Shown here: piece after piece, positions 1 to 64,000 of the stretch
How the letters are laid out: every line of letters begins with the position of its first letter
How positions within the stretch are numbered: the first letter of the stretch is position 1
Sequence record: NC_027356.1
Direction: 5' to 3' (one strand)
DNA length: 64,000 bases
Source: Escherichia phage DT57C
Translations under genes and position numbers: made by a program
The notes under the pieces: model-generated
Told to the model about the DNA's origin: nothing
Seen by the model: only the letters and a program-made list of their open reading frames with translations
Databases searched by the model: none

Positions 1-112
1 TGCGTTGCAAGTCACCAATCATAGTCTGGAGATTGATTGCCCGCTCTTTGTCACCGTGGATACGTGCTAGACTAAGCAGTCCACGAAGGGTCATTAGAAT
101 ATTTTCACCCAT
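1..112 (-). CDS. hypothetical protein, partial; start ATG at 112-110, continues past window start
   Basis: Minus-strand reading frame open from 112 to position 1; its ATG overlaps the stop of the upstream small gene (TAATG coupling). Confidence 0.3.
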   Translation of the reverse strand, partial: MGENILMTLRGLLSLARIHGDKERAINLQTMIGDLQR

Positions 113-282
113 TATTTCATCCCCAATGCTTGGTTGAAAGATTGTTCTGTCATAACTGCTGAGACTTTGGCGAAATCAAACTTTTTAGGGTTCGTAGTGA
201 TCTCAGCAACGTTGGAAGTTTTAACAGTTTTCGTAGTACGAATACCGCGAGTGTTAACACCAATAATTACAACTGATTTCAT
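112..282 (-). CDS. small hypothetical protein (56 aa)
   Basis: Hand-translated minus ORF MKSVVIIGVNTRG...QALGMK; GAGGA Shine-Dalgarno 6 nt upstream of ATG at 282; consensus promoter just upstream. Below the 60-aa cut-off of the ORF track. Confidence 0.4.
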   Translation of the reverse strand: MKSVVIIGVNTRGIRTTKTVKTSNVAEITTNPKKFDFAKVSAVMTEQSFNQALGMK

Positions 283-313
283 ATTTCGCTTCCTCTCATT
301 AATTTATGAAAGT

Positions 314-342
314 ATTATACAGAAGTTTAAGTATTTAAGCAA
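314..342 (-). promoter_or_regulatory. sigma70-type promoter (TTGCTT, 17 bp, TATAAT)
   Basis: Minus strand reads ttgctt-17 nt-tataat; conserved downstream leader. Confidence 0.55.
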
Positions 343-350
343 ATAAATTT

Positions 351-800
351 TTAAGTTTTAGTGACAGCAGGCTTATAAAATGTATGTCCCTTAATCTTGG
401 TTGTTTTCTTAAACTTCTTTGTCCAGTATGGTTTATCTTTACCACTATGGAAGTATAAGGCCCCATGTGTAGGATCTTGTGGTAAATCAACGTAGTATAT
501 CACTCTAGCTAAATTCTTGGCGGTTTGCCAAGCCTCATCGGTTTTATCAACTTTTGGTCTCTTAGATACCCAAGAGAACTGGTTAGACTGATATACTACT
601 TTACAGTAGGAATCTGGGAATTTACCGGAGTTTACACGGTTTTTAGTAACGTGTGCAATCGCCGTCATTCCCTTTATGCCCTCACCACGACTTTCGAAAT
701 AGATATTTTTAGCAATGCAATCTATTTCTTTTGCATCGTGCGATGCTTGACTACTAAAGCTGAAGGTAAGGGCAGCTACTAAAAGCAAAGCTGCCTTCAT
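351..800 (-). CDS. secreted cell-wall hydrolase, SleB-like
   Basis: N-terminal signal-peptide-like MKAALLLVAALTFSFSSQA; cell-wall hydrolase-like core (HVTKNRV...YCKVVYQ...FSW). ATG at 800 with GGAG RBS preferred over the upstream TTG in the ORF track. Confidence 0.55.
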   Translation of the reverse strand: MKAALLLVAALTFSFSSQASHDAKEIDCIAKNIYFESRGEGIKGMTAIAHVTKNRVNSGKFPDSYCKVVYQSNQFSWVSKRPKVDKTDEAWQTAKNLARVIYYVDLPQDPTHGALYFHSGKDKPYWTKKFKKTTKIKGHTFYKPAVTKT

Positions 801-805
801 TCTTT

Positions 806-1123
806 TTACTCCTGCCAATCGTATTCAATACGATTGGGGTTTTCTTTGTATCCCAAGTCAAGCAAATCATTACGCATAGTTTGCTTAGCTACGGGATTCG
901 AGGTTACTAGTACCACTTTCTTTGGTCTCTGCCCAAATTCTAAGAGTAAACGAAGAATTTGATAACCTTCCATACCATCTACAGCCAAATCGTTGTCGAA
1001 ATAAACAAAATGGCCAGTGGTATCAGTCTTATTCAGAAACTCAACAGCGGCTTCTGGGGTTCGAATGATAATGTCCATTCCGTGAAGATTACGCACATCA
1101 TCAATCAAAATATGAAAAGTCAT
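806..1123 (-). CDS. hypothetical protein, flavodoxin-like / receiver (REC)-like fold suspected
   Basis: 105 aa; HILIDDV...FVYFDNDLAVDGMEGYQIL...VVLVTSN...GYKENP resembles receiver-domain landmarks (DD, D-x-x-x-DG-E, T/S, K). GAGG RBS; promoter at 1154-1182. Confidence 0.5.
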   Translation of the reverse strand: MTFHILIDDVRNLHGMDIIIRTPEAAVEFLNKTDTTGHFVYFDNDLAVDGMEGYQILRLLLEFGQRPKKVVLVTSNPVAKQTMRNDLLDLGYKENPNRIEYDWQE

Positions 1124-1153
1124 AATAGCCTCGTTTCATCAATTTAAAAATAT

Positions 1154-1182
1154 ATTATACAGAGAACTTAATAAATTAGCAA
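1154..1182 (-). promoter_or_regulatory. sigma70-type promoter (TTGCTA, 17 bp, TATAAT)
   Basis: Minus strand ttgcta-17-tataat upstream of the 806..1123 gene. Confidence 0.55.
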
Positions 1183-1565
1183 ATACATTTTTAAATTGTG
1201 AAACTAGTAAACCGATAAACAGCCTAGGGGCGCCACAGGCCATATCTTACGAGCCATGTACCTTTGATCTAGGGTTTGAATCATCAACGAATACTTTGCA
1301 TCTTTTAGCTTTAGAAGTTTAGAAGTTTGAGTTCTTTAAACTTTTCAGCTTTCATACTTAAATGTTGATCTTTGAAGTTGTGTCGGTAATATCAACGACT
1401 CTTTGTTTTTACGTGTCAGATTAAATGTCCGATGTAATAAACATAATCTCCAATAGATTATACTTTATAGTATGGTCAGCGGTCTTATTTAACCTCGTAT
1501 TTCAACCGCTGCTGCGAGGTAAGATGCTTGGGCTTTCGTCTACCGATTTACTAGCTTTTAAATTA

Positions 1566-2204
1566 TTACTCTACTTCAATGAAAGTAGAGGCGTTAGACT
1601 CGGACAGAACAAAGTCAACATTAGTTGCAAAGTCCTGATATTCCTCGTCATGTTGTTTAATCAGCTTCTCCAGTTCCAGCGGATCAATCAAGAATGGGGT
1701 ATTCTTGAGTTCCAACAGGTTGAGCTGCATTTTAACTTCATCTTCGGAAGTTTTCTTATCGCGGGTAGCCATGCTATCCTGCAAACGCTCATATTTAGCA
1801 TCAAACTGTGCTTTCTGCGTATTAAACTTAACCGTAGCGGCATGGAACTGCTTACGCATATTAGCCAGCAACTGAGCTTTAAGCTCCATAGAACGCTTAG
1901 CTTCAATTGCTTCTGCAACAGTCATTTTACGAGAGCCAATCTCAACGATTGTTTCCGCATTGCTCTTAATCAATGCTGCTTTGATACGATCACGCTGGGA
2001 CATCATATCCAGCAGAGACTGGAAATCTGTCTTAATACGATTAGACAGATCTTCTACTTCGATTGCAGCGCCAACTACAACCTTATTTTTATCCTTACCT
2101 TCACCAACAGCGATCAGAAGCTGTTGTTCAGTAGCTTTACGGATTTTAGCTTCCAGAGATTTGATGGTTGCCAGAGCACGAGTTTTAGAGATACGAGCGG
2201 GCAT
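1566..2204 (-). CDS. hypothetical protein, predicted coiled-coil
   Basis: 212-aa ORF, K/E-rich heptad-like sequence; AGGA RBS 8 nt before ATG. Confidence 0.5.
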   Translation of the reverse strand: MPARISKTRALATIKSLEAKIRKATEQQLLIAVGEGKDKNKVVVGAAIEVEDLSNRIKTDFQSLLDMMSQRDRIKAALIKSNAETIVEIGSRKMTVAEAIEAKRSMELKAQLLANMRKQFHAATVKFNTQKAQFDAKYERLQDSMATRDKKTSEDEVKMQLNLLELKNTPFLIDPLELEKLIKQHDEEYQDFATNVDFVLSESNASTFIEVE

Positions 2205-2256
2205 TGTTTATTCCTTACATGAAGTTTAAGATTTGAATTTGTTTAAAGTTGGTCTA

Positions 2257-2439
2257 TTACAGACCCATTGCCAGTAAGGTACGCAGAACAGTATCTTTAC
2301 TGTTATCAATTTTAGGATTAACACGATTTAGCAGATCAAAGATTTTCTGGACACCTGATTGACGTTCAGCCATACGACGGATACCCAGATTACGAGTAGC
2401 TTTCTTACCATTTTTACGGACATTTTTAGATACTGGCAT
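2257..2439 (-). CDS. small basic hypothetical protein (60 aa)
   Basis: ORF with upstream consensus promoter; K/R-rich. Confidence 0.4.
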   Translation of the reverse strand: MPVSKNVRKNGKKATRNLGIRRMAERQSGVQKIFDLLNRVNPKIDNSKDTVLRTLLAMGL

Positions 2440-2468
2440 ATTTGTTTTCCTTTTGTTGTTTTCTCAAA

Positions 2469-2512
2469 TTTATGAATATATTATACAGAATTTATGAATA
2501 TATTATACAGAA
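2469..2512. repeat. perfect tandem duplication of a 22-bp unit (tttatgaatatattatacagaa x2)
   Basis: Read directly: 2469-2490 equals 2491-2512; the unit carries the -10/leader of the minus-strand promoter. Confidence 0.9.
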
Positions 2513-2530
2513 TTTTGGAGCCGGAAGCAA
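2502..2530 (-). promoter_or_regulatory. sigma70-type promoter (TTGCTT, 17 bp, TATAAT)
   Basis: Minus strand ttgctt-17-tataat; -10 lies in one copy of the 22-bp tandem repeat. Confidence 0.55.
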
Positions 2531-2531
2531 A

Positions 2532-3233
2532 TCAAATTTTCATTTTTTCGATCATAGCTGCAACACAATAGCTCTCAACTAAGGCATCGAATGCTGGGTC
2601 GTGCTTAACCGGATATATCCCGTAACGAATGGTGTCCATCTTCTCCATCTTGGCTTTTGCCCAGCTAATACCTTCGGTCTCTAGAGCCTTATAACTGTAT
2701 CCAGCTTGCATCCAGAGATTACGAAGAGATCGAACATTACCCAAATTCCAGAATTTCCACGGAACTATTTCTTCATTGGTTCCAGCATGGAAAGTGTTTG
2801 CAGAGTAGATAGTCATATCAAACTCTGGGCCATTGCCGTAATATAAAGCATTTTCGCCTAGAGCCAACTCCATAATATTTTGGGTCATAGAGAAGGCAGC
2901 ATGGTTAGAGCCGAGCTTATTAGTACAGTGATGTTTACCATCTCGAAAAGCAATCAGCTTTGGATTATGCTCATTCATAGCTTCCATAATGTGGAGAGCA
3001 GACGGACTATTTTTAGCTTGATCCATCCAGAATGCTAGAGTAGATGCCGTAACTTTAGCTCCAGAATTAAGCTGGTCTTGCACATCCAAAGTAACAAACA
3101 CTAGATCAGGGTCTTTATCAATTCCATGCATAGCCACAAAAGCGAAGGAAGGCATTGCGATATGAGTAGTACCACAATCTCCTGGAGTTCCTAGAGATTC
3201 AATATCTAACATACCAAATGGTTTTACTTTCAT
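2532..3233 (-). CDS. putative DEDDh-family 3'-5' exonuclease
   Basis: Exo I-like MLDIESLG, Exo II-like EFDMTIY, Exo III-like HDPAFDAL near C-terminus. Confidence 0.55.
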   Translation of the reverse strand: MKVKPFGMLDIESLGTPGDCGTTHIAMPSFAFVAMHGIDKDPDLVFVTLDVQDQLNSGAKVTASTLAFWMDQAKNSPSALHIMEAMNEHNPKLIAFRDGKHHCTNKLGSNHAAFSMTQNIMELALGENALYYGNGPEFDMTIYSANTFHAGTNEEIVPWKFWNLGNVRSLRNLWMQAGYSYKALETEGISWAKAKMEKMDTIRYGIYPVKHDPAFDALVESYCVAAMIEKMKI

Positions 3234-3261
3234 AACTTATCCTTTATTGTGTAGAAAACTA

Positions 3262-3498
3262 TTAAAGAGCTGTCTCTTTAATAGACTCCCACTTCTTGGG
3301 GTCTTTAAAACCAGGAAGCATATCTTCACTAACATCCCAGTTTTCTTCCGTAGAAAAGTCTGGCCATTCATTCCAGTTACCTTCCAGCTCTTCATACCAG
3401 GTATCCATTACCTCGCGATTAGAAAGTCGTGTATAGTCTCTAGCGGACTTATGAGTGCTAGCACGGTTAAAATCATTCTTTGCTACAAAATTACGCAT
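3262..3498 (-). CDS. hypothetical protein (78 aa, acidic/Trp-rich)
   Basis: ORF with GGAG RBS 6 nt upstream of ATG. Confidence 0.45.
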   Translation of the reverse strand: MRNFVAKNDFNRASTHKSARDYTRLSNREVMDTWYEELEGNWNEWPDFSTEENWDVSEDMLPGFKDPKKWESIKETAL

Positions 3499-3504
3499 AG
3501 TTTC

Positions 3505-3534
3505 TCCAAAAATATGAGGGGCTTTCGCCCCTCT
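3505..3534 (-). terminator. rho-independent terminator
   Basis: Hairpin gaggggc-tttc-gcccctc followed on the minus strand by a U-run; sits after the stop of 3541..4056. Confidence 0.55.
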
Positions 3535-3540
3535 TATCTA

Positions 3541-4056
3541 TTACTTCGCTTTACGTTTACGAGCTGGTTTAGCAGATTTACGAGCAGAATCACCCGTAAA
3601 TTTAATACCCACACCATAGCACAGAGCACGAACGTTATCTTTGCTATATTCTACGCCGAAGATATTTGGCTTAACAGAACCAAACTGGCCACGAGTATCA
3701 CGCAGTACATCTGCCGTTGGTTTACGCTTCTGGTTAACTGCTTTTTCGTAATCTTTCATGGCCATGCCATTACGAGGGAACAATTCAGCTCCAGCATTGA
3801 AACTCAGTGTTACTGGAACAGATTTGTGACCGTAACCCTGTACATAGGTTACGAGGCGGACTACAGAACGAGTAGCATTCTTAGCCTTCGGCTTTTGACG
3901 AATCGGAGCCGGACGATTCAGTGCCTGTGCAGCTTGAGCATCAGTAGGATGCTTGCGCAGGTGGCGTTCCAGACGAGCTTTGCGGTTAGCCTCAGTCTGT
4001 GGGAAAGTTTTAACTGCCGGAGCTGCTTGAGTTTTTGCGTTTTTCTGCTTAGCCAT
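3541..4056 (-). CDS. basic hypothetical protein (171 aa), possible nucleic-acid binding
   Basis: ORF with K/R-rich termini; consensus promoter at 4095-4123. Confidence 0.5.
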   Translation of the reverse strand: MAKQKNAKTQAAPAVKTFPQTEANRKARLERHLRKHPTDAQAAQALNRPAPIRQKPKAKNATRSVVRLVTYVQGYGHKSVPVTLSFNAGAELFPRNGMAMKDYEKAVNQKRKPTADVLRDTRGQFGSVKPNIFGVEYSKDNVRALCYGVGIKFTGDSARKSAKPARKRKAK

Positions 4057-4094
4057 TATTTGTTTTCCTTTTTGTTTATCAATTTATGAAGTAT

Positions 4095-4123
4095 ATTATA
4101 CGAGAATTTGAAGCGTTCAGCAA
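4095..4123 (-). promoter_or_regulatory. sigma70-type promoter (TTGCTG, 17 bp, TATAAT)
   Basis: Minus strand ttgctg-17-tataat. Confidence 0.5.
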
Positions 4124-4139
4124 ATGAATTTTTTAAAAA

Positions 4140-4418
4140 TTATCTGCCAACCATCTTAGCTTGTTCGGCATCTGAGACATATTGATACGCTCCTTTATTA
4201 TACGCTGGAGCAGTACACATTTTCTTACGCTCAATCTCTTCTTGAGCTTTTCTTTCGCGTTCAGCTAATTCTTCATCCAGATAAACTAAACGTTGTTCTG
4301 GAGGAGGTGGAAGACGTGTTTCTGGCTCACCAATATTAGCCTTTCTTATTTGACGAGGTGATTGTGCACGTTTTCTCAACGGTTTAAATCCTAATGAATT
4401 TGAGTTATAAATTCGCAT
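4140..4418 (-). CDS. hypothetical protein (92 aa)
   Basis: ORF with GAGGAGG RBS; promoter at 4446-4474. Confidence 0.45.
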   Translation of the reverse strand: MRIYNSNSLGFKPLRKRAQSPRQIRKANIGEPETRLPPPPEQRLVYLDEELAERERKAQEEIERKKMCTAPAYNKGAYQYVSDAEQAKMVGR

Positions 4419-4445
4419 AAAGCCCTCCTCACTTTCAATACGAAT

Positions 4446-4474
4446 ATTATACTAAATTAGAGGGCTTTAAGCAA
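4446..4474 (-). promoter_or_regulatory. sigma70-type promoter (TTGCTT, 17 bp, TATAAT)
   Basis: Minus strand ttgctt-17-tataat. Confidence 0.5.
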
Positions 4475-4494
4475 CTGAATTTTTAAATTATTTA

Positions 4495-4971
4495 TTACAT
4501 CTCCGCAAGTTCTTGCTCAGTAATAACTGTATTACACAGTGCATCTACAGCTTCATTACCACTAATACCAGAATGTCCTTTAACCTTAATAAAGGTAGGA
4601 TTAGTATTGTGAAAGTTGATATACTGCTGTGTTAATTTAAATGCTTCCTGCCAAAGTTCTAGATTAAGAGGAACCTCACCATCTGCTTTCTTCCAGCCTT
4701 TCCTTTGCCAAGAAAACATCCAGCTTTCCATGCCATTTTTGCAATAAGCAGAGTCAGTATAGATAACAATTGGTCTATTATCCTTTTTAACGGACCAACG
4801 TAGAGCTTCTACAATAGCTGTGAGTTCCATCTCATTATTTGTAGTTTTAGGACTATAGCCAGATTTAGAGCCTAGACGATCGTCATTATCATCATAGACA
4901 ATAAAACCCCAAGCACCGGGACCTGGGTTGGACTTACAAGCACCATCTGTGTAAATGTGGAAAACCGACAT
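4495..4971 (-). CDS. rnh: ribonuclease H (RNase HI)
   Basis: Classic RNase HI N-terminus IYTDGACKSNPGPGAWG and downstream TNNEMEL, YTDS, GHSG motifs. ATG at 4971 with GGAG RBS preferred over the track's TTG at 4983. Confidence 0.8.
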   Translation of the reverse strand: MSVFHIYTDGACKSNPGPGAWGFIVYDDNDDRLGSKSGYSPKTTNNEMELTAIVEALRWSVKKDNRPIVIYTDSAYCKNGMESWMFSWQRKGWKKADGEVPLNLELWQEAFKLTQQYINFHNTNPTFIKVKGHSGISGNEAVDALCNTVITEQELAEM

Positions 4972-5032
4972 TATTTGCTCCAATTAATAGTTACCCAATA
5001 GCCTTCACGCTAATTACGATCAAGTAAAATAT

Positions 5033-5062
5033 ATTATATTTGAAATTATACCTAATAAGCAA
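5033..5062 (-). promoter_or_regulatory. sigma70-type promoter (TTGCTT, 18 bp, TATAAT) embedded in an 18-bp inverted repeat
   Basis: Minus strand ttgctt-18-tataat; the -35 and -10 lie in the two arms of the palindrome 5034-5051 / 5063-5080. Confidence 0.5.
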
Positions 5063-5080
5063 GTATAATTTCAAATATAA
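5034..5080. repeat. perfect 18-bp inverted repeat with 11-bp spacer
   Basis: ttatatttgaaattatac (5034-5051) is the exact reverse complement of gtataatttcaaatataa (5063-5080). Confidence 0.9.
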
Positions 5081-5098
5081 TAGCCCCGAAGGGCTATT
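5068..5098 (-). terminator. rho-independent terminator after thyA
   Basis: Hairpin atagccc-cgaa-gggctat with A/T-rich tail on the minus strand, immediately after the thyA stop. Confidence 0.45.
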
Positions 5099-5102
5099 TA
5101 AG

Positions 5103-5942
5103 TTAAGAGGACATTTTAGCTTTAAGAGCTGGATGAGGATCGTACCCCTCTAAGTGGAATGACCAGGCTGCTGTATTATTTTCTAATAAGTCGTAAAGAT
5201 CTACAAATTCTGGCATTACTAGAGTTGGTAAAGAACGAGGTTTACGTTTTACCTGTTCTTCTACCTGTTCCATGTGGTCATTATAGATATGAGTATCACC
5301 GCCACTAAAGATAAGATAACGAGGTTTTAATCCTGTCAGTTTTGCTAATATATGCGTTAATAAAGCATAACTAGCGATATTGAAAGGTAAACCGAGGAAA
5401 CAATCCACAGAGCGTTGTGTCCATTTAAGATCTAAGTACCCATCATTACTTACATAGCACTGGAAGCCGTAGTGACAGGGTGGTAATGCCATTTTATCAA
5501 GTTCAGCTACGTTCCATGCAGAAACTAGATGTCTGCGGCCATGTGGATTATTCTTGAGTCCTTCAATAAGTTCTAGAATCTGATCTCGCCCACCAAAGTT
5601 ACGCCACTGTTTACCATATACTGGTCCTAGATTACCATTATCATATCCCATACTTATAGCTTGGTCTTCATAATTTGGAGTCCAGATGGTCCACTGTCCT
5701 TCGTCACGACCAAATGTGAATACACGTAGATCATGAAGATTTGTGGAACCAGACAAGAACCATAAAAGTTCTCCAACTACCGATTTCCAAGCTAGACGTT
5801 TAGTAGTTACAGCCGGGAACCCGTCACGTAGATCGAACTTAGCATAGGAATCAAAAATTGAAACTGTGCCTGTTCCTGTACGGTCATTACGGGGTTCACC
5901 TAGTAAAATTACATCTGTCAAAATTTTTAAGTATTGTTGCAT
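5103..5942 (-). CDS. thyA: thymidylate synthase
   Basis: 279 aa with catalytic-site region ALPPCHYGFQCYV and other ThyA hallmarks (DLGPVYG, RRHLVSAWN). Confidence 0.9.
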   Translation of the reverse strand: MQQYLKILTDVILLGEPRNDRTGTGTVSIFDSYAKFDLRDGFPAVTTKRLAWKSVVGELLWFLSGSTNLHDLRVFTFGRDEGQWTIWTPNYEDQAISMGYDNGNLGPVYGKQWRNFGGRDQILELIEGLKNNPHGRRHLVSAWNVAELDKMALPPCHYGFQCYVSNDGYLDLKWTQRSVDCFLGLPFNIASYALLTHILAKLTGLKPRYLIFSGGDTHIYNDHMEQVEEQVKRKPRSLPTLVMPEFVDLYDLLENNTAAWSFHLEGYDPHPALKAKMSS

Positions 5943-6475
5943 TAATAAGTAACCAATTCCTGTACAAATCGCAGGCTGTTATCACTGTTTGCGCCAGTTG
6001 CGTAAACTAATCGAGTAGATTCATAGTTGTAATCTAGAATCGTATTATCCAGATGTACATCTGCCTCTAGCTTCTGTTCGCTAAAGATTGTAGATACAAA
6101 AGCACTTTCTATATGCCCATGTTGGTACATCTCTAGAAGAAGATTAGCTCCGCCTAGAACTACTGTTTGCTGATCTTTTAAGAACGTGGGCAATGTATCC
6201 CCAATCTTAGAAATTGGGGTGTAAATATCATGTGTAATATCGTCTGGCAATGGACGATCAGCACGAATAAATAGGTCAGAAGTTCCAATCATACGTTCCC
6301 TAACGGCGTATGGAAGAGCTAAATAAGTACCAGCACCAATAATAATATTATTAGGATTTAGTACATCTAATTGTGAATAAAAAGCACCTAGTTCTTCTTT
6401 AAAAGAACCCCAGGGAAGCTTACCTCGGAGGCCGAACTCCCCATTCGGCCCAACTGCATACATTGCTGTAATCAC
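5942..6475 (-). CDS. frd: dihydrofolate reductase
   Basis: 177 aa; N-terminal DHFR-like MITAMYAVGPNGEFGLRGKLPW; stop/start overlap with thyA and nrdB. Confidence 0.75.
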   Translation of the reverse strand: MITAMYAVGPNGEFGLRGKLPWGSFKEELGAFYSQLDVLNPNNIIIGAGTYLALPYAVRERMIGTSDLFIRADRPLPDDITHDIYTPISKIGDTLPTFLKDQQTVVLGGANLLLEMYQHGHIESAFVSTIFSEQKLEADVHLDNTILDYNYESTRLVYATGANSDNSLRFVQELVTY

Positions 6476-7617
6476 AGGAAATCTCCAAATTCATTGCCCA
6501 GATCTTTCAGAGTATCAGTAGAAGTCTCAGTTACCTGACCTACACGATAGGCTGCACCAATCTGGATTTCTTGTGGAGCAGGCTGTAGAGAAGTAGTATC
6601 CAACCAGTTCATGATCCACGGAATAGGGTTTTTAGTGATTACTGGTAAGTGACTAGGCCATTCTACGCCAATGTGCATAAACGCGTTGCGTCCTACAAAG
6701 TACAGGTACTCTTCTAACAGTTCTGCATTCAAACCAATCAGGCTACGACCGTTGAAAATGAAATGACCCCATTCAATTTCAGTTTTCAGAGTTTTCAGGA
6801 GCTGTGCTGGTGCTTTAGCCACTGCTTCATCTACCAGATCTTTGTCAAACTGCTGGAACATAATCTGGATGATTGTTTTAGACATCTGAGTATGTAAGGC
6901 TTCATCTTTAGCAATCAATTGCAGATTTTTAGCAATACCTTGCAGAATATCGTTCTCTGCTAACGCAAAGGTACATGCAAAGGATGCGTAAAACTGCATT
7001 GCTTCCAGACCGTAGATTGCAAAATAAGCATCTAACAGTTTAGCCTGAGTTTCACGCTTAACTTCAGGGAACTCAGTTTCTGGATACGTATTGTCACCAC
7101 GATGATCACGTACTGCGATGAAATACTGACCTAACTGGTACAGTTCATCAAACAGTTCAACAGAATCTGCGATACGTGCGAATGCTTCTTGGTTTTTGGT
7201 TACAGAATCAATAAATTCTGCTGGATCAGTCAGCACATTACGAATAATATTACTATATGCACGGCTATGCAGATCTTCGAAGTAGCTCCACTGCTTGAGC
7301 ATACCTTCCAATTCTGGACGGCTTACCAGCGGCATAATAGCTGCTTCAGGCGCTCGACTGATAAAGGAATCAGTTTGAGTCTGCCATGCTAAGTTCAGGA
7401 GTGTGATTTCCTGAATTTCACGTGGGAGATTGGGCCATTGTTTCTTATCGGCTTCTAAACTGATTTCTGTCTCAGTCCAAAATTGAGAGCGAGCTAATAA
7501 CGCCAGCCTTTCCAGCTCTGGATGGGCTACTCGTACATAATCTGCGATACCTAGAGAATCACCGAGAAATAGATCTTTATTGGTATGATCCCAGTTTAAG
7601 TTAAGTAAAGTTGTCAT
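6472..7617 (-). CDS. nrdB: ribonucleotide reductase class Ia small subunit
   Basis: 381 aa; di-iron/tyrosyl radical protein features; AGGAG RBS. Confidence 0.85.
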   Translation of the reverse strand: MTTLLNLNWDHTNKDLFLGDSLGIADYVRVAHPELERLALLARSQFWTETEISLEADKKQWPNLPREIQEITLLNLAWQTQTDSFISRAPEAAIMPLVSRPELEGMLKQWSYFEDLHSRAYSNIIRNVLTDPAEFIDSVTKNQEAFARIADSVELFDELYQLGQYFIAVRDHRGDNTYPETEFPEVKRETQAKLLDAYFAIYGLEAMQFYASFACTFALAENDILQGIAKNLQLIAKDEALHTQMSKTIIQIMFQQFDKDLVDEAVAKAPAQLLKTLKTEIEWGHFIFNGRSLIGLNAELLEEYLYFVGRNAFMHIGVEWPSHLPVITKNPIPWIMNWLDTTSLQPAPQEIQIGAAYRVGQVTETSTDTLKDLGNEFGDFL

Positions 7618-7625
7618 TAGTTCTC

Positions 7626-8141
7626 CTATTTATCTGTGTTTCTAAGTAGTGTTGGATCTTTGGTTATAGAGAGGATTAAAGAATCTCGATACTCTATCGC
7701 CTCTTCTAGAGTTGGAAGAGTTTTCACGTATTCTTTTCCGTTAATGGATTTTCTAACTTGAAATCCAGACCCTTTCTTCCGAATATTCTTAGTACCCAAT
7801 ATATTGTTTTTACTGGTTTTTCTATTTTGACTATTTAACTGCCAGTCTGCTTCTCTTAGATTAGTCCACTTATAGTTTAGTGGATCTCCATCTATATGGT
7901 CAACCATAACTTTGGGTAAGTTTCCTGTCATGTACAGAAAAGCAATATTTTGTGCAGGGTACTTCTTACCCTTGATTTGTATTACTAAGTCTTTTCGGTT
8001 AGGATCTACTGAGTGTGGTTTTAAACAACCAGCAGGTAGTCCTCTTACTTTATTGTGTACTTCTTGGTTATTTAACCAAGTAAATGTTCCTTCATCTGGA
8101 TTATACTCCAGAATCCTTTTTAATTCATCTTGTGTTATCAA
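7626..8141 (-). CDS. HNH homing endonuclease
   Basis: HNH motif VDHIDGDPLNYKWTNLR plus AP2-like C-terminal region; inserted between nrdB and nrdA. Only start is TTG at 8141, with GGAG RBS 7 nt upstream. Confidence 0.75.
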   Translation of the reverse strand: MITQDELKRILEYNPDEGTFTWLNNQEVHNKVRGLPAGCLKPHSVDPNRKDLVIQIKGKKYPAQNIAFLYMTGNLPKVMVDHIDGDPLNYKWTNLREADWQLNSQNRKTSKNNILGTKNIRKKGSGFQVRKSINGKEYVKTLPTLEEAIEYRDSLILSITKDPTLLRNTDK

Positions 8142-8167
8142 AACTAATCTCCTTAACTAATAGAGAT

Positions 8168-8196
8168 ATTATAGCAAATCAGATAGCGATTAGCAA
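8168..8196 (-). promoter_or_regulatory. sigma70-type promoter (TTGCTA, 17 bp, TATAAT) for the HNH gene
   Basis: Minus strand ttgcta-17-tataat. Confidence 0.5.
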
Positions 8197-8204
8197 GTAA
8201 AATT

Positions 8205-8245
8205 TCAAAGAAAAAGGAGACCCGAAGATCTCCTTGTTTTTATTA
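8205..8245. terminator. rho-independent terminator after nrdA (bidirectional geometry)
   Basis: Hairpin aaggaga-cccgaag-tctcctt flanked by A-run on one side and T-run on the other. Confidence 0.6.
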
Positions 8246-10573
8246 AATAGTACAACCGCCTGATGCACAACCGGCTGCTTCTTCACCAGCCCCACCACCA
8301 TTTGCAGTGTTGAAGTTAGCATAATACCAAGTTTTCCACCCGTATTTAACAGCAGTCATGAAATCACGAACTACTACTGGGCCAGGAATAATTTCATTCT
8401 CAAACTTGGTGTAGTCATAGTACATATTCGTACTGATAGACTGACTGAAGAATTTCTGCATAGTTGCTACCCATTTGATCCATTCAATACGATCCACATC
8501 GTAAGCCAGTTTATAGCTCATGAGAGTATCCCAATCAGTTGCACCTGGAGCGATTGCAATTACTTTATTCACTGCACTACCCTTAATAGATACAATCTTA
8601 CGGGGTGGTTCAATAGAGTTAGTAACCCCTAACAGAACGGAAGAACTTTCTCCTGGCATCTGAGCAGTCAGAACAGAGTTACGCATACCGTATTTCAGAA
8701 TATCTGCACGCAGAGATTCCCAATCCATTTCTAGACCTACTGATACCAGCTCATCAACAGTTTTCTTGTACGTGTCGATTACCAGAGTTCCTTTGGATGG
8801 TTTAGTACGATTAAACCATTCACATGCACCTTGCTCTTTGGCTAGACGTACAGAGGCTTTATGCAGGAAGTAAGACAGTTTTTCAGCTTCACGATGAATC
8901 CAGTTACGTGCTTCAACGCCTTCATAAGCCAAACCTTCCGCCGCCATTGCACCTGCTGCGTTCATCAGACCAATACCAACGTTACGACGTTTCTTAGCTG
9001 TATATTCCATAGTTGGGAACGGATAATCCTGAATTTCAATAATTGTATCAACGAATTTCAGGAGGATGTAGCAAGTTTTTTCCCACTCAGCCAGAGATTC
9101 CATGCGTCCAAGTACAACACCACCTAAGTTACACAGAGATACTTCACCAATATCCTCCGGCTTCATTTGATCAAGTTGTTCTTTTGTTTTATACAGCTCT
9201 GTAATGTGGTGGAATGGGCGTGTAGGCTGATTAATTTCAAGGCATAAATTACTCATACGGATTGGATCAAGGAAGTTACCGTGACGATTAGATTCCCCGA
9301 TGTGGTGCGCATACATACGTCCTGTTTCCATTCTGATACGTAGCCAAGTATCTAGGATTTCTTTTGCAGAGACTTTAGGAGCTGCTGGAACTGTTTTTCC
9401 TTCATGGTCGATCTTTGTAAGAGATGCCACACGTTTCTCCGCTGCCACATAGATTTCTTCAAATTTAGCCTCGTCATCACTATAAAACGCTTCATGAACT
9501 TCTGGAGCATAGAAGTATGACATTAGCGTAATATCTTCATTTTTCAGATAACGTTTTAACAAAAGATTATTAAAGTTCAGAGAATAATCCATCTTATCGA
9601 TTTTATTCTCGTCTGTAGCACGTTGCTGCTTAACCTGCATCAATTGGATGATTTCAGGGTCAAAGTAAGGATAGGATACAGTAGCAGAACCACCACGAGT
9701 TTGCTGAGTATTAGCCTTTACTGATCGGTCAATGTGTCGATAATATGGCAGTTTTCCGGAATGCGGGAATGCCCCGTTTCGCACCGGATCAGCAATTGAT
9801 CGGCTTTCAAGATGATACCCGATTCCCGCTCTGGCTGCAACCATTTTGAAGACGATGTGTTCGGCTGTGTCGATTGAATCCAATGTGTCAGTGGAATCAA
9901 CGAGGCAACAACTAGCAAATCCACGGTCACTAGAGCGCAAGCCAACCAATGGCGGCGTAGGAACGTTGATCTTGTGGAGCGACATTGCATTGTAGAGATC
10001 GATTGCATCTAGAATTGTCCAATTAGGTTGAGATAACATCGCCATTGCCATACCCATATAGGCAAATTGCGGGGTTTCGTAAATTTCGCCAGTTGCGATA
10101 TTACGACGGGAATACTTATCAAAGAATTGTTTCAGTCCTCCACTAGTGAAAAGACGGTCGCGATCATGGTCGATAACCTGATTCAGAGCTTCAAATTGCT
10201 CATCGGTAATCCATGCACTCATGTCTTCCCATGCACCTACACTAACCATATGATCGTGGAAGAAGCGTAGGGAAGGTGGTTCGAAGGAATCATAAAGACG
10301 TTTACGCATCTGCGCAAGACGTAATTCCTTTGCGGGCACGTCGTATGCTGGGTTATCTTTGATAAGACTTTCAGCAGCTTTAATTAACGCATCCATCAGA
10401 GTATCGGAATCTACAACCCCTTTAGGTAGAGTTTTTTGAGCAGCCATAGTAATGGCTGACCAACTTACATCAACTGTTTTGCAACCATACTCTGCCCAAC
10501 CATTGAGTTTTTCAGGAGCAAAGTCTTCTACAGTACCGTCACGTTTAATTACTTTTTCAATGCGATGGCTCAT
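8243..10573 (-). CDS. nrdA: ribonucleotide reductase class Ia large subunit
   Basis: ATP-cone start MSHRIEKVIKRDGTVEDF, catalytic core, C-terminal redox Cys tail (GCASGGCTI). ATG at 10573 with AGGA-type RBS preferred over the track's start at 10678. Confidence 0.9.
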   Translation of the reverse strand: MSHRIEKVIKRDGTVEDFAPEKLNGWAEYGCKTVDVSWSAITMAAQKTLPKGVVDSDTLMDALIKAAESLIKDNPAYDVPAKELRLAQMRKRLYDSFEPPSLRFFHDHMVSVGAWEDMSAWITDEQFEALNQVIDHDRDRLFTSGGLKQFFDKYSRRNIATGEIYETPQFAYMGMAMAMLSQPNWTILDAIDLYNAMSLHKINVPTPPLVGLRSSDRGFASCCLVDSTDTLDSIDTAEHIVFKMVAARAGIGYHLESRSIADPVRNGAFPHSGKLPYYRHIDRSVKANTQQTRGGSATVSYPYFDPEIIQLMQVKQQRATDENKIDKMDYSLNFNNLLLKRYLKNEDITLMSYFYAPEVHEAFYSDDEAKFEEIYVAAEKRVASLTKIDHEGKTVPAAPKVSAKEILDTWLRIRMETGRMYAHHIGESNRHGNFLDPIRMSNLCLEINQPTRPFHHITELYKTKEQLDQMKPEDIGEVSLCNLGGVVLGRMESLAEWEKTCYILLKFVDTIIEIQDYPFPTMEYTAKKRRNVGIGLMNAAGAMAAEGLAYEGVEARNWIHREAEKLSYFLHKASVRLAKEQGACEWFNRTKPSKGTLVIDTYKKTVDELVSVGLEMDWESLRADILKYGMRNSVLTAQMPGESSSVLLGVTNSIEPPRKIVSIKGSAVNKVIAIAPGATDWDTLMSYKLAYDVDRIEWIKWVATMQKFFSQSISTNMYYDYTKFENEIIPGPVVVRDFMTAVKYGWKTWYYANFNTANGGGAGEEAAGCASGGCTI

Positions 10574-10654
10574 TTGGTTTTCCTTTTTATGGTTATCAGA
10601 ATTTAGGAAATAGTTTACTTTATTCTCAGTCATTTGGCAAATAAAATTTTCTGA

Positions 10655-10690
10655 TAGAAAAGGCCTGGGTATTTTCATACCCAGGCCTTC
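10655..10690 (-). terminator. rho-independent terminator
   Basis: 12-bp perfect stem aggcctgggtat-tttc-atacccaggcct with U-run on the minus strand. Confidence 0.6.
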
Positions 10691-10717
10691 TGTGTTGTCA
10701 GTCTAGTTTTTGGCCAC

Positions 10718-10915
10718 TTAAGTTCTCAGCAGAATATCTATTGAGGTACTTAGTTCATTATAATTGAAGGGCCGATTTGGATTTGAGGTTACAATTTTCC
10801 ACGCTAGGGTAGTCTTAGGACTATCTTCCCCTTCCTTACGTGTAATCATATTAGCAGCACTCAATGAGGTATGATGAATTTTAGTTTTTCGGCGTAGATG
10901 TACAACGTTTCCCAT
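10718..10915 (-). CDS. small hypothetical protein (65 aa)
   Basis: ORF starting at internal ATG 10915 (GGAAGGTG RBS), 2 nt after the phoH stop; weak. Confidence 0.3.
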   Translation of the reverse strand: MGNVVHLRRKTKIHHTSLSAANMITRKEGEDSPKTTLAWKIVTSNPNRPFNYNELSTSIDILLRT

Positions 10916-10916
10916 A

Positions 10917-11669
10917 CTACACCTTCCCCATGTCTTTAAAAATATCGTAGAATGCTTTAGACTCAGCAGAACGAACGTTATCAATCAATTCGATCATTGA
11001 GAATGGGGCATTTTCATACTTCTCATAAACTTCCATAAGAAGTGCTAGACCTGAGTCACCTTTAATGTCTTTTTGGGCTATATCTCCACAGATAATTAAA
11101 CGGCAGTCTTGTCCTACACGAGTTAGGAGACAAACCATTGCCTCAACGGAAATATTCTGAGCTTCATCGACAATTACATAGGAGTTGTTGAAAGTTCTGC
11201 CACGAGCATGTTCTATAGCCAAAAATTTAATTTTCTGACGTTCGACATATCCCTTATAGGCGTGATCACCGATGGCCCATTTCATACCATCAGCTATTGG
11301 CTCCAACCAAGGCTCTAGCTTTTCTGCTAGATCACCAGGAAGCATACCAAGAGACTTACCTAGAGGTTCATTAGGACGGACGAGAATCACTTGCTCAATA
11401 TCTGAGTGAATGTCTACGAGTTCCTGAGCTGCAAGAACGGACGGAATAAAGGTTTTGCCAGTACCTGGCTCACCGATACCCACAGTCACTGTGTTGTTCT
11501 TGATCATATTGATATATGATTTTTGCTCGCGGTTTTTACCTACTAGGGATTTAGCAACTGGGTTGACGTAATCATTAGAAAAATCAGCCTGAATTACGTT
11601 ACTCTCATATTTGTTGCCACGCTTTCTTGAACCATTGCGGTTCTCTCTTTTTTGACGTGCTTTTCCCAT
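10917..11669 (-). CDS. phoH: PhoH-like ATPase
   Basis: Walker A GIGEPGTGKTF and Walker B VIVDEAQN; ATG at 11669 with GGAG RBS. Confidence 0.85.
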   Translation of the reverse strand: MGKARQKRENRNGSRKRGNKYESNVIQADFSNDYVNPVAKSLVGKNREQKSYINMIKNNTVTVGIGEPGTGKTFIPSVLAAQELVDIHSDIEQVILVRPNEPLGKSLGMLPGDLAEKLEPWLEPIADGMKWAIGDHAYKGYVERQKIKFLAIEHARGRTFNNSYVIVDEAQNISVEAMVCLLTRVGQDCRLIICGDIAQKDIKGDSGLALLMEVYEKYENAPFSMIELIDNVRSAESKAFYDIFKDMGKV

Positions 11670-11744
11670 AAATAACACTCCTATAGTGTACTTTGCTTCT
11701 AACAGAGGATCAACAAAAGATCTTGTTTATCAACTTACAAATAT

Positions 11745-11773
11745 ATTATACCAGTATATACAGTAAAAAGCAA
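11745..11773 (-). promoter_or_regulatory. sigma70-type promoter (TTGCTT, 17 bp, TATAAT) for phoH
   Basis: Minus strand ttgctt-17-tataat in the divergent intergenic region. Confidence 0.5.
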
Positions 11774-11910
11774 CTACAATTTTAAATAAGCCTATGATAT
11801 TGCATTTAAATAAAAAATTTGCTTGCTTATAAAGGTAAAAGTATGATACTAGATAATCATTTATTTATACGCGAAATATTACAGTATTAGATGGCGAAAG
11901 AAAAATTTAA

Positions 11911-11939
11911 TTGACATAGTGGGTAATATTTAGTATAAT
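11911..11939 (+). promoter_or_regulatory. sigma70 consensus promoter (TTGACA, 17 bp, TATAAT) for nrdD
   Basis: ttgaca at 11911-11916 and tataat at 11934-11939, exact consensus. Confidence 0.6.
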
Positions 11940-12073
11940 AAGTGTAAAAATTCTGAGGAGAAAACTAATCCACAGTAACTACTGTAAAGAGTAGAACTGT
12001 CAGTACAGAAGTTTTAACGGGGGTATAGAGGTCCTCGGTACTGTAGCTACAAAATTTATAGAGGAAATAATTA

Positions 12074-13900
12074 ATGACAGAGAATGAATTAATTGAGAAT
12101 TGCAAAGGTCTGCTCACTCTAACTGCGGATAAAGACTTACAACATAATAATGCTAATAAGCCTAGTGAGATGTTCCATACTCAAAGAGACTTATTGGCCG
12201 GAGAAATCAACAAGTATCTAGTATCGCAGGAATTACCCAAACATCTATTAGACGCCCATAATCTAGGTAAGATACACATTCATGATATGGATTACAGAGC
12301 GCAGGGGTACACTAACTGTTGCTTAGTAGACCTTGGTGGCATGCTGAAGAATGGTACTAAAATTGGTAATGCAAATATTGAAACTCCTAAATCCATAACT
12401 ACTGCGTGTGCAATCACTGCTCAGATTATTGCCCAAGTATCTGGTGCTCAGTATGGTGGCACTTCTATTGATCGTATCGATGAGGTTCTAGCACCATATG
12501 TCAGAAAGTCTTACAATAAACACCTGGGTCGTGGTCTACGTTGGCTCAAGGATGAAAGAAAAGCTGCTGTGTACGCTACTGAGCTTACTGAAAAAGAGTG
12601 TTATGATGCATTCCAAGCCCTAGAGTATGAAACTAATTCATTATTTAACTCTAACGGACAGACTCCTTTTGTTACGCTTGGCTTTGGGCTAGGACAGGGG
12701 TGGGAGGAAAGGATGATTCAGAAAGCCATCCTCCAAAACCGTATTAAAGGTTTAGGTGCTGCTGAGTCAACCCCTATCTTCCCTAAACTAGTATTCTCAG
12801 TTAAAGAAGGATTAAATAAAAATCCAGGCGATCCTAACTACGATATAAAACAGCTAGCACTTGAGTGTTCTGCTACCCGTATGTACCCGGACTATTTAAG
12901 TTACGAGAAAGTTGTAGCTGTTACTGGTGATTTTAAAGCCCCTATGGGTTGTCGTAGTTTTTTATCTGCCATCCCCTCTGGAGAAACCGCAGGGCGTAAT
13001 AATTTAGGTGTTGTGTCTATCAATCTACCTATGGTTGCTGCTGAGGCAGATGGAGTTTTTGAAGATTTCTGGGATATTCTAGACAAATATGTGGATGAGG
13101 CTTTTGAAGCGCATGACTTCTTCTTAAACAGACTGAAGAAAGTTAAGGCTAAACAAGCCCCTATTCTTTATATGCACGGTGGTTTTGGTGTGCGTTTAGA
13201 TGGGGAAGAGTATGTATGGCCTATTTTTGAAGGTAGATCTTCTGTATCTCTTGGGTACATTGGGGTCTATGAGATGTGCCAAATAATGTTTAGTCTACCA
13301 CAAACTCATAGGGACTGTATTGAATTTACAGAGGAAGTTCTCACTCACCTAAAAAATCGTTGCGAAGTTAAAGCTAATGAGACTAATCTTGGGTTTAGCT
13401 TGTATGCTACTCCTAGTGAGTCTCTATGTAATCGCTTTAATAAACTACTGGAACGTAGATTCCCAGAGTATTCTTGGTTAACAGATAAAGGCTATCTTAC
13501 TAATAGTCACCATTTGGACGTAAGAGAGAAGGTAGCTCCAGATACTAAATTTGAGTATGAAGCTCATTTCACCAAAATAGCTAATGGTGGTAATATATCA
13601 TTTGTGGAACTACCACAAATGAAAAAGTTCCATAAAGCTCTTGAATACGTAGTAGATAAGGGACTAGAATGTAGCCATTATATTGGTGTTAATATACCGA
13701 TTGATGAGTGCTTCAACTGTGGGTATATGGGTGAATCTGTTGCCTCTGAACGTGGGTTTGTATGTCCGAGTTGTGGATCTGAAGAAATAGAGGTTACACG
13801 TAGGGTTTGCGGGTACCTGGGGTCCCCGGGCAGTAGGCCTTTCAATTCTGGGAAACAAAAAGAAGTGCTTGGTAGAGTAAAACACTTAAATCTTAAGTAA
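12074..13900 (+). CDS. nrdD: anaerobic ribonucleoside-triphosphate reductase (class III)
   Basis: 608 aa; C-terminal glycyl-radical motif RVCGYLG and Zn-ribbon cysteines CFNCGY / CPSCG. Confidence 0.9.
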   Translation: MTENELIENCKGLLTLTADKDLQHNNANKPSEMFHTQRDLLAGEINKYLVSQELPKHLLDAHNLGKIHIHDMDYRAQGYTNCCLVDLGGMLKNGTKIGNANIETPKSITTACAITAQIIAQVSGAQYGGTSIDRIDEVLAPYVRKSYNKHLGRGLRWLKDERKAAVYATELTEKECYDAFQALEYETNSLFNSNGQTPFVTLGFGLGQGWEERMIQKAILQNRIKGLGAAESTPIFPKLVFSVKEGLNKNPGDPNYDIKQLALECSATRMYPDYLSYEKVVAVTGDFKAPMGCRSFLSAIPSGETAGRNNLGVVSINLPMVAAEADGVFEDFWDILDKYVDEAFEAHDFFLNRLKKVKAKQAPILYMHGGFGVRLDGEEYVWPIFEGRSSVSLGYIGVYEMCQIMFSLPQTHRDCIEFTEEVLTHLKNRCEVKANETNLGFSLYATPSESLCNRFNKLLERRFPEYSWLTDKGYLTNSHHLDVREKVAPDTKFEYEAHFTKIANGGNISFVELPQMKKFHKALEYVVDKGLECSHYIGVNIPIDECFNCGYMGESVASERGFVCPSCGSEEIEVTRRVCGYLGSPGSRPFNSGKQKEVLGRVKHLNLK

Positions 13901-13907
13901 GCTAATC

Positions 13908-13942
13908 AGCCAGGTTGCTAGTCGACCTGGCTTTTATTTTAT
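13908..13942 (+). terminator. rho-independent terminator after nrdD
   Basis: Hairpin agccaggt...acctggct followed by ttttatttt. Confidence 0.6.
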
Positions 13943-13971
13943 TTGCTTTCAGCCAAAAATTTATATATAAT
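13943..13971 (+). promoter_or_regulatory. sigma70-type promoter (TTGCTT, 17 bp, TATAAT) with conserved leader
   Basis: ttgctt-17-tataat then aaatttgagaggag RBS leader. Confidence 0.55.
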
Positions 13972-13999
13972 AGATTTGTAAATTTGAGAGGAGAAAGCT

Positions 14000-14212
14000 A
14001 TGAGGATTCATAAGGTAGATAAAGATCGTATCTATTTTGTTATGGACTCCGGAGCATATGGATCTATTCTAAGAGAAGATGTTACTAAATTTTGCTTAGT
14101 AAATACTTGGATGGATAAGGAGAAGATTGACCCTAGATCAGGCATATGCTTATCGGAACCAGCTCTTTTAATTGCAAATGCAGAAATTGAATTGTTTGAG
14201 GACATAGAATGA
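14000..14212 (+). CDS. hypothetical protein (70 aa)
   Basis: ORF with GAGAGGAG RBS. Confidence 0.45.
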   Translation: MRIHKVDKDRIYFVMDSGAYGSILREDVTKFCLVNTWMDKEKIDPRSGICLSEPALLIANAEIELFEDIE

Positions 14213-14439
14213 AAAACGTAAAACACCTTAAATATCGTTTAATCTATAACGGACGTATGGAAACTGAAGAGCTAGCTCAATTAGCTATTAACTCTAATGA
14301 GGTTATGGTGCGTGCGCTAGCAATTGAAAAGTTGCGGGCTTCTTATGAAAGTCATATTATGGAACTAGAGGAGAAACTTTATGGACTTCTCGAAGCCGAA
14401 GCTAGAAGCAATCCAGAGGACAGGCCTACTAAGCAATAG
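14209..14439 (+). CDS. hypothetical protein (76 aa)
   Basis: ORF overlapping the upstream stop (ATGA). Confidence 0.4.
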   Translation: MKNVKHLKYRLIYNGRMETEELAQLAINSNEVMVRALAIEKLRASYESHIMELEEKLYGLLEAEARSNPEDRPTKQ

Positions 14440-14492
14440 AAGGTATGTATATGGGGAGTAATTTTACCTCAAAACATTATCGAAGGATTTAA

Positions 14493-14765
14493 GTGAGGGA
14501 TTGTACAGTGTTTTTGACTGGTAATACCAGTCAAGATATGATTATTGTGGTTGGTTGCTCTAACCAAGTAATTAACTTCTACTGGGAATTATTCCCTGTT
14601 CTTAACCGTACTGCTGCGAAACTTATGGTAGTTAACTACTATGATGTATCAGTATCCAACGGTAGAACTGGAATAAATCTTCAAGATTTAAGAGCTGTTA
14701 GCTATATGCTAGAATTTAGTCCAGATCTTGAAATGTGTAAAGCCCTACAACAATTTAAGGTGTAA
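14493..14765 (+). CDS. hypothetical protein (about 90 aa), start uncertain (GTG)
   Basis: ORF with AAGGA RBS before GTG. Confidence 0.35.
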   Translation: MRDCTVFLTGNTSQDMIIVVGCSNQVINFYWELFPVLNRTAAKLMVVNYYDVSVSNGRTGINLQDLRAVSYMLEFSPDLEMCKALQQFKV

Positions 14766-14767
14766 AT

Positions 14768-15196
14768 ATGTTTAATAATGTATTCTCTAAAGAAGCTAAC
14801 CCAATATTGGTTAATTTTTGGCGTACTCTTCCAGACAACCTGTACAATGAGGCTATTAATGCTCTGAAAATATGGTGTGAGAATAATGAAATCTCCTTTG
14901 CTTTTAAGGGTGAGATTGAAGAAGCTCCCTGTATTGGTTTAATTGTGCAGGTAGAGGATGATCTGGAAGAGATTGTCGGATGGAAAGAGTTGGATGAAAT
15001 GGGATTGGTTTTTGCATTAAACTATAAGCTGTTTATGCCTAATAAACACCGTATTGTTGTTAATTATAAAACCAGTGAATCTCCGGGCTTTCAAGTTAAT
15101 GAACATTACGGTTGGTCTTACTCACCGGAAGAAGTAAATGATGGTATCCAAAGACTTCGTCGTTTTGGTTATCAAATTCCGGGTTTAACCGCCTAA
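14768..15196 (+). CDS. hypothetical protein, paralog of 15206..15598
   Basis: AAGGTG RBS; shares PC-G...W-EL-MGL-ALN-LF-P motif with the next gene. Confidence 0.5.
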   Translation: MFNNVFSKEANPILVNFWRTLPDNLYNEAINALKIWCENNEISFAFKGEIEEAPCIGLIVQVEDDLEEIVGWKELDEMGLVFALNYKLFMPNKHRIVVNYKTSESPGFQVNEHYGWSYSPEEVNDGIQRLRRFGYQIPGLTA

Positions 15197-15205
15197 GGGG
15201 GCACA

Positions 15206-15598
15206 ATGGAACAAGTATATTGGCGTCAGATTGATCCTAGTTTGGTGAAGCGTGCGGAGAAGCTGCTACAACGTTGGTTGGGGGTAAGACAAGCCTCCTT
15301 CACTTTTCCGGAGCAGCAAATAGACGATCCCTGTGTTGGTGTTTTCCTATCAGGCTACGCTAGGGAAGTGGAATTGGATTGGAATGAATTGTCTGCTATG
15401 GGTTTAATTGTTGCACTAAATTTCTCTTTGTTCCATCCACGTGGCTTGGCCATAAGTCGTGTGCCTGATGACGGTTGTTCGCCCCATCTTTTACAGGTGG
15501 AAGATGATATTTGGGAGTACCCTCCAGATATTCTCAAAGAAGCTAAAGAACAATTAAATCGTGTTGGGATTTATGTTCTAGGCCTGAATGATGAATGA
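15206..15598 (+). CDS. hypothetical protein, paralog of 14768..15196
   Basis: GGGGG RBS; shared motif with upstream gene. Confidence 0.5.
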   Translation: MEQVYWRQIDPSLVKRAEKLLQRWLGVRQASFTFPEQQIDDPCVGVFLSGYAREVELDWNELSAMGLIVALNFSLFHPRGLAISRVPDDGCSPHLLQVEDDIWEYPPDILKEAKEQLNRVGIYVLGLNDE

Positions 15599-15621
15599 TT
15601 TTTATTAGCTGAACTCTAATT

Positions 15622-15649
15622 ACCGAGTCATTTTGGCTCGGTTTTCTCT
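15622..15649 (+). terminator. rho-independent terminator
   Basis: Hairpin accgag-tcattttgg-ctcggt followed by tttctct. Confidence 0.5.
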
Positions 15650-15689
15650 ATGTTCAAAGACACTGGTAGCAGCCCCTGGAAAAATTTAC

Positions 15690-15718
15690 TTGCTTGATGC
15701 TCAAAATCTTGATATAAT
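15690..15718 (+). promoter_or_regulatory. sigma70-type promoter (TTGCTT, 17 bp, TATAAT)
   Basis: ttgctt-17-tataat; followed by about 600 nt with no ORF. Confidence 0.55.
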
Positions 15719-16314
15719 ATTTATATTGAATTGAGAGACATTAGTAAAAATTGATTTTGCTAATTTTTCTTAGTGAAGCTGACAAGGGATTTACGGCGAG
15801 AGGAATCGATGACCCGTAAATAGCTGCATAAGGTACGTTGCTAGAGCTTTACGAAAAAGTTTTTTCTTGTTTACAATCCGCGATACGGAACAGTTAGGCT
15901 GCCCCATTAAGGGTTGTTTTAACTGTTACGTGTTAGTTTTTAAACAAATAGTTAATAGAATACTTAGCGATCTACACCCCGTAGGAACCCTGGTAAGGCC
16001 TCGAAGCAACCTAGTGTGAGGTGGTTGTGAAGTGAGACGGGAAGAGTGAAAAACTCTGAGAAGTGATGACGTAAGGTATACTGCATCTAGTATGAGCTAG
16101 TACATGAAGCATTAGGTGAGCAAATCTGGCTTAGCGGCCATCCTCAAGGATTTGTGCGGTATAGTGAAGCGGCAGTGTAGCGTGAAAGTGGAAGTTGCCA
16201 CCCCACTTCAGTATTTGCGATTAATTTGTTGAGAAATTGACAGTAACAGTTGTTCTATTCTTTCTGAATAGTCCTAAAGAAAACTTATTTCATTTCCAAC
16301 ACAGGAGTATTGTT

Positions 16315-19104
16315 GTGTTTTCAATCCTACAAGGTCATGCAGGATTTCATCGCGATTTAGCCACAGGCAATTGGCGAGAAGTTAAAGCAGAAGATTATCT
16401 TTTTGCTAAAAGATTTTCCTCAAAGCATCCTGAAGGTAAACCAGCTTCAATGCCCTTCAAGTTTGATGTAATTGATGAAGTTGATCCTCAAACCCTAGTA
16501 GAAATGCTCCCTCTTATGAGACGTTTAACGTCTGATCCTCATATCGTTGCGGTACGAGGTCGATGTCTTGCACCTAAAAATAATGTGCGGCGTAAGAAGG
16601 GCAACTTTAATGTATCTAATCCTAGTAGTATTATTGCTATGGACGTGGATGGTATTGTAGATACAGGTGGTTGTAACAAGTTTGATCTTGTTGGCATGGC
16701 TCGTCATATTATTAGGATGTTAAATAGTATTAGTGAGGATATGTTTCCTCTTGATGCAGGGTTTATTGCTCATGCATCGTCTTCGGCTGGGCTAAAACCA
16801 GGTATCCGAATGCACTTAATACTAGAATCTAATGTTAAAGTAACTCAGGGTCAAATCAAGTTCTTATTTACATCTATCAACGAAAGTAGTAGACAAAAGT
16901 ATGGCTTTGATATTGCCGACTTAGCTTATTACTCTTCCGTACAGCTCCATTACTTTGCAGATCCTTTATTTACCGATGGTATAGTTGATCCGTTTAAAGC
17001 GGAGGGTGCTTCACGTCTGGTATTTGTTAAAGGCTCAAAAGTAAATTTACCTAATAATCTAGTTGACTATGAAACAACTAGAGGGGAGTTTAAAGAGGAA
17101 TTCTATTCTTTACTCGACCAAATTAAAGGTAAAAAAGCTGCTTCTGATAAAGTAGAGGAAACTATCAGTGAGCTAGAAGAGGCTGATGATGGGGTATACT
17201 TACGTATTATTCCAAAGCTATATCACCGAGCGTTAGAGGATGGGGTAGATTTTGGTTGGCTAGAAAAAGAAATCCGCCCAGCTTTATCAGAATATATTGC
17301 AACTAAAGATAATAGCCGTAATATTCAAGACTACTTTAACAACGGTCGAAAACAGGCTCTGAAAGCATTTGTTAATAATTCTAAACGTGATATACCCGAT
17401 GTTTTAAAAGGTATTCCGCTTAAAAAGCTAGAAACTAATTCACTAGAGACCGACAACTTCTTGAAATTAAATACTGTACCACCAGAAGGCTATATGACTT
17501 TTGTAAAAGCAAGTCTAGGTACAGGTAAAACCACGGCTGTTGTGCGTTGGTTAGATTCAGGAGTTATTAAAGGTAATTTCTTAGCAATTACCAACACTAG
17601 AGCACTGGTATCTTCAAATGCTAAGAAATTTAGTGCAGGACAATACGATAAGTCTGTAGATATGCTTAATTTTAAGCGTGGTGCTATTGACCGTATGTCC
17701 ACAACCATTCACTCTTTGCATAAGTTTAAGAGTTTTATTGGTCAAATTGATGCAATCTTTATAGACGAATGTGATGCAGTAATGAATGACCTATTATTCG
17801 CCCCCGTTGTTAAACAACGTCGTGAGTGTATTCAGGTTCTTCGTGATATTCTTGCAACTGCAAAAATCATTATACTATCCGATGGTGACATTAGTTCTGA
17901 GACGATTGAAGCATATGGTTCTTTGATTGAGTTCGATAAACCAGTTGCATTCTATAATCACCACCGTAAAATGCTGTCAAAAGCTCATGCTTATGAGTTC
18001 CCTGATGAGTCCAGTATTTGGGTTGCACTTCAGACCTCTCTAGAGATGGGTGAGAAATCTATTCTAGTATCTGATTGTGGCCCAGATGAGCTGAATGAGA
18101 AGGGTATGGCACTACGTCGTAATACTGGTGCATTAGTTAAAGAAATCCATTCAAACTCCACTTCAGATGTGGATATTCGACGTATTCTGGATTATACAAC
18201 TAATGAGCTAATTGATCAACAAATTGATTGCTTATTATGTAGTCCATCCGTAACGAGTGGAGTTGACTTTAACTATTTTGATAACGTATTTGTTATTACT
18301 AGAACCAGTAATCAGGCGCCAAACATGCGTTTCCAAGCAATCAGGCGCGACCGTGGTGCTCAGAATATCTATTATTTTATTGATAAATCCACTAGTGGAT
18401 TCTCTGCAGGTTCTGAACAATATAATATTGATGAAGGTTGGCTGGAGTTAGCGCAGCAATTATATGCACGTCGCAGGGAGCTGGAATCTAGAAACTATAC
18501 TAGTACTTTACGTTATTACTTGCTTGATCAAGGTGCAACTATTGATATTTTCAGTGAAAGCTGGGGAACTATTGAAGGTGCTGGTAAAGAATACACAGAA
18601 GAGCGAATCAAAGCTATTCTGCACTCAACTCCTGATTATTGTGCTCCACGTCATGCGGATGCGTATGAGGCTAAACTACTTATTGTTCGCTATTATCATC
18701 TTGAGTCTATTAAAGATGTAACAGTTGAGCATGTTGAACAATATATCAAAGATAAGCCGAATGATCGAGCTGCATTCTTCCATAAGATGCACGAGATGTT
18801 CTGGGAAGATATTAAGAAGTGTTCAAATGTGACCATTAAACCATTCATAGAAGCTCTGAAAGGTAAGAAGAAAGATTTCTTCCTTAAAACGGGTCAGAGT
18901 GCTAACCCAAAATATGCTAGAATGTATCTTGGTATGATGGGTATTGGTAAAGATATGAACACGGAGAATATCGTAGACTGGTACAGAACCTATTGTAAAA
19001 TCGAGTGTATGCCAATTCCTTTCAAATTTATGACAGAGGAAGAGAAGGCTATGGCAGAAGAAGCAATGTCAGAGCTAGGTGCTAGAAATGACAGTGAAGA
19101 ATAA
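16315..19104 (+). CDS. large replication protein with Walker A/B NTPase domain (origin-binding / helicase-like)
   Basis: Walker A SLGTGKTT and Walker B IFIDECD mid-protein. GTG at 16315 with AGGAG RBS preferred over the track's TTG at 16237. Confidence 0.65.
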   Translation: MFSILQGHAGFHRDLATGNWREVKAEDYLFAKRFSSKHPEGKPASMPFKFDVIDEVDPQTLVEMLPLMRRLTSDPHIVAVRGRCLAPKNNVRRKKGNFNVSNPSSIIAMDVDGIVDTGGCNKFDLVGMARHIIRMLNSISEDMFPLDAGFIAHASSSAGLKPGIRMHLILESNVKVTQGQIKFLFTSINESSRQKYGFDIADLAYYSSVQLHYFADPLFTDGIVDPFKAEGASRLVFVKGSKVNLPNNLVDYETTRGEFKEEFYSLLDQIKGKKAASDKVEETISELEEADDGVYLRIIPKLYHRALEDGVDFGWLEKEIRPALSEYIATKDNSRNIQDYFNNGRKQALKAFVNNSKRDIPDVLKGIPLKKLETNSLETDNFLKLNTVPPEGYMTFVKASLGTGKTTAVVRWLDSGVIKGNFLAITNTRALVSSNAKKFSAGQYDKSVDMLNFKRGAIDRMSTTIHSLHKFKSFIGQIDAIFIDECDAVMNDLLFAPVVKQRRECIQVLRDILATAKIIILSDGDISSETIEAYGSLIEFDKPVAFYNHHRKMLSKAHAYEFPDESSIWVALQTSLEMGEKSILVSDCGPDELNEKGMALRRNTGALVKEIHSNSTSDVDIRRILDYTTNELIDQQIDCLLCSPSVTSGVDFNYFDNVFVITRTSNQAPNMRFQAIRRDRGAQNIYYFIDKSTSGFSAGSEQYNIDEGWLELAQQLYARRRELESRNYTSTLRYYLLDQGATIDIFSESWGTIEGAGKEYTEERIKAILHSTPDYCAPRHADAYEAKLLIVRYYHLESIKDVTVEHVEQYIKDKPNDRAAFFHKMHEMFWEDIKKCSNVTIKPFIEALKGKKKDFFLKTGQSANPKYARMYLGMMGIGKDMNTENIVDWYRTYCKIECMPIPFKFMTEEEKAMAEEAMSELGARNDSEE

Positions 19105-19321
19105 AAAATGGGAAACAAGGAAGTTTCCAGTAAAAGAACGTAAAGTTCCTGTTTACGATACTTCGGAAAAGCTATGTAGGGTGGTACCACCTAGATTAGC
19201 TGGCATCCCTAACATATCCGAGTGGTTACTTAAACAACGGAGGACTAGCGTATCCCTTCGCATAGGGTTTGAGTTAGATAAAGTATATGCTGAACTTTCT
19301 TCTTTGCTCAAAGAATCATAA
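19088..19321 (+). CDS. small hypothetical protein (77 aa)
   Basis: ORF overlapping the 3' end of the large gene; no clear RBS. Confidence 0.25.
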   Translation: MTVKNKKWETRKFPVKERKVPVYDTSEKLCRVVPPRLAGIPNISEWLLKQRRTSVSLRIGFELDKVYAELSSLLKES

Positions 19322-19330
19322 AAAATTTAT

Positions 19331-19359
19331 TTGCTTTCAGGAAAATTTTTCTGTATAAT
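19331..19359 (+). promoter_or_regulatory. sigma70-type promoter (TTGCTT, 17 bp, TATAAT) with conserved leader
   Basis: ttgctt-17-tataat then cataaatttgagagaggag. Confidence 0.55.
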
Positions 19360-19390
19360 AGATTCATAAATTTGAGAGAGGAGTTTAAAT

Positions 19391-20095
19391 ATGGCTGGTT
19401 CTCGCAGAAAGAAACATATCCATGAAATCCCGGATGAAGTCTTTAAAAAGGTTATAGAGCATCTGGAGAACGGTGGTACTAAGAAAGCAGCATGTGAAAT
19501 GCTCGGCGTATCATCCAATCCGACTATGGAAAGGATGATAGAAGAGTGGCAAGATCGCCAAATTCAAGTTGCCGAGATGAAGAAAAAGAAACGTGGCACA
19601 CTCATTGAAGGCATCGAGTTAGCTAACGTTATTGAACAGTATTTATCTGGTGATTCTTTTGAAGAGATTGCCGATCGTAATTACCGCTCTGTAGCAATGG
19701 TTAAATCTGTTCTGGAACGATATGGTGCTCTACTTCGTTTAAACGATATTGTAGACCCGTTGAATCCACCAATTATTCCTGATGATGCTGTAGCAGAAGA
19801 ATTTGAAGTAGGTGAGCTAGTTTGGGTTCCTGGATACCAGTGTATCGGTGAAATCAAAAAAGCAATGGATAATCCTGTTGGTTGTTACCGTGTATGGCTT
19901 CTATCAGAAGGCAAACAACAGAACGTTCATTATATGAATTACGAGCTGGCTTCTGTTAAACATCTGGAAAAGCTAGGGGTTGACGTAAAATCTCTGGGGT
20001 ATAAATGGTCCCGGGAAGAAGTTATCACACTGATTAACGAAGCTGTTAAGGCTGCCTTGAAACTTGATAAAGAAAAAGGAAAACGCCGTGAGTAA
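19391..20095 (+). CDS. helix-turn-helix DNA-binding protein
   Basis: Two HTH-like segments (TKKAACEMLGVSSNPTMERM; SFEEIADRNYRSVAMVKSVLERYG). Confidence 0.55.
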   Translation: MAGSRRKKHIHEIPDEVFKKVIEHLENGGTKKAACEMLGVSSNPTMERMIEEWQDRQIQVAEMKKKKRGTLIEGIELANVIEQYLSGDSFEEIADRNYRSVAMVKSVLERYGALLRLNDIVDPLNPPIIPDDAVAEEFEVGELVWVPGYQCIGEIKKAMDNPVGCYRVWLLSEGKQQNVHYMNYELASVKHLEKLGVDVKSLGYKWSREEVITLINEAVKAALKLDKEKGKRRE

Positions 20096-20339
20096 ACTAA
20101 CTGATTTGCTTAAAGATGGGGAAGTAAAAACACTATATCGTAGAAGCTGGGATAACGATAATAACGGCTTAGTGTTACTAACTTTAGATGCTGACTCGGA
20201 TGTAGTTACTCAACATACTTGGGTAGCCGGTAACTATCCATATAGTGAGATTGTTTCATTAACAGTATGCGAAGCTGTTGCAGACGATTGGGAGATTGCC
20301 AGCATTGATGATATGCTCGCTGTTGGCCTGGTGGAGTAA
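20088..20339 (+). CDS. acidic hypothetical protein (about 83 aa)
   Basis: GTG at 20088 with AAGGA RBS preferred over TTG at 20064. Confidence 0.35.
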   Translation: MSKLTDLLKDGEVKTLYRRSWDNDNNGLVLLTLDADSDVVTQHTWVAGNYPYSEIVSLTVCEAVADDWEIASIDDMLAVGLVE

Positions 20340-20356
20340 CTACTTAAAAATTTCAG

Positions 20357-20385
20357 TTGCTTAATCCTACAATTCTTGATATAAT
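20357..20385 (+). promoter_or_regulatory. sigma70-type promoter (TTGCTT, 17 bp, TATAAT)
   Basis: ttgctt-17-tataat. Confidence 0.5.
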
Positions 20386-20442
20386 ATTCTCATAGTTTGA
20401 AAGAACTATTCTGTTTAATTCTTAATTAAGGAAATATAAAAT

Positions 20443-20853
20443 ATGACTACTCCAACTCAGTGGACTGATGAACTGTTCGAAAAAATGTCTTCCGAATACG
20501 TTGCTCGTATGGAGCAATTCCCAGAGGATGAACGTCCGAGTGTTAGCATGGAAATTGTTAGTGAAATTGCCCAGGAAAATGGTGTAACTCCGAACGGTTT
20601 TCGTATGAAGCTGACTAAAGCAGGTTTGTATATTAAGAAAGCTGCTGGCTCTGCTTCTAAATCTAGTGCATCTACTGGAGAAAAAGCTTCCGGTGGTTCT
20701 CGTACCTCCAAAGCCCAGGCTCATGCCGACCTTCGTTCAGCGTTCTCTGATGCTGGCTTAGCACCAGATTTTCTGGATGATGCAATTATCGACAAACTGA
20801 CCGGTAAAGCGGCTGCTCATCTGGCAGAAGCAATCCGAGCTATCACTAAGTAA
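20443..20853 (+). CDS. hypothetical protein (136 aa), host-optimised codon usage
   Basis: AAGGA RBS; codon choice (ctg, cgt, ggt, tct) unlike neighbours; Ala/Ser/Gly-rich linker; shares a motif with 23739..24506. Confidence 0.55.
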   Translation: MTTPTQWTDELFEKMSSEYVARMEQFPEDERPSVSMEIVSEIAQENGVTPNGFRMKLTKAGLYIKKAAGSASKSSASTGEKASGGSRTSKAQAHADLRSAFSDAGLAPDFLDDAIIDKLTGKAAAHLAEAIRAITK

Positions 20854-20867
20854 TAGGGAGATTATAC

Positions 20868-21155
20868 ATGAATAAACAAGAAATTATCTCCGCATGTGAA
20901 GCCCATAATGAGTTCTACCTTCATTATGAGAAACTACGCCAAAAGGGTACTACATACCTTCAGGGTACTATGGATTTTTCTGATAAGTACCTAAGTAAAC
21001 GTTTTGCTCAGGAGCGTATCCGTCAACCAAAAGATGACGAAATTCTAGTGTTTAGTCGCACTAATGACAGCTTCCGATTTATTCCTGTTGCGAAAGTTCG
21101 TCGCATTACGAGCCTTCAGTCAGAGTTAGATCGTGCTTCTCCAGTAGGCCGATAA
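20868..21155 (+). CDS. hypothetical protein (95 aa)
   Basis: ORF with GGGAG RBS. Confidence 0.5.
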   Translation: MNKQEIISACEAHNEFYLHYEKLRQKGTTYLQGTMDFSDKYLSKRFAQERIRQPKDDEILVFSRTNDSFRFIPVAKVRRITSLQSELDRASPVGR

Positions 21156-21165
21156 GAAACCAATT

Positions 21166-21190
21166 AGCCCCTATATGGGGCTTTTTGTGT
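21166..21190 (+). terminator. rho-independent terminator
   Basis: Hairpin agcccc-tatat-ggggct then ttttt. Confidence 0.55.
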
Positions 21191-21205
21191 ATTTGAGAAA
21201 CGTAA

Positions 21206-21514
21206 ATGAGCGATCAGGTAAACCAAAACTATGAAGGACACGTTGATGATCAGTCAATCCTTCTATGGGAAAAAGAAGGGGAACAAGTAAGATTGACAGT
21301 ATCTGAATTTCGTGGGAATCTATACATGGGAATTAGGTATTGGCTCCAGGATATTACTGGAGAATGGTTTCCAACGAAATCCGGCTTCTCTTTTCCGTAC
21401 ACTCTAGAAACTACTTCGCAGCTATTCTATGCTTTTACGCAAATCCTTAGTGAATCTGAGGTTTTACATGAAGTACAGAAACGAGCTGAAGAACTCAAAG
21501 CCAAGAATGCCTAG
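21206..21514 (+). CDS. hypothetical protein (102 aa)
   Basis: ORF followed by terminator hairpin. Confidence 0.45.
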   Translation: MSDQVNQNYEGHVDDQSILLWEKEGEQVRLTVSEFRGNLYMGIRYWLQDITGEWFPTKSGFSFPYTLETTSQLFYAFTQILSESEVLHEVQKRAEELKAKNA

Positions 21515-21531
21515 TTCTTGGCTTTTTCTTT
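21500..21531 (+). terminator. rho-independent terminator overlapping the stop codon
   Basis: Hairpin gccaagaa-tgcctag-ttcttggc then tttttctt. Confidence 0.55.
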
Positions 21532-21541
21532 ATAAATGTAT

Positions 21542-21570
21542 TTGCTTTCAACTCAGTTTTGATATATAAT
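21542..21570 (+). promoter_or_regulatory. sigma70-type promoter (TTGCTT, 17 bp, TATAAT)
   Basis: ttgctt-17-tataat then conserved leader and GAGAGGA RBS. Confidence 0.55.
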
Positions 21571-21599
21571 ATTTATATAAATTAATGAGAGGATCAATC

Positions 21600-21800
21600 A
21601 TGGCAATGACAGTAACACTTCCCAAGATTCAAGCAAAACTTAATCTGCTTTCCACAGCACGCATTAATTATCAAGATAACATAGGCACAGTAAATCAAAA
21701 GGCGTACAAAGATGCGTTTCTGAAAGAATCTGCTGATTTGATGGATATGGTTACACAATATAATAAAGAACTCAAGATGGAAATCGCCGATGATGAATAA
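21600..21800 (+). CDS. small hypothetical protein (66 aa)
   Basis: ATG at 21600 (GAGAGGA RBS) preferred over the track's ATG at 21585, which lies inside the RBS. Confidence 0.45.
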   Translation: MAMTVTLPKIQAKLNLLSTARINYQDNIGTVNQKAYKDAFLKESADLMDMVTQYNKELKMEIADDE

Positions 21801-22764
21801 TGTAAAAGGCTTTATTAAGCGTTGTCAAGAAGCATATTATCAAGGCATGTCTTTAATCTCTGATGAAGAATATGATCGCCTAGTAAAACGCTTCCCGTTA
21901 GAGGAAGAGATCGGGCCTAAGGGTGATATTCCACATCTGTACCGTATGTATTCTTTACAGAAAGTTTATTATAATCGTGGAGATAAACCCCCATTTAACC
22001 CATTAGGTCAAGTAGAAACTGATAAGTTAGATGGTTGTGCAATTTCCTTATTATATATTAATGGCGAATTTGTTCAAGCATTAACTCGTGGTAACGGTAT
22101 TCTAGGTAATGATGTCACAAGCAACGTAAGATTGCTGAACATCCCTAAAAAGATTTCTCAAAAAGTACCTACTCAAATCACTGGTGAAGTTCTAATTACA
22201 AAAGAAGTAGAAAATAAACGTAACTTTGCCTCTGGTGCTATTAACCTCAAAGATAGTGATGATTTCGTACAGCGTATCGGGGAAGGTGGTTTAATCTTCG
22301 TTGCATACGGTATCCAGTGTTCTGCTGAATCTGTAGGTATTACAGAAGCGTATTTAAAAGATATGCTTTGGCTAGAGAATGAGAACTTCTTAACAGTTGT
22401 TAATGTACGTTCCTTCTTTAAATGGATTCCAACGGACGGTAAAGTTGTTCGTATTAATGATAACAACAAATTCTTCCGTGAAGGCTGGACTAATAAATTT
22501 CCTCGCGGTGCATTTGCTATTAAAGAGGATGAAGAAGGTGAGACTACAACTCTTACTAAAGTTGAATGGAATGTAGGGGCTTCTGGTAAAGTAACTCCAG
22601 TCGGTTATTTTGAACCAGTAATTATTGATGATGCTACAATTGTTAAAGCGACTCTTAATAACGTTGATTATATTAACTCTCTCGATCTAGAGATCGGTTG
22701 CCAGATTCGAGTGATTCGTGCTGGTGGTGTAATCCCGTGCATAGTAGAGCGAGTTTACGATTAA
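21790..22764 (+). CDS. NAD-dependent DNA ligase, N-terminal (adenylation) part
   Basis: Adenylation KxDG motif (KLDGCAIS) and downstream nucleotidyltransferase/OB-fold region; ends in a stop with 200-bp gap before the C-terminal half. Confidence 0.8.
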   Translation: MMNNVKGFIKRCQEAYYQGMSLISDEEYDRLVKRFPLEEEIGPKGDIPHLYRMYSLQKVYYNRGDKPPFNPLGQVETDKLDGCAISLLYINGEFVQALTRGNGILGNDVTSNVRLLNIPKKISQKVPTQITGEVLITKEVENKRNFASGAINLKDSDDFVQRIGEGGLIFVAYGIQCSAESVGITEAYLKDMLWLENENFLTVVNVRSFFKWIPTDGKVVRINDNNKFFREGWTNKFPRGAFAIKEDEEGETTTLTKVEWNVGASGKVTPVGYFEPVIIDDATIVKATLNNVDYINSLDLEIGCQIRVIRAGGVIPCIVERVYD

Positions 22765-22814
22765 TACATAACCCTTTGCTACCCCTCTACCATATCGGAA
22801 TTATAAAGTGGTTA

Positions 22815-22843
22815 TTGACATTTTCGCCGCTTAGGTATATACT
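22815..22843 (+). promoter_or_regulatory. sigma70-type promoter (TTGACA, 17 bp, TATACT) in the ligase gap
   Basis: ttgaca at 22815-22820, tatact at 22838-22843. Confidence 0.5.
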
Positions 22844-22907
22844 ATTATCATTCAGTTGAGGGATAGAAAGTTATGGCGAGGGTAAGCAAAGTTAGTTAAA
22901 ATTGTAG

Positions 22908-22936
22908 TTGCTAAATGCTTAAATACTTGCTATAAT
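22908..22936 (+). promoter_or_regulatory. sigma70-type promoter (TTGCTA, 17 bp, TATAAT) in the ligase gap
   Basis: ttgcta-17-tataat then conserved leader and GGAAG RBS. Confidence 0.55.
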
Positions 22937-22966
22937 ATTTATATAAATTGATAAGGAAGAAATTTG

Positions 22967-23746
22967 ATGAAAATCGAAATTCCAACACAATGTCCCTCTT
23001 GTGGTTCTAAGCTAGATCTTGTCAACGGACAATTATTCTGTCGTAATAAGTCCAACTGTCCAGCGCAATCAAGTAAGTTAATTGAGAACTTCTGTTCAAA
23101 AATGAAGTTAAAGGGCTTTGGCCCGAAAACTATTGAGAAGCTGGAGCTGACGAAGATTTCAGAACTATTTTACCTAACCGAAGAAGATTTGGTTAGAGCC
23201 GTGGGTAGCAAGGTTGCCGCTAAGTTAATTAGCGAATTAAATACTAAAGTTCGCGGAGACATTGACTTTGGTTCAGTTCTCGGTTCTTTAGGAATCCCTC
23301 TAATTGGAGAGGTTGCAGCAAAGAAATTATCCCAAAATTGCACTAGCTTCCACGATGTGAAGGCTGACGGCAAGGCTGGAGAAAACTATAAAGCCTGGCT
23401 AAATTCCCCACAAGGCAAGGATGTTATCGAATTACCGTGGAAATTCTCAAATGGTATTAAAGGTGCTAAAGCTGACATCATCATTACAGATGAATTAGTT
23501 GCCCCGCCAAATGGAATCACGGTGTGTATTACCGGATCTTTGCAAGATTTTGCAAATCGAACGGATGCAACAAACTATCTAGAAGGTCTAGGGTATACTG
23601 TTAAAAAATCAGTTACCAAAGACGTTAAATACCTCATCTGTGAGGATGAATCTAAGCGTTCTTCCTCATCTTATAAGAAAGCCGAAACGAATGGGATAGA
23701 AATCCTGTCGATTAAAGAACTATTGGAGAAAAATAATAATGTCTAA
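22967..23746 (+). CDS. NAD-dependent DNA ligase, C-terminal part (Zn finger, HhH, BRCT-like)
   Basis: Four-Cys zinc finger CPSCGS...CRNKSNCPAQ near N-terminus, HhH-like GIPLIGEVAAKKL, BRCT-like C-terminus; ATG at 22967. Confidence 0.8.
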   Translation: MKIEIPTQCPSCGSKLDLVNGQLFCRNKSNCPAQSSKLIENFCSKMKLKGFGPKTIEKLELTKISELFYLTEEDLVRAVGSKVAAKLISELNTKVRGDIDFGSVLGSLGIPLIGEVAAKKLSQNCTSFHDVKADGKAGENYKAWLNSPQGKDVIELPWKFSNGIKGAKADIIITDELVAPPNGITVCITGSLQDFANRTDATNYLEGLGYTVKKSVTKDVKYLICEDESKRSSSSYKKAETNGIEILSIKELLEKNNNV

Positions 23747-24506
23747 ACTGAACTGGAACGTAGAAGGTGTAACCGAGTCTCTGAAAGCAAAAGCCACTGC
23801 TCTGGGTGTTGCTGTAATCTCTCAAGAACAAGTAGCTGCTATCGCTGCTGAACTGGCTGCTGAAACTGGCAAAGACGTTACCGCTCGCTCTGTTGGCTCT
23901 AAGCTGCGTAAAGAAGGTTTCGAAGTACAGAAAGCTAACGAAGTACAGAAATCCCCGTGGACTCCTGAGCAGGAAGCTGAACTGGTTGATTTCCTGAACT
24001 CTCATGCTGGTCAGTATACTTATGCTGAAATCGCTGCTGCTGTAGCTGGTGGTCAGTTCGGTGCTAAACAGGTACAGGGTAAGATCCTGAGTCTGGAAAT
24101 GACCGCCTCTGTTAAACCAACTGAAAAAGCTGCTGCTGTTCGTTCCTTCACTCCGGATGAAGAAACTGATTTTGTTAATCAGGTTGTTGCTGGTGCTACT
24201 ATTGAAGCTATCGCTGCCCACTTCGGTCGCAATATTAAGCAGATCCGTGGTAAAGCTCTGAGTCTGCTTCGTGAAGGTCGTATCGCCGCTATGCCGGTAC
24301 AGGAAACTTCAAGTGCTAAAACTCGTGAAGATCTGCTAGAAGGTCTGGATCTGGCTAACATGACTGTTGCTGAGATCGCTGAGAAAACTGGTAAGTCTGA
24401 GCGCGGTGTTAAATCTATGCTGTCTCGTCGTGGTCTGGTTGCTAAGGACTATGATGGTGCCGCTAAGCGTGCTAAACTGGATGCAAAAGCTGCGGCTGCT
24501 GAATAA
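23739..24506 (+). CDS. hypothetical repeat protein (255 aa), host-optimised codons; possible abundant DNA-binding protein
   Basis: Four copies of a roughly 30-aa motif (IAA...G.....V.GK.LSL); strongly E. coli-preferred codons; GGAG RBS; strong terminator follows. Confidence 0.6.
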   Translation: MSKLNWNVEGVTESLKAKATALGVAVISQEQVAAIAAELAAETGKDVTARSVGSKLRKEGFEVQKANEVQKSPWTPEQEAELVDFLNSHAGQYTYAEIAAAVAGGQFGAKQVQGKILSLEMTASVKPTEKAAAVRSFTPDEETDFVNQVVAGATIEAIAAHFGRNIKQIRGKALSLLREGRIAAMPVQETSSAKTREDLLEGLDLANMTVAEIAEKTGKSERGVKSMLSRRGLVAKDYDGAAKRAKLDAKAAAAE

Positions 24507-24522
24507 TCTGGTAAATTAAACC

Positions 24523-24558
24523 TAAGGGGAGGGGGCTATGCTCCTTCCCCTTTTTGCA
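24523..24558 (+). terminator. rho-independent terminator
   Basis: GC-rich hairpin aaggggagg...ccttcccctt followed by ttttt. Confidence 0.6.
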
Positions 24559-24588
24559 TTTAGAAGGCACGAAAGCGTGCAAAGGAGA

Positions 24589-26061
24589 ATGACCTTGTTT
24601 AACGTGCAAGCTGTAGTGTTGAAGATGCTTCTAGCTTCCGAACAGAAGCAAATAGCATTGGAAACATTCTCAAAACTGCATAAAGATCATTTTAATGACG
24701 CTTTCTCCTCAATTTACCAAGCCGTCCAGAATTATTATAAAAAGTATAACACAATGCCGTCCATTGACGCACTGATGCTTGAGGCTAATAGGAACGCCCG
24801 CCTTTCTCAAGCTCTAGTCGTTTTAGCTAACACTCAAATTCCAGAAGTTAGCATGGAACAGGCACTTGAAGTCCTAGAGGCCGAGTATACACAGGATTTA
24901 TTCCTGAAGCTTCTAGAAACAGACGTGCTTCAAGATTTAACAATGCTGGATCAGGGAGAAATTCTTAACCGAGTTGCCTCCCTTCACTTAAAATTAGAAG
25001 AGAAAGTAACGAATACTGGAAAAGTATTCAACGCAGATAACATGCGTATTTTCCAGAGAGAAGAAGATACCAAACTGAACTTAATCGCTCTTGGTATTTG
25101 TAATGAGTTCGACGCTCAAATTGGTTTAGCTCGCACAGAAACGTTACTGCTTGGTGGTTGGCGTGGTACTGGTAAATCCATTATCTGTTCAAACATACAG
25201 GTTCAGCAATATTTGAATGGAGATATTGCTCCATACTTCTCAATTGAGATGAAAGAACATGAAGTATTTAGACGTAATCTAGCTATGTTAGCTGGTGTAT
25301 CAGCACTAGCAATGCGTAATAATACTCTAGAAGGTGCAGCTCTGTTGAGATTAGCCAGAACTAGAGCTAGGATGTTTAACGGTGGTGAAGAGCTTTTCGA
25401 TAACTTCGTTAAACAGTATACAATGGCTAAGATGTGTGATTTCTACGATATGGAAAGTAAGCTAATAGAAGGGTATGAGCTACATACTCCTATGATTATT
25501 GTTTATGATCCTGAGCTGTCTATTACAACAGTTGACGTAGAATTAAATAAATTAGTTGCTAGATATGGGGATAAAGTTACAGTAGCTTTACTAGACTATA
25601 TTAACCAAACCCGACTTCCAGACTCTAAAACCATTGATATGTATGACTGGAAAGAACAGATGGTTGTTAGCTCGTCTTTCAAATCTATCTGCCAGAAACA
25701 TAACGTGGCTGGTGTAGCTCCTTACCAGATCGATCAAGATGGTAGAACACGTATGTCGAAGGGGATTCTTGATTCCGCAGACATGGCTGCTAATCTTAAT
25801 GCTGCAAAAGCTGATAATGGTCAAGGTGCTATTATGTTTGACTTCGTTAAGACTCGGTCTTCTGATAGCGTGAAGTTTATGCCTAAAATGAACTGGGAAA
25901 CCCTGCGGATGGATAACACTACCAACCTAGCAATGGAAGATATATCTCAAATGGAAGCTGAGTTCGTTATCCCTATTGAGAAGGATAAGCCGGCTCAATC
26001 TAAACGTGCTAAGAAAGACAAAGCTGAAAATTCAACAGGTGAACAGGCCAGCGATATATGA
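24589..26061 (+). CDS. DnaB-family replicative helicase (RecA-like domain)
   Basis: Walker A GGWRGTGKS and DnaB-like VALLDYINQ motif. ATG at 24589 preferred because the track's ATG at 24538 lies in the terminator loop. Confidence 0.7.
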   Translation: MTLFNVQAVVLKMLLASEQKQIALETFSKLHKDHFNDAFSSIYQAVQNYYKKYNTMPSIDALMLEANRNARLSQALVVLANTQIPEVSMEQALEVLEAEYTQDLFLKLLETDVLQDLTMLDQGEILNRVASLHLKLEEKVTNTGKVFNADNMRIFQREEDTKLNLIALGICNEFDAQIGLARTETLLLGGWRGTGKSIICSNIQVQQYLNGDIAPYFSIEMKEHEVFRRNLAMLAGVSALAMRNNTLEGAALLRLARTRARMFNGGEELFDNFVKQYTMAKMCDFYDMESKLIEGYELHTPMIIVYDPELSITTVDVELNKLVARYGDKVTVALLDYINQTRLPDSKTIDMYDWKEQMVVSSSFKSICQKHNVAGVAPYQIDQDGRTRMSKGILDSADMAANLNAAKADNGQGAIMFDFVKTRSSDSVKFMPKMNWETLRMDNTTNLAMEDISQMEAEFVIPIEKDKPAQSKRAKKDKAENSTGEQASDI

Positions 26062-26948
26062 GTAGAATAACAGAACTACTTGATCTGAAAGGCATTGAGT
26101 ATAAAGACACAGGTGGGGACATCCTCATCTGTTGTCTCAACCCAGATCATGACGATAAACACCCAAGTTTGCGTATTGACCCTGAAACAGGTATTATGCA
26201 CTGCTTGAGTTGTGGCTTCGGTAAAGGTATACCGAGCATTTACCATTATTTTAATGAGACTCAGTACCGACAGTCCCCAAGACTATCCCAAGTACGTAAA
26301 AAGATTTCAGAGATTAGAAATGGATCTACAAATCTTGCAATCCCAGAATCTGCTTTTCTTTTTGAAGGTGATTTCCGGGGTATCAGTTCTAAGACCTTAA
26401 AGAAATATTTTGCTTTCCAACACCAAGAGGACTGGGAGGGCAGAATTGTATTCCCAATCACAGATGCTGTTGGACGCAATATCCTATTTTTGGGTCGTTC
26501 TATAAACAGTTCTGCCCCTCCTAAATACTTAGTAAAACCAAAACAAGTTTCACCACCAATTTTCCCTGTACGATATAATACTCCAGTTCTTATTCTAGTT
26601 GAAGGCATCTTTGATATGCTGAAGCTAGAGGATAATGGTATAGACTATGCTTCCTGCTGCTTTGGTACACATCAGTTTACTTCTGATAACATTGCAGATA
26701 AGTTCAGTCCTTATATTATTGCCGGCGTAAAAGTTGTTGTTATCTTACTAGATAATGATGCTTCTGGTAATAAAGCTGCACAAGCACTGGCCAAGCTAAT
26801 TCGTACAAAAACACGTTTAACACCTGTAGTTGCTAACTTTCTTCTGCCTGAAGGTAAAGACCCTGGTGACTTAAATAAAGAAGAAGTCGATACGTTAGCA
26901 AAACGTATTGAAATTTTAGTTGCTGAATCACTTAAAGATTTGGTATAA
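26058..26948 (+). CDS. DNA primase (DnaG-like zinc-binding + Toprim)
   Basis: CHC2-type zinc finger CCLNPDHDDKHPS...HCLSCGFGKG; Toprim-like EG.FD and acidic DNDASG region. Confidence 0.75.
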   Translation: MSRITELLDLKGIEYKDTGGDILICCLNPDHDDKHPSLRIDPETGIMHCLSCGFGKGIPSIYHYFNETQYRQSPRLSQVRKKISEIRNGSTNLAIPESAFLFEGDFRGISSKTLKKYFAFQHQEDWEGRIVFPITDAVGRNILFLGRSINSSAPPKYLVKPKQVSPPIFPVRYNTPVLILVEGIFDMLKLEDNGIDYASCCFGTHQFTSDNIADKFSPYIIAGVKVVVILLDNDASGNKAAQALAKLIRTKTRLTPVVANFLLPEGKDPGDLNKEEVDTLAKRIEILVAESLKDLV

Positions 26949-27010
26949 TATATTGGTAAGTTAGAGAAGAAACACTGAAGTTATACTTACTTACCAAGAG
27001 GAGATTAAAT

Positions 27011-29578
27011 TTGAAAATCGCAGTAGTTGATAAAGCTCTAAACAACACTCGTTACGATAAACATTTCCAGCTATACGGCGAGGAAGTTGATGTATTCCAT
27101 ATGTGTAACGAGAAGTTGTCCGGTCGTTTGCTCAAAAAGCATATTACTATCGGGACCCCGGAAAACCCATTTGACCCGAATGATTATGATTTTGTTATAC
27201 TGGTAGGTGCCGAACCTTTCCTGTACTTTGCGGGTAAGAAAGGTATTGGTGATTATACTGGTAAACGTGTAGAGTATAATGGATATGCTAACTGGATTGC
27301 TAGTATCAGCCCAGCCCAGCTACACTTTAAACCTGAAATGAAACCAGTTTTTGATGCAACAGTAGAGAATATCCACGATATTATCAATGGTCGTGAGAAG
27401 ATTGCAAAAGCTGGTGATTACCGTCCTATTACTGACCCTGACAAGGCAGAAGAATATATCAAGATGGTGTATAATATGGTTATCGGACCTGTCGCATTCG
27501 ACTCCGAAACCTCAGCACTATACTGTCGAGATGGTTATCTGCTTGGTGTTTCTATGTCTCACCAAGAGTATCAGGGTGTATATATCGATTCTGATTGTCT
27601 CACAGAAGTTGCAGTATATTATCTCCAGAAAATTCTGGATAGTGAAAACCATACTATTGTTTTTCACAACTTGAAGTTTGATATGCACTTTTATAAGTAC
27701 CATCTGGGACTTACTTTTGATAAAGCACATAAAGAACACAGGCTCCATGATACCATGTTGCAGCATTATGTTCTAGATGAACGTCGTGGTACTCATGGCT
27801 TGAAATCTCTAGCAATGAAGTATACCGATATGGGTGACTATGACTTCGAACTAGATAAGTTCAAAGATGATTACTGCAAAGCACATAAAATCAAGAAAGA
27901 AGATTTCACCTATGATTTGATTCCATTTGATATTATGTGGCCTTACGCTGCAAAGGATACAGATGCTACCCTACGTTTACACAACTTCTTTTTACCAAAA
28001 ATTGAGAAGAATGAAAAACTTTGCAGTCTGTATTACGATGTTCTAATGCCTGGTTGTGTATTCCTACAGCGTGTCGAAGATCGTGGCGCACCTATCTCTA
28101 TTGATCGTTTGAAAGAAGCTCAGTATCAATTGACTCATAATTTGAATAAAGCCCGTGAGAAACTGTACACTTATCCAGAAGTTAAACAGCTAGAACAAGA
28201 TCAGAATGAAGCATTTAACCCGAACTCTGTTAAACAACTTCGTGTTCTTCTATTCGATTATGTTGGTTTGACTCCAACTGGTAAGTTAACGGATACTGGT
28301 GCAGATTCTACAAACGCAGAAGCTCTGAATGAACTGGCAACCCAGCATCCGATTGCTAAAACTCTTCTAGAGATTCGTAAGCTGACTAAGCTGATCTCTA
28401 CTTATGTTGAGAAGATTCTACTGAGTATTGATGCAGATGGTTGCATTCGTACTGGTTTCCATGAACATATGACTACTTCTGGTCGTCTGAGTTCTTCTGG
28501 TAAACTGAACCTGCAACAGTTACCACGTGATGAATCTATCATTAAGGGTTGTGTAGTTGCACCACCTGGATACCGTGTAATCGCATGGGACTTAACAACT
28601 GCGGAAGTTTATTATGCTGCTGTTCTATCTGGTGATAGAAATATGCAACAAGTATTTATTAATATGAGAAATGAACCTGATAAATACCCTGACTTCCACT
28701 CTAACATCGCTCACATGGTATTTAAATTGCAATGTGAACCTCGTGATGTTAAAAAGTTATTCCCAGCTCTGCGTCAAGCAGCTAAGGCAATTACCTTTGG
28801 TATTTTGTACGGTTCTGGCCCGGCTAAAGTAGCACATTCTGTTAACGAAGCATTGCTAGAACAAGCAGCCAAAACTGGGGAACCATTTGTTGAATGTACT
28901 GTTGCAGATGCTAAAGAGTACATTGAGACTTACTTTGGTCAATTCCCACAGCTTAAGCGTTGGATTGATAAGTGCCACGATCAGATCAAGAATCATGGAT
29001 TTATCTATAGTCACTTTGGTCGTAAACGTCGTCTGCATAATATCCACTCCGAAGACCGTGGTGTTCAGGGTGAAGAAATCCGTTCTGGATTTAACGCAAT
29101 CATTCAGTCTGCTTCTTCTGATAGTCTCCTTTTAGGTGCTGTAGATGCAGATAATGAGATCATTTCTCTTGGCCTAGAACAAGAGATGAAGATTGTTATG
29201 CTGGTTCATGACTCCGTAGTTGCTATTGTTCGTGAAGACTTGATTGATCAATACAATGAAATCCTGATTCGTAATATTCAGAAAGACCGTGGTATCAGTA
29301 TTCCTGGCTGTCCGATTGGTATTGATTCAGATTCTGAAGCTGGAGGTTCTCGTGACTATTCTTGTGGTAAGATGAAGAAACAGCACCCATCAATCGCTTG
29401 TATTGATGATGACGAATATACTCGTTACGTTAAAGAAATGCTTCTTGATTCTGAATTCGAGTATAAGAAATTAGCTGCAATGGATAAAGAGCATCCAGAC
29501 CACAGCAAGTACAAGGATGATAAGTTTATTGCTGTATGTAAAGATCTGGATAACGTGAAAAGGGTTCTCGGTGCTTAA
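27011..29578 (+). CDS. DNA polymerase, family A, with 3'-5' exonuclease domain
   Basis: 855 aa; exo motifs (FDSET, YHLG...D), PolA motifs (RQAAKAITFGILYG, LVHDS). TTG start at 27011 with GAGGAG RBS 7 nt upstream; no in-frame ATG nearby. Confidence 0.9.
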   Translation: MKIAVVDKALNNTRYDKHFQLYGEEVDVFHMCNEKLSGRLLKKHITIGTPENPFDPNDYDFVILVGAEPFLYFAGKKGIGDYTGKRVEYNGYANWIASISPAQLHFKPEMKPVFDATVENIHDIINGREKIAKAGDYRPITDPDKAEEYIKMVYNMVIGPVAFDSETSALYCRDGYLLGVSMSHQEYQGVYIDSDCLTEVAVYYLQKILDSENHTIVFHNLKFDMHFYKYHLGLTFDKAHKEHRLHDTMLQHYVLDERRGTHGLKSLAMKYTDMGDYDFELDKFKDDYCKAHKIKKEDFTYDLIPFDIMWPYAAKDTDATLRLHNFFLPKIEKNEKLCSLYYDVLMPGCVFLQRVEDRGAPISIDRLKEAQYQLTHNLNKAREKLYTYPEVKQLEQDQNEAFNPNSVKQLRVLLFDYVGLTPTGKLTDTGADSTNAEALNELATQHPIAKTLLEIRKLTKLISTYVEKILLSIDADGCIRTGFHEHMTTSGRLSSSGKLNLQQLPRDESIIKGCVVAPPGYRVIAWDLTTAEVYYAAVLSGDRNMQQVFINMRNEPDKYPDFHSNIAHMVFKLQCEPRDVKKLFPALRQAAKAITFGILYGSGPAKVAHSVNEALLEQAAKTGEPFVECTVADAKEYIETYFGQFPQLKRWIDKCHDQIKNHGFIYSHFGRKRRLHNIHSEDRGVQGEEIRSGFNAIIQSASSDSLLLGAVDADNEIISLGLEQEMKIVMLVHDSVVAIVREDLIDQYNEILIRNIQKDRGISIPGCPIGIDSDSEAGGSRDYSCGKMKKQHPSIACIDDDEYTRYVKEMLLDSEFEYKKLAAMDKEHPDHSKYKDDKFIAVCKDLDNVKRVLGA

Positions 29579-30068
29579 TTTCAAATTGCCCGTCTATGCG
29601 TTACGGGCGTTTGTATCAATTGAGCAAGAAGGTGATTATTCCGTAATTACAACAAGATATAATAAATATGTGCTAGATAACAGGAAGTTGCCTGGCACGT
29701 TTTCTCAACGTAGGCTTATTCTATTTGAGAAACGGAAAGAATTACCATATAAGCTCTATCCTATTAGAGGTAGAATATCAATGTTGTCTCAATTAGTTGG
29801 GTCAAAGCGTAACCAATTTGTAGATTCTGATGGAAATCTTATTAATTGGAAGAAAACTACGTTCTATGATGTTGTCACCTCTAAAGTTTTGCATTCAGCT
29901 AGAATTTACAATGGAAAATACCAATGCTATGTGGCTAAAGTCCCTTATCCATTTGTATTATCCTATGTTCCAGCTTATATAAGCTATATTCTGGTAAATA
30001 ATAGCCCTGTTATTTATCAAGTCCATCAAGAGGAGCCTGAAATTCCTAGACTTAGAATAAAATTATGA
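29571..30068 (+). CDS. hypothetical protein (165 aa)
   Basis: ORF overlapping the polymerase stop and helicase start. Confidence 0.5.
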   Translation: MLNFKLPVYALRAFVSIEQEGDYSVITTRYNKYVLDNRKLPGTFSQRRLILFEKRKELPYKLYPIRGRISMLSQLVGSKRNQFVDSDGNLINWKKTTFYDVVTSKVLHSARIYNGKYQCYVAKVPYPFVLSYVPAYISYILVNNSPVIYQVHQEEPEIPRLRIKL

Positions 30069-31417
30069 AGGTTGTTATATCTAATAAAGCCTATTTCAAG
30101 CCCGATGATGAACTTTGGGATTATTGTAGTAAGCAAACCACTTACCACATAGAGACAATGACTAGTAAATACCCTATTATGTATAAGAATAGTGGTGTTG
30201 TTGCCAAAGAGATTAAGTGGATTCCTATTACACGTCTGGATTTACTAGATGCTAAAGGAATAAAATACGAATTAGTTGATAAACGCACGTTAGCTCCGGT
30301 AGATATACCAAAACCGTCGTTTAAACTGCGTGAAGAAGATCAGCTTCCAATATATGAAGAATGCGATGATACCTGCATTATTAATGGTAAGCCTGGGTTT
30401 GGTAAAACTATCCTAGCCCTTGCACTTGCGTATAAATTTGGCCAGAAAACTTTGGTAATCTGTACGAATACATCCATTCGTGAAATGTGGGCAGCAGAAG
30501 TTCGTAAATGGTTTGGGTTTGAACCGGGCATCATAGGTTCTGGGAAATACAATATCGATCCACCAATTGTAGTCAGTAATATTCAAACAGTGAATAAACA
30601 TGCGAATAATCTTTCTAAAGTATTCGGTACTGTTATAGTTGATGAAGTTCACCATTGTGTGGCTACAACTTTCACTAACTTCCTAGAAATATCATGTGCT
30701 CGCTATAAAATTGGACTATCTGGTACGTTAAAACGTAAGGATGGCTTGCAAGTTATGTTCAAAGATTTCTTTGGATATAAAATATTTAGCCCGCCGGTTA
30801 ATAATACTGTTGCACCTACAATCCATAGGTACTCCGTACCAGTTGAATTGTCTGGAAACCAAAACGTACCGTGGGCATTACGTGCTAACGATGTGTATAA
30901 CCACCCTGAATATCGAGGAGCTATTATAAACCTAGCACATTTATATGTGAATATGGGACATAAAGTACTCATTGTAAGTGATAGAACAGAGTTAATCCAA
31001 ACAGTACTAGAAGCTCTTACGCAGCGGGGTGTCACAACATATGAAATTATAGGGGCAACCCACTTAGATGACCGATTAAAAATTCAGGAAGATATAGCAA
31101 AAGGTGGGCCTTGTGTACTTGCAGCAGCTCAAAGTATCTTCTCTGAGGGTATTTCCCTTAATGAGCTATCTTGTTTAATAATGGGAAGCCTCATTAATAA
31201 TGAATCTCTCATTGAACAGCTTGCAGGCCGTGTTCAACGTATTGTCGAGGGTAAACTCGACCCTATTGTTGTAGATCTAATTATGAAGGGTGGCACTGGG
31301 CTAAGACAGGCTTCTGGACGTATGGCAGTATATCGTAACAACGGGTGGAAAACTATTACTATGACTCCAGAGAAAGCAGTTCAATTAGCTAAAATTGCAT
31401 TTGGCAACAGCTCATAA
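30065..31417 (+). CDS. SF2 DNA helicase (DExH-box)
   Basis: Walker A GKPGFGKT, motif II VDEVHH, C-terminal helicase domain. Confidence 0.8.
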   Translation: MKVVISNKAYFKPDDELWDYCSKQTTYHIETMTSKYPIMYKNSGVVAKEIKWIPITRLDLLDAKGIKYELVDKRTLAPVDIPKPSFKLREEDQLPIYEECDDTCIINGKPGFGKTILALALAYKFGQKTLVICTNTSIREMWAAEVRKWFGFEPGIIGSGKYNIDPPIVVSNIQTVNKHANNLSKVFGTVIVDEVHHCVATTFTNFLEISCARYKIGLSGTLKRKDGLQVMFKDFFGYKIFSPPVNNTVAPTIHRYSVPVELSGNQNVPWALRANDVYNHPEYRGAIINLAHLYVNMGHKVLIVSDRTELIQTVLEALTQRGVTTYEIIGATHLDDRLKIQEDIAKGGPCVLAAAQSIFSEGISLNELSCLIMGSLINNESLIEQLAGRVQRIVEGKLDPIVVDLIMKGGTGLRQASGRMAVYRNNGWKTITMTPEKAVQLAKIAFGNSS

Positions 31418-31429
31418 ATGATGTATAAT
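31401..31429 (+). promoter_or_regulatory. sigma70-type promoter (TTGGCA, 17 bp, TATAAT)
   Basis: Overlaps the helicase 3' end; conserved leader follows. Confidence 0.45.
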
Positions 31430-31500
31430 ATATACATAAATTTGAGAGAGAAAGTTTCGGATTGATAAGAAAGTCCGAAGCAGAAAAATAAAAATTTTAG

Positions 31501-31530
31501 TTGCTAAATTCTCTCGAAATCTAGTATAAT
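31501..31530 (+). promoter_or_regulatory. sigma70-type promoter (TTGCTA, 18 bp, TATAAT)
   Basis: Second of two tandem promoters upstream of 31638/31915. Confidence 0.5.
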
Positions 31531-31637
31531 ATATACATAAATTCGAGGAGAAAACAAAAATTAAATTCTTCGATTATGAAAGGCTATATTTACTAGCTAG
31601 AGGAAATTCCGACCTAATTATTAAGCTATTCAAAAGA

Positions 31638-31922
31638 ATGCTTACAGAGCCTGATGCTCACCAATTATTGGTCGGTTCCTCATTCATTTTGAATGAATCA
31701 ACAATAGTTGATAATCCAAATAAATTGTCTAATAGACAACTGGCAGAATATCTAGGAATTTTAAGTCTACGAAATTATGCCGAATACAAGTTTACAAACG
31801 ATCCTAGTTTGGACATACAATATGTTCCAGTATGGATACCACGTTTAGTAATCGACACTAACCCACTAATCGCAATTAACAAATCGAAATTAATCTTTAA
31901 AGAGGAAATAAAATATGGCTAA
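31638..31922 (+). CDS. hypothetical protein (94 aa), weak
   Basis: ORF without a recognisable RBS. Confidence 0.3.
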   Translation: MLTEPDAHQLLVGSSFILNESTIVDNPNKLSNRQLAEYLGILSLRNYAEYKFTNDPSLDIQYVPVWIPRLVIDTNPLIAINKSKLIFKEEIKYG

Positions 31923-32688
31923 GTCTTGGGGCGAAACTACTGGCGGTTCTAACGATAAAATCGAATTCCTGAAGTTCAACAACGGTATCACTCGTGTTCG
32001 TATCGTTTCTGGTGTTCTTCCACGTTATGTCTATTGGCTGACTAATAAAGAGGGTGGCGTAGCTCCTTTCGAATGTCTCCGTTTTAACCGTGACAAAGAG
32101 AGTTTTGTTCGTGGTAAAGCTGATCCGGTTCATGAGATGGGCTTCTTTGAGAAAGAGCTGGATAAAGATGGTAATCGTGTTCCACTGAAACCGAAGAAAA
32201 ACTATATCGCTTTTGTTATCGACCGTTCTGATAACAAACTGAAAGTAATGGAAGTCAAAGCTACTATTCTGAAAGGCATCCAGTCTATCATGAAGCAGTT
32301 GAATCTGGCAACCCCGTTTGATATTGATATTTCTATCGAGAAAAAAGGCAAGGGTTTCGATACTGAGTATGATGTACAGCAGATTGCTGCTATGCAGTTC
32401 CAGATTAAGCTGCAAGATCCTAACAGTGCAGAATCTAAGCAATATGCTGCGGATGTAGATCTGATTGGTGAAGCTATGTGTGATGAAGATGGCGACATCA
32501 TTAAGTTCGAAAAAGTTCCTTCCCTGGAACAAACCTATCCGGTTCCTACCTATGAAGAGCAGAAAGAAGCAATTCAAGCCTTCATGGAAGGTCGTGAGAA
32601 TAAAGATGATGATGCCAAATCTGGTAACAGCAATGCTGGTTCCCAGAAAGGTATTGACCAAGAAGCTGCAAGCGATCTGGACGACTAA
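31915..32688 (+). CDS. putative DNA-binding protein with acidic C-terminal tail (SSB-like), highly expressed
   Basis: GAGGA RBS; strongly host-optimised codons; acidic C-terminus (DQEAASDLDD); terminator follows. Confidence 0.6.
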   Translation: MAKSWGETTGGSNDKIEFLKFNNGITRVRIVSGVLPRYVYWLTNKEGGVAPFECLRFNRDKESFVRGKADPVHEMGFFEKELDKDGNRVPLKPKKNYIAFVIDRSDNKLKVMEVKATILKGIQSIMKQLNLATPFDIDISIEKKGKGFDTEYDVQQIAAMQFQIKLQDPNSAESKQYAADVDLIGEAMCDEDGDIIKFEKVPSLEQTYPVPTYEEQKEAIQAFMEGRENKDDDAKSGNSNAGSQKGIDQEAASDLDD

Positions 32689-32693
32689 TAAAT

Positions 32694-32720
32694 AGAGGGG
32701 CTTCGGCCCCTTTCTTTTTA
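32694..32720 (+). terminator. rho-independent terminator
   Basis: Hairpin gaggggc-ttcg-gcccct then ttcttttt. Confidence 0.6.
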
Positions 32721-32724
32721 ACTT

Positions 32725-33702
32725 ATGAGAATATTATTTAGTGCTGATCATCATATCAAACTAGGGCAAGATAAAATCCCCAAAGAATGGCAGAAGCGTC
32801 GCTTCCTGATGCTAGGAGAACGGTTAAATGATATATTCCATAATCATAACTGTGATTTGCATATTATTGGTGGTGATTTATTTGATCATTCCGACCCGTC
32901 GTCAGAAGAAATAGAACTGCTTGAACAGTTTATGTCAAGACTTGACCATCCCGGCAAAATCTTTACTGGAAATCATGAAATGTTAACTAAAACCATTTCG
33001 TGTCTATATCATTATGCGGGAGTTATTAATAAAGTAACTAGTGGGAAGTGGGAAGTAATTACCAAACCATATCGTTCCCCTGAATTTGATATTGTTCCAT
33101 ATGATGAGATTCATAAACCCAAGTGGAAACCTGCTGAATCAAAACTATGTTTCACGCATGTTCGTGGTGAAATCCCTCCACATGTAAAACCAGAAATTGA
33201 TCTAACTAAGTACAACTGTTATGATACTGTAATTGCTGGCGATTTACACTCTTATACTAATAGCCAGACTATCGGATCTACCAGACTTCTCTACCCAGGG
33301 TCTCCATTAACTACATCGTTCCATAGAGAACGCACAAAAGGTACAAATGGTTGCTTTATCATTGATACCGACACATTAAAAGTAGAATGGATTGAACTAG
33401 GTGATTTACCACAACTGATTCGTAAAACAATCGGAGCAGGTGAAGAGATGGAACCTAGTGATTATGATCGTGTAGTCTACGAAGTTACTGGTGACGTTGT
33501 TCAATTAAAGTCTATCAAAGACTCTGATTTATTAGATAAGAAGATTAACCATCGAGTTACTAAAGACGCTAAGTTAAATCTTGTTGATCTTGATATGTTA
33601 GGTGAACTTGAACTTTACTTCCGTGAAGTCGAGAAGCTATCTCAAGGCGACATTGATAGAATCTTGGCTAGAGCTGCGAAATATGTCAAAGATTACAATT
33701 AA
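32725..33702 (+). CDS. Mre11/SbcD-like metallophosphoesterase nuclease
   Basis: Calcineurin-like motifs: SADHH (N-term), IGGDLFDH, TGNHE. Confidence 0.85.
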   Translation: MRILFSADHHIKLGQDKIPKEWQKRRFLMLGERLNDIFHNHNCDLHIIGGDLFDHSDPSSEEIELLEQFMSRLDHPGKIFTGNHEMLTKTISCLYHYAGVINKVTSGKWEVITKPYRSPEFDIVPYDEIHKPKWKPAESKLCFTHVRGEIPPHVKPEIDLTKYNCYDTVIAGDLHSYTNSQTIGSTRLLYPGSPLTTSFHRERTKGTNGCFIIDTDTLKVEWIELGDLPQLIRKTIGAGEEMEPSDYDRVVYEVTGDVVQLKSIKDSDLLDKKINHRVTKDAKLNLVDLDMLGELELYFREVEKLSQGDIDRILARAAKYVKDYN

Positions 33703-35521
33703 GACACTAAAATTTAGTAACGTTATGTCTTACGGTAAGGGCATCGTAATTCATTTCGATAAGAATCCAGTTACTCAACTAATTGGCGGCAATGGACTAG
33801 GGAAATCCACCATCGCTACGGTTATAGAAGAGCTATTCTATAATAAAAATTCTCGAGGTATCAAGAAGGATGCATTGTTCTCTTGGAATGCCCCTAGGAA
33901 AGAATACGATATGCACGCTTATTTCTCGAAAGATGATGATGAGTATGAGCTGCATAAAGTTGTCAAGTCAACTGCTAAAGTAACGTTGATTAAGAATGGG
34001 GAAGATATTAGTGGACATACGGCAACCCAAACATACAAGATGATTGAAGAGATTATGGGTGGTGATTTTCAAACATTCACCAAACTAATTTATCAATCAG
34101 TGGGTTCCAACCTAGATTTTCTAAAAGCAACGGATGCAACACGTAAGGCTTTTCTTGTTAACCTGTTTAACCAGGAACAATACAAAGAAATGTCGGAAAC
34201 TATTAAGGCTGACCGCAAAGAAATAGCAAATACCTTAAATAATTTGCAGGGCCAAATGGCTGTAATTACGAAAATCCTTAATGGAAAAAATAATCTAGGA
34301 ACCTTGCAGGAACCTGTAGAAGTACCGGAGTTTGATGAAGAACCATTAGCACAAGAACTTACTGAATCGAAAATTAAGGCGGCATTAGCCAAGTCACAAG
34401 AGGCTAATATTACTAAGTTGCGTAATTTGGACAAAGCTGTACAAGTTGCCGAACAATCTTTCGAACCTTTCAAAAATTTGCCCGCGCCCACCGACCAAAA
34501 TGAAGAGATCTCGAGTGTTACGCGTGACCTAACGATTGTGACCTCACGTGCGAGCGAAGTTAAGAAACGTTATCAGAAGTTCAAGCAAGAGGCTTCAAAT
34601 ACTGAATGCCCTACTTGCGGTACTCATCTGGATACAACTGCTGCTCAAAAAGCAATGGATATGGCTAGAACAGAATATGATCCTCTGTTCAAAGAGAAGC
34701 AATCTCTTGAAGCTAAGCTAGAACAGTTGAAGAAAGAACAACTTGAGTACGTTGCGTATACTAGAGCAAAGGATGCTTTGGATAAAGCAGTGGTAGCTAG
34801 AGACGAGTTCAAAAATTCAATGAGTGATGCTTCTTTTGAAGAACTCAATGTGCAAATCCTACAGGTGCAAATCCGACAATTAGAACAGGAAATCGCTGAT
34901 GGCCGCTCTAAGGTTGCAATTGCCAAAGAGCATAATGCAAATGTCGAATTAGCCAATGCAAAATATAAAGCAAAGCTAGAACAGATTGAGAAAGCTGAAG
35001 CAGAAATGTCTGAGATTACTTCCAAACTTGATGGAGTAGCCGAAGCTGTAGCTGATCTCGATATTCTAATTGCTGCATTGAAAAATCTGGTGGGATATAA
35101 ACTAGAACATAGTGTGAAAGTATTTGAAGAACTAATTAATAAATACCTTTCCATTATGACTGGCGGTAAATTCGCACTTGGATTTGAACTTGATGAAACA
35201 AAATTACAAGTAGTAATCTTCAATGATGGAAACCGTACCAGTATGGAGAACTGCTCTACTGGTCAGCAAAGTCGAATTAATCTAGCAACCCTGCTAGCTA
35301 TTCGGATGCTGTTAACCTCTATTAGTAAAGTTAATATTAATCTTCTATTCCTTGATGAAGTAATTAGCTTTATTGATACGAAAGGACTTGATACTCTCGT
35401 TGAACTATTAAATGAGGAAGAAAGTCTAAATTCTATCATTGTTTCTCACGGGCATACGCATCCATTGGCTCATAAGATTACTGTCAAGAAAGATGCAGAA
35501 GGATTTTCCTACTTAGAATAA
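33683..35521 (+). CDS. Rad50/SbcC-like ATPase
   Basis: Walker A IGGNGLGKST, long coiled coil with CPTCG zinc hook, C-terminal LLFLDEV. ATG at 33683 preferred over the track's 33602, which overlaps the upstream gene by 100 nt. Confidence 0.8.
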   Translation: MSKITIKTLKFSNVMSYGKGIVIHFDKNPVTQLIGGNGLGKSTIATVIEELFYNKNSRGIKKDALFSWNAPRKEYDMHAYFSKDDDEYELHKVVKSTAKVTLIKNGEDISGHTATQTYKMIEEIMGGDFQTFTKLIYQSVGSNLDFLKATDATRKAFLVNLFNQEQYKEMSETIKADRKEIANTLNNLQGQMAVITKILNGKNNLGTLQEPVEVPEFDEEPLAQELTESKIKAALAKSQEANITKLRNLDKAVQVAEQSFEPFKNLPAPTDQNEEISSVTRDLTIVTSRASEVKKRYQKFKQEASNTECPTCGTHLDTTAAQKAMDMARTEYDPLFKEKQSLEAKLEQLKKEQLEYVAYTRAKDALDKAVVARDEFKNSMSDASFEELNVQILQVQIRQLEQEIADGRSKVAIAKEHNANVELANAKYKAKLEQIEKAEAEMSEITSKLDGVAEAVADLDILIAALKNLVGYKLEHSVKVFEELINKYLSIMTGGKFALGFELDETKLQVVIFNDGNRTSMENCSTGQQSRINLATLLAIRMLLTSISKVNINLLFLDEVISFIDTKGLDTLVELLNEEESLNSIIVSHGHTHPLAHKITVKKDAEGFSYLE

Positions 35522-35524
35522 AAC

Positions 35525-36007
35525 ATGGCCGTAGATAGTAGAGAGAAAGGCAAACGTGGTGAATATCAGGTAAGAGATATTCTACGTGAGCGTACTGGTC
35601 TTGAGTGGGAACGTGTTCCAGGCTCTGGTGCTTTTGGCCAGAGCCACGGACTGAAAGGTGACATTTACCTTCCCCCACAAAGTGGACATATTAGTAAATA
35701 CTGCTTCGAAGTTAAGTGGTATAAAGACGACGCATTATCAAGTAATTTATTTAATGTTGGTGAATCCACTCTAGAGAAGTGGTGGCAGCAGTGCTCACGT
35801 GAAGGTGAGCAGATGAACTCCAAGCCCGCATTAATATTCAAAAAAGACAGAGGACAGTGGTTAATAGCTTTGGATAGCTCGGACCCGATGGTTGACAACT
35901 TAATGAGTCGTACCCATATGGTGTTAAATAAGAAAGATATGGAAATTGTAATAGGGTTGTTTGAACCGTGGCTACATCATGCATCTGTTGAGGACTTAAT
36001 TAAATAA
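35525..36007 (+). CDS. putative PD-(D/E)xK nuclease (Holliday-junction-resolvase-like)
   Basis: 160 aa; GKRGEYQVRDIL...GSG...GDIY...FEVK pattern; immediately downstream of the SbcCD-like pair. Confidence 0.45.
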   Translation: MAVDSREKGKRGEYQVRDILRERTGLEWERVPGSGAFGQSHGLKGDIYLPPQSGHISKYCFEVKWYKDDALSSNLFNVGESTLEKWWQQCSREGEQMNSKPALIFKKDRGQWLIALDSSDPMVDNLMSRTHMVLNKKDMEIVIGLFEPWLHHASVEDLIK

Positions 36008-36882
36008 TGAGTAAATCCTGGGGAAAATTTATTGAAGAAGAGGAAGCTGAAATGGCTTCCCGTCGTAACCTAATGATTGTCGATGGAACTAACTTAGGCT
36101 TTCGCTTCAAACATAATAATAGTAAGAAACCATTTGCCTCAAGTTATGTTTCCACTATTCAGTCTCTGGCAAAGTCTTATTCTGCTAGAACTACAATAGT
36201 TTTAGGGGATAAGGGGAAATCTGTATTTCGTCTAGAACATCTACCAGAGTATAAAGGTAATCGTGATGAAAAGTACGCACAACGTACAGAAGAAGAGAAA
36301 GCGCTAGATGAGCAGTTCTTTGAATATTTGAAAGATGCTTTCGAGTTGTGTGAAACTACATTCCCAACCTTCACTATTCGTGGTGTAGAAGCTGATGATA
36401 TGGCAGCTTATATTGTTAAGCTCATCGGGCATCTTTATGATCACGTTTGGTTGATTTCTACCGATGGTGACTGGGACACTTTATTAACAGATAAAGTTTC
36501 TCGTTTTTCTTTCACAACACGTCGTGAATATCATCTTCGTGATATGTATGAGCATCATAATGTTGACGATGTAGAGCAGTTTATTTCCCTGAAAGCAATT
36601 ATGGGAGATCTAGGGGATAATATCCGGGGTGTTGAAGGTATTGGGGCAAAACGCGGGTATAACATTATTCGTGAATTCGGTAATGTTCTGGATATTATTG
36701 ATCAGCTTCCACTACCTGGAAAACAGAAATATATACAGAATTTAAATGCTTCGGAAGAATTGCTCTACCGAAACCTAATTCTAGTTGATTTACCTACCTA
36801 CTGTGTGGATGCTATTGCTGCTGTGGGTCAAGACGTATTAGATAAGTTTACAAAAGATATTTTGGAGATTGCAGAACAATGA
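36007..36882 (+). CDS. flap endonuclease / 5'-3' exonuclease (T5 D15-like)
   Basis: 291 aa; FEN family features (MIVDGTNLGFR, acidic metal-binding clusters, H3TH-like GVEGIGAKRG). Confidence 0.9.
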   Translation: MSKSWGKFIEEEEAEMASRRNLMIVDGTNLGFRFKHNNSKKPFASSYVSTIQSLAKSYSARTTIVLGDKGKSVFRLEHLPEYKGNRDEKYAQRTEEEKALDEQFFEYLKDAFELCETTFPTFTIRGVEADDMAAYIVKLIGHLYDHVWLISTDGDWDTLLTDKVSRFSFTTRREYHLRDMYEHHNVDDVEQFISLKAIMGDLGDNIRGVEGIGAKRGYNIIREFGNVLDIIDQLPLPGKQKYIQNLNASEELLYRNLILVDLPTYCVDAIAAVGQDVLDKFTKDILEIAEQ

Positions 36883-37325
36883 TTAAAATTAAGTTAACTC
36901 ATCCAGATTGTATGCCTAAGATTGGCTCTGAAGATGCCGCAGGCATGGATCTGCGAGCATTCTTTGGTACTAACCCTGCTGCAGATTTACGTGCTATTGC
37001 ACCAGGCAAATCCTTAATGATTGACACCGGTGTCGCGGTAGAAATTCCGCGAGGTTGGTTCGGTTTGGTGGTTCCGCGTAGTTCTTTAGGAAAGCGTCAT
37101 CTGATGATTGCAAATACCGCGGGGGTGATTGATTCAGACTATCGTGGTACTATTAAGATGAACCTTTATAACTACGGTTCTGAAATTCAAACTCTGGAGA
37201 ATTTTGAAAGACTTTGCCAGTTAGTGGTACTACCGCACTACTCAACCCATAATTTTAAAATCGTTGACAAACTAGAGGAGACTGATCGTGGAGAAGGTGG
37301 ATTTGGAAGCTCAGGAAGTAAGTAA
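36879..37325 (+). CDS. dut: dUTP pyrophosphatase
   Basis: 148 aa; dUTPase motifs AAGMDLRA, GVIDSDYRGT, RGEGGFGSSG. Confidence 0.9.
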   Translation: MIKIKLTHPDCMPKIGSEDAAGMDLRAFFGTNPAADLRAIAPGKSLMIDTGVAVEIPRGWFGLVVPRSSLGKRHLMIANTAGVIDSDYRGTIKMNLYNYGSEIQTLENFERLCQLVVLPHYSTHNFKIVDKLEETDRGEGGFGSSGSK

Positions 37326-37560
37326 TTTTACTGATCCTAATGGGGTAGACTTAGACTTAGCTGAACCTACTAATTTCTATCATGTGGCTGTTGCTCAGCC
37401 TGATCTTAACAAAATTGTACTTAAAGTCGATATGTTTGGTAATGTGGAACATTGGGATGAGGAAGGATTCTTGAACTTATGTAATGAGTCTCAAGACCCA
37501 ACTCTCAAAGCCCTGTTAGCCGTATACAATTTAGGTATTATCAAAGGAAGTAAAGATTAA
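37288..37560 (+). CDS. hypothetical protein (90 aa), GTG start
   Basis: GAGGAG RBS 7 nt before GTG; overlaps the dut 3' end. Confidence 0.4.
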   Translation: MEKVDLEAQEVSNFTDPNGVDLDLAEPTNFYHVAVAQPDLNKIVLKVDMFGNVEHWDEEGFLNLCNESQDPTLKALLAVYNLGIIKGSKD

Positions 37561-37565
37561 TAAAA

Positions 37566-37600
37566 AACCCCCAGTGGACAATCCACTGGGGGTTTTTTAT
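37566..37600. terminator. bidirectional rho-independent terminator between early and late blocks
   Basis: Hairpin cccccagtgg-acaa-tccactggggg flanked by A-run upstream and T-run downstream. Confidence 0.7.
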
Positions 37601-37782
37601 TTATTTACCTACCTTTAACTCAGCAATCTCGGCTTACGTTGCCTAGATATTCGGTATCAACGTTTACACAGTGTGCGTCGTATTCCACAGCATGAGATGT
37701 GTATAGAGTTCCTTCTGCTCCAGTAAGTACCACCTGGCTAACACCCGCATACTTACCGGAGCCTTTCAGCGCCTTGAGTGAA

Positions 37783-40149
37783 TTATTTCGCTGCCTTCAG
37801 CGCGGCTATCTCTGCCTTCAAATCCTCGATTTGCTTATTGAGATACTGCACACAACCCATCAAATCCATAACGATCGGGTTTACATCCACCGACGGCCTG
37901 TCGCGGGTCTTACCACCGATAATAGCGTTAGTCTCTGGGTCCACCTCCACATCGTACGTCTCTTCTCGATGTTTGATGTATTGAGGTGCAATCGCTTCAG
38001 CCTCCTCGGCAATTATGCCGAAGCGGACGCGCTCCTGCACATCGTCCTTATACACGTAGTTCACCATGCGCATTTGTTCAATACGTGCAACCGCTTCTGT
38101 AACGTCTGCATTGACAATATCTTTCTTAAAGTCCCGCCCCGATGTGCCTTGCAAGGCAAGAACACCACCAGATGAAGGCCAGTTGATTGTAATGCCAGTG
38201 CCGTTTCCCTTCTCAAAATATTTATAGATCTGGTTACTATTGATATTAACCGAATCCCACATCGTGCGGAAATTACCAGCCGGGACTGAATCTTTTGCGT
38301 TGTGTAGAACGAAAGACTTCACCGGACCGTCGGTAGTCGGGCGAATGGTTATATCACGGGCCCACACTACTCCGCCTGTTCCCGCTCCGGGGATCTCCAC
38401 GACGGTATCTCGGTACGCGCCCGACGCGTCATATGATTGCAACTTAAAATTGCCCGAAGCGTCGTTAATCCCCATACGCCAGCGTACTTTATCGGCGGAA
38501 TCCGCCCAACATACACCGTCAAAATCGGAGTTCACCGAGTTCACAACTATACTATTCGGTATAGTTAGTTTACCTGTTTCGTCAAAATCCAGATTCGCGC
38601 TTCTTTGTGTGGTACTGTTCGTTACGGAAATACGAGCAGAATAGTTACCGCCGATATCGGCACGGGCACAGAAACTAGCTTCAGCCTCATTGGCGCCACT
38701 AATCTTGTACAATGAGAATATGTTACCACCTTGAGCAATTGTGCCGTTAGCTGGACGTGTCGCATCACCATTGATCACACTCCAAGACGTATTCGCCGCC
38801 ACGAACCCGCCTGACGCTCGAATAACCCACACACCCATGAAGTTATTTGGACGCAACTCCGTTACGGTCCGACCATAGATCGCGCTGACCCTCGAGGCGT
38901 CCAGGTTAATGATGCCGTAGGAGACCGCGCCGCTACTAACAGTTAGGTTGCTTGGCGTCCGATATTGCGAATCCGCGCCACCAGACCCATGGAACGCGCC
39001 ACTTTCACCGTTGATAATACTTGCGGACCCGCCGCCGTGTAATTCGACGCGGCCTGTGATGTTAGGTGCTCCTGATTCGTAGATATACCCATCGTTGCCA
39101 CTTTGCCCGCCGTCCCCCCGGCAGAACAAGCCGAATATTGACCCAGGCTGAACACCATTACGGTCTGGCACTCGGAAGGTCGTTGTGCCGTCACCAGTAG
39201 AATACTTGCCGCGCTGATTTGGGTTAGCCAGCCAGGTAGCGTCACTAATTGGCGATAGCATTTGCGCATACGCCCAGAGTTCGGGCCAGTCAGCACGATT
39301 CAACAACTGACCATCACTCACCACCTCGTACGGCTGAATGTATGCGCGACTATCCCGCAGGTGAAAGTCACCTACCCCATAGTTCATAACGCCATTCATG
39401 GTAGGTCCAACTGTACCAGTGTTAATCTTATTCTCTACCCAACGTTTGGTTACAGCATCGTAGTCCCCCACAGGGTCCCCCGCAAGAGGGGTGGACCCTT
39501 GTGGTCTTACAACGTCCCATAAAGCTTCTCTATTATTTACCCCGGTACCCCCTTGTTCAACCGGGAGTGCTAACCACTCATTCTCTGTATCACTATAAAC
39601 TCCCCAAGTACCATTATTTTGAATAGTTAATCTAGAATTCTTATCACCACTGTAGATTATGGTTTCTGTTTCGGACTCCTGACTAAATCTATCGAGTTCC
39701 AGTGCGGTTTTAGCCCCCTCTAGTGTAGAAGAACCAGTACCACCTTGAGCAATCGTAATAGCCTTAGTAAGCGCATTTAATTCTGTAATATCATTATTAG
39801 CACCTTTAGCAGCTTTAGCTTCGAGACTGGTATCAACTTCATCTAGCTTAGTATTAATACCTTCAATAGAGGTATTAATGCCGCCTAAAGCGGTATTAAT
39901 ATTACCAACAGACTCGTTAATACTGCCAATAGATGTATCGATTCCATCAATACGAGTATCAATTCCAGTTAAACGAGTATTTAATTCTTCTTTATCTATA
40001 GTGTAGTTAGATATTTGAAGATACTTGGAGGTTAGTGCAACAGCACCAGCCTCCCCATCAACAGAGAAAACGCCTGCAACCGCAGCATCTCTGTTAACTA
40101 CAACGTATGGCGCCATTGCGCCGGATTTAGGCATTAATGGTCTAGACAT
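37783..40149 (-). CDS. lateral tail fibre protein with C-terminal intramolecular chaperone domain (LtfB-like)
   Basis: 788 aa; C-terminal block (RVRFGIIAEEAE...PSVDVNPIVMDLMGCVQ...coiled coil) typical of autoproteolytic fibre chaperones; shares a ~100-aa central block with the adjacent fibre gene. Confidence 0.75.
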   Translation of the reverse strand: MSRPLMPKSGAMAPYVVVNRDAAVAGVFSVDGEAGAVALTSKYLQISNYTIDKEELNTRLTGIDTRIDGIDTSIGSINESVGNINTALGGINTSIEGINTKLDEVDTSLEAKAAKGANNDITELNALTKAITIAQGGTGSSTLEGAKTALELDRFSQESETETIIYSGDKNSRLTIQNNGTWGVYSDTENEWLALPVEQGGTGVNNREALWDVVRPQGSTPLAGDPVGDYDAVTKRWVENKINTGTVGPTMNGVMNYGVGDFHLRDSRAYIQPYEVVSDGQLLNRADWPELWAYAQMLSPISDATWLANPNQRGKYSTGDGTTTFRVPDRNGVQPGSIFGLFCRGDGGQSGNDGYIYESGAPNITGRVELHGGGSASIINGESGAFHGSGGADSQYRTPSNLTVSSGAVSYGIINLDASRVSAIYGRTVTELRPNNFMGVWVIRASGGFVAANTSWSVINGDATRPANGTIAQGGNIFSLYKISGANEAEASFCARADIGGNYSARISVTNSTTQRSANLDFDETGKLTIPNSIVVNSVNSDFDGVCWADSADKVRWRMGINDASGNFKLQSYDASGAYRDTVVEIPGAGTGGVVWARDITIRPTTDGPVKSFVLHNAKDSVPAGNFRTMWDSVNINSNQIYKYFEKGNGTGITINWPSSGGVLALQGTSGRDFKKDIVNADVTEAVARIEQMRMVNYVYKDDVQERVRFGIIAEEAEAIAPQYIKHREETYDVEVDPETNAIIGGKTRDRPSVDVNPIVMDLMGCVQYLNKQIEDLKAEIAALKAAK

Positions 40150-40154
40150 TTTAT

Positions 40155-40190
40155 TACCTTGTAGGAGGGCCGAAGCCCCTTTCTTTTTTA
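40155..40190. terminator. GC hairpin with T-tract on the plus strand (possible terminator)
   Basis: gggc-cgaa-gccc followed by tttctttttt; orientation ambiguous. Confidence 0.3.
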
Positions 40191-43100
40191 TTCCTTAGAT
40201 TCTAGTTCTGCAATACGCGCTTCCAGAGCCGCTATTTTTGCATTAAGCGCCTGAACACACCCCATCAGGTCCATGACGATTGGGTTGACGTCGACGGAAG
40301 GTCTGTCCCTTGTCTTCTCGCCAATCTTATTCCCTTCTTCGTCAAGAATGTCCTCGTAAGATACCTGATTATGTTTGATGTATTGCGGAGCGATCAACTC
40401 TGCTTCTTCAGCAATCACACCGAATCGAACACGTTCTTGTTCATCATCTTTGTAGACGAAGTTTACAAGGCGTTGCCCGTTAATTCGGTCCATAGCCTCT
40501 TGGGCATCAGCGTCTGTAACATCCTTTTTGTACTCAATGCCCGACGTACCTTGTAGCGCGATGGCCCCGCCGGTGGTTGGGAACGAGACGATGATCTGCC
40601 CCGCTTGGTTGCCATCCCCGCGTCGCCTGATAAGGTTAACGCCAGACACATTCCCATCTGTACCAGATACCTCAATAATCGTACTCCCGCCGATCTGCGT
40701 AGCAGGTGTGTTATACCGATTTGATTTAAAGTTTATGCCAGGCCATCCCTGGTTCTGGATAGTAAGATTACCATCGGAGTAAATTGCTCCCTTAGAGTGC
40801 AGGTTTTCCGCTGAGAAAGTGCCTAGATCATTAAAGTCGTAAACGGCGGTGCGGTTGGCGGTGGCGTTATAAACGTTCAAACGTGCGTAGTGTTCAGCCC
40901 CGATCTGCGCTCGTATACGCCAGCTCATTTGCGCTTCTCTAACGCCGTTAACGTTATAACGTGAAATGATTTCGCCGCCGTCAGCAGTTGTACCGTCAGC
41001 TGGACGCGTCGCATCACCGTTAATCACAGACCACGACGTATTCGCAGCAACAAATCCGCCCGATGCACGAATCACCCAAACGCCAGTGAATGCTTTGGGT
41101 CTGACTTCTGTTGAACCTCTACCATAGACTGGGCTTGAATTTGATGCGAAGAATTCAAACCCAGAAGGATACGTCGCTGCAGTACCGTCAGCTGCAGATA
41201 TCTCTGACAACCTTTTATATTTTGCTTGTGATAAGACAGCAGAGAATGCACCTGTCCCTGTGTTGGCTTCATAAATAGTGCCTGTTGACGCGTAAACCAA
41301 TCGGCCAAATGAGCCTGTAATGTTTGGTGCAGCACTGTCAAGAATGGTCCCACCAGTAGATGACGCCCCGCCATCACCACGCCCAAACAGTGCAGATATT
41401 GAACCTGTTTGAACGCCGTTTCTGTCGGGCACACGGAAAGTCGTTGAGCCATCGCCAAGAGAATACTGACCGCGCTTTGTTGGGTCAGCAAGCCAATCAG
41501 CATCAGAAATAGGGGAAAGCATTTGAGCATAAGCCCACAACTCAGGCCAATCAGCCCTGTTAAGAAGCTGGCCATCAGAAACTACCTCATAAGGTTGAAT
41601 ATACGCACGGCTATCACGAAGGTGGAAATCACCTACACCATAGTTCATGACACCATTCATTGTTGGCCCTACTGTACCGGTGTTAATCTTATTCTCTACC
41701 CAACGCTTAGTAACAGCATCGTAGTCGCCAACAGGATCACCAGCCAGCGGCGTGGAGCCAATCGGACGCACGTTAAGCCATGCGGCAGCACGATCTGCCA
41801 AATCCGAAAGGTTATTAGCTTTTAATAAGTAATCAGTATCTGACTGAGTTTTAGCGTCTGCTAAAGCAGAATCAACCTCCACCTTAGTATACGTGGTAGC
41901 AATATCAGCCTTATCTGCTAAAGCAGAATCAACTTCCGTCTTAGTATACGTGGTAGCAATATCAGCCTTATCTGCTAAAGCAGAATCAACCTCCGTAGTA
42001 CTATATAACTCGAGGGCTATACGGGCGTCTTCTTTAGTTGTTGCACCAGTACCGCCTTGGTTAATACTAACAGTACCTTGTAGTGAGGTATCAATTTCAA
42101 CGTTACCAGTTATAGCATCTGGAGAGATACCATTAACTGTCACAACATAAGGAATCTGATCTTTAATAACGCCAGCATCTTCTTCGCCTTTAGTTGGTGC
42201 ACGGAATGCCTGTCCTTGCATCATATCTGGTAGACGGAAGGTTGTGGAGCCATCACCCGTAGAGAAGTAAAGAGACGCACCGGCTTGCCATTCAGCTTCT
42301 GATACAGAAGGAATTAAGCCAGCCTCAATAGCCTCCCAAGTATCTGGATAGTCTACACGAAGAACTTCACGGCCATCAGCAGGAAGAACACCAGGGTAGC
42401 CAACACCTGAATCTTTATCATAAGGGAACCAAGTAACTTCACCCAGCCATAAAGAGGGGTTACCACCAGGAAGAGTAATCTGTACGTTACCTGCGTCATC
42501 TGCACGAACGTTGTTAACAGAAGTTAGCTTTTGCTCTGTTTCTACTAACTCTAATACTGGAGTCTCAGCAGTTCCAGCTACTTTGTACCACCCATATTTT
42601 GAGTTAGTTTGGTTCCAGACTAGAACCTTTTCGTCTAGCACACGGTTTACAACATCAGCATCAGCTTCTGCTTTAGTCTTATAAACTTTGATAAAACCAG
42701 AAATATCTACTTTATCAAGTTTACTATCAACAATCTGAGTTGCACGATCTGCCTCAGCTTTAGCACGATCTGCCTCAGTAGTAGCATCGATAGCTTTATC
42801 ACCGGCTTCAGTAGCAGAACCAGCAGCATTAGTTTCAGAAATCTTAGCGTTTAGTTCTGATTGCCTTGCAGCAGCAGCATGTTCGCCAGCAGTGGTAGCA
42901 GCAGCATCAGCCCCATCTTTAGCTGTTTCAGCACCAGTCTTAGCAGCTTCTGCAGCTGTTTGAGCTTGTTGCGCAGCTGTTTTAGCTTGTTCAGCTAGTA
43001 AACGACTTTGTTCAGCATTCTGCGCTGCCAATTCTGCAGAGTCTCTAAATCCCTCTGATTCTTGCGCAGAAGCTGCAGAATTATCTGCACTACCCTTAGA

Positions 43101-43418
43101 TAAACCAGCTTGCCTTTCAGATTCAGCAGCAGAAGCCGCTGATTGAGAAGCAGATTCCTCAGAAGCTCCAGCAGAAATAGCAGCTTCATTTTCAGAATCC
43201 TTTGCATTTAGTTCAGATTCTTTTGCTGCTATTTCAGAACCTTTAGCAGCAGCAGCGGATCCTGCAGAGGCCTCTACAGCAGCAGTTAATTCACCAGCAG
43301 TAATAGAACTAATAGAATTACCTAAAACTACTGTATATTTAGGATACTTACTAGCAGTAGTTGTAGTGTCATCTATGTTCAGAATCTGCTGTACAATAAT
43401 TTTAGTTTTAAGTGCCAT
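40188..43418 (-). CDS. L-shaped lateral tail fibre protein (pb1/LtfA-like) with C-terminal chaperone domain
   Basis: 1076 aa; Ala/Glu/Ser-rich N-terminal repeats, internal tandem 19-aa repeats, same C-terminal chaperone block as the neighbouring fibre. Confidence 0.75.
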   Translation of the reverse strand: MALKTKIIVQQILNIDDTTTTASKYPKYTVVLGNSISSITAGELTAAVEASAGSAAAAKGSEIAAKESELNAKDSENEAAISAGASEESASQSAASAAESERQAGLSKGSADNSAASAQESEGFRDSAELAAQNAEQSRLLAEQAKTAAQQAQTAAEAAKTGAETAKDGADAAATTAGEHAAAARQSELNAKISETNAAGSATEAGDKAIDATTEADRAKAEADRATQIVDSKLDKVDISGFIKVYKTKAEADADVVNRVLDEKVLVWNQTNSKYGWYKVAGTAETPVLELVETEQKLTSVNNVRADDAGNVQITLPGGNPSLWLGEVTWFPYDKDSGVGYPGVLPADGREVLRVDYPDTWEAIEAGLIPSVSEAEWQAGASLYFSTGDGSTTFRLPDMMQGQAFRAPTKGEEDAGVIKDQIPYVVTVNGISPDAITGNVEIDTSLQGTVSINQGGTGATTKEDARIALELYSTTEVDSALADKADIATTYTKTEVDSALADKADIATTYTKVEVDSALADAKTQSDTDYLLKANNLSDLADRAAAWLNVRPIGSTPLAGDPVGDYDAVTKRWVENKINTGTVGPTMNGVMNYGVGDFHLRDSRAYIQPYEVVSDGQLLNRADWPELWAYAQMLSPISDADWLADPTKRGQYSLGDGSTTFRVPDRNGVQTGSISALFGRGDGGASSTGGTILDSAAPNITGSFGRLVYASTGTIYEANTGTGAFSAVLSQAKYKRLSEISAADGTAATYPSGFEFFASNSSPVYGRGSTEVRPKAFTGVWVIRASGGFVAANTSWSVINGDATRPADGTTADGGEIISRYNVNGVREAQMSWRIRAQIGAEHYARLNVYNATANRTAVYDFNDLGTFSAENLHSKGAIYSDGNLTIQNQGWPGINFKSNRYNTPATQIGGSTIIEVSGTDGNVSGVNLIRRRGDGNQAGQIIVSFPTTGGAIALQGTSGIEYKKDVTDADAQEAMDRINGQRLVNFVYKDDEQERVRFGVIAEEAELIAPQYIKHNQVSYEDILDEEGNKIGEKTRDRPSVDVNPIVMDLMGCVQALNAKIAALEARIAELESKE
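41855..42000. repeat. tandem 57-bp repeats (about 2.5 copies) inside the fibre gene
   Basis: cttagtatacgtggtagcaatatcagccttatctgctaaagcagaatcaac... recurs at 41883 and 41940; encodes TEVDSALADKADIATTYTK repeats. Confidence 0.85.
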
Positions 43419-43840
43419 TATTGAGTTACTCCATCGCTGATGTATACTTTACCTTCCATAATACGGAAAGAACTGACTTCAGAGCCAATTACATCACGAG
43501 TCATTAGGATATCATAATAACCCGCAAAGCGTTGTCTTGGGTTATACTTATCACGTTCTTTAGATGCTTTTTCACCAATATTAGTAACGTCTGCAACGGA
43601 AAGACTAATTGCAGCAGCACCTTGAGCAGCATCAATAATACTAGTAGTAAAAGATGCCAAAGTTTCCGCGTTCTCGTCTAAGCTAGACTTAATAGTTCCA
43701 CGAAGTGAATAACCTGTTAGATTAACAGGTATTTCAGAAGGAGGGTATACACTATCATCAACATCCATAAATTGCATGATAAGACCATAAGGCACTTTCT
43801 CATCAACAACAATATCAATTACTCTATTTTCAGTACTCAT
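43418..43840 (-). CDS. hypothetical tail/baseplate protein (140 aa)
   Basis: ORF in the tail module, start overlapping the upstream stop. Confidence 0.5.
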
Positions 43841-43844
43841 TATT

Positions 43845-45917
43845 TTACCTTATATGAATATATCCGTTTACTAGATCTATTTTCATCTTATATTGAGCTT
43901 CAGGATTTCCTGATAGTGCGGCAGCCCTATCATATATAGTATTAACACCTATTTGTGATAGAAAAGCATTTCCAGCTACTATTTTATCTGCTGTAATAGT
44001 ACCATTAACTATCATATTACCATGAAGTACCATAGCTGGGTTAACCCAACCAGAACCGTTCCATTGTCTAGTAAACGCTGTTCCAGGTGCATCGCTTTTA
44101 TACTCAGTCAATACATCATACTTAACAGGGGCACTACTGAAGTTAGATGTAAAGAAAGAATTAGCTTGTCCATCGTCCCAACCACCTAAACCTGCTATAC
44201 CTACGGAATACATCCCAGGACCACGTTGCCCATCATGTCCGATAGTACCTTCAGTACCACTCCACTGAACTACATCTGACCAGCTAGTACCCTCTAATAA
44301 TCTATTAGTAACTGGATCAAGTGTACCCGTAGTCGCATAGATATTTTGTGTCATATCTGTGCGGTTAGGTGGAGTTTTTGACCAACCCGGAGGCGGATAA
44401 TCTTGCTCTAGTGGTTTTGCTGGAAGTGAGGTTGCTAACTTATAAACAAATACTGTTTGCTTACCTTGCATACCAGTACCCAGATCTACATCGCCATTAG
44501 GAGTTCCAATAACTACTCCACTAGAAATACGTAGCACATCACCATCATAACGAATCCACTGTGTGGCATTACCAATGTCTAATTTAGCTTTGGCAGAGGT
44601 ATTATCCATACCCATCCAAATACCTGAGTTATTATCCCCCCAAGATTTACCCTGAGTGTAAATTGCCGGATTATCCTCACCAGATAAGTTAGTCATGATA
44701 AAGTTCGCAGCATTAATATCTCTAGTAATTACTTTACCATCAACGTTAACAACACGGTTTATAGGGTCAAAAGAAATGGGTGCTTTTCCTTCTTCATCTA
44801 GCAGACCAATGTTAATAGCACCAGTAGCTGCGTCGATTAAGAATGTCTGTTTCCAGATTTCTCCCTCTTTCATGCTGCCCTTAATAAAGGCATAATTAAC
44901 ATCAATACCCGTCTCATTGACAAAACTGTTGTCTAGAGGAGTATCTTCATTCAATATAAATGTTGCAGGAGCTGATTCTGTTATATCTTGCCTATTTGGT
45001 CCCCAGGCAATTGATGATACCTTAAAAGTATGCTCAACTTTCCATGGGAATGATATAATCGTTGCAGCCCTAGCAGCCCCAACGTTTATCTTTTGAGCTT
45101 TAGCCCAACCAGTCCTAGCATATTCTTCAGAGTTTATATAAGTAACCAGAAATTCACGGACGTTAGCACCCGCCCCACGTTCCCAGTCCCATTCTATTCT
45201 AGCATCATAACGTTCCTTACCATCTGCAATTCGTGCAGCTTTAAAGGCAATGTTAGTAGGTGCAGTAGGCGGTACGAAATTATAAGCTACAGTGAAAACG
45301 CTAGGATATTCATAATAACCAGATGAGTCAACTGTAACACCATCTGGCATCGTAACTTGGCCAGATATTCTGATCTTATAGTCACCAACAGGAACACCAC
45401 CAAATTTGATAGTAGGTCCCAGTGCGCCTATATAATATTTAACCCATTCACTATCTTCTGATGCAGTACTTTTTAATTCAATAGTGCAGTAACTAGCTTC
45501 ACCAGTTGTCTCTACAACAACTATGGGAGCACCAACACCAACGTCAACGGGTTCTGATTCAGATCTTGCTGCAACAATTATTGGCTTTTCCTTTGTTCTA
45601 AAGTTAGTTTCATTAGAGAGGTTGATACCAATCTTAGCTTCCAGTAACTCTGAGTCAATAATTGAGTCATAGAAAGCCCCCTGAATCTCATAGGAGGTAG
45701 AGGGGGTTAGATTATTAATCATTACGAAGAAAGTATCTACACCGGTGTAATCACGTCTATCTATACTTTCTTCTACTTTTAACCAAAAAGATCTACCAAT
45801 AACATCATAATCAGTATAAATGGAGTGCTGGACATAAGCCAAAGTATATCCAGTCATTATACTATTTAAGACCATTTTGGCTGGTGCATTATTTGAAATC
45901 ATTAAATGGATGCCCAC
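43845..45917 (-). CDS. baseplate / central fibre protein (pb4-like)
   Basis: 690 aa, position and size in the tail module; beta-rich. Confidence 0.55.
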
Positions 45918-48751
45918 TCCACAGACTGTTCTCCATCATCCCCTTCAGCTCTAATACGAAAATACAATTTTCTATTTATACCTAGAGCATCACTGTTCTG
46001 GAGAGCAAAGTCTGCCTTATTATATGTTAATAAATAGTCATAAGTATACTGATTTTCAATACGTACACTTCTTAACATCCTATTTTGTGGATCGTGTATT
46101 TCAAGGGTATAAAATATACTCTCTATTATATCTTCTTCAGGTATTCTATCCCAGGCTAGTTTCACATCTGGGCCAACAAACTCAGTTACATCTCCAGAGG
46201 CAGTATTAGTTACCCTAAAATTAGATACTACACTAAGGTTTTTAGCGGAGTTAAGTTCTATGGACAGAGTCACCGGAGAACTTCTTCTACCGTTAATATC
46301 TACTGCCCTTATCTCAAATATAGCCAGACCTGCTGGTTCCCCAATTATTTCTTGGATCATACGTTCGTTAGGGTTGGTCTCTAACTGTTGTACTATGTAA
46401 GGTTCGGCATGGCCTGAGTGCACAATAGAGTAGTAAACTACATTATTGGTTAGACTCGGAAGCCAGGATAACTCACCATTTTTACCTATAGAGCCTACTA
46501 AACCGCCAGGAGTAGGAGTATATTTAAAGTCTCTAGGAGGAAGGACATTATTACTAATATCGGGGATATCATTACCGCTATTATCAACCTGCCCAGAGTT
46601 GATGAATACATCTTCTCCATACTCCTGTAAGGTAACATTTATCTTACCTTCTCTAGAGTTTTCCACTTCGTCTACTAGGAAGTACTTCCTATCCCACCCA
46701 TAACGGTCATATGTGAATGCAATAGCATCGTTAGGTTCAATACCAATGAATTGATACGGCAATGAGAAAGAAAGTGTTCTTGAGTATCTGGATTTCTTAA
46801 GTTCTCTATCAGCAAAACTTCTTGCAGTATAGTAATTAGTAATATTAGCAAACGATAGTTGTAATTTTTTATCTAGGTTCTTGTCCTGTTCCTTATAATT
46901 GGAGTTATAGAATGTAATGGAATTAGTTTTCCAGCTAAGGGCTGGATCTACTATAGATGCTTGAACTGAGTTGAATTTATTTCTACCAGTAGTATCTGAT
47001 AGCTCCAAATCGCCATAAGTATCTAGAAAATTAATCTCTAACGGAGTATTAGAGTATTTTTCTACAGTAACCCTATACTGGCCAGATAAGTTGTTAATAG
47101 CCCCACCATAGGACTCTAATAAACCTTGCACATTTTTAAATACTGATTCAGATGTATCCAGAATAGTATTCATTTGTACTATTTGTCTATTTTCCGCTAA
47201 TGGATTAGTCCACCCAACGTATCTCCAATATGGCTGCCAAGATACCTGATAGGATTCATCTATAATATCTAAAATAGCTGCTTCCTGTATTAATTGCTGA
47301 AGGGGGAACTGATCAATGGTAATATTAGCGCCGTATCTATCAGAGGTTAAGTAATCAAGTGTTTGCCAAATACCATTTAAACTAGTACTATTAGCAGTTA
47401 CTCTACCATCAGAATGATAGACTTTTACTTTTTTACCTTGAATTTCAGCACTAACTTCTGGAATCTCAGTTCTGTTTTCATTAATAGTAAAACGCACTAC
47501 GGCATAAGCAGTATCTAGTAGCTTATATCTAGCATCCCAGTATTCAGGCCCATTGCCATTCATATTTTGAAGATAGAACCCGCGGTTTCTAGCGATGTTC
47601 ACTAGCACATCAGAGGCTGTTTGATTAGACTTTCCGTGGTAAGTCCAGATCCTTATATCACCATTTCCATCATTATACCTATACTCTTGACCATGAACGG
47701 ATGGACTACTAGAGGAAATTCCAGATGCTATCCGCTGCATGGTATCTCCTACTATTTTTTTAGTACCGAAGCAGGTTCTAGCGGAGCTATCATTAGCGTC
47801 TACACAGATCATAGGATTATCACCGAAGGAGAAATCAAGAAAACCATCAATCTCCCCCTCAGCAAAGGCGTATACGACATAAACTATGTTGGGATTATGT
47901 AGTTCTGTATCAGCAAAAATAGGTATTCCAGGAATTTTTTGAACTCCATAAACTACTGGTATATATTTAGCAGCAAGGTTAAAATCTATATCTACTTCCT
48001 TAGTAACAGTTTCATAATACTTTTTAAGGCTGTAGCTTCTAGATAAGCCAAATAATTTTTTCTTTGATTTTAGCTTGTATCTTTCTTCTTGAACCTGATA
48101 CTTTGCTAGTATAGATATACTTTTATTAGCATGAAAGAACCCATAGTCTTCTTGGTACTCAAGTCTTTTAGCACCGTTAGATGGTAATAGCTGTCCCGCT
48201 ACAACTTCAAGCCCCCTATGAGAAGCGTCATCAGTATATCTACCATTAACTCTATCAAAGTCATAGAATTGGTTAGAACAATTCCAGGTAATTGTAGAGG
48301 TTCCTACTCCAGAGGTACTAATGTTATCTTTAATACCCCCTCCAGTAATCCTCCCCCTAAAGTATAGTAAAGGACCATTTGTATCTGGGTCTACTGGCAG
48401 AATAGAACCATCTTCAGTAATAATTGCTTGATGAATTGATACGGTTCTATCTAAGAAGGATACACCATTTTGTACTAGTTTTAGTACTTCATCTTGTGCT
48501 GTACCAGTAATAGTAAAAGATAGACTGCCAATAGATAAATCTCTGTTTTGTTTATGCGGGCTAATAGACTTAACTTTACCTGCCTGGTATAGGATGCCAT
48601 TATATATTACATCCCTAAAATAATCAGTTAAATAAATAAAAGCAGTACTAGTACCAGTAGAGCCAGGTAACTCTAGGGAAATTAGACTAGCAGTTTTTAT
48701 TCTGCTATTATTTTTTAAGTAGTTTCTAGCACTATCTAGTATTTGTTTCAT
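45902..48751 (-). CDS. baseplate hub protein (pb3-like)
   Basis: 949 aa, downstream of the Dit-like gene. Confidence 0.55.
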   Translation of the reverse strand: MKQILDSARNYLKNNSRIKTASLISLELPGSTGTSTAFIYLTDYFRDVIYNGILYQAGKVKSISPHKQNRDLSIGSLSFTITGTAQDEVLKLVQNGVSFLDRTVSIHQAIITEDGSILPVDPDTNGPLLYFRGRITGGGIKDNISTSGVGTSTITWNCSNQFYDFDRVNGRYTDDASHRGLEVVAGQLLPSNGAKRLEYQEDYGFFHANKSISILAKYQVQEERYKLKSKKKLFGLSRSYSLKKYYETVTKEVDIDFNLAAKYIPVVYGVQKIPGIPIFADTELHNPNIVYVVYAFAEGEIDGFLDFSFGDNPMICVDANDSSARTCFGTKKIVGDTMQRIASGISSSSPSVHGQEYRYNDGNGDIRIWTYHGKSNQTASDVLVNIARNRGFYLQNMNGNGPEYWDARYKLLDTAYAVVRFTINENRTEIPEVSAEIQGKKVKVYHSDGRVTANSTSLNGIWQTLDYLTSDRYGANITIDQFPLQQLIQEAAILDIIDESYQVSWQPYWRYVGWTNPLAENRQIVQMNTILDTSESVFKNVQGLLESYGGAINNLSGQYRVTVEKYSNTPLEINFLDTYGDLELSDTTGRNKFNSVQASIVDPALSWKTNSITFYNSNYKEQDKNLDKKLQLSFANITNYYTARSFADRELKKSRYSRTLSFSLPYQFIGIEPNDAIAFTYDRYGWDRKYFLVDEVENSREGKINVTLQEYGEDVFINSGQVDNSGNDIPDISNNVLPPRDFKYTPTPGGLVGSIGKNGELSWLPSLTNNVVYYSIVHSGHAEPYIVQQLETNPNERMIQEIIGEPAGLAIFEIRAVDINGRRSSPVTLSIELNSAKNLSVVSNFRVTNTASGDVTEFVGPDVKLAWDRIPEEDIIESIFYTLEIHDPQNRMLRSVRIENQYTYDYLLTYNKADFALQNSDALGINRKLYFRIRAEGDDGEQSVEWASI

Positions 48752-49362
48752 AAACTTTCCCGTAAATTTAATGAGATGCCGGAATATGTTCCGTTATTAT
48801 TTAATGTAGATCCGAAAGCATCACCATTCATGAGTTTTGTTCTAAATAGTATCCCATTAAATACTGGTTTCTCAGCTCCAGTGGTGGTTATAAATAGGTC
48901 AGGGTATACGTTAATAGACCATGAATTGCCAGATCTATTAAATGATGTTATTTTATAAACTTTTGGGTGATTGGATAATTTAAATAAATCACCTGGTTTA
49001 GGGATACCAGTAAGAACACCTTGTGTATCCATAGTAATATTGGAACCTTTTTGTCCTGCTGGTATATTTACTAAGTTAGTATTGCCCCTAACCCTAAAAG
49101 CCTCATACTGAGGTAATATAACATCTATATAACCACCGGTCCTTTTGTACTCTAGAATAAAAGCATCTAGAACACTATATTCATCTGGAAATAGTTCTGG
49201 GTAGGAAATATTTATACCCCAGTATTGAGCAGATACCTTAACTTCGTTAACTTTACCATTAGGTAACTCATCACGAATTACTGGGTCATTATCAATCAGG
49301 TTAACACTTTCGAATCCTAATCCTGAAAGTTCTGGATTCGTGTATGGGTCTGGTAATCTCAT
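48748..49362 (-). CDS. distal tail protein (Dit, pb9-like)
   Basis: 204 aa, immediately after tape measure; GAGGAG RBS. Confidence 0.55.
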   Translation of the reverse strand: MRLPDPYTNPELSGLGFESVNLIDNDPVIRDELPNGKVNEVKVSAQYWGINISYPELFPDEYSVLDAFILEYKRTGGYIDVILPQYEAFRVRGNTNLVNIPAGQKGSNITMDTQGVLTGIPKPGDLFKLSNHPKVYKITSFNRSGNSWSINVYPDLFITTTGAEKPVFNGILFRTKLMNGDAFGSTLNNNGTYSGISLNLRESL

Positions 49363-49389
49363 AGTTAATTTCTCCTCTTAGATACAATT

Positions 49390-49418
49390 ATTATAATAGT
49401 ATTAGAAAATTTTATCAA
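49390..49418 (-). promoter_or_regulatory. sigma70-type promoter (TTGATA, 17 bp, TATAAT) upstream of the Dit-like gene
   Basis: Minus strand ttgata-17-tataat. Confidence 0.4.
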
Positions 49419-49427
49419 GAAATTTTT

Positions 49428-49466
49428 ATTTTTCCATAAAGAAAAGGAGGACTCAAAGTCCTCCTC
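49428..49466 (-). terminator. rho-independent terminator after tape measure gene
   Basis: Hairpin ggaggact-ttg-agtcctcc followed by U-run on the minus strand. Confidence 0.55.
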
Positions 49467-49471
49467 CAGTT

Positions 49472-52400
49472 TTAAGAATTTCCTAGTGTTTTTAGGCTAG
49501 CACCATTTTCATTCAGAGCTAATTCTACTGCATCCCTCAGAGCACCGCTATTACTAGAGGCGAACTCTCTAAAACTAGCAGCATCCATAGCACTAATATT
49601 CAGGATGATAGGTCTTCCTGCGGTTGAATTAGAGGAATTTTTTAACTCATCATTAGGTGTAGCTTTCATAGGAACCATAGGTGTAACTACTTCTGTACCG
49701 TGTTCTCCCATCTGATAGCTAACCCCTGGGTACATATTACCACCTTCGGCACGCGGAACAAAGGAGTTAGCATTACCAATACCTTTATCACCACGCACAT
49801 AAGATAGTTCTCCAGCATTAGCAGACATAGATACATCAATGTTCTTCTGACGCTCTCCAAGAGTTAAATAACTAGCGGTATCAGCTCCAGAATCCCCTAT
49901 ACTAGACATGCCAGAGGCAGAAGATGCTTGAGCAAGCGCTAAGGCACCTGCTAAACCTGCCGCTATCATCAGAGGAATAGAGAACGGGTATGGTACAGCT
50001 GTTGCTGCCTGCATAACTGCTACTGCGGTTTGGATGATAATCTGTTTCTTAGCTGCGTCTTGTTGAATCTTCAGCTTTTCAGCTTCCAGTTTCTTCAGTT
50101 TAGCTTTAGATGCCTCAGATTTACCATCACGTTTCTGTTCAGCGGCAATAGCCTGATCAATTGCACTAACCTGCTGACTAGTACTATACTGAATCATGGA
50201 AGCCACAGTCTGCATACCAACTGCAATAGTAGAAGTGGTATCTAGAGATCCCTGGGAGAACTGAATCATAGCATTGGCTAAGTTACCCATACTTTGTGCT
50301 ACCGCAGTTGCTTCGGAGTTTAGCTCGGACAGCTTAGAGATTGCTTGGTCATAAGAAGCCAATTGATTTCCCATATCTGCAAATTTCTTATCTTCTCCAG
50401 ATAACCCAGTAGTAGGGGTGTATACAGCACCTAAAGAAGATCCAACAGAAGATTGCATTTGAGCATTACGTTGTGCTGTTAAAGCAGACATTTGAGCCCT
50501 TGTCTTGGCTATTTCAGCATTCCAGCGCATCTGCTCATTAGCATTATCTTTAGTAAGCTCCTTCATCTGAGTATAAAAATCTAGCTGCATTTCCATTTTC
50601 TGCATTTCCCCAGCCAGAGGGAACATGGAAGTTAGTGTATTTTCAAAGGCTTCTTGCCTTTTGCTGGTCATTTCAGCTTGCTGATCTTGGTGGAATTTCC
50701 AGATTTCACGCTCTATCTGTGCTTGAGCACGCCTAGATTGTTCAGCCTCTTTTTGTTTATCTGCCTGTTTTGTGTACCACTCATATTTTTCCTTTTCAAT
50801 AGTCAGCTCTAGATTTAACTGCGCCAGACGATACTGAGTATCAGTCATAGTACGGTTATTCAAGAGAGCAATCTCACGATCAACACCAAGAATCTTATCT
50901 GTATAATCCTTGACCTTCTTCTGAGCTTCCATTCCCTGGTTAGTGAGTTTAATTTTCTCCAGCTGAATTTTTTCAATTTCTCTCTCAACAGCTTTATTCC
51001 CCTGGTTTGTTTGAAGAACACGGCGTAAAGCAGCTTCTTGCTCTTCTAACTGTTGGAGTTCTAAACGCCTACCAGCTTCCTGTGCCTTTTCTTTATCCTT
51101 AGTTTGATTATATACATCAGCTATCTTCTGTTGAACTGCTAACTGATTTTTAGTTTCATTACCAGTTAGTTTAACATACTCAGATAGAGCCTGAGATGCA
51201 GTTTTCATTTCAGACAGGGTGTTATAACCCAGGTTAAGGTTTTTAACATACTCATCGGCACTCTTACCAGTGCCTAAGGATAGAGATTCTATATTTTTTA
51301 TAGCATCTGCTAGTGTAGCACTAGTTTTAGCAGCGGTATCTGTATTCTGAGCAACGTTCTGTATATCATTAGCTAGGTCACTAGCAGTTTTCTTAGTCTG
51401 ATTATATGCTTTTTGTTGTTCAGTTAGTCCTTTTAATACAGTAGAGTTAAAATCGTATACAGCACCAGGATCAGTAGTATCCCTCTGTAGATTAATTTGT
51501 TTTTGGAATTCTGGATTAGCTTTTGCAGCAGCAGCACCTGCAGCTTGATAAGCTGACTTCCAAGCATTAAGGTTCTCGGTGGAATCAGTAACTTCTTTAT
51601 CCAAGCGTGCTACTTGTAGTCCCATAGCGGCAGTTTCTTCTACAAACTTTTTATTGGCTTCAGAAGCACCCGCGGTTGCAAGACCAGCAGGAATACCCTC
51701 ACCAACTTGACGTATAGCTAGTTTTGTATAGAAATCTGCTTGCTCCATTCGTTTATCAAATTCGGATTTTAGCTTATTACGCTTATCAAGAGATTCCTTA
51801 TACATATCTAAGGCTTTATTGTACCCCTCTTCAGAGGCAGATAGACTTAAAGCAACAGCACCAACGTTGGTAGGATCTATCTGTTTATTAGTTTGTTCTT
51901 GCGCCCTAGCTGCTTCAGCAGATATAGAAGCCTGAGAAGTATAAAATACTGTGTTGATAGCATCAATTACTGGCCCTAAGTACTTAGCAGCAGCTTGTTG
52001 TATTGTTCTTAGTGCAGCATCTGCGTTAGCAGCAAACTGCTCCCACGGAGTAGCGCGCAGAACTTCATCTAGATACCCAAAACGTTTAGTAGACTCTGCT
52101 ATAACAGCATTGGCATACGCTTGCTGTTTCTGGAAGGTAGTAAGGCTATTAATATTATATGTTATACCTGTGTTTGCAGCATTTAACTGTTTAACGTAAT
52201 CAGCATAAGCATCATTAAGACGGATAGTAACACCAAGTTCATCCAGAAGTTCGATTTCCTGTTTAGATACACCCTTAATTACACGGTTAAGTGCATCAGT
52301 CATATCAACGCCAAGAACAGCAGCAGCACGACGAGCTACTAGACCAAACTTATTAAGTTGTTCAGCATCAAAACCGTATGCAGAAGCAGAGGATGCTTGT

Positions 52401-53155
52401 CTCATAGCTTCTTCAAAGGAAATAGCGTACCCGGCTGCTTCTTGTAGTGATCTAGCAAGGGACTGAACAGGAGTACCTGTCTGAGTACCTACTATAACAC
52501 CAAATTCTTCTAGACGATTTAGCTGGTCACCTAGTTTAAGTTGTTCGAATGCAGATTGCAAAACGAAGATGTTAGAAGCAATAGCAGCGTACAGAAGAGG
52601 TAAACCACCACCAACTTTAGCCATTGCAGCAAAATCACGAGTTGCACCGCGTGCTGAACCAGAAGTATTACCAATAGCTCTAGAAGCTCTACCAGCGGCA
52701 CCAGCAGTATCATTAAAACCTCTAGCTGTACCACCTAAAACTCTATTGGTATCGTACAATCTATCTTGAACTTTCTCTGTCGCAGCTGCAACATCATTAC
52801 CCATTACTTTAACAGACCTAGATACTCCATCAAATCCAGCCTCTAGTTTGTCTGCTACTTCAATCATTGCAATAGATAGATCATCCAGCTTAGCACCTAT
52901 ACTATCAATAGATTTAGTGATACCAGCCATACCCCTACTAGCCTGCATTTTAGTAAGACTTTTTGCTGCTCTATCTGCTGCCCTCTCAATGGAGTATAGA
53001 GTTTTGGGCATTTTACCTAGCTGTTCATTTGTCAGTTCGGAAGCAGCAGCAGCATTTTCTAATGCATCAGATACGTTTTCAATAGACTTTGCAGTACGGG
53101 TTGCCCCCTTCTGTTTAACGTCTATTAGTAATTCTCGTATTAGCTTATCAGTCAT
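49472..53155 (-). CDS. tail tape measure protein (pb2-like)
   Basis: 1227 aa, long alpha-helical/coiled-coil, Ala/Gln-rich, hydrophobic segment near C-terminal third. Confidence 0.85.
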   Translation of the reverse strand: MTDKLIRELLIDVKQKGATRTAKSIENVSDALENAAAASELTNEQLGKMPKTLYSIERAADRAAKSLTKMQASRGMAGITKSIDSIGAKLDDLSIAMIEVADKLEAGFDGVSRSVKVMGNDVAAATEKVQDRLYDTNRVLGGTARGFNDTAGAAGRASRAIGNTSGSARGATRDFAAMAKVGGGLPLLYAAIASNIFVLQSAFEQLKLGDQLNRLEEFGVIVGTQTGTPVQSLARSLQEAAGYAISFEEAMRQASSASAYGFDAEQLNKFGLVARRAAAVLGVDMTDALNRVIKGVSKQEIELLDELGVTIRLNDAYADYVKQLNAANTGITYNINSLTTFQKQQAYANAVIAESTKRFGYLDEVLRATPWEQFAANADAALRTIQQAAAKYLGPVIDAINTVFYTSQASISAEAARAQEQTNKQIDPTNVGAVALSLSASEEGYNKALDMYKESLDKRNKLKSEFDKRMEQADFYTKLAIRQVGEGIPAGLATAGASEANKKFVEETAAMGLQVARLDKEVTDSTENLNAWKSAYQAAGAAAAKANPEFQKQINLQRDTTDPGAVYDFNSTVLKGLTEQQKAYNQTKKTASDLANDIQNVAQNTDTAAKTSATLADAIKNIESLSLGTGKSADEYVKNLNLGYNTLSEMKTASQALSEYVKLTGNETKNQLAVQQKIADVYNQTKDKEKAQEAGRRLELQQLEEQEAALRRVLQTNQGNKAVEREIEKIQLEKIKLTNQGMEAQKKVKDYTDKILGVDREIALLNNRTMTDTQYRLAQLNLELTIEKEKYEWYTKQADKQKEAEQSRRAQAQIEREIWKFHQDQQAEMTSKRQEAFENTLTSMFPLAGEMQKMEMQLDFYTQMKELTKDNANEQMRWNAEIAKTRAQMSALTAQRNAQMQSSVGSSLGAVYTPTTGLSGEDKKFADMGNQLASYDQAISKLSELNSEATAVAQSMGNLANAMIQFSQGSLDTTSTIAVGMQTVASMIQYSTSQQVSAIDQAIAAEQKRDGKSEASKAKLKKLEAEKLKIQQDAAKKQIIIQTAVAVMQAATAVPYPFSIPLMIAAGLAGALALAQASSASGMSSIGDSGADTASYLTLGERQKNIDVSMSANAGELSYVRGDKGIGNANSFVPRAEGGNMYPGVSYQMGEHGTEVVTPMVPMKATPNDELKNSSNSTAGRPIILNISAMDAASFREFASSNSGALRDAVELALNENGASLKTLGNS

Positions 53156-53164
53156 AATTTATTT

Positions 53165-53205
53165 TTCCCAATAAAAAAGGCTCTGGGCATATCACCCAGA
53201 GCCAA
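53165..53205 (-). terminator. rho-independent terminator immediately upstream of the tape measure start
   Basis: 9-bp stem ggctctggg-tgatatg-cccagagcc followed by UUUUUAUU on the minus strand. Confidence 0.5.
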
Positions 53206-53239
53206 GCCTCATCGTGGAACGCCCCATTGGAGGAAACTT

Positions 53240-53731
53240 TTACCGTGCTCGAGATTTGGCATGTGGCTTAACGTTAGGTATTCTACCGTTTTGCGGCTTA
53301 TGCTTCTCAGCACGTTTACGTGCAGCGTCTACAGCTTTAGCATCAAATATATTGATAATGTGTAGAACAAATTCTTTTTCTATAGGATCGGTAATCCCAT
53401 AAATATCGAATAAAACACCTAAAGCAGCTTTGTCTTTGCCTATAAATATAGGAAAGTCACCCGGTATGAAACAGTCAACTAGACTGTTATAGATATTCAT
53501 ACTAATAGCTACAATAGGTGGAAAGTCTTCAAGTTCAACAGGCATAGCCTTAGGATCAGGTTCTATACCCATTGACTCACAAAGTATTAAATATTGTTGT
53601 TTAGTCATTTTAGATGCTGAGCTTTTAATACACTTATCTGCAAAATCAGCAACAGCATCTAGTAGTTCTTTACGCTTTTGAGCTACGAAAAGTATCGAGG
53701 TGGAACACTGTCTGGTTGATCCAAGAATCAA
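53240..53731 (-). CDS. tail assembly chaperone, frameshift-extension ORF (T-like); probably not independently initiated
   Basis: +1-frame ORF overlapping the last ~60 nt of the upstream chaperone ORF; no RBS-associated start. Confidence 0.35.
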   Translation of the reverse strand: MILGSTRQCSTSILFVAQKRKELLDAVADFADKCIKSSASKMTKQQYLILCESMGIEPDPKAMPVELEDFPPIVAISMNIYNSLVDCFIPGDFPIFIGKDKAALGVLFDIYGITDPIEKEFVLHIINIFDAKAVDAARKRAEKHKPQNGRIPNVKPHAKSRAR

Positions 53732-54074
53732 ACGCAGCAGAGTTCTGCATAAGCATTACAGCATTATCACGACTAAAGGGAACTTCAGTAGTAGGATCAG
53801 CATCTGTTTCAATCAGCATCAGCTTTTCAACGTCGCCTACAGTCAAACCAGTCCAACCTTTAATTGCAGCATCAACGAAAGCTTCAATAAACTTATCGTC
53901 ATCCTGTACTTGAATTAGGGTACCATTAACCCATTCATCACGTTTGGCAGAAGAGATAACACGCTTAGAAGTAGCACGAGACATATAGTTAAGCTCTAGC
54001 TTAAAGTTTGGCATACCTGGGTATGAAAGAGTAACAGTACGGGTATCAAGAGTAATATCTTTTAAGTTAATCAT
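53670..54074 (-). CDS. tail assembly chaperone (G-like)
   Basis: 134 aa between tail tube and tape measure genes; ATG at 54074 with GGAG RBS. Confidence 0.5.
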   Translation of the reverse strand: MINLKDITLDTRTVTLSYPGMPNFKLELNYMSRATSKRVISSAKRDEWVNGTLIQVQDDDKFIEAFVDAAIKGWTGLTVGDVEKLMLIETDADPTTEVPFSRDNAVMLMQNSAAFDSWINQTVFHLDTFRSSKA

Positions 54075-54969
54075 TTTTAATTTCTCCAAAGAAATCTATT
54101 CTCACAGGGTCTGAAGAAGCAGTAGGTATAATATCCCACTCAACTTTATACACATCTGAGAAATTTAGGCGTTTTGAAATACGTGCTAAAGGAAAATCTA
54201 TAGAAATATTATTATTTCTTATATTTAAAGGTACATCGGTTTCTGGTTCAATATTGTAAACCATATCTCCAGCAAAACGTTTTAAGTAGTATAGGGAAAT
54301 GGTTGCTGAAGCATTCATTTCATTTACATAGGCTCTTTTATTATTATAGATTTTATTTATATCAAAAACACTCTTATCTTCTCTCCAGGAGCATTGCTGT
54401 TGAAAAGATAAAGAAGCGGAAATAAGACCAGGTAAAATGTTACCATTAGTAGAAACTATTACCGGGCTATAGGACATTGCTTCACCCTGTATAATAGAAG
54501 CTGCTTCTCTATATGTAGATACTTCGGAAAATTTCCCTGATTCGATACCAACGTTAAGAATTGGTATATTCTTATCCAAAGAAAAATCTACAGTAGATAC
54601 ATAGCAGTTCTCAAAATATACACAGTTATTATCTTTATTTACTATATAGATATTAAACATAATAGGTTCAATATTGTTACTATATAGTGGTAGTAAGAAA
54701 GTATTACCTTTTCTATCAAAACCTAGCCATTCAAAAAAGTTAGCTTCAGTAAGTGTATTACTAAAATTTATTGCTAGAGAGATAGAAGAAGGAGTTTGAG
54801 CATTTATAACAGAGTCTGCATAGTTAGTTCTACGATGAATAGTCCTACGAAGAGTCTTAAATTCTTCGTAGGAGGTTTGTACATCGTAGTTTGATAGGGC
54901 ATCAAAATGAAATGCCCTACCATCATACTCAACTATAACCTTTGACTCTCGCATTAGAGAGTAGTACAT
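54067..54969 (-). CDS. hypothetical tail protein (300 aa)
   Basis: ORF in the tail module with GGTGA RBS. Confidence 0.5.
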   Translation of the reverse strand: MYYSLMRESKVIVEYDGRAFHFDALSNYDVQTSYEEFKTLRRTIHRRTNYADSVINAQTPSSISLAINFSNTLTEANFFEWLGFDRKGNTFLLPLYSNNIEPIMFNIYIVNKDNNCVYFENCYVSTVDFSLDKNIPILNVGIESGKFSEVSTYREAASIIQGEAMSYSPVIVSTNGNILPGLISASLSFQQQCSWREDKSVFDINKIYNNKRAYVNEMNASATISLYYLKRFAGDMVYNIEPETDVPLNIRNNNISIDFPLARISKRLNFSDVYKVEWDIIPTASSDPVRIDFFGEIKND

Positions 54970-54973
54970 TTAT

Positions 54974-56380
54974 TTATTCACCAGCACTAACTGTGATAGT
55001 TTTAGTACCTTCTACACCAGAACCGTCTTTAGCTACAGCCTTCACAATAACTTCGCCCGTTTTAGAAACATCAGCAGTTAATAGTCCAGATTCGGCATCA
55101 ATCGTAGCGGCATCACCACTAGAAATAGACCAAGTCACAGCCGTATTAGTAGCTTCTGGAGGGGTTACCTCAACAGACATCTGCAAAGTATCACTATTTG
55201 TTACAGAAGTAGCATCAGCAGCAGATTTAACTGTGATTGATTCGACCAGTATTGGTGGAGTTTCAGCACCATCCCCCGTAGCAATCAGATTAGCCACAGT
55301 AGTTTTTGTATACTTGTTAGAAAATCCAAGATAACCTTCGTCACCAGTATCCAAATCTGTAGGAATAGCCTTAAACTCTACTGAAGTACCAAGTACATCA
55401 TCAGTCTCAATAGTAGGAATGTTAACGTGCGCCTGTTTAGCAACTAACACAGCTGCCGGACGTTCATCATCATATTCACCACCAAGGATAAGTGCAATCT
55501 CAAAACGGTTAACTACCTTAAGGGTTCTGACAAGATCTTTGTACAGTTCCATGGAACCAAGAGACTTATCATTAAGGTATGCTGTCAAAGAACCCGTTAA
55601 CTCAAACGCACCCGTAAATGAGCCGATTGGAATATTTACACGTGACATAATATTCGGGGTTAGGTACGTGATGTTGTTATTAATGGTAAAAGTACCACCA
55701 GTAATAGGAATATCATATTCCTTATCAGAATCCATATCCTTAATTTTTAGGATAGTTAACTTGTTCTTAATGTAAGAACTCTGAATAGTCATATAGGTTT
55801 CATCATCAATACCTAGTGCATCTGGATCAAATGGTTGCTCATCCAGTGGGATTAGCTGATTACCATTACCAGACCAAGTTACACGACCAATATCTTCAAT
55901 ATCAACGTTAACTTCTGCCTGGTTGATCTGGCAAGAGTCGATGTAACTCCACGCATTGTCAGTTAGAATGTAAATATGCAGCATAGCCAGTTCGTGATAT
56001 GCGTTATCTTTGAAGTTAACCATGAAGTTAGTAGCATTATTATGTGCTCCAGTATCTCCATCAAGGTCAATAGCTTTACCACTAGAAAGTGCATGCCATA
56101 ACATATAGTCAGGAACAATTTGTTTGCCAGTAGTTGTATCCTCGTATGGTAGGATATAGGTGGAAAAGCTCCACTCAGCCGCGTTCAAGGAATCGTTAAA
56201 ACGTTTAGAACCACGAGTAGGACGCGGACCAGCTTCGTTAACAGTAATATCTGTTGAGTTACTGTCCTGACCCCAAGAAATATCATCCTGAACTAGAATC
56301 TCTTGCGTGTTGGTCGTATCGTGACCAGTCTTAACCGTAGACACGAAGATTCGAGTATTACGTAATAGTTGTAAAGACAT
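54974..56380 (-). CDS. major tail tube protein (pb6-like) with C-terminal Ig-like domain
   Basis: 468 aa; C-terminal Big_2-like segment (ITVKSAADATSVTNSDTLQMSVEVTPP...TWSISSGDAATIDAESG). Confidence 0.7.
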   Translation of the reverse strand: MSLQLLRNTRIFVSTVKTGHDTTNTQEILVQDDISWGQDSNSTDITVNEAGPRPTRGSKRFNDSLNAAEWSFSTYILPYEDTTTGKQIVPDYMLWHALSSGKAIDLDGDTGAHNNATNFMVNFKDNAYHELAMLHIYILTDNAWSYIDSCQINQAEVNVDIEDIGRVTWSGNGNQLIPLDEQPFDPDALGIDDETYMTIQSSYIKNKLTILKIKDMDSDKEYDIPITGGTFTINNNITYLTPNIMSRVNIPIGSFTGAFELTGSLTAYLNDKSLGSMELYKDLVRTLKVVNRFEIALILGGEYDDERPAAVLVAKQAHVNIPTIETDDVLGTSVEFKAIPTDLDTGDEGYLGFSNKYTKTTVANLIATGDGAETPPILVESITVKSAADATSVTNSDTLQMSVEVTPPEATNTAVTWSISSGDAATIDAESGLLTADVSKTGEVIVKAVAKDGSGVEGTKTITVSAGE

Positions 56381-56406
56381 TTAATTATTTTCTCCTAATC
56401 TGTAAC

Positions 56407-56892
56407 TTATCTGCGAAGTGACCTACGTGGAGGCTGATACCTCACTGTTACATTTATTTCTGCTAAACCATATGGGGCCAGTAGACCCTCATCTGTACTA
56501 ACTGATGTAATGCTCATATCAGTCGCCTCACATGGGAAGGTCGATCCATTAGGTTTACTAACAGTATATTCTAAATTTCCACCTGTGTCAATAACGGTTT
56601 TTATATCCGCTACGAGTTTTTCAAGCTGCTCTTGAATGTCTGTTTTCTCTTTATCATAGACCAGAATTGGAAGTTCTAAAAACATCCACTGTTGACCTGA
56701 AGGAAGATACTGCCCAGTTTCAGTTCCGATATGAACTGCAACATAAGGAAACTCTCGTATCTCCTCAAACTTATAAGTTTGACGTGAGACGTTTCCATAC
56801 AAGTTATTAAAATATTCATCTGGTTGAGAGCCATCCATTTGTTGGGCTATTCGGTCAACCAGAGCTTGCGCTATACTTGTTCTGTGATCCAT
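56407..56892 (-). CDS. hypothetical head-tail joining / tail completion protein
   Basis: 161-aa ORF between capsid and tail tube modules. Confidence 0.45.
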   Translation of the reverse strand: MDHRTSIAQALVDRIAQQMDGSQPDEYFNNLYGNVSRQTYKFEEIREFPYVAVHIGTETGQYLPSGQQWMFLELPILVYDKEKTDIQEQLEKLVADIKTVIDTGGNLEYTVSKPNGSTFPCEATDMSITSVSTDEGLLAPYGLAEINVTVRYQPPRRSLRR

Positions 56893-56895
56893 TTA

Positions 56896-57663
56896 TTAGG
56901 TCCCTTGATTAACCTTAATTTTGTATCTGGAGTGAATTAAGTCTCTTGCAGCTTTAGCTATCGCCTCTCCAATTAGTCTTTGAGGGTTTCTAGCACCTGG
57001 GTAGGGTCGTAATGACAATCTTCGATATGTAGATACAGCAGGATTAAATACTGAATATGGACGTACCATATAATTATATGTAACATTTAATTCAGGAGCA
57101 CCTTTGCTAGTTCCAGCATCTCTAAGCATAACATCTTTAACTTTTAGAGAATTTGCAAAACGACCTGTTCTAAATTTAAGTGGAGCTCCTGCTTTTTTCA
57201 TATCCTTTATTAAGTATTCTTTGGCAACCAACTCCAGAATAACCTTCATATTACTATTTGATACAAAACGACCAGAAGCCCCTGATACTGCACCTGAGTA
57301 TCCATCCTCAACATCACTAGGATCACCAAAGTTTACCTGCACTCTACCAGTAGAGCGTTTTTTACCTACAGAAGATTTCTTGCCTGCGGTTGATTGAATA
57401 AGGCTTTCTAAAGCCCCTAGATCTCCTGTCAGGTCTAAGCTAGAAGAAACTGCTTTTAGAATAGAGGCTGTCCTAACACTAAGGAGATCCTGTGATACCG
57501 GTTTTGAGAATTTAAAAGATACTTGAGCAACAGTACCATCTCTAGTAGGATCCTTTAATCCTGTTTCAACAGAATATACAACAGTATTCTTATTGTTCTC
57601 GGAACGCCCAACATTATCTAGCTGCTCTTTAATAATTCGTGTAGCTAAATCAGAAAGAGACAT
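56896..57663 (-). CDS. hypothetical structural protein (255 aa)
   Basis: ORF in the head-tail connector region. Confidence 0.45.
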   Translation of the reverse strand: MSLSDLATRIIKEQLDNVGRSENNKNTVVYSVETGLKDPTRDGTVAQVSFKFSKPVSQDLLSVRTASILKAVSSSLDLTGDLGALESLIQSTAGKKSSVGKKRSTGRVQVNFGDPSDVEDGYSGAVSGASGRFVSNSNMKVILELVAKEYLIKDMKKAGAPLKFRTGRFANSLKVKDVMLRDAGTSKGAPELNVTYNYMVRPYSVFNPAVSTYRRLSLRPYPGARNPQRLIGEAIAKAARDLIHSRYKIKVNQGT

Positions 57664-58175
57664 TATACTCTCCTGTAAACTTCAATAATAGTACGAATAT
57701 GCTCTGGAATACCAGACTTAGTATTATTAAAAGTAACTGTTTCTCCGCCAATTGTTTTAGCTTGACGGTAATCCTGTTTATGCCAGTGATCTACTAACAT
57801 ACATGCTGCAAGTTTGAGATCTTCAGGAATTGGGTTAAATCCACCTTGTGTGTACTCTACATCCATATAACCTTCTGGGGGACTAAATTTAAGAAGTATA
57901 ACCCCATCAGAGTATAACTTATACTGTTCGGGATCTATCTCCTTATCATTAATAGTCATTTTAGTTACTGAAGTAGCTGAGGGAGAACTTAAAAAGTATT
58001 TTTTACGAGTAGGTTTTGTATTGATTAACTGGTCTACCGCATCAGCATCATCCATACCTAAAAGGCTAGTAATCAGCGCATTGGCAGCAGTAATCATCAT
58101 CTCTACTCCAGATTCTAGTTCAGGTCGTTTTAAACCACCGTATAATCTATAGTCTTCAGCTGTGATGATTTGCAT
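57663..58175 (-). CDS. hypothetical head completion protein (170 aa)
   Basis: ORF directly downstream of the capsid gene. Confidence 0.45.
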   Translation of the reverse strand: MQIITAEDYRLYGGLKRPELESGVEMMITAANALITSLLGMDDADAVDQLINTKPTRKKYFLSSPSATSVTKMTINDKEIDPEQYKLYSDGVILLKFSPPEGYMDVEYTQGGFNPIPEDLKLAACMLVDHWHKQDYRQAKTIGGETVTFNNTKSGIPEHIRTIIEVYRRV

Positions 58176-58238
58176 TTATTTTTCCTAATAATAAAAAAAG
58201 GAGAGCCGAAGCTCTCCTTATCGGCTGAAAAGCCTGTA

Positions 58239-59615
58239 TTAAGATGCAGCGTAAGCACCGGATACAACGCCGTTCTCGAAGTAACGTTGCAGGTTAACAC
58301 GCTGAGTAACGTAGTATGCGTCACGCTGTTTGCCAGCTTGGCGCTCACGTTCAACAGTAACAGCACGCTGACGTGGCATCACGAAGTTATCTTTATAAAC
58401 AATAACTGCGAACTCTTTACCAGCTGCTTTAGCTGGGAAGTACTCAGAAACTACAACCGGCAGACCATAAATACGACCAACCTGACCCTGCAGTTTAACA
58501 GCATCATTACCAACCTGAGCAACATCCTGCCATTCTTCATCTTCCAGCAGATCGTAGTAAGCATCCATAGATACAATCAGTACCAGTTTGGACAGTTTCA
58601 GACCATGACGGCCCAGCTTACGACGCAGTTTAGAGATAGTTTTAGCAGTTACCAGAACAGAACCATCAGCTTTAGCTTCGGTAGTAACTTTAGCACTATC
58701 TTCACTAGCAAGAGTCAGCAGACCTTTCGGCTTACCAGAACCATCACCAGTCATGAAGGCTTCTTCAATAGAAACAGCGTGTGCTTCAATTAGACGCTTA
58801 CGAAGCAGTGGCAGCAGGGAGAAGATTGCATCTTCTTCAGTTTCATCAGTAATGAAGGATTTAGCAGCCAGTTTGTAAGTACTGAAGTGGATTTCTGTAA
58901 GAGCGCCTGTAACTTCGCTACCAGTAGTATTGTCACTACCATAAGCAGAAGCAGCAACCCAAGTAGCTCTACCAGCATCCGGTTCAACCAACATAGTAAG
59001 AATCTTACTGGACATCGGCAGTTCTTCGAACAGTGCGCCAACTACTAGCTCTTTCTGCAGGTCACGGATAATACGCTGAGAGAAAATAGTTTCATAGCTT
59101 TCACTAGAAACTTCTACAGAAGAGGACTGATTCACTGCTTTCAGGTGTTTTTGACCGTGTTCGGTTTCGAATACGCCTTTTTCCATTACATAGGACAACA
59201 GAACCAGTTTTTCTACTTCGTCTTCAAAGGTTTCCTGAGTACCGTACAGTGCTTTAGCAACACTATCACCAACGAAGGAACGACCTTCACGAGCTGTTAG
59301 CAGAGACTTAATTTCGTCCTGAAGACCAACAATAGTTTCCTGTTGTTTTTCTACAGTTTGTGCAAACAGTTCTGCACTCTTCTTAGATTTCTCATCCAGA
59401 GACTTAACCAGTTCCAGAGCTTGTTCCAGTTTCTGACGATCTTCGCCAACTGCTTTAGAAACCAGGGCATTCATACGAGCCAGTTCTTTTTCTTCCTGCT
59501 CTTTACGCATACGTTCAGCTTCCTGAGCTTTCTGAGCAGCGGTCAGACCTTCCAGAGATTTAGCCAGATCACCCAGACCAAGTTCTTCTTTCAGCTTATT
59601 AATATCAATAGTCAT
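58239..59615 (-). CDS. major capsid protein (HK97-fold, pb8-like)
   Basis: 458 aa; coiled-coil scaffold-like N-terminal delta domain followed by capsid core. Confidence 0.8.
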   Translation of the reverse strand: MTIDINKLKEELGLGDLAKSLEGLTAAQKAQEAERMRKEQEEKELARMNALVSKAVGEDRQKLEQALELVKSLDEKSKKSAELFAQTVEKQQETIVGLQDEIKSLLTAREGRSFVGDSVAKALYGTQETFEDEVEKLVLLSYVMEKGVFETEHGQKHLKAVNQSSSVEVSSESYETIFSQRIIRDLQKELVVGALFEELPMSSKILTMLVEPDAGRATWVAASAYGSDNTTGSEVTGALTEIHFSTYKLAAKSFITDETEEDAIFSLLPLLRKRLIEAHAVSIEEAFMTGDGSGKPKGLLTLASEDSAKVTTEAKADGSVLVTAKTISKLRRKLGRHGLKLSKLVLIVSMDAYYDLLEDEEWQDVAQVGNDAVKLQGQVGRIYGLPVVVSEYFPAKAAGKEFAVIVYKDNFVMPRQRAVTVERERQAGKQRDAYYVTQRVNLQRYFENGVVSGAYAAS

Positions 59616-59632
59616 TTTTAAATAATTCTCCG

Positions 59633-60265
59633 TTATTCTTTAACGTAGCCTAAAGCTATCGCAAGTTTTTCTAGTTCAGAAAGATTACGTTCTTGAGCTG
59701 GGACAGCTTTAGAACTTATTGCAGTAAAAGATTTACGCCATTCAGTATAATCATGACCATTCATGCTCTTAGCGAGATTGAATGTTGAGTCCTGATTACA
59801 AGGTACAGAAACTACCGAAACTTCGTATAGTTCTAAATCTTTAATAATAAATATATCAGTAGCTTCATCCCACTCTGCATCTAGGCAGCGGAATCCGATA
59901 CTAAAAGTTTTCAGTACACCGTTTTTAATTAGTGAAAAGATAGCTGGGTCAGAACTTTCATAGATCTCACATTCAATTTCGAGACCCATTTCAGTAGGGT
60001 TAAGATCAATACACTTACCGATTGGACGACGATGATCGTGTCCGAAAAGAATAATCGGGTTTTTCATGTAGTTAGTAAGTGCATTAGACGTTTTCCATGC
60101 AGAAGCAGGAATTACATCGCCAGCGCGATCTTTACTAATTGTATTAGCGAATCCACGGATTTTTACAACGCCCTCTTTGGATTCGCTATCAATAGATTTA
60201 ATATAAGCATCTAAATGAACGGGTGCTGATTTTAACTTGTTATAGTCAATAGCAGCTTGTGTCAT
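59633..60265 (-). CDS. prohead protease (pb11-like)
   Basis: 210 aa immediately upstream of the capsid gene; His-containing GHDHRRPIGK segment. Confidence 0.65.
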   Translation of the reverse strand: MTQAAIDYNKLKSAPVHLDAYIKSIDSESKEGVVKIRGFANTISKDRAGDVIPASAWKTSNALTNYMKNPIILFGHDHRRPIGKCIDLNPTEMGLEIECEIYESSDPAIFSLIKNGVLKTFSIGFRCLDAEWDEATDIFIIKDLELYEVSVVSVPCNQDSTFNLAKSMNGHDYTEWRKSFTAISSKAVPAQERNLSELEKLAIALGYVKE

Positions 60266-60268
60266 TTA

Positions 60269-61006
60269 TTATTCTCCAGGAACAGTAGGATTAACTGTCA
60301 CAGCACATGTAGTAGAGTCCTTGCTTACTTGCTTACTATCTGTTACAGTTACTTTATAAGAGCCGGCATCCTCAGCTGCTGCTGCAGGCTTAGTATAGGT
60401 AGCTTCTGAAGCATCCGGAATAGGAGAACCATCTTTAGTCCATGCATAAGTATATGGACCAGTACCACCAGTTGCAGTAACAGAAAGTGTTAATGCTGCT
60501 CCCTCTTCGACTGACATGCTAGCAGCTAAATCTGTAGAAAGAGTTAATGGTGGAATAACCGTAGTCACACACTCAACAGACGTTATACTAGCTTGTTTAC
60601 TATCAGTAACTACTACTTTATAAGTACCAGCGTCTTCCGCAGCTGCTGTAGCTTTAGTAAAGTTAGGTCCTGATGCTTCTAGAGGAGAACCATCCTTAGT
60701 CCAAGCATACGTATATGGAGCTGTACCGCCACTAACTGTTACGCTTAGATTAATTGCCGCTCCAGTATCAACTGCCAGAGTGCTATCTAGATCCTTAGTA
60801 AAAGCCAGAGGAGGAAATGCTTTATCATAAGCCTCTACAAATTTCTTCCATACTTTACGGTTAGTATGCGCAGATGAAAGTCCTAGTTCTCTACGCAGAA
60901 AAGCATAGCTAGGAACATATTCATGCGCAGCGACCGTAGCAAAGAAGATATGAGATTCTGGCAGTTTTTCACCAAAAATGGTCTTTAGACCATTATAATC
61001 AATCAT
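60269..61006 (-). CDS. head decoration protein with two tandem Ig-like domains (pb10-like)
   Basis: N-terminal domain plus duplicated Ig-like module (LSVTVSGGTAPYTYAWTKDGSP... / LTLSVTATGGTGPYTYAWTKDGSP...). Confidence 0.6.
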   Translation of the reverse strand: MIDYNGLKTIFGEKLPESHIFFATVAAHEYVPSYAFLRRELGLSSAHTNRKVWKKFVEAYDKAFPPLAFTKDLDSTLAVDTGAAINLSVTVSGGTAPYTYAWTKDGSPLEASGPNFTKATAAAEDAGTYKVVVTDSKQASITSVECVTTVIPPLTLSTDLAASMSVEEGAALTLSVTATGGTGPYTYAWTKDGSPIPDASEATYTKPAAAAEDAGSYKVTVTDSKQVSKDSTTCAVTVNPTVPGE

Positions 61007-62220
61007 TCTTTATCTCCCTCGGTGGAACCTTGAGGTCTACCACCTTCTTGACCAGATACACCTGTTGCAGAACCAGCAACGTTAGCAGGAATACGAATCC
61101 TATTCATCTGCTCATCATCTAAAGGTTCAAGGTTCAGCTCTAAACGAGCTTCGTTACCAGTCATAATACCATTATTAACCAATGAGGTTAAATGTTTAGC
61201 CTCAGCTTCTTTATCTGGTGTTAATGCAGCTACCTCCTTAGTATTAGGGGTAATCTTATAACCAAAAAAGAAAGTAAGAGAACTAGTCAGTTTGTTCAGC
61301 ATAGGAATGATAGTCATATAGTAGAACAATTCGATGTTTGGTCGAATATTCGCATTATTACCACCATCAATCAGTACTTGCGGAACACCAAAGGCTAGAC
61401 AGATAGATTTATTAAATCCTGCGATGTCTTCCTTAAAGTCTAGATCTTTAAAAGAGGATATTTGGGAGTACGGTTTAGCTTTCATACCACCATCTAGAAT
61501 CAGGACAGAAGACTGACCCGTACTAGGATTATAATCGAGTTGTAATTCTTCTTGTTTACGCTCACGCAATTTCTTGTTCAGGATTTCATCCGTTTCAAGA
61601 ATAAGACCAATCACGGTTCCGTTATCTAGGAACTTCTCTTTAAAGTTAAGCATTTTAGAACGCTTCTCAAGAGAGTCAATAACAGTAGCAACACGAGATT
61701 GTCCAGAAATTTGAGAATTTGTGCCACACACGTAACTGTTATCCTTTATAAAGATAATCTCATCTACGCGATAGTTTATCTGATTATTAAATATAAATTT
61801 TTTGATAAACTTATTGGCATCTGCCTCGACCTGCATGAGAGCGGCCGGGACATGGTAAAGCGATGTGCCATCCCAATAGATGTATGCACAACCCTCAAAA
61901 AGTAGGTCAGTGACTACAAGTCTACGGAATGTGCTTATATCCATGAATGGATTAGGTCGTACATTTAAGAGAGTGTCTAGAGTCTTTGTTTTGACGCCAT
62001 TAGCGTACGTAACAATATTATATTTATCTCCGACAGTATAAGAACACTCCGCCGCACTATCTATAACCATATTGGCAGTTCGATTGAGAATCTCAATCTT
62101 GCTATAGGCTTGTCCAGTGGTAAAAGGCTTACGGTTAGTGCGATGACTAACTGGTTCCATGTCTCTTATAATACGTTGACCCGGATTTAGCTTTTCAGTA
62201 ATCCAGCTTTTAAAACCCAT
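61003..62220 (-). CDS. portal protein (pb7-like)
   Basis: 405 aa between the HNH/terminase and protease/capsid genes. Confidence 0.75.
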   Translation of the reverse strand: MGFKSWITEKLNPGQRIIRDMEPVSHRTNRKPFTTGQAYSKIEILNRTANMVIDSAAECSYTVGDKYNIVTYANGVKTKTLDTLLNVRPNPFMDISTFRRLVVTDLLFEGCAYIYWDGTSLYHVPAALMQVEADANKFIKKFIFNNQINYRVDEIIFIKDNSYVCGTNSQISGQSRVATVIDSLEKRSKMLNFKEKFLDNGTVIGLILETDEILNKKLRERKQEELQLDYNPSTGQSSVLILDGGMKAKPYSQISSFKDLDFKEDIAGFNKSICLAFGVPQVLIDGGNNANIRPNIELFYYMTIIPMLNKLTSSLTFFFGYKITPNTKEVAALTPDKEAEAKHLTSLVNNGIMTGNEARLELNLEPLDDEQMNRIRIPANVAGSATGVSGQEGGRPQGSTEGDKE

Positions 62221-62657
62221 TATAAGAACCTTGCGAATCCTGATTTTGTTTCAGTCTTGACTTGTGTCTTTTCTTGAGGATTCTGTAATTTGTCTTTCTG
62301 CTTTTGAACCCATGCTTTCTGTTTATCAGCAGAAAATAATGGAGGTTCTTTCGTGTAAACCTTATGTAATAGTTGGTGATGGTGCTGGCACAATGTTACC
62401 ACGTCCCTAACTAACTCATGCTCATATTTCTTGTAGAATGCTTCCCTATTTGAAAGGACGATATTCTCATCAGTGAAATCCAGCTGGAGTTCTTTAGCAA
62501 ATTTTTTTATTAGCTGAGATATAGTATGATAATGGTGAAGTTCTAGGTCTTCACTACTACCACATATAGCACAGCAACCATCCTTACTATACCTAGATTT
62601 TATACCATCCCTCATTATAGAGATGGCATCACGTTTGTACTTAGTATTAGTGGCCAT
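62220..62657 (-). CDS. HNH endonuclease-domain protein (packaging-associated)
   Basis: Cys/His signature CCAICGS...LHHYH...CQHHHQLLH; ATG at 62657 preferred. Confidence 0.6.
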   Translation of the reverse strand: MATNTKYKRDAISIMRDGIKSRYSKDGCCAICGSSEDLELHHYHTISQLIKKFAKELQLDFTDENIVLSNREAFYKKYEHELVRDVVTLCQHHHQLLHKVYTKEPPLFSADKQKAWVQKQKDKLQNPQEKTQVKTETKSGFARFL

Positions 62658-63114
62658 AATCCCCCAATCCAAAGCTACTTAGAAAGATTACTATATCCTC
62701 TAGGGCAACATTGAGATTCCATCTAATGTGGTATAGCATATATGACCCTTATTGTGTTATAGATGTAGTTTTTATTATTATAGTTATTTAATAGCACATA
62801 CTCTATTCTGGGTATTTTGGCTTTAATAGCTACATCTAGTGATATAGTGTAGAGGTGTAATGTGGTGTTGCTTCCCAAACGTGTGCTCTCTGGCATTTAA
62901 ATACTGTTTTTGTACGTTGGTTTACATATTCACCGACAATTTGGATTCCACGATCAGCTAATCTAATATTTATATCTTTTATTGTTAGCTTTTGTCGACC
63001 CGTAGAATCTCCTACACCTCATGTAGAGCATTAATTTTTTCTTGTTTACGTTCTATTATGGGAGAAGTTCTCCCGATCAATGAATATAGTATACATAATC
63101 GTATCGAATTTGTA

Positions 63115-63168
63115 AAGGGGATTTTAAAATACAGGAATGGGATACCAACTGAGTAGTATCCCATCCTA
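63115..63168 (-). terminator. rho-independent terminator after the terminase gene
   Basis: Hairpin ggatgggatac-tactcagttg-gtatcccattcc followed by UGUAUUUU on the minus strand. Confidence 0.55.
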
Positions 63169-63175
63169 TACTTAT

Positions 63176-64000
63176 TTATTTACCACGGGAAATAGAGTAA
63201 ATTCCATAGCGGAGCGCATCACAAAGGTGAGAGTTAGCATCATGACGTGGTCTTTCACGTGATAATTTCTCTTCGCCTTCTTGGAAATCCCACTTATAGT
63301 TCTGCAATGCATGAATTAAGGAGGAACATGAGGCATCCACAATAATTTTCCCTTGCTGGAATAACGCTTGCAAACATGCTAGACCATCTAGGACAGATTT
63401 TTTAGCCGGAGCCGACGCGATTTCATGCTCATACGCTAAGTCCTGGCGGAACTGAGCTGCTGCAGAGTCAACAAAAATACGATCAACTTTATAACGATCT
63501 ATACAGTGCTGAATATAAGCAGCATGCTGAGCTGTAGTTTTCTCCGCCTGCTGGTACTCTTCTAACACATAGTAAGTATCCGTATCGTAATGATATTTAA
63601 TAGTAAGAACTGCTGTAGGATCACGATAACCAACGTCAATACCAAGCAACGTTTCGAATGCTTCATCATCTTTAAAGAAGTGGCGCATACCTTTGAGGTC
63701 TTTAACATGATCGATAGCATTGAAAGTATCAAATATCTGGCCTTCGAATACAGAGAAGTCAGCCTCGTATTCCTGACGGAAGTAGTTTTTACTAACTGTA
63801 CGACGTGCTTCCTCAATGTCATGCAAGTCAGCACGTGGGTTATCACGATATGTACCATGAATGGATACCCAGTTAGGCAACGTATCATCAAATCCGTAGG
63901 CGTAAAACTCTTTAAACCAGTTACCTCCACGAGGGGTGGAAATAAATAGAGCCTTAGAATTAGGTTTATCTAGAGTAGGACGCAGCTGAACCCTGAAGGC
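63176..64000 (-). CDS. terminase large subunit, C-terminal nuclease region (5'-partial)
   Basis: Reading frame stays open upstream of the track's TTG to the window end (hand translation AFRVQLRPTLDKPNSKALFISTPRGGNWFKEFYAYGFDDT...); RNase H-like nuclease motifs (LLGIDVGYRDPTAV, IFVDSAA). Confidence 0.75.
   Translation of the reverse strand, partial: AFRVQLRPTLDKPNSKALFISTPRGGNWFKEFYAYGFDDTLPNWVSIHGTYRDNPRADLHDIEEARRTVSKNYFRQEYEADFSVFEGQIFDTFNAIDHVKDLKGMRHFFKDDEAFETLLGIDVGYRDPTAVLTIKYHYDTDTYYVLEEYQQAEKTTAQHAAYIQHCIDRYKVDRIFVDSAAAQFRQDLAYEHEIASAPAKKSVLDGLACLQALFQQGKIIVDASCSSLIHALQNYKWDFQEGEEKLSRERPRHDANSHLCDALRYGIYSISRGK

What the first reader, a model, noticed from the sequence alone, without database searches (positions are those of the whole stretch)
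806..1123. Small early protein with receiver-domain-like signature
The 105-aa product has the order of landmarks expected for a CheY-like receiver or flavodoxin-like fold: HILIDD, then FDNDLAVDGMEGYQIL (similar to the D-x-MP-x-MDG-x-E phospho-acceptor region), then VVLVTS and a late Lys (GYKENP). A stand-alone receiver-like protein made early from a strong promoter could interfere with host two-component or nucleotide signalling. The assignment is by eye and the protein is shorter than a canonical receiver domain.
Basis: inference. Interest (0 to 1): 0.45.

Follow-up and report, generated by a model that had tools for sequence, protein, structure and literature searches.

The report
Stand-alone cREC receiver-like phage protein
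This small early gene of a T5-like coliphage encodes a stripped-down relative of bacterial receiver domains that belongs to the already described but never tested cREC family. It is more likely a small phosphate-cleaving enzyme than a signalling decoy.

Summary
It is the ortholog of phage T5 gene T5.084 (99% identical).

It matches Pfam PF20274, cREC_REC ("cyclic-phosphate processing Receiver domain"), at E 9.2e-15 and 55.5 bits against a cut-off of 27. It gives no hit to the canonical Response_reg model.

Across 107 diverse relatives, D8, D9, R21, D43, D45 and G53 are invariant, and T/S74, N76 and R11 are nearly so.

So the fold call is right and the acidic pocket is there. The protein is nevertheless not a canonical phospho-relay receiver. 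The family was defined in 2021 and predicted to be a phosphoesterase for 2',3'-cyclic or ADP-ribose-derived phosphates, and the held literature contains no experimental test of that.

I confirmed an RNA ligase-cREC-sirtuin operon in an rV5-like phage. In this window cREC sits next to a cell-wall hydrolase gene, and the sirtuin/HAD module found in related phages has been deleted.

Verdict: already known family, function untested, modest interest.

The parts
806..1123 (-). cREC gene: 105-aa stand-alone cyclic-phosphate-processing receiver-like domain, ortholog of T5.084/T5p082/ORF079
1097..1102 (-). Codons of D8 and D9, the acidic pair after strand 1 (equivalent to CheY D12/D13)
   Evidence: Invariant in 107/107 diverse relatives. 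Codons read.
989..997 (-). Codons of D43-N44-D45, the DxD motif after strand 3. D43 aligns with the CheY D57 phospho-acceptor and D45 with N59 (the D+2 position)
   Evidence: D43 and D45 are invariant. Position 44 is H in 63% and N in 34% of relatives. hhalign register with CheY (weak).
896..904 (-). Codons of T74-S75-N76 after strand 4. T74 aligns with CheY T87 and N76 with the T+2 position
   Evidence: T/S74 in 107/107 and N76 in 106/107 relatives.
1061..1093 (-). Strand 1-strand 2 loop that replaces helix alpha1. It carries R11 (codon 1091-1093), D17 and R21 (codon 1061-1063)
   Evidence: R21 in 107/107, R11 in 100/107, D17 in 96/107. No helix between strands 4-7 and 18-20 in either model.
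1129..1132 (-). Shine-Dalgarno GAGG, 5 nt before the ATG
   Evidence: Read directly from the sequence.
1154..1182 (-). Sigma-70 promoter-like site TTGCTA-17-TATAAT of the T5 early-promoter class, 30 nt upstream of the ATG
   Evidence: The pattern TTGCT-N18-TATAAT occurs 13 times in the window against 0.17 expected, always in the direction of the genes and only in the first 23 kb.
351..800 (-). Downstream gene in the same transcription unit: SleB-like cell-wall hydrolase with an N-terminal signal-like sequence. It starts 5 nt after the cREC stop codon
   Evidence: PF07486 at E 2.4e-25. Annotated CDS in DT571/2. The next early-type promoter lies only at 342..314.
815..837 (.). Perfect 10-bp hairpin inside the last ten codons of cREC, immediately upstream of the ribosome-binding site of the hydrolase gene

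Best explanation
The ORF is a genuine, conserved early gene of a T5-like phage. It encodes a minimal stand-alone cREC domain, a receiver-like Rossmannoid fold. Helix alpha1 is replaced by a 10-residue loop and helix alpha5 is missing. The receiver acidic pocket (D8, D9, D43) and the strand-4 Thr (T74) are kept. Family-specific invariant residues are added: D45 two positions after the acceptor Asp, plus R11, R21 and N76.

Most likely it is an enzyme and not a signalling module. I propose a small, probably Mg2+-dependent phosphoesterase that uses the receiver/HAD-type aspartate pocket. In that scheme D43 is the nucleophile or metal ligand, D45 is the general acid/base as in the DxD motif of HAD phosphatases, and R11/R21 take the place of the missing lysine in binding phosphate. 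The substrate would be a phosphorylated nucleotide or an RNA end, for example a 2',3'-cyclic phosphate or an ADP-ribose-derived cyclic phosphate. The role would be phage RNA-end healing or removal of a host nucleotide signal early in infection.

Shown here: gene, family membership, fold, conserved residues, promoter class, and gene context. Inferred: catalysis, metal dependence, substrate and biological role.
For: Family membership: PF20274 at 55.5 bits against a cut-off of 27. Public sources already name T5-like orthologs 'cyclic-phosphate processing receiver domain-containing protein'.

Catalytic-type conservation: in 107 representatives that are 26-63% identical to the query, D8, D9, R21, D43, D45 and G53 are 100% conserved, T/S74 100%, N76 99%, R11 93% and D17 90%. 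All sit at or just after the C-terminal ends of the strands or in the strand 1-strand 2 loop.

RNA-repair context, verified independently: in the rV5-like phage MaxBurger a cREC (PF20274, E 9.8e-15) with the same DDxR / DNDLG / TSNP signature lies between a T4-type RNA ligase (PF09511) and a sirtuin. A kinase (AAA_33) and a metallophosphoesterase are transcribed divergently, and a tRNA cluster lies 4 kb away. That sirtuin is 57% identical to the sirtuin of T5-like phages.

Published prediction: PMC7824862 and PMC9503650.

From established knowledge: receiver and HAD active sites are superposable (Ridder & Dijkstra 1999), and HAD phosphatases, including the T4 Pnkp 3'-phosphatase, use a DxD nucleophile and acid/base pair.
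Against: - No experiment exists for any family member. PMC9503650 calls the family 'experimentally uncharacterized', and my literature searches found nothing newer.
- The immediate context in this window is not RNA repair or NAD metabolism. The neighbours are a SleB-like hydrolase and genes of unknown function.
- tblastn finds no RNA ligase or polynucleotide kinase homolog anywhere in the genome (best E 0.54).
- The sirtuin/HAD_SAK_2 module that relatives carry has been deleted in this window while cREC is intact.
- In my own sample of 22 non-redundant loci no neighbouring Pfam family recurred in more than 3 loci.
- The T5-type and rV5-type cRECs are too divergent to align by BLASTP, so transferring context between them is weak.
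- The register with CheY rests on a weak hhalign match (E 0.013, probability 3%) plus the fold match.
- One close homolog, P0021, has Y in place of D9.
Confidence: 0.5

Rival explanations
1. Non-catalytic binder. The receiver-like pocket binds a nucleotide signal or a host protein without turnover, acting as a sponge or an inhibitor as several small phage anti-defence proteins do.
For: It is a small (105 aa), stand-alone, early-expressed protein. In other phages it is embedded among small accessory genes of unknown function. In one sampled locus a neighbour matches the Thoeris inhibitor family Tad3. The lysine that canonical receivers use in phosphoryl chemistry is missing.
Against: Six invariant positions (four Asp, one Arg and one Gly), plus a T/S and an Asn, across relatives as low as 26% identical is the pattern of a catalytic centre more than of a binding surface. 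The family also occurs inside an enzyme operon for RNA-end processing.
Confidence: 0.2
2. One reading: a phospho-acceptor decoy that takes phosphoryl groups from host histidine kinases or acetyl phosphate and so disturbs two-component signalling.
For: The receiver fold and the equivalents of D12/D13/D57/T87 are present. Such pockets can in principle autophosphorylate from small-molecule donors (established knowledge of receiver domains).
Against: There is no helix alpha1 or alpha5, so the usual kinase-docking surface is missing. There is no K109 equivalent and no PF00072 match. No histidine kinase appears in the near-identical DT571/2 phage genome or among the 25 most frequent of the 76 Pfam families matched by 150 neighbouring ORFs. 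The family definers report that it never co-occurs with histidine kinases (PMC7824862). An invariant Asp at D+2 would favour rapid loss of the phosphoryl group over a stable signalling state (inference).
Confidence: 0.07
3. A Toprim-like metal-dependent nuclease. The acidic residues after strand 1 and the DxD after strand 3 bind Mg2+ and cleave phosphodiester bonds in nucleic acid, rather than processing terminal or cyclic phosphates.
For: The arrangement of acidic residues after strand 1 plus DxD after strand 3 on a Rossmann-like sheet resembles the Toprim signature (established knowledge). The DD and DxD motifs are invariant.
Confidence: 0.08

Closest known systems
cREC family (Pfam PF20274 cREC_REC; Iyer, Anantharaman, Krishnan, Burroughs & Aravind 2021, PMC7824862; Iyer et al. 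2022, PMC9503650)
   Same: Full-length HMM match above the curated cut-off. About 100 aa and stand-alone. Receiver-like fold. Invariant DD and D(x)D aspartates. Phage-borne. No histidine kinase partner.
   Different: The T5-type subgroup has N rather than the majority H at position 44 and A rather than G at position 47. Here the gene is not in an NAD/ADP-ribose or RNA-repair neighbourhood but is co-transcribed with a SleB-like hydrolase. This phage has lost the sirtuin/HAD module.
Canonical response-regulator receiver domains (CheY, Pfam PF00072)
   Different: No PF00072 hit. Helices alpha1 and alpha5 are absent. No K109 equivalent. Asp is invariant at D+2. The invariant arginines R11 and R21 are extra. 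No kinase partner and no output domain.
HAD-superfamily phosphatases, including the 3'-phosphatase domain of T4 polynucleotide kinase-phosphatase and the 'Swiss-army-knife' HAD (PF18143) of T5-like phages
   Same: Works-like only. A DxD pair with a Thr/Ser and an acidic metal-binding pair, arranged as in the receiver pocket. A proposed role in healing RNA ends.
2H phosphoesterases (for example LigT, viral 2',5'-phosphodiesterases)
   Same: The published prediction gives cREC the same job: opening 2',3'- or 1''-2''-cyclic phosphates.
   Different: Unrelated fold and catalytic residues (two HxT/S motifs versus aspartates).

Membership tests
cREC (PF20274) | Match to the family HMM above the curated gathering score | tested here: met
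   55.5 bits against a cut-off of 27, E 9.2e-15, residues 4-87 on profile positions 2-86 of 88.
cREC (PF20274) | Receiver-like Rossmannoid fold | tested here: met
cREC (PF20274) | Conserved aspartates at the receiver active-site positions | tested here: met
   D8, D9, D43 and D45 are invariant in 107 relatives and present in this protein.
cREC (PF20274) | Never part of a histidine kinase two-component system | tested here: met
   No histidine kinase is annotated anywhere in the near-identical DT571/2 genome. None appears among the 25 families shown of the 76 matched by 150 neighbouring ORFs (only the first 25 families are shown).
cREC (PF20274) | Gene-neighbourhood or fusion link to NAD/ADP-ribose-processing or RNA-repair genes | tested here: not met
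   In this window the neighbours are a SleB-like hydrolase and genes of unknown function, and the sirtuin/HAD_SAK_2 module is deleted. The link is met in a relative: an RNA ligase-cREC-sirtuin operon in the rV5-like phage MaxBurger. This is a contextual tendency of the family and not a sequence criterion.
cREC (PF20274) | Cyclic-phosphate phosphoesterase activity | not testable with these tools
   Predicted only. PMC9503650 states the family is experimentally uncharacterized.
Canonical receiver domain (PF00072, CheY-like) | Match to the Response_reg HMM | tested here: not met
   No PF00072 hit at E<=1. A profile of 107 relatives against PDB sequences gives receiver domains only at E 0.04-1.5.
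Canonical receiver domain (PF00072, CheY-like) | Five-strand, five-helix (beta-alpha)5 architecture | tested here: not met
   Only three helices (23-32, 53-62, 77-89). A loop at 8-17 replaces alpha1 and there is no alpha5.
Canonical receiver domain (PF00072, CheY-like) | Active-site quintet D12, D13, D57, T87, K109 | tested here: not met
   Four of the five are present (D8, D9, D43, T74). The K109-equivalent column (N95) and the nearby K93 are not conserved.
Canonical receiver domain (PF00072, CheY-like) | Phosphotransfer from a histidine kinase or a small-molecule donor | not testable with these tools
   Needs biochemistry.
HAD phosphatases | HAD fold with DxDxT after strand 1, squiggle/flap, and a motif-III lysine | tested here: not met

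The most novel reading that the evidence does not exclude
cREC would be the first receiver-fold domain shown to act as a free-standing enzyme on a non-protein substrate. It would be a minimal aspartyl-phosphatase or cyclic phosphodiesterase with HAD-like DxD chemistry. T5-like phages would make it early to destroy a host immune nucleotide signal or to heal nuclease-cut tRNA ends, independently of the sirtuin/HAD module, since this phage keeps cREC after losing that module.
Probability: 0.3. Interest if true: 0.6.

Novelty: already known. Interest (0 to 1): 0.3.

Why it matters
The family is large. It has 408 clusters at 50% identity and more than 5,000 at 90%, almost all from phages and metagenomes. 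It has a specific published functional prediction, but none of the PDB sequences searched belongs to it and no experiment has been reported. T5 is a classic, genetically tractable phage and its cREC is a 105-aa stand-alone protein behind its own early promoter, so it is a convenient entry point for testing that prediction. A positive result would add a new enzyme type to phage counter-defence or RNA repair, and would show a receiver domain recruited for catalysis instead of signalling. As a genome-scan finding, however, it is a re-discovery of an annotated family.

Tried and rejected
1. Single-sequence and profile searches of PDB sequences found no solved relative. The top hit (TALE repeat protein Hax3) is a repeat artefact on the 'VxLVTSNPVG' stretch, and receiver domains appear only at E 0.04-1.5.
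2. hhalign of the family against CheY gives only a weak match (E 0.013, probability 3%). I used it only for register, together with the fold match.
3. PADLOC and NCBIfam gave no hit.
4. The search for related loci with the 107-sequence alignment failed because no stretch was conserved enough. A 14-sequence subset worked but returned only 18 viral and 5 genome loci.
5. Neighbourhood enrichment over 150 ORFs from 22 loci found no recurrent partner. The maximum was 3 loci, for HNH and an L7/L12-like domain. SIR2, Tad3, HD_4, DUF2828 and others each occurred once. I did not work out which locus holds the Tad3 neighbour.
6. Three metagenomic contexts showed only small unannotated genes.
7. Functional coupling to the adjacent SleB-like hydrolase is rejected as a conserved feature. 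In Pectobacterium phage My1 cREC sits elsewhere in the module, and in phage Ace a homing endonuclease separates the two genes.
8. I first assumed the window was identical to DT571/2 and so contained Sir2 and HAD_SAK_2. Local BLAST showed this is wrong.
9. The 2026 preprint on phage phosphatases that counter RES NAD+ depletion involves Macro-domain proteins, not cREC.
10. The afdb50 fold library was unavailable.
11. Literature searches for T5.084/T5p082 found nothing relevant.

Full report
**1.
The window carries an ATG-started ORF at 806..1123 on the minus strand.
- A GAGG ribosome-binding site lies 5 nt upstream of the ATG (sequence).
- A TTGCTA-17-TATAAT promoter-like site lies at 1182..1154.
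- The pattern TTGCT-N18-TATAAT occurs 13 times in the window against 0.17 expected. Every copy points in the direction of the local genes, and all lie in the first 23 kb. The site therefore belongs to a real promoter class of the early region, which fits 'made early from a strong promoter'. That T5 early promoters are strong is established knowledge, not something tested here.

**2. Where the window comes from.**
- Bases 1-3300 are 100% identical to Escherichia phage DT571/2, a Tequintavirus.
- The ORF is annotated there as a hypothetical protein homologous to T5.084/T5p082.
- It is 99% identical to T5 ORF079 and 100% identical to the Gostya9 copy. It is present in 492 phage records. These are essentially all T5-like phages, plus Pectobacterium phage My1 at 49.5% identity and the large T4-like Vibrio phages such as ValKK3 (Schizotequatrovirus) at about 35%.
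- The stop codon is followed after 5 nt by the start of a SleB-like cell-wall hydrolase gene (351..800; PF07486, E 2.4e-25). The next early-type promoter is at 342..314. cREC and the hydrolase gene therefore form one transcription unit.
- This adjacency is not conserved. In My1 the gene sits between the RNase H and exonuclease genes. In phage Ace a homing endonuclease gene separates the two.

**3. What the protein is.**
- Pfam gives PF20274, cREC_REC ('Cyclic-phosphate processing Receiver domain'): E 9.2e-15, 55.5 bits against a cut-off of 27, end to end on the profile. There is no hit to the canonical Response_reg model. PHROG 1479 (unknown function) matches at E 1e-29.
- NCBI and UniRef already name several T5-like orthologs 'cyclic-phosphate processing receiver domain-containing protein'.
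- An exhaustive HMMER search finds 408 clusters at 50% identity with E<=0.001. Almost all of the top 150 listed are about 100 aa and stand-alone. A word-indexed search finds more than 5,298 clusters at 90% identity.
- The few longer relatives I checked are N-terminal extensions. One is an HNH_3 endonuclease fusion.

**4. Fold.**
- AlphaFold2 gives pLDDT 87 with an 11-sequence alignment and pLDDT 94.7, pTM 0.87 with 107 sequences. The secondary structure is identical in both: strand 4-7, loop 8-17, strand 18-20, helix 23-32, strand 39-42, helix 53-62, strand 69-72, helix 77-89, then short C-terminal strands.
- Foldseek agrees. DesR, RcsB, NarL, GacS and NtrX receivers come first at TM 0.5-0.6, although the E-values are weak (best 7.8e-3).
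- Against predicted viral structures the best matches are other cREC-named phage proteins.
- Compared with CheY, the model lacks helix alpha1, which is replaced by a 10-residue loop, and lacks helix alpha5.

**5. Conserved residues.**
I aligned 107 relatives that are 26-63% identical to the query.

| Position | Conservation |
|---|---|
| D8, D9, R21, D43, D45, G53 | invariant (107/107) |
| T/S74 | 107/107 |
| N76 | 106/107 |
| R11 | 100/107 |
| D17 | 96/107 |
| P67 | 99/107 |
| Position 44 | H in 63%, N in 34% (N here) |
| Position 47 | G in 96% (A here) |

- A weak hhalign match to CheY (E 0.013) agrees with the spacing of secondary-structure elements. It maps D43 to D57 (the phospho-acceptor), D45 to N59 (D+2), T74 to T87, N76 to E89 (T+2) and N95 to K109.
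- Four of the five receiver active-site residues are therefore conserved.
The pocket is the most conserved part of the family.

**6. What is known about the family.**
- cREC was defined by Iyer et al. 2021 (PMC7824862) as a divergent receiver domain. It is never found with histidine kinases and is linked to NAD/ADP-ribose-processing and RNA-repair genes. The authors proposed that it cleaves cyclic phosphates such as 2',3'-cyclic RNA ends or cyclic ADP-ribose derivatives.
- Iyer et al. 2022 (PMC9503650) repeat this. They describe sirtuin-centred neighbourhoods containing cREC in rV5-like and jumbo phages, and a sirtuin plus 'Swiss-army-knife' HAD pair in the T5-like phage SP15. They state that cREC remains experimentally uncharacterized.
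- My searches found no later work on the family and nothing on T5.084.
- No member has a solved structure detectable by sequence.

**7. Independent check of the contextual claim.**
- The sirtuin of DT571/2 has homologs at about 57% identity in rV5-like phages (57.3% over 262 residues by BLASTP).
- Around the MaxBurger copy the gene order is T4-type RNA ligase (PF09511), then a 116-aa protein that matches PF20274 at E 9.8e-15, then the sirtuin (PF02146).
- A kinase (AAA_33) and a calcineurin-like phosphoesterase are transcribed divergently, and a tRNA cluster lies 4 kb away.
- The MaxBurger cREC does not align with the T5-type protein by BLASTP. It does share the DDxR, DNDLG, EGY and TSNP motifs in a multiple alignment.
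- So the published RNA-repair context is real for one branch of the family.

**8. The context in this window is different, and weaker.**
- tblastn finds no RNA ligase or polynucleotide kinase homolog anywhere in the genome (best E 0.54). None is annotated either.
- The window is not DT571/2 throughout. Beyond the first few kb it is about 98% identical.
- Relative to DT571/2 it lacks two segments. Together they remove most of sir2, the small gene T5.104 and three quarters of the HAD_SAK_2 gene.
- What remains is a 90-aa fusion ORF at 14493..14765 with no Pfam match.
- All the closest database relatives carry about 1.4 kb more at this place.
- cREC is thus fully intact in a phage that has lost the sirtuin/HAD module. 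It cannot depend strictly on that module.
- In my own sample of 22 non-redundant loci (150 neighbouring ORFs of at least 100 aa), no Pfam family recurred in more than three loci. SIR2, Tad3 (a Thoeris inhibitor family), HD_4 and DUF2828 each appeared once, and AAA_33 twice.
- The tRNA gene cluster of T5-like phages begins about 1 kb downstream of the cREC transcription unit. That is suggestive but not evidence.

**9. Most likely mechanism.**
- The conserved set consists of charged and polar residues at or just after the C-terminal ends of the strands or in the strand 1-strand 2 loop. This is the pattern of a catalytic centre.
- The invariant Asp two residues after the acceptor Asp recreates the DxD motif of HAD phosphatases. 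There the first Asp is the nucleophile and the second is the general acid/base. This includes the 3'-phosphatase of T4 polynucleotide kinase-phosphatase that heals 2',3'-cyclic and 3'-phosphate RNA ends (established knowledge).
- Receiver and HAD pockets are known to be superposable (Ridder & Dijkstra 1999; recalled, not tested here).
- I therefore favour a small phosphoesterase that works through this pocket. It is probably Mg2+-dependent, because the receiver metal ligands D9 and D43 are kept. R11 and R21 would replace the missing lysine.
- The substrate would be a phosphorylated nucleotide or an RNA end. Which substrate is open.
- The family assignment is near certain. I rate the enzyme model at about 0.5. 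Any particular substrate is much less likely.

**10. Rival explanations.**
- A non-catalytic sponge or inhibitor (0.2) fits the small size, the early expression and the accessory-gene contexts. It does not fit the residue conservation.
- A Toprim-like nuclease (0.08) shares the acidic motif logic but has no support from the fold matches.

**11. Verdict.**
It is an already described and already annotated family, so as a scan finding it is a re-discovery. What is left is an untested functional prediction in a tractable model phage, plus three modest new points. The T5-type protein lacks alpha1 and alpha5. The DxD/R/R/N signature argues for HAD-like catalysis. cREC persists without the sirtuin/HAD module. 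Interest 0.3.

Noticed in passing
window 14493-14765 (+), compared with L002 5806-7296: The window is not identical to DT571/2. It has lost about 1.2-1.4 kb covering most of the sirtuin gene, T5.104 and most of the HAD_SAK_2 RNA-repair phosphatase gene. A 90-aa remnant fusion ORF with no Pfam hit is left. All the closest database relatives (Gostya9, ESCO30, DT571/2) keep the module.
   Followed up: yes
window 815-837: A perfect 10-bp hairpin (CCAATCGTAT...ATACGATTGG) lies inside the last ten codons of the cREC gene, directly upstream of the GGAG/ATG of the hydrolase gene. On the plus strand it scores as a terminator-like site. Phage Ace has the same stem, SelmaRatti has a hairpin of different sequence at the same place, and My1 has none. 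It could affect translation of the downstream gene, stabilise the mRNA, or stop antisense transcription.
   Followed up: partly
L034 1985-2806 (phage SelmaRatti); protein P0029; also HildyBeyeler and H8: In some T5-like phages the cREC ORF carries a 170-aa N-terminal HNH_3 endonuclease region, annotated in GenBank as an 'intein'. The supposed N-extein would be only 2 residues, and the active-site motif reads DSD in place of DND. It looks more like an in-frame homing-endonuclease fusion than an intein.
   Followed up: partly
window 314-342, 1154-1182, 2502-2530, 4095-4123, 4446-4474, 8168-8196, 11745-11773 (-); 13943-13971 to 22908-22936 (+): There are thirteen exact copies of TTGCT-N18-TATAAT (0.17 expected). 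All point with the local genes, with the strand switch between 11.8 and 13.9 kb, and none lies beyond 23 kb. This is a clean map of the early promoter class and of the divergent early transcription units.
   Followed up: partly
window about 2468-2511: A 22-bp tandem duplication (TTTATGAATATATTATACAGAA, two copies) duplicates the -10 element of the promoter upstream of the T5.086 homolog (read).
   Followed up: no
window 1140-1565: A 425-nt stretch between the T5.085 homolog and the cREC promoter has no minus-strand ORF of 60 aa or more, no Rfam match at E<=1 and no tRNA. Some relatives, such as HASG4, carry about 360 bp more somewhere in bases 3-3300 of the window, but I did not locate it.
   Followed up: partly
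window 1566-2204 (-): The T5.085 homolog is labelled 'tail fiber protein' in RefSeq and PHROG 1491 (E 1e-81). It lies in the early region behind an early-type promoter and has no Pfam domain, so the label looks doubtful.
   Followed up: no
L035 3637-7489 (phage MaxBurger): A compact RNA-repair cassette in an rV5-like phage: a metallophosphoesterase and an AAA_33 kinase are transcribed divergently from RNA ligase, cREC, sirtuin and a 237-aa protein with no Pfam hit, next to a tRNA cluster.
   Followed up: yes
alignment A4 (neighbours of cREC in 22 loci): One cREC neighbour matches PF25185, the type I Thoeris inhibitor Tad3 (E 2e-35). Another matches SIR2 and another HD_4. I did not determine which loci they are in.
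   Followed up: no

Follow-up and report, generated by a model that had tools for sequence, protein, structure and literature searches.

What does Escherichia phage DT57C encode in the DNA immediately ahead of its presumed replication initiator gene? In the window (the whole stretch of DNA analysed, 64 kb in length), positions 15599-16314 form the longest ORF-free stretch found anywhere. As the sequence-only reading had claimed, it is devoid of ORFs of 60 amino acids or more: 638 nt (15599 to 16237) lack one on both strands, and the runners-up measure 503 and 395 nt. Position 16237 is merely the TTG at which the downstream ORF begins when called mechanically; its real start is the GTG at 16315, behind an AGGAG at 16303-16307 (ribosome-binding site and start, 16303-16317, + strand); the SP3 and T5 annotations concur. 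This gene (16315-19104, + strand) is annotated as "replication origin binding protein" (OBP), and Herpes_ori_bp (Pfam) matches its residues 394-533. The N-terminal domain, which we presume to be primase-like, matched nothing in Pfam and was given a pLDDT of 34 by single-sequence AlphaFold.

Small proteins might account for the stretch, since two or three hypothetical ones are annotated at this locus in some GenBank records, and the D308 record lists ORFs of 29–55 amino acids. Against coding, each + strand frame of the leader carries 8–25 stops, the longest stop-free runs (40–79 codons) lie at different places in different lineages, and no ORF in this region is common to the lineages. Small-protein coding was rejected, and annotators should drop small ORF calls at this locus.

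The operon upstream, which comprises DUF7415 genes, ends in an intrinsic terminator (15622-15649, + strand) with a 9-bp stem containing five G-C pairs, followed by a T run. Its hairpin spans 15622-15642, where a terminator had been expected from the sequence, and T5 annotates one at the homologous site. Beyond it is a T5-type early promoter (15690-15718, + strand) composed of TTGCTT (15690-15695), a 17-nt spacer and TG-n-TATAAT (15713-15718), with an A/T-rich stretch upstream and a predicted transcription start near 15725. The description of this site as a consensus promoter is accurate for the TATAAT, the 17-nt spacer and the homologous T5 annotation (58999-59073), but not for the -35 element, which fits only three of six consensus positions and for that reason was missed by a generic scan. 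The arrangement TTGC-N17-21-TATAAT is kept in enterobacterial lineages, including Pectobacterium and Klebsiella phages, and its counterpart in the Proteus-phage lineage, at the corresponding position, is TTGACA-N17-TATAAT.

We propose that the stretch very probably encodes a highly structured, conserved RNA which constitutes the 5' part of the OBP transcript from this promoter. The structured RNA is about 590 nt long here and about 490 nt in T5, which has the same gap ahead of OBP, with its annotated terminator and promoter. Approximately 540 GenBank records match the stretch, the gap measures 533–886 nt in 32 related loci, and a metagenome search based on an OBP alignment added 11 loci. Relatives infecting Pectobacterium, Vibrio and Aeromonas have unannotated gaps of 590–1590 nt, or tiny dubious ORFs, upstream of OBP. 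The location directly upstream of OBP is constant, and holds in distant lineages in which the other neighbours have changed.

The principal evidence is covariation, one of the checks proposed in the sequence-only reading. A covariance model (R1) built from four near-identical close relatives matched the + strand over its full length in six lineages, each time at the syntenic position, with E-values from 1e-81 to 5e-3, the weakest being T5 itself; the R1 search found no copy of the core elsewhere in the window. In the R1 alignment, 94.1% of cells pair, compared to 34–41% when the partners are slid. Changes on both sides occur in 45 of the 56 pairs (11–17 when slid), this largest count resting on a structure-fitted alignment. 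The covariation score was 0.453 as against 0.04–0.10 for slid partners, and none of 500 shuffles reached the observed value. A structure-blind MAFFT alignment analyzed with RNAalifold recovered helices Pa, Pb and Ph, with 18 of 25 pairs compensatory and a score of 0.599, where slid partners gave no more than 0.20. There are 124 G·U/U·G cells as against 25 A·C/C·A cells, and the + strand is therefore favoured; the promoter has the same orientation.

RNA folding, another of the proposed checks, was uninformative as far as the energy of the core and of the whole leader is concerned. The folding energy of the core is unremarkable (z = -0.39), and the whole leader folds about equally well on the wrong strand (z = -3.06 vs -2.78). 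Since it neither separates the strands nor marks the core, folding energy was left out as evidence.

In the modelled fold, a 5'-terminal hairpin (H1) and a near-invariant hairpin (H2) precede a stalk of about 45 bp, on top of which sits a 214-nt core. H1 (15731-15773, + strand) pairs GAGAGAC-AUUAGUAAAA with UUUUGCUAAU-UUUUCUU; it has a folding z-score of -3.8 and shows compensatory changes on the MAFFT alignment. Considered as a possible transcription attenuator, it looks like a weak terminator, and the Stitch record labels it a terminator; its stem has one G-C pair only, and the Klebsiella lineage lacks the U run. The sequence UUUUUCUU follows H1 both here and in T5. In DT57C this sequence is repeated, and the repeats flank an optional inserted module of 97 nt (15772-15868, + strand), which occurs in 49 of the approximately 540 related records, once per genome; T5 and most relatives are without it. 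The module was considered as a multi-copy mobile element, which was rejected because it is single-copy in the window and always occupies one place.

H2 (15873-15917, + strand) contains AUACGGAACAGUUnGGCUGCCCCAU and shows compensatory changes in the Klebsiella lineage and a CGGU/GCCG change in lineage L095. A degenerate H2 pattern had at least 120 matches in bacterial genomes, by our own estimate about chance level for 596 Gb; a core match was absent at the three extra viral matches to this pattern and at the five bacterial-genome matches sampled.

The long-range stalk (LR1, + strand) is formed by a 5' arm at 15920-15967 and a 3' arm at 16206-16252, paired using RNAduplex, with 15921-29 and 16243-51 being 100% complementary. 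Its pairing sequences lie about 260 nt apart. The duplex has an energy of -34 kcal/mol, compared to -15.7 +/- 3.3 for shuffles, and z-scores of -3.9 to -6.9 were obtained for four lineages, their stalk sequences being unrelated. Its pairs show the series G-C > G-U > A-U. Read from the aligned sequences, the stalk ends about 55–70 nt before the start codon in every alignable lineage.

The core (15969-16182, + strand), over the full length of which R1 matches in six lineages, contains two multi-helix junctions and measures 211–221 nt across all lineages. Its predicted helices, all on the + strand, are Pa (15972-77/16175-80), Pb (15978-82/16037-41), Pc and Pd (within 15969-16182), Pe (16043-47/16053-57), Pf (16077-83/16157-63), Pg (16084-89/16113-18) and Ph (16120-30/16137-55). 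A single-stranded junction, GAGAAGUGAUGA (16058-16069, + strand), is conserved in the A, Klebsiella, My1, L070 and L095 lineages, and the apical loop of Ph, CUUAGCGG (16130-16137, + strand), comprises invariant alignment columns. In distant lineages, which were examined by a simple hairpin-loop search, the CUUAGCGG loop is found on covarying stems upstream of OBP in Providencia-like, Proteus and Aeromonas phages. MAFFT alignments of the three-way junction and of Ph misregistered the stems. Two further hairpins are predicted on the + strand. The first, AAGUGG-(AAGUUGCCACC)-CCACUU (16186-16208), is AAGGGG/CCCCUU in close relatives and has other stems in My1, the Klebsiella lineage and T5. The second, CUAUUC-UUUCU-GAAUAG (16255-16271), lies between the stalk and the ribosome-binding site; the aligned Klebsiella, L070 and L095 sequences have stems of other sequence in its place.

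The observation made in the sequence-only reading is confirmed, but besides the -35 element two of its details require revision. Both of the inverted repeats that it quoted exist, but neither is a helix defining the conserved fold: atttacgg (15789-15796)/ccgtaaat (15814-15821) lies inside the optional 97-nt insert, and taactgtt (15920-15927) has, by covariation, its partner at 16245-16252 and not in aacagtta (15889-15896), which led us to reject the latter pairing as a conserved helix. The GC enrichment attributed to the stretch applies to the core alone, which at 49.1% GC falls in the 96th percentile of 214-nt windows and has a GC skew of +0.37; the transcribed stretch as a whole (40.2%) does not differ in this way from the window (39.8%), and the stalk arms are AT-rich (24–31% GC).

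The stalk and core together occur as two "alleles", with 44% identity between types and 95–96% within each. In the same genomes H1 and H2 are 96–99% identical between the two types, while the flanking genes are 85–87% identical. One OBP-bearing lineage (OBP 43–44% identical) has an AT-rich upstream region of 140–460 nt in which no sign of the RNA was seen. As far as we have seen, the RNA is restricted to the Demerecviridae. None of the annotations inspected lists an RNA at this locus; they give nothing, "hypothetical proteins", a terminator or a repeat.

Base-pairing in this RNA of about 0.5 kb is conserved among T5-like phages, and no catalogued family matches it. The covariance-model search of Rfam, likewise proposed beforehand, matched none: a permissive scan of 15000-17000 against Rfam 15 gave best E-values of 0.46 and 1.7 (17 and 15 bits, with gathering thresholds of 36 and 60), the first being a chance-level C/D-box match caused by the junction GAGAAGUGAUGA. 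The whole window yielded zero matches at the gathering threshold, and eight related loci, including those of T5, Vibrio and Aeromonas phages, gave terminator-like noise only. The families left unmatched include group I/II introns, RNase P, tmRNA, 6S, ROOL, GOLLD, OLE, HEARO, riboswitches and plasmid copy-control RNAs. The full-text literature searched describes neither an RNA nor a mapped origin at this locus.

What might such an RNA do? Most likely it serves OBP in cis, as a leader or as a processing module. Our best explanation, to which we give about an even chance, is that a conserved structured RNA acts in cis on the OBP message; that it both regulates and processes this message has a little less than an even chance. 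Perhaps the invariant loop or the junction is the binding site of a protein, the most plausible candidates being OBP itself and other early replication proteins; autogenous protein binding is the usual logic of replication-gene leaders and operators. RNase III is likely to target the long duplex stalk; a cut there would free the core and would determine where the OBP mRNA begins, how stable it is and how it is translated. In DT57C, neither a second promoter nor a terminator was found ahead of the OBP start codon, and the earlier suggestion of a long leader for the replication gene is strongly supported. Some observations sit less well with a leader acting in cis. An ornate structure of about 450 nt far exceeds the needs of known translational operators; the lineage mentioned above has OBP and no sign of the RNA; and in Proteus-phage relatives a perfect sigma-70 promoter follows the RNA and precedes the OBP start, so that OBP expression is separable from the leader.

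The same Proteus-phage promoter speaks for a free-standing RNA acting in trans, a reading which we regard as doubtful. The core would be excised, for example by RNase III cutting in the stalk, and would work elsewhere as a protein scaffold or decoy, in host takeover, in anti-defence or by ROOL/GOLLD-like self-assembly, the site next to OBP being merely convenient. Tertiary-structured or protein-partnered RNAs typically share its size, multi-junction build, constant core length and invariant loops, and stalk plus core behaves as an exchangeable cassette. The present arrangement, in which a long stalk of flanking sequences encloses a compact domain, also resembles the RNase III processing layout, as in rRNA precursors. 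Nevertheless, there is no terminator or defined 3' end before OBP, and synteny with OBP is strict in distant lineages despite their differing neighbours. The window has no second core copy and no tRNA neighbourhood, and no known trans-acting family was matched.

An origin of replication had been suggested as well, and perhaps the locus is the primary phage origin, with the structured transcript joining in initiation; we consider this unlikely. The RNA would either form a persistent RNA-DNA hybrid and become a primer (as ColE1 RNA II does) or recruit the helicase via the CUUAGCGG hairpin. The locus adjoins a gene annotated as an origin-binding helicase, and a strong promoter reads into it. G-over-C-rich RNA favours R-loops, and the core contains 31% G and 18% C, although a G excess is normal for any structured RNA. 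The AT-rich stalk arms and the RNase H that T5 itself encodes would fit an origin, and the two diverged stalk-plus-core alleles recall replicon specificity cassettes. The T5 gap lies at 58.9–59.5 kb of 121.75 kb (about 48.6%), and T5 origins are reported to map close to the middle of the genome (Davison, bioRxiv 10.1101/866236). However, sequence features do not back the suggestion of an origin. Iterons are absent, the direct repeats being limited to three two-copy repeats of 8–10 nt, as is any DnaA box with one mismatch or fewer. The cumulative GC-skew minimum lies near 12 kb of the window, about 4 kb upstream, where the direction of transcription switches, and no - strand promoter-like site, hence no antisense promoter, was found inside 15725-16314. 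Nor is such an ornate conserved fold needed by known phage R-loop origins, and the OBP lineage without the RNA counts against this reading too.

A more specific proposal, also improbable in our estimation, is that the RNA is the dedicated partner of the adjacent primase-like helicase and that a transcript, rather than duplex repeats, sets the place and manner of the replication start in T5-type phages. The CUUAGCGG hairpin, G-rich core and long stalk might then serve as loading platform, primer or template. If this were true, the diverged stalk-plus-core alleles would be replication-specificity cassettes.

A DNA-only element (a duplex origin or binding array), a dead gene, a mobile-element scar or small protein genes, for which the annotated small ORFs and the homing-endonuclease-like ORFs inserted beside the promoter in some relatives might speak, are highly improbable, since compensatory changes maintain pairing while sequence falls to 44% identity, G·U and A·C cells are asymmetric, repeats are lacking and H1 and H2 are better conserved than the neighbouring genes. 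What is conserved is pairing and not duplex sequence, and the AT-rich stalk arms are paired RNA arms that covary.

The sequence-only interpretation, which had offered a structured non-coding RNA, a long leader and an origin, is thus partly supported as a whole; its structured RNA has strong support, in that helices covary, the G·U pairs are specific to one strand and the promoter is conserved. Phage T5 has served as a model since the 1940s, and phages related to it rank with the most often isolated coliphages and Salmonella phages. The RNA occupies a fixed place before the replication helicase, and therefore both the start of T5 replication and the level of the initiator-helicase become directly testable. 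Isostructural alleles of 44% identity in genomes that are 85–87% identical provide a natural swap experiment.

Among known systems, ColE1 RNA II is similar in being a multi-stem transcript of about 0.5 kb from a constitutive sigma-70 promoter in a replicon control region, in which RNA folding decides a replication-related outcome and structure is kept across diverged alleles. It differs in that no antisense RNA I promoter (- strand, 15725-16314) and no homology (Rfam) were found here, and in that the present RNA forms the 5' leader of a lytic phage's helicase gene. The R1 repA and IncI repZ leaders and the T4 gene 32 and 43 operators are likewise cis-acting structured 5' leaders of replication protein genes. 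Those elements measure tens to about 300 nt and have one or two helices or a pseudoknot, whereas here the helices number about 12, the stalk measures 45 bp and the core has a fixed length of 214 nt, and no antisense partner was found.

The phi29 pRNA is also an early phage RNA built on a three-way junction with a phage ATPase as partner (here a candidate), but it is 174 nt long, is not a gene leader and has the packaging motor as its partner; no loop-loop complementarity of its kind was found in this RNA. RNase III stalks, as in rRNA precursors and T7 early mRNA, share the pairing of flanks over at least 20 bp around a compact domain and, in T7, the setting of a phage early transcript. The domain enclosed here is neither rRNA nor a known RNA, and cleavage would be by analogy.

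ROOL, GOLLD and OLE resemble this RNA in exceeding 400 nt, in their many covarying helices and junctions, in their conserved loops and in their phage association. They differ in that their Rfam models were unmatched and that this RNA is the fixed leader of one gene; as to ROOL and GOLLD, there is also no tRNA gene in the window. With about 0.5 kb and about a dozen covarying helices, the RNA is of the complexity class of RNase P, group I introns, ROOL and GOLLD; new RNA classes this large are rare, and have usually led to new biochemistry.

The phage belongs to the T5-like genus Tequintavirus, and nucleotides 15600-16320 match sequences in 540 phage records, with 97.5% identity to Salmonella phage SP3. 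The region is bordered upstream by a DUF7415 gene (15206-15598) and downstream by a 929-codon gene with a GTG start at 16315, called "replication origin binding protein" (OBP) in the annotations of relatives; Pfam and PDB searches both match residues ~390-530 of its product to the family of herpesvirus origin-binding helicases. The sequence-only reading had remarked on the lack of ORFs here, and indeed nowhere else in the 64-kb window do both strands lack a 60-aa ORF for as long (638 nt, 15599-16236), the next stretches measuring 503 and 395 nt. The 503-nt stretch (62673-63175) has no Rfam match at the gathering score. The equivalent gap in T5 is 617 nt long (58928-59544) and comprises an annotated terminator and promoter, then ~470 unannotated nt. 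Two DUF7415 paralogues (14768-15598) lie directly upstream of the gap, preceded in relatives by Sir2-like genes. The N-terminal 380 aa of OBP (16315-17454) have no sequence match in Pfam or PDB; across the family this domain carries an invariant D-x-D, an S-S-S-x-G...H motif and a later D. The gene is labelled primase in some records, and single-sequence AlphaFold yielded no usable fold for the domain (pLDDT 34).

The terminator noticed ahead of the promoter is real, and so is the promoter (TTGCTT-17-TGaTATAAT), which has counterparts at the same place in relatives and is annotated in T5. A generic promoter scan did not list it because its -35 element matches the consensus at just three of six positions. 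At the equivalent site, enterobacterial lineages have TTGC-N17-21-TATAAT and the Proteus-phage lineage TTGACA-N17-TATAAT. Four related loci (L011, L016, L018 and L029) contain an extra 178-aa ORF between the DUF7415 gene and this promoter, ~530-660 nt upstream of the OBP start, which may be a homing endonuclease; in L029 the promoter is also duplicated.

Consensus folds of subfamilies gave the following architecture on the + strand: a 5' hairpin, H1 (15731-15773); an optional 97-nt insert (15772-15868); a second element, H2 (15873-15917); a long-range stalk pairing 15920-15967 with 16206-16252; a core (15969-16182); a hairpin with a GUUGCCAC loop (16186-16208); and a 3' hairpin (16255-16271), followed by AGGAG (16303-16307) and the OBP start codon. 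Within the core, helix Pa closes the domain, Pc and Pd are hairpins enclosed by Pb, Pe stands alone as a hairpin followed by the conserved single strand GAGAAGUGAUGA, and hairpins Pg and Ph project from a three-way junction closed by Pf, Ph bearing the invariant loop CUUAGCGG. Even a plain alignment reveals hairpins with stems that vary between lineages and loops that stay constant. The claimed GC enrichment holds for the core (49% GC, 96th percentile) but not for the region as a whole, which at 40.2% equals the window mean. Likewise, both inverted repeats that had been singled out exist, but neither is a conserved helix. The atttacgg/ccgtaaat repeat lies in the 97-nt insert, which T5 lacks and just 49 related records contain, with one copy per genome. 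In the second repeat, aacagtta (15889-15896) is part of H2 and taactgtt (15920-15927) forms the stalk base; mutations of the latter in relatives are compensated at its 3' partner (16245-16252), not in aacagtta. The sequence GCTTAGCGGC has a second exact copy at 24459-24468 on the - strand; copies with at most one mismatch number four versus 1.9 expected, which is not significant. An AAC(U)AAC...AGGAG string directly before the OBP start (16290-16307) recurs in L031, L034, L037-L039, L070 and L095, and is retained even in Vibrio phages, where the upstream RNA region is otherwise unalignable.

That a conserved structured RNA is encoded here is, in our judgement, very probable. A covariance model of the core, with four near-identical sequences and the derived structure as its sole input, recognised the core over its full length on the + strand of six lineages, in each at the syntenic position. 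E-values were ~1e-81 for the window type (allele A), 6e-37 and 3e-25 for lineages L095 (metagenomic) and L070, 2e-15 for Pectobacterium phage My1, 6e-6 for Klebsiella phages and 3e-4 to 5e-3 for the T5 type (allele B). Over 22 distinct sequences and 56 pairs aligned with this model, standard pairs filled 94.1% of cells, versus 34-41% when the partners were slid one to three columns along the alignment; both sides had changed in 45 of the 56 pairs (11-17 when slid), and the covariation score was 0.453 (0.04-0.10 slid, 0.164 shuffled). None of 500 shuffles equalled the observed value on any of five measures. Since this alignment is fitted to the structure, the test was repeated structure-blind: from a MAFFT alignment, de novo RNAalifold recovered Pa, Pb and Ph, with 18 of 25 pairs compensatory and a score of 0.599 versus at most 0.20 slid. 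Despite their divergence, all lineages keep a core of 211-221 nt. Each also has the stalk, although its sequence cannot be aligned between lineages; RNAduplex z-scores were -3.9 to -6.9 in A, B, My1 and L070, and the stalk is weaker in L095 and in the Klebsiella type (z = -1.3, indistinguishable from shuffles). One stalk position appears as G-C, G-U and A-U among close relatives, and 10 of 29 pairs in H1 and H2 are compensatory (MAFFT alignment). Paired cells hold 124 G·U/U·G versus 25 A·C/C·A, an excess that fits a + strand RNA and not the opposite strand; the promoter direction agrees. Folding energy is not informative (z = -3.06 and -2.78 for the whole leader on the + and - strands; -0.39 for the core alone).

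Between A and B (B represented by L016-L030 and L036), H1 is 99% and H2 96% identical, and the two upstream genes and the OBP gene 85-87%, whereas stalk and core (15931-16242) share only 44% identity, versus 95-96% within either allele. Closely related phages therefore carry one or the other of two isostructural cassettes that have diverged deeply and are each under strong constraint. The boundaries of the cassette fall at the base of the stalk, and A resembles the cassettes of L095, L070 and My1 more closely than it does B.

A gap upstream of OBP characterises the family. Across 32 IMG/VR loci with the gene, 533-886 nt separate its start from the last upstream gene; the gap is 590 nt in My1, ~840 and 1100 nt in Vibrio phages Pontus and phi 3, ~730 nt in Vibrio D308 (with annotated ORFs of 29-55 aa only) and 1590 nt in Aeromonas phage TS3. 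One metagenomic lineage (OBP 43-44% identical) has just 140-460 nt of 25-32% GC, which indicates that the element is missing at that place. Hairpins with a UUAGCG(G) loop and at least three closing pairs were found on the + strand of the gap in three more groups: Providencia-like phages (L034, L035), Proteus phages (L072, L073) and Aeromonas phages, where L041 has one clear and one weaker copy and L087 two, with differing stem sequences. All flanking sequence examined held just one such hairpin. The Vibrio gaps, at most putative homologues of the element, contain none; their promoter is conserved and a consensus fold is predicted for them.

As to function, a free-standing RNA acting in trans seems somewhat unlikely. 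The ornate core would suit it, as would the second, perfect promoter (TTGACA-N18-TATAAT; 2435-2464 in L072 and L073) that in Proteus phages follows the structured region and precedes the OBP start codon, but synteny with OBP is strict and a 3' end signal is absent. We consider an origin or primer RNA unlikely. In its favour are the adjoining helicase gene, a G-rich transcript and a location 48.6% along the T5 genome, taken with origins reported near its centre (Davison, bioRxiv 10.1101/866236); against it counts that the locus has no iterons, DnaA boxes, antisense promoter or skew switch. Elsewhere in the window, the 395-nt ORF-free stretch at 11679-12073 coincides with the minimum of cumulative GC skew and with a reversal in transcription direction; for phage phiLLS, an origin predicted from GC skew in the literature falls ~3 kb past the homologous gap, away from the OBP gene. 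DNA-only or coding readings are hardly credible, being contradicted by the covariation, and each frame contains 8-25 stop codons with no ORF common to the lineages.

No Rfam family matches the region. The sole near-hit, a C/D-box model (E = 0.46), arises from UGAUGA/CUGA-like strings within the junction. In the annotations examined, the stretch is left blank or is assigned small hypothetical proteins, a terminator (in phage Stitch) or a repeat (in phage oselot), and a limited full-text collection described no RNA and mapped no origin here. This is a real, large, family-specific RNA of a classic model phage that stands outside Rfam. It has two exchangeable structural alleles, sits right at the start of the replication helicase gene and is of more interest than the sequence-only reading had stated.

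We tentatively favour a 5' leader of the OBP message that would work on that message in cis. Sequence comparison shows the + strand fold and the promoter to be conserved; no promoter-like or terminator-like site lies between fold and OBP start in the window phage, and ~55-70 nt separate the stalk end from the start codon in the aligned sequences. The invariant loop and junction would be the likeliest protein-binding surface, with OBP the obvious candidate. RNase III would naturally act on a nearly continuous duplex of ~45 bp, and in known processing stalks, too, paired flanking sequences enclose a compact domain. Given this resemblance, cleavage of the stalk by RNase III could free the core and define the OBP mRNA.

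Follow-up and report, generated by a model that had tools for sequence, protein, structure and literature searches.

A T5-type split NAD+-dependent DNA ligase and the promoter-bearing spacer between its two genes in Escherichia phage DT57C

The DNA ligase LigA of Escherichia coli (PDB 2owo) is a single chain of 671 aa that consists of, in this order, domain Ia, the nucleotidyltransferase (NTase) domain, the OB fold, the zinc finger (Zn), the HhH region and the BRCT domain. In Escherichia phage DT57C (sequence record NC_027356.1), corresponding domains, with domain Ia and the HhH region assigned more tentatively than the others, follow in the same order, and the lysine of the KxDG motif and the four cysteines of the zinc finger are shared with the E. 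coli enzyme, but the domains are divided between two proteins of 324 and 259 aa, with shorter NTase and HhH regions. The respective genes, ligA and ligB, are separated by a short stretch of non-coding DNA, which raises the question whether their products assemble into one ligase, act separately, or are the pieces of a single polypeptide that was broken by error or decay, or is restored by a dedicated device. We analyzed this locus within a window of 64,000 nucleotides, that is, the whole stretch of phage DNA under study; all coordinates below are those of the window, and all features given with coordinates are on the plus strand.

The locus is a T5-type split ligA/ligB of a close relative of bacteriophage T5, an arrangement that is already known and ordinary for this phage family. 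The split T5 ligase is stated in PMC1684257, where the passage on T5 cites Wang et al. 2005, the T5 genome paper, so that the split has been described since 2005; T5 ligA (AAU05253) and ligB (AAU05254) are given as subunits A and B in PMC3632103, and phage Stitch likewise has ligase subunits A and B (PMC4319617). In the T5 record NC_005859, the order is ligA (T5.116, YP_006944), promoter P-K 28b, promoter P-K 28a, ligB (T5.117, YP_006945), D5 and D6 helicase. The window shows the same genes, the same order and the same break point, and the synteny with T5 extends along the early replication cluster (D2, D3, T5.115, ligA, ligB, D5, D6 helicase, primase). The proteins are 98.8% (LigA) and 97.3% (LigB) identical to their T5 counterparts, and the spacers between the two genes, both 202 bp long, differ in one base. 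The only other difference of note is that a 66-aa ORF located upstream of ligA in the window is missing in T5, which has 87 bp between T5.115 and ligA. Escherichia phage DT571/2 (KM979355; Tequintavirus, Demerecviridae), with 99.1% DNA identity over 21500-24000 and an identical set of genes, the 66-aa ORF among them, is essentially the same phage.

The two subunit genes and their transcription

The ligA gene (21790..22764) encodes the large subunit of 324 aa, which comprises a short, putative domain Ia, the nucleotidyltransferase domain with the KxDG motif, and the OB fold. The Pfam search yielded highly significant matches to PF01653 DNA_ligase_aden (E = 2.3e-23, 83.5 bits, cut-off 27) and PF03120 DNA_ligase_OB (E = 6.2e-22, 77.7 bits, cut-off 32.9, residues 252-322), and the search for the KxDG motif identified the motif I lysine as K79, in the form KLDG. 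Domain Ia is the NMN-binding element that confers NAD+ specificity. In the phage protein, the putative domain Ia is far shorter than its counterpart in bacterial LigA, with residues 14-36 (EAYYQGMSLISDEEYDRL) corresponding to the AYY...DDEYDRL motif of 8ak4 in a local match that is visible by eye and scores 1.8 bits alone. An earlier note on this DNA had described the ORF ending at 22764 as the adenylation half of a ligase with a KxDG motif; the coordinates and the motif stand, but the description is too narrow because, given the PF03120 match within 21790-22764, this ORF encodes more than the adenylation half.

The ligB gene (22967..23746) encodes the small subunit, a protein of 259 aa with a Cys4 zinc finger, a probable HhH region and a BRCT domain, in agreement with the earlier proposal that the Zn-finger/HhH/BRCT half is a separate ORF that starts at 22967. 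The zinc finger is formed by C9, C12, C25 and C31, which are kept in five genera in the protein alignment and lie inside the stretch that aligns to E. coli LigA from residue 402. The BRCT domain (PF00533, residues 183-255) was detected with 35.4 bits (E = 1.3e-8, cut-off 21.3). The shortened HhH region matched PF12826 (HHH_2) with 24.4 bits, less than the curated threshold of 27 bits; in the comparison with E. coli LigA, LigB residues 3-122 pair with residues 402-529 (E = 2.1e-12 for the whole protein). AlphaFold2, run on the LigB sequence alone, gave a model with a mean pLDDT of 35.9 and a pTM of 0.21, and no structural claim is drawn from it. The length of 259 aa is counted from the ATG at 22967; the ORF listing opens at a TTG at 22964, and the DT571/2 record gives ligB from the TTG (260 aa), whereas in T5 and in the PDB chain discussed below, the protein starts from the ATG. 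A Shine-Dalgarno sequence, AAGGAAG (22953..22959), can be read 7 nt ahead of the ATG.

The non-coding spacer between the two genes (22765..22966; 202 bp) contains stop codons in all three frames, including seven in the frame of ligA, and ligA and ligB are in different frames, so that no single frameshift or base error would join the two ORFs. A consensus scan of 20000-26500 for sigma-70 promoters produced its two best plus-strand matches in the spacer, at the coordinates for which the earlier note had proposed two promoters: the P-K28b core (22815..22843; TTGACA/17 nt/TATACT, 11/12) and the P-K28a core (22908..22936; TTGCTA/17 nt/TATAAT with TG, 10/12), the latter followed downstream by the T5 leader ATAAATTGA. 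The promoter features of the T5 record, when shifted to window coordinates, enclose both sites and provide their names. The total number of promoter-like matches in the scanned interval (18 versus 15.5 +/- 3.0 by chance) is not above the chance expectation, and therefore the weight rests on the conservation and the T5 annotation, not on the scan. Both hexamers of P-K28b are invariant in Tequintavirus, Sugarlandvirus and Shenzhenvirus; in P-K28a, the -35 TTGCT is invariant, and the -10 hexamer is TATAAT in the four phages with enterobacterial hosts and TATACT in Aeromonas phage AhSzw-1. Across 434 phage records, the identity of the entire spacer is 95% or higher. The two elements correspond to the named T5 promoters and are predicted to be active in this phage.

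The P-K28a site shares a promoter cassette, composed of an A-rich upstream tract, TTGCT, 17 nt, TATAAT, ATAAATT(T)GA and an RBS, with other promoters of the window, at least 10 in all, so that the conserved leader/RBS cassette claimed previously is real. This cassette is seen only as a loose promoter-plus-leader pattern; the leader as an exact repeat was considered and rejected, the leader 18-mer TATAAATTGATAAGGAAG having a single occurrence in the window when up to 3 mismatches are allowed.

Terminator-like hairpins are located on both sides of the locus. The first of these (21497..21525), located after the T5.115 homolog, has a stem of 12 pairs and then a run of T, and closes the preceding unit; the second, stronger one (24524..24552), with a 13-pair stem that includes 8 G-C pairs and is followed by TTTTTGC, ends the ligA-ligB-D5 unit. 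Both ligase genes would lie within this one terminator-bounded unit. A T5-type early promoter (21542..21570; TTGCTT/17 nt/TATAAT with the leader ATAAATTAATGAGAGGA), recognized in the cassette scan and by inspection of the sequence, precedes the 66-aa ORF and ligA, and the T5 record also annotates a promoter just upstream of ligA. The 66-aa ORF (21600..21800), the end of which overlaps the ligA start by 11 nt, is annotated as a hypothetical protein in DT571/2 and had no match in the Pfam scan. The gene for the D5 DNA-binding protein (23739..24506; identified from the ORF list and the annotation of DT571/2 and T5) overlaps the ligB stop by 8 nt, which places D5 in the ligB transcription unit.

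In the transcription scheme suggested by this layout, the promoter at 21542 would drive the 66-aa ORF and ligA and, because there is no terminator after ligA, the ligA transcripts probably continue into ligB. P-K28b and P-K28a, two early promoters in tandem, would add transcription of ligB and D5, so that ligB is probably transcribed both by read-through and from the spacer. Because of this predicted addition, the spacer appears to be a functional promoter module for increased expression of ligB and D5 rather than a remnant. The extra promoters in the spacer also imply that LigB could be produced in excess over LigA, which would leave room for a second role of LigB.

Conservation and position of the break

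The split is kept in five genera of Demerecviridae, and the phage records that show it number more than 400. In 427 phage records, at least 80% of the 2.5-kb region surrounding the locus is present, with most of the matches in the 90-99% identity bands, compared to 95% or more for the spacer in 434 records. Hundreds of records carry annotations for the two ORFs, either 'NAD-dependent DNA ligase large/small subunit' or 'subunit A/B'. In every genus examined, ligA and ligB are neighbors in the same order. The gap between them is 199 bp in Klebsiella phage KpGranit (Sugarlandvirus) and 178 bp in Aeromonas phage AhSzw-1 (Shenzhenvirus); in Vibrio phage 70E34-1a, it reaches 443 bp and includes two small ORFs, and in Vibrio phage Noelle (Thalassavirus), 1,374 bp with three ORFs. 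The presence of other ORFs between the halves in the two Vibrio phages indicates that ligA and ligB are independent cistrons. The identity to the homologs from KpGranit, AhSzw-1 and 70E34-1a is, respectively, 72%, 47% and 52% for LigA, and 73%, 45% and 48% for LigB. Such equal divergence of the halves is the pattern that partners under joint constraint would show.

Comparison with single-chain LigA, proposed in the earlier note as the means to place the break, located it at the junction of the OB fold and the zinc finger. LigA residue 321 corresponds to residue 390 of E. coli LigA (2owo) and LigB residue 3 corresponds to residue 402, so that the cut falls in the linker between these two domains; in the C-terminal part, LigB residues 164-253 align with E. 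coli LigA 581-666. Furthermore, when the LigA and LigB sequences are concatenated, they give an uninterrupted alignment with two phage ligases that are single chains, those of YerA41 (637 aa) and Ab1-TPeters (613 aa), and the break point occupies the same alignment position in all five genera with the split, Tequintavirus, Sugarlandvirus, Shenzhenvirus and that of Vibrio phage 70E34-1a among them.

Phage 'genes in pieces' include T4 topoisomerase genes 39/60 and nrdA of Aeromonas phage Aeh1, which is split by mobE. In both cases, an essential replication enzyme is encoded in two parts, and the resulting chains come together non-covalently; a homing endonuclease or a bypass element is associated with each of these splits. 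The ligase gene could have been cut in a similar manner, by insertion of a homing-endonuclease gene that was later lost, leaving the promoters behind; this scenario concerns only the origin of the split and is compatible with a two-subunit enzyme. Many HNH endonuclease genes are indeed present in T5-like genomes, for example, hegI and hegJ near the locus in T5, and the gap is filled with extra ORFs in the Vibrio relatives. However, the Pfam scan of the five gap ORFs of the Vibrio phages revealed no endonuclease domain, whether HNH, GIY-YIG or of another type, and no significant match to a domain of any other kind, and none of the relatives examined carries an endonuclease in the gap; in contrast to the T4 and Aeh1 splits, the gap here holds promoters. 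The small ORFs upstream of ligA also showed no homing endonuclease and no other significant domain in the Pfam scan. We consider an endonuclease origin conceivable but unlikely.

Joint or separate action of the two chains

Homologs of both proteins are present together in the PDB. The PDB sequence search identified the entries 9hu3 and 9i5i, each with a 'DNA ligase (NAD(+))' (chain A) and a 'DNA ligase subunit B' (chain B) as separate chains. Chain A of 9hu3 (339 aa) matches LigA (324 aa) with E = 7.9e-103, with the alignment reaching the last residue of LigA, and chain B (248 aa) matches LigB (259 aa) from residue 1 with E = 1.3e-79. Chain B is 100% identical to the product of a gene of the T5-like Providencia phages vB_PreS_PR1 and PSTCR5. 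The LigA-LigB pair of a Providencia phage, which belongs to another T5-like genus and has diverged in sequence, shows the same termini and the same domain content. In the literature searched, we found no paper describing 9hu3 or 9i5i and no biochemical study of the T5 or DT571/2 ligase or of any T5-type split ligase; the ligase passages of PMC12916289 and of bioRxiv 10.64898/2026.04.02.716235 turned out to be irrelevant to a split ligase. An experiment on a single-chain enzyme bears on the question: LigN truncated to mimic the T5 large subunit (Ia, adenylation and OB domains) adenylates itself normally but is inactive in DNA joining (PMC1684257). The C-terminal domains are hence needed for joining and, by analogy, this result supports a requirement of LigA for LigB.

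We estimate the probability that the locus encodes a non-covalent, two-subunit NAD+-dependent LigA of Tequintavirus, for which we infer heterodimer formation and a catalytic division between the chains, at about 0.9; the view in the earlier note that the enzyme would have to assemble from two polypeptides is thereby supported. In such an enzyme, domain Ia and the nucleotidyltransferase domain of LigA would react with NAD+, with K79 becoming adenylylated, and the zinc finger, HhH and BRCT of LigB would be responsible for DNA clamping and nick sensing. The two proteins would associate non-covalently, on or off DNA, and rebuild the ring of single-chain LigA around the nick, after which the complex would pass AMP to the 5' phosphate and seal the nick.

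The weaker reading, also raised in the earlier note, is that the two halves act separately, LigA being a self-sufficient minimal ligase or a mere adenylyltransferase, and LigB an independent DNA- or nick-binding BRCT protein that might, for example, shield or tag the site-specific nicks in T5 DNA, or bring in replication factors. In favor of this possibility, ligB is preceded by its own pair of strong promoters and is linked to D5, not to ligA, and the distance between the two genes grows to as much as 1.4 kb in the Vibrio phages, where other genes separate them. However, the two genes remain neighbors in a fixed order in every genus examined and diverge equally, their homologs are combined in one PDB entry, where one is named 'subunit B', and LigN truncated in a comparable way fails to join DNA. 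Considering these observations, separate action appears improbable compared to a two-subunit enzyme.

Introns, split inteins and ribosomal bypass are all used by phages, and one polypeptide might be restored here by any of these devices, be it an intron, protein trans-splicing by a split intein, or a bypass of the T4 gene 60 kind. The Rfam scan of 21400-24000 (E <= 1) returned two chance matches well under the gathering scores, none of them in the spacer and none to an intron or other RNA family at the required score, and the predicted RNA folding of the spacer is no better than that of shuffled sequence (z = -0.47). These results give no reason to propose an intron, a riboswitch or an attenuator, and the spacer consists of promoter DNA. 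At the protein level, LigA terminates where the OB fold ends, and a few residues precede the zinc finger in LigB, with neither chain carrying additional intein-like residues, and the PDB chains are separate and have the same natural termini. In the Vibrio phages, whole genes lie in the gap. The earlier statement that there is no sign of an intron or intein thus holds, and the restoration of a single chain is very improbable.

Finally, a sequencing error or frameshift, the objection that the earlier note had itself raised, or decay of a single-chain ligA into a pseudogene, has in its favor only the bare fact of two ORFs and can be dismissed as practically excluded by the stop codons in all frames of the spacer and the different frames of the two genes, by the RBS, ATG and promoters that belong to ligB itself, and by the presence of the same structure in at least 427 independently sequenced records and in distant genera whose proteins are 45-72% identical.

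The split in the biology of T5-like phages

The discovery value of this locus is small, given that the split has been known since 2005 and is annotated in hundreds of genomes, the promoters have names, and homologous subunits have been solved together. Rather, the locus offers a clear case from nature in which an essential enzyme of replication is cut at a domain linker and appears to be reassembled from two chains. Candidate reasons for the maintenance of the split throughout the family include the ligB-D5 promoter module, the stoichiometry of the subunits, and the control of nick sealing.

A more speculative possibility, to which we assign a low likelihood, is that the split is a regulatory device and not a neutral accident, such that LigB, which has two additional strong early promoters and is predicted to be co-expressed with D5, is made in excess over the catalytic subunit or on a schedule of its own and has a second role, or the supply of a subunit tunes the ligase. 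If this were the case, LigB might occupy the site-specific nicks of T5 DNA, or the ligase might be tuned by the supply of one subunit, allowing programmed nicks to survive into the packaged genomes.

Conservation of the ligA-ligB spacer and the promoter cassette

The non-coding spacer between ligA and ligB (22765-22966) is at least 99% identical in 202 phage records and 95-99% identical in 232 further ones, whereas a search with the surrounding 2.5-kb region yielded only 3 records at 99% or above, with 268 as low as 90-95%. This very high conservation of the spacer is consistent with strong selection acting on the promoter module.

A pattern scan of the window identified at least 10 strong T5-type promoters built on one common cassette that consists of an upstream A-rich tract, TTGCT, 17 nt, TATAAT and ATAAATT(T)GA, followed by the ribosome-binding site. 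On the plus strand, these are located at 13943-13986, 19331-19374 (upstream of the D2 gene), 21542-21583, 22908-22951, 31401-31444 and 31501-31543, and on the minus strand, at 342-301, 1182-1139, 2530-2489 and 4123-4079. The position of the 19331 promoter upstream of D2 matches that of P-N25 in the T5 record. In the minus-strand promoter 2530-2489, the -10 element and leader are present as a tandem duplicate (TCTGTATAATATATTCATAAAT x2), resulting in two overlapping -10 elements.

Variation around the split ligase genes

The interval between the T5.115 homologue and ligA (window 21515-21800) is a variable slot. In T5, it comprises 87 bp (L009, the T5 locus, 3278-3364) and contains only a promoter, whereas in the window and in DT571/2, it holds a 66-aa ORF (window 21600-21800), to which oldekolle (locus L002, 1516-2075) adds another of 90 aa. 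Pfam gives no match for either of the two. In two T5-like Vibrio phages, ligA and ligB are themselves separated by ORFs, three in Noelle (locus L004, 2769-3987) and two in 70E34-1a (locus L008, 2757-3217); none of the five contains a significant Pfam domain, and there is no endonuclease among them.

In the alignment with the single-chain LigA of YerA41 (locus L006, 1771-3684) and Ab1-TPeters (locus L007, 1762-3603), two unrelated phages, cysteines are absent from the Cys4 positions of the split enzymes, and the zinc finger may be missing altogether from these proteins.

Start of the DnaB-like helicase gene

In the stretch 24524-24600, the DnaB-like helicase ORF is taken to begin, both here and in the DT571/2 record, with an ATG at 24538 that falls inside the loop of a strong terminator hairpin (24524-24552). 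An alternative ATG at 24589, preceded by AAAGGAG, looks like the more plausible start, in which case the helicase would be 17 residues shorter.

Follow-up and report, generated by a model that had tools for sequence, protein, structure and literature searches.

The open reading frame (ORF) at positions 23739–24506 of the 64,000-nt stretch of DNA analyzed here (the window) is, essentially certainly, gene D5 of the Tequintavirus (T5-like) phages. The encoded protein is predicted to consist of four small three-helix helix-turn-helix (HTH) domains, of the type seen in the GcrA DNA-binding domain (DBD) and in sigma region 4, followed by a short C-terminal helix. We favor the reading that D5 is probably an abundant, non-specific double-stranded DNA (dsDNA) coat of phage DNA that remodels the template. 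Knowledge of this gene dates back to the 1970s and no new entity is added; the additions made here are modest and comprise the four GcrA-DBD or sigma-region-4-like modules, their variable number, and the conserved codon bias and gene layout.

The D5 ORF encodes 255 amino acids, with a computed mass of 27.0 kDa and a pI of 6.8. Compared with T5 D5 (T5.118, YP_006946.1), the protein has equal length and 252 of 255 identical residues, the only substitutions (window residue first) being A25D, S88A and A206V. The nearest gene is D5 of DT571/2, with 99.7% nucleotide identity. PHROG 323 (“transcriptional regulator, D5-like”) was matched at an E-value of 1.7e-71 across amino acids 1–253. Homologs were detected in 901 phage records, 894 of which had at least 80% query coverage, and some of these records label the protein “late gene transcription factor” or “D5-like transcriptional regulator.” As in T5, ligB lies upstream and the D6 helicase gene downstream of D5, with a terminator at the same position; the T5 homing endonuclease genes hegI and hegJ are absent from the window phage. 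The interval between ligB and the D6 helicase gene, within the early replication cluster, holds D5 in the window phage, DT571/2, T5, Sugarland, PM135 and River4, and the order ligB, D5, helicase, primase, polymerase is kept in Sugarlandvirus, Novosibvirus and Thalassavirus. An antisense ORF of 169 amino acids (23712–24221, minus strand) falls wholly inside the conserved D5 coding region and has no independent support. We rejected it as a gene; the richness of the sense strand in GCT and CTG is the likely source of this open frame.

In the excerpted note of the T5 record, D5 is described as a DNA-binding protein that is needed for DNA replication and late transcription and is also involved in expression shutoff. 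Its characterization as a DNA-binding protein in 1979 is credited to McCorquodale et al. (J Virol 29:322) in a later article (PMC12630848). Judged by its sequence, the window protein is the dsDNA-binding early protein of T5-like phages.

The initial annotation had reported a sharp switch to codons used in highly expressed E. coli genes together with a GC content above that of the neighboring genes, and both are real. Leucine is encoded by CTG at 17 of 19 positions, glycine by GGT at 17 of 19, alanine by GCT at 37 of 45, serine by TCT at 10 of 16, asparagine by AAC at 5 of 7, isoleucine by ATC at 8 of 10 and glutamine by CAG at 10 of 12; arginine uses CGT at 9 of 12 positions and CGC at the other three. 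With codon adaptation index (CAI) weights from 28 E. coli K-12 genes (ribosomal-protein genes, EF-Tu, EF-G and rpoA), D5 scores 0.768, the highest value among 50 window ORFs (mean of the others 0.377, sd 0.098, maximum 0.699). Sharp-Li weights gave 0.703 for D5 vs. 0.290 ± 0.092 for the others, and the two weight sets correlate with r = 0.98. The change is abrupt when CAI is calculated for blocks of 40 codons: values are 0.28–0.45 in ligB, 0.58–0.84 in D5 and 0.16–0.49 in D6, where a single block reaches 0.70. The effective number of codons (Nc) of D5 (30.4) is the minimum of the 50 window ORFs (others 45.8 ± 5.3). These values place its codon bias on par with that of E. coli ribosomal-protein genes.

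The GC content of D5 (0.479 vs. 0.397 ± 0.031) ranks second among the 50 window ORFs. GC3 is ordinary (0.332 vs. 0.310 ± 0.054 for the others) and GC1 is high (0.660 vs. 0.512 ± 0.047). The rise lies in first rather than third codon positions because 17.6% of the protein is alanine, compared with 7.2% ± 2.9% in the others. We considered and rejected the GC rise as a sign of foreign origin, given the ordinary GC3 and the status of D5 as a conserved core gene of the family.

Codon bias of this kind recurs in relatives. The Nc of D5 is the minimum of its neighborhood in Proteus phage PM135 (36.8 vs. 46.9 ± 3.4) and in Vibrio phage River4 (30.7 vs. 45.4 ± 6.7), and in Klebsiella phage Sugarland it is one of the three lowest values. 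Strong bias is otherwise seen in the genes for a D11-like single-strand-binding protein (SSB), the D3 DNA-binding protein and the major capsid protein, each of which is needed in large amounts. D5 therefore appears to be under selection for high expression, conserved in relatives that infect other hosts. A tRNA scan of the 64,000-nt window detected no tRNA genes to which the codon choice of D5 could be related.

The transcription unit that contains D5 comprises the following features:

22815–22843, plus strand: equivalent of T5 P-K28b, an early sigma-70 promoter and the first of a tandem pair for ligB-D5 (TTGACA-17-TATACT; 11/12 in the promoter scan)
22908–22936, plus strand: equivalent of T5 P-K28a, an early sigma-70 promoter (TTGCTA-17-TATAAT, with an extended -10 TG; promoter scan)
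22967–23746, plus strand: ligB, small subunit of NAD-dependent DNA ligase, with low codon bias, overlapping the start of D5 by 8 nt
23725–23728, plus strand: GGAG, a possible Shine-Dalgarno core with an A-rich spacer after it, 10 nt before the D5 ATG, read from the sequence
23739–24506, plus strand: D5, an exact ORF with an ATG start and a TAA stop
24524–24557, plus strand: intrinsic terminator with a 13-bp stem, a 3-nt loop and a U-tract

The region 22765–22966 is identical at 201 of 202 nt to the T5 stretch annotated with P-K28b and P-K28a, which bears out the earlier assignment of D5 to the early class. A tandem promoter pair occurs at the matching position in PM135, and the Sugarland record has a ribosome-binding site annotated at the corresponding relative place. 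From this arrangement, ligB is probably co-transcribed upstream of D5 from both promoters. The terminator had been called strong, and so it is predicted to be: the hairpin (24524–24552), which is followed by TTTTTGCATTT, has a folding energy of -24.1 kcal/mol, and none of 200 shuffled sequences was as stable. A hairpin with a U-tract also follows D5 in Sugarland (-25.3 kcal/mol), PM135 (-23.5) and River4 (-19.1), so that the terminator is conserved in four genera. The ligB-D5 unit probably ends here, and the terminator should keep transcription from running on into the helicase and primase genes to a low level. The layout of promoter, ligB, D5 and terminator, together with the extreme codon bias, is conserved from Escherichia to Vibrio phages.

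We infer the abundance of D5 from its codon bias and from proteomic data on the virion preparations of a relative. Rice et al. are said to have reported in 1979, in J Biol Chem, that purified gpD5 binds dsDNA cooperatively. In virion preparations of phiR2-01, a T5-like phage of Yersinia, all proteins in the top spectral-count class are structural except one, the ortholog of D5 (PMC8624392). A recent preprint, in which D5 is reported as a retron trigger, describes T5 D5 as a 26-kDa monomer by mass photometry, finds that its expression on its own is toxic to E. coli, and reports binding to a retron msDNA stem-loop (bioRxiv 10.64898/2026.07.11.737809); these three properties fit a general duplex-binding protein. 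No fitness value specific to D5 is given in the main text of the CRISPRi-ART paper. DRT4 is triggered by a “phage-encoded DNA binding protein” that was considered as D5 and rejected, as it is T5 ORF55 (PMC12783706). The suggestion of a very abundant early protein that possibly binds DNA is supported. It was made from codon bias, amino acid repeats and a terminator in the raw sequence and proved correct for D5, which serves as a clean positive control.

The protein had been described as four copies of a repeat of about 30 amino acids with the motif IAA...G.....V.GK.LSL. The four copies stand, and at the DNA level they form a repeat family at 23840, 24017, 24197 and 24362, with spacings of 177, 180 and 165 nt. 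The unit length does not: the period is 55–68 amino acids, and the motif of about 30 amino acids is only the core of each unit. Moreover, only units 2 and 3 carry the literal motif in full. Unit 1 has “SK” in place of “GK,” unit 4 has “IAE” and a shifted lysine, and “LSL” is missing from both. Profile comparisons between units (hhalign) gave probabilities of 96% for units 2 and 3 (E = 2e-9), 76% for units 3 and 4 (E = 2e-5) and 40% for units 1 and 4 (E = 3e-4).

Structure prediction with AlphaFold2 resolved the repeats into four three-helix HTH units. The model is essentially all-alpha, with 13 helices and no strand of at least three residues. Its pLDDT of 92 and pTM of 0.49 suggest confidently predicted domains whose mutual arrangement is not fixed. 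The predicted features are:

23748–23921, plus strand: HTH unit 1, amino acids 4–61, helices 11–22, 29–43 and 49–58 (AlphaFold2, family alignment)
23952–24098, plus strand: HTH unit 2, amino acids 72–120, helices 76–88, 95–101 and 109–118 (AlphaFold2, family alignment)
24141–24278, plus strand: HTH unit 3, amino acids 135–180, helices 139–150, 155–162 and 166–178 (AlphaFold2, family alignment)
24318–24440, plus strand: HTH unit 4, amino acids 194–234, helices 210–217 and 221–231 (AlphaFold2, Pfam)
24456–24500, plus strand: conserved C-terminal helix GAAKRAKLDAKAAAA, amino acids 240–254 (AlphaFold2, family alignment)

In the family alignment, invariant residues concentrate in the third helix of each unit. 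The predicted recognition helices are ARSVGSKLRK in unit 1 (invariant R50, K55, L56 and R57), KQVQGKILSL in unit 2 (Q113, G114, K115 and L117), IKQIRGKALSL in unit 3 (G171 and K172) and ERGVKSMLSRRG in unit 4 (G223, L228 and R231). These third helices have a net charge of +1 to +4, whereas the entire domains are neutral or acidic. The C-terminal helix is preceded by invariant D237 and G240 and is possibly a partner-binding tail. The number of modules can vary in the family, as a D5 variant with five units is present in a metagenome.

Comparison with known domains points most clearly to GcrA and sigma region 4. Unit 3 aligns end to end with GcrA residues 1–49 (hhalign probability 86%, E = 5.5e-6), with G171-K172 of D5 opposite G38-K39 of GcrA, which contact DNA in the crystal structure (PMC5887438). 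Units 1, 2 and 4 align weakly with GcrA (probability 5–14%), so that unit 3 is the most GcrA-like. The Pfam GcrA family (PF07750) was not matched by the window D5 even at an E-value of 10, and only 4 of 35 D5 family members matched it at E ≤0.01. Unit 4 matches Pfam Sigma70_r4_2 (E = 5e-7, 29.7 bits vs. a cutoff of 25.7) over amino acids 204–230, a match that spans 27 of the 54 model positions (23–49) and is shared by 32 of the 35 family members. Unit 1 has weak Pfam matches to HTH_33 and the Tc3 HTH, and unit 2 has a weak match to Myb_DNA-binding (18.0 bits vs. a cutoff of 24.4, amino acids 71–100 only). An NCBIfam search gave nothing near any cutoff. A PDB sequence-profile search, run for the whole family and separately for unit 3, identified no solved relative and did not recover GcrA; its weak HTH matches were an engrailed design (E = 0.0085) and TraR (E = 0.005). 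The designed repeat protein 8vd6 was discarded as a relative, as it was matched through low-information repeated “EEIAE.LG.S” segments.

We propose that the tandem strong early promoters would transcribe D5 along with ligB until the intrinsic terminator halts transcription and that, with near-optimal host codons, this would yield stoichiometric rather than catalytic amounts of protein. With as many as four recognition helices placed in consecutive major grooves, each monomer could then bind dsDNA with low sequence specificity, and at high copy D5 would coat the injected and replicating phage DNA. A template coated in this way would account for the three known D5 phenotypes, namely its need for phage DNA replication, its need for late-gene switch-on and its part in early-gene shutoff. 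Several points speak against a coat. Sequence-specific recognition could explain just as well why the recognition helices are so strictly conserved. The pI of 6.8 is unlike that of basic coat proteins of the HU or H-NS type. Finally, a viable retron-escape phage carries W74* plus three further D5 mutations (10.64898/2026.07.11.737809), a finding that fits poorly with an essential coat protein of four domains, unless the stop is leaky, suppressed or present in a mixed population.

Alternatively, D5 could be a sequence-specific late-gene activator or sigma-70 cofactor whose HTHs read late-promoter elements and which recruits or re-programs host RNA polymerase, as GcrA or T4 MotA do, with the replication defect being secondary. 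We regard this as possible but unlikely. The likeness of the units to the GcrA DBD and sigma region 4, the conservation of D5, which is highest in the recognition helices, the need for D5 in late transcription stated in the excerpted T5 note, and the regulator labels on homologs all favor it, and the T5 switch from early to late genes still lacks a known mechanism (PMC7472727). However, D5 has no counterpart of the sigma-interacting domain of GcrA or of sigma region 2, and the T5 proteins reported to co-purify with RNA polymerase (60, 11, 90 and 15 kDa, and gpT5.026) include none of about 27 kDa. Moreover, a site-specific factor does not need codon optimization at the level of ribosomal proteins conserved across hosts, and replication requires D5 as well.

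It is less likely still, and in our view improbable, that the main role of D5 is in the replisome, where it would bind duplex DNA as an accessory partner of the T5 polymerase or helicase at nicks or origins. The transcription phenotypes would then be indirect, since late transcription depends on replication. The gene lies directly upstream of the helicase, primase and polymerase genes in a conserved order, it shares its codon bias with the SSB and D3 genes, and its conserved C-terminal tail could bind a partner. Fujimura and Roop reportedly found in 1983 that gpD5 affects T5 polymerase on duplex DNA. On the other hand, four HTH domains match no known clamp, loader or processivity architecture, and early-gene shutoff is listed as a separate phenotype in the excerpted T5 note.

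There is very little chance that D5 is a sigma factor, an SSB or a DNA mimic, despite a Sigma70_r4_2 match above the gathering cutoff on amino acids 204–230 and annotations in existing records: it scores only 15.2 bits against the sigma superfamily model TIGR02937 (cutoff 42.9) and has no Sigma70_r2 match at E ≤10, a model also absent from the families common to most of the 35 relatives; the all-alpha model has no OB fold and the family SSB is the separate D11-like gene, although one record annotates D5 as an SSB; and its charge is balanced (34 K+R vs. 34 D+E), whereas mimics are strongly acidic. The structural-mimic option of the initial annotation, taken as DNA mimicry, therefore does not agree with the near-neutral pI and the all-alpha HTH domains. 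The retron preprint does describe mimicry, but of an msDNA-binding winged-helix protein (10.64898/2026.07.11.737809), which means that D5 acts there as a DNA binder.

A broader form of the coat reading would make D5 a phage “chromatin” protein, an array of four GcrA- or sigma-region-4-like modules that is produced in bulk, coats the T5 genome and serves as both the long-sought early-to-late switch and a DNA shield. This is speculative and rather unlikely. If true, D5 in the major grooves, including those of -35-like elements, would silence the strong early sigma-70 promoters and license late ones, and the coat would protect replicating phage DNA from host methyltransferases and nucleases. Such shielding could explain the under-methylation of BF23 and T5 DNA, which has been discussed as unexplained (PMC10644984), and abundance with generic duplex binding would be the reason that a retron senses infection through D5. 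With the early-to-late switch unexplained and D5 reported as a retron trigger, its mechanism is worth testing.

Among known systems, GcrA offers a comparison at the domain level. The Caulobacter crescentus GcrA DBD (PDB 5YIU, residues 1–45) folds into a compact bundle of three helices, the second and third of which make up an HTH that enters the major groove, and it was reported to be structurally near sigma region 4 (PMC5887438). Three-helix domains of this type are present in D5, and both proteins share the pattern aromatic-T-x-D/E-E, then G-x-S/T-x-x-x-I-A, then V/I-x-G-K-x-x-x-L. GcrA, which favors methylated GANTC sites, has a single DBD, a long linker and a C-terminal domain that interacts with sigma-70 region 2, whereas D5 has four DBDs and a 15-amino-acid helix, without the sigma-interacting domain. 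D5 is thus built from GcrA-like modules but is not a GcrA family member. The region 2 and region 3 architecture of sigma-70 is likewise absent. The c-Myb R2R3 domains, the Timeless DBD (6TAZ) and the bipartite domains of Tc3/Mos1 are also three-helix HTH arrays with flexible linkers that occupy consecutive major grooves. Unit 2 of D5 begins with a Myb-like W-T-x-E-x-E, but each unit has a single conserved aromatic position (W6, W74, F137), so that the Myb tryptophan spacing is not found. D5 lacks the regular tryptophan triad of Myb repeats and the catalytic domain of transposases, and all its Myb/SANT and transposase-type matches are below family thresholds.

By analogy, the nearest functional parallel of D5 may be p6 of phi29, an early dsDNA-binding protein that forms complexes with the entire viral genome; p6 is essential for replication and also modulates the switch from early to late transcription (PMC4974454). 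We found no sequence or fold relationship between the two. They also differ in form: p6 is small and self-associates along DNA, and D5 is a 27-kDa monomer with four HTHs that would coat the genome. The set of p6 phenotypes matches that listed for D5 in the T5 record.

The 255-codon ORF at 23739..24506 on the plus strand (ATG start, TAA stop) was matched by megablast in 515 phage genome records. The top match was in Escherichia phage DT571/2 (99.7%), where the gene is annotated as "D5 protein/DNA-binding protein." The protein shares 252 of 255 residues with D5 of phage T5 (T5.118) and matches PHROG 323, "transcriptional regulator, D5-like" (E-value 1.7e-71). On sequence comparison, these matches identify the window as a segment of a Tequintavirus genome and the ORF as gene D5. 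The family comprises 590 cluster representatives (50% identity) at E-values up to 0.001 and 77 at up to 1e-30. The T5 record describes D5 as a [quoted passage not shown] and also mentions shutoff of expression, which bears out the DNA-binding protein raised as a possibility in the initial annotation.

That annotation also described a sharp switch to E. coli high-expression codons. Using codon adaptation index (CAI) weights built from 28 E. coli K-12 genes (ribosomal-protein, EF-Tu, EF-G and rpoA), D5 scored 0.768, the highest of 50 ORFs in the window and about 4 sd above the remainder (mean 0.377, sd 0.098). The reference genes span a range that includes this value. The ranking was unchanged with Sharp-Li weights (r = 0.98 between the two weight sets), and Nc, which is independent of any reference gene set, reaches its window minimum in D5 (30.4; other ORFs, 45.8 ± 5.3). 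The codons originally listed do dominate (CTG 17/19, CGT 9/12, GGT 17/19, GCT 37/45, TCT 10/16 and AAC 5/7), and usage shifts sharply at both the 5′ and 3′ gene borders. GC content is raised, as claimed (47.9% versus 39.7%); GC3 is ordinary, and the excess lies in first codon positions because the protein is 17.6% alanine. An antisense ORF wholly within D5 (23712-24221, minus strand, 169 aa) had no independent support and was rejected as a gene; we interpret it as a side effect of the GCT/CTG-rich, strongly biased sense strand.

After D5, strong host-like bias was found in three other genes:

20443-20853, plus strand, D3 DNA-binding protein (CAI 0.61, Nc 36.8)
31915-32688, plus strand, D11-like single-strand-binding protein (CAI 0.67, Nc 34.6)
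58239-59615, minus strand, presumed major capsid protein (CAI 0.70, Nc 32.7)

Given this set, codon bias in these phages follows proteins required in bulk. D3, D5 and D11 are also the most biased genes in the corresponding neighborhoods of Klebsiella phage Sugarland and Vibrio phage River4, and the Nc of D5 is lowest or nearly lowest in its neighborhood in both phages and in Proteus phage PM135. High spectral counts of the D5 ortholog are reported in the literature for phiR2-01 preparations.

The D5 start shares 8 nt with the end of ligB, in the following context:

21790-22764, ligA, one half of an NAD-dependent DNA ligase
22765-22963, ligA-ligB spacer of 200 nt, carrying the strong early promoters P-K28b and P-K28a
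22967-23746, ligB, the other ligase half
24524-24552, D5 terminator hairpin (13-bp stem, U-tract, folding energy -24.1 kcal/mol)

The spacer matches the T5 region annotated with P-K28b and P-K28a at 201 of 202 positions, supporting the earlier claim of an early gene; the predicted strong terminator is likewise present. Both promoters scored 10-11/12 in a promoter scan, which detected no promoter-like sites on the plus strand between them and the D5 start. Two strong early promoters in this spacer would make ligB and D5 a unit separate from ligA and more strongly transcribed. From the promoter positions and the terminator, the unit would thus open with the two early promoters in tandem, continue with ligB, which has poor codons, and D5, which has optimal ones, and end at the terminator; genes for helicase, primase and polymerase follow. 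Gene order is kept in Sugarland, PM135 and River4, all three have a hairpin and U-tract 3′ of D5, and PM135 has tandem promoters 5′ of ligB as well.

The annotated ATG of the D6 replicative helicase (24538; likewise in the T5 and DT571/2 records) falls within the hairpin loop of the D5 terminator. In Sugarland, PM135 and River4, D6 starts with M-[Y/I]-N-V-Q-A, which aligns with codon 20 of the window D6. The true start is probably TTG 24595, 7 nt 3′ of AAGGAG (24582-24587), or ATG 24589, giving a D5-D6 spacer of ~88 nt. The HNH homing-endonuclease genes hegJ and hegI of T5, where hegJ separates D6 from the primase gene and hegI comes after the origin-binding helicase gene, are missing from the window; the counterpart sites there are 26058 and about 19100-19400. 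As in DT571/2, D6 (end 26061) directly overlaps the primase gene (start 26058).

Four copies of a ~30-aa repeat had been claimed. The number is upheld by a four-copy DNA repeat family (spacing about 59, 60 and 55 codons), by unit-versus-unit profile matches (R2-R3 96%, R3-R4 76%, R1-R4 40%) and by AlphaFold2 (pLDDT 92), which predicted four three-helix units (aa 11-58, 76-118, 139-178 and about 205-231) and a C-terminal helix (aa 240-254). The length is not: from the spacing and the predicted units, the ~30-aa motif is modeled as the helix 2-turn-helix 3 core of a ~60-aa unit. The literal motif IAA...G.....V.GK.LSL is complete in units 2 and 3 but incomplete in units 1 and 4.

Linker 1 contains an 18-nt tandem duplication (23914-23949, 83% identity) encoding FEVQKA/NEVQKS; it is old, as the pattern EVQKA.E..K is kept across the family. 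A metagenomic homolog (P0122, 309 aa) has five HTH units, with unit 2 doubled in tandem as two FTYAE(L/I)A...KQVQGK.L..KLT segments; the D5 array is therefore modular, with a changeable number of modules. Distant matches to the D5 profile include long proteins (P0238, 599 aa; P0265, 465 aa; P0235, 692 aa; P0249, 515 aa; P0259, 1570 aa) in which a similar three-helix HTH unit recurs 6-10 times in tandem, following the pattern [YFW]-[ST]-x-E-[DEQ]...G.s...IA...G.S...V.

Pfam returned only HTH-clan matches, a different family for each unit: HTH_33 and Tc3 (unit 1), Myb (unit 2) and EutK_C and HTH_28 (unit 3), all below cutoff, and Sigma70_r4_2 (unit 4), the sole match over its cutoff. A sequence-profile search of the PDB found no solved structure related to D5. 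Residues 2-47 of GcrA align with unit 3 (hhalign probability 86%), and its DNA-contacting G38-K39 line up with the invariant G171-K172 of D5. Across 35 relatives, invariant residues cluster in the third helix of every unit. In GcrA, this domain folds as a bundle of three helices, binds the major groove through its HTH and is itself close to sigma region 4 (PMC5887438). D5 has no counterpart of GcrA's sigma-interacting domain or of sigma-factor region 2, and so belongs to neither family.

Gene D5 has long been known, as have its phenotypes and the DNA binding of its product; binding, replication and late-transcription phenotypes of T5 D5 are documented in the literature. The initial inference from raw sequence was essentially correct. 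A 2026 preprint reports that type IX retron-Kva2 is triggered by T5 D5, a ~26 kDa monomer found to be toxic to E. coli and to bind a retron msDNA stem-loop (bioRxiv 10.64898/2026.07.11.737809). One escape phage carried the D5 changes G53D, W74*, V149I and G232D (bioRxiv 10.64898/2026.07.11.737809). Residues G53 and G232 map within or immediately after the unit 1 and unit 4 recognition helices. The viability of a phage with W74* is at odds with the classical picture of D5 as essential.

We consider it more likely than not that D5 is produced in stoichiometric quantity and forms a coat on phage double-stranded DNA, each monomer contributing as many as four groove-binding helices, and that the coated template would support replication, shut off early promoters and permit late transcription. 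The main rival, in which D5 would activate late genes in a sequence-specific way or serve as a cofactor of sigma-70, would suit the GcrA-like and sigma-region-4-like modules. It appears rather unlikely, however, as D5 has no RNA-polymerase-binding domain, no ~27 kDa protein is among those reported to co-purify with polymerase, and such high expression would be needless for a site-specific factor. A purely replisome-accessory role is improbable. A sigma factor, an SSB or a DNA mimic, the last corresponding to the structural mimic once suggested, is very improbable, each having failed tests for its defining features.

Neither the four-module GcrA-like architecture nor the cross-genus conservation of the expression design was found in the literature searched; together they refine a known protein and bear on the T5 early-to-late transcription switch. 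For DNA coating by D5, phi29 p6 offers a parallel, as a protein acting through a coated template on replication, early shutoff and late transcription.
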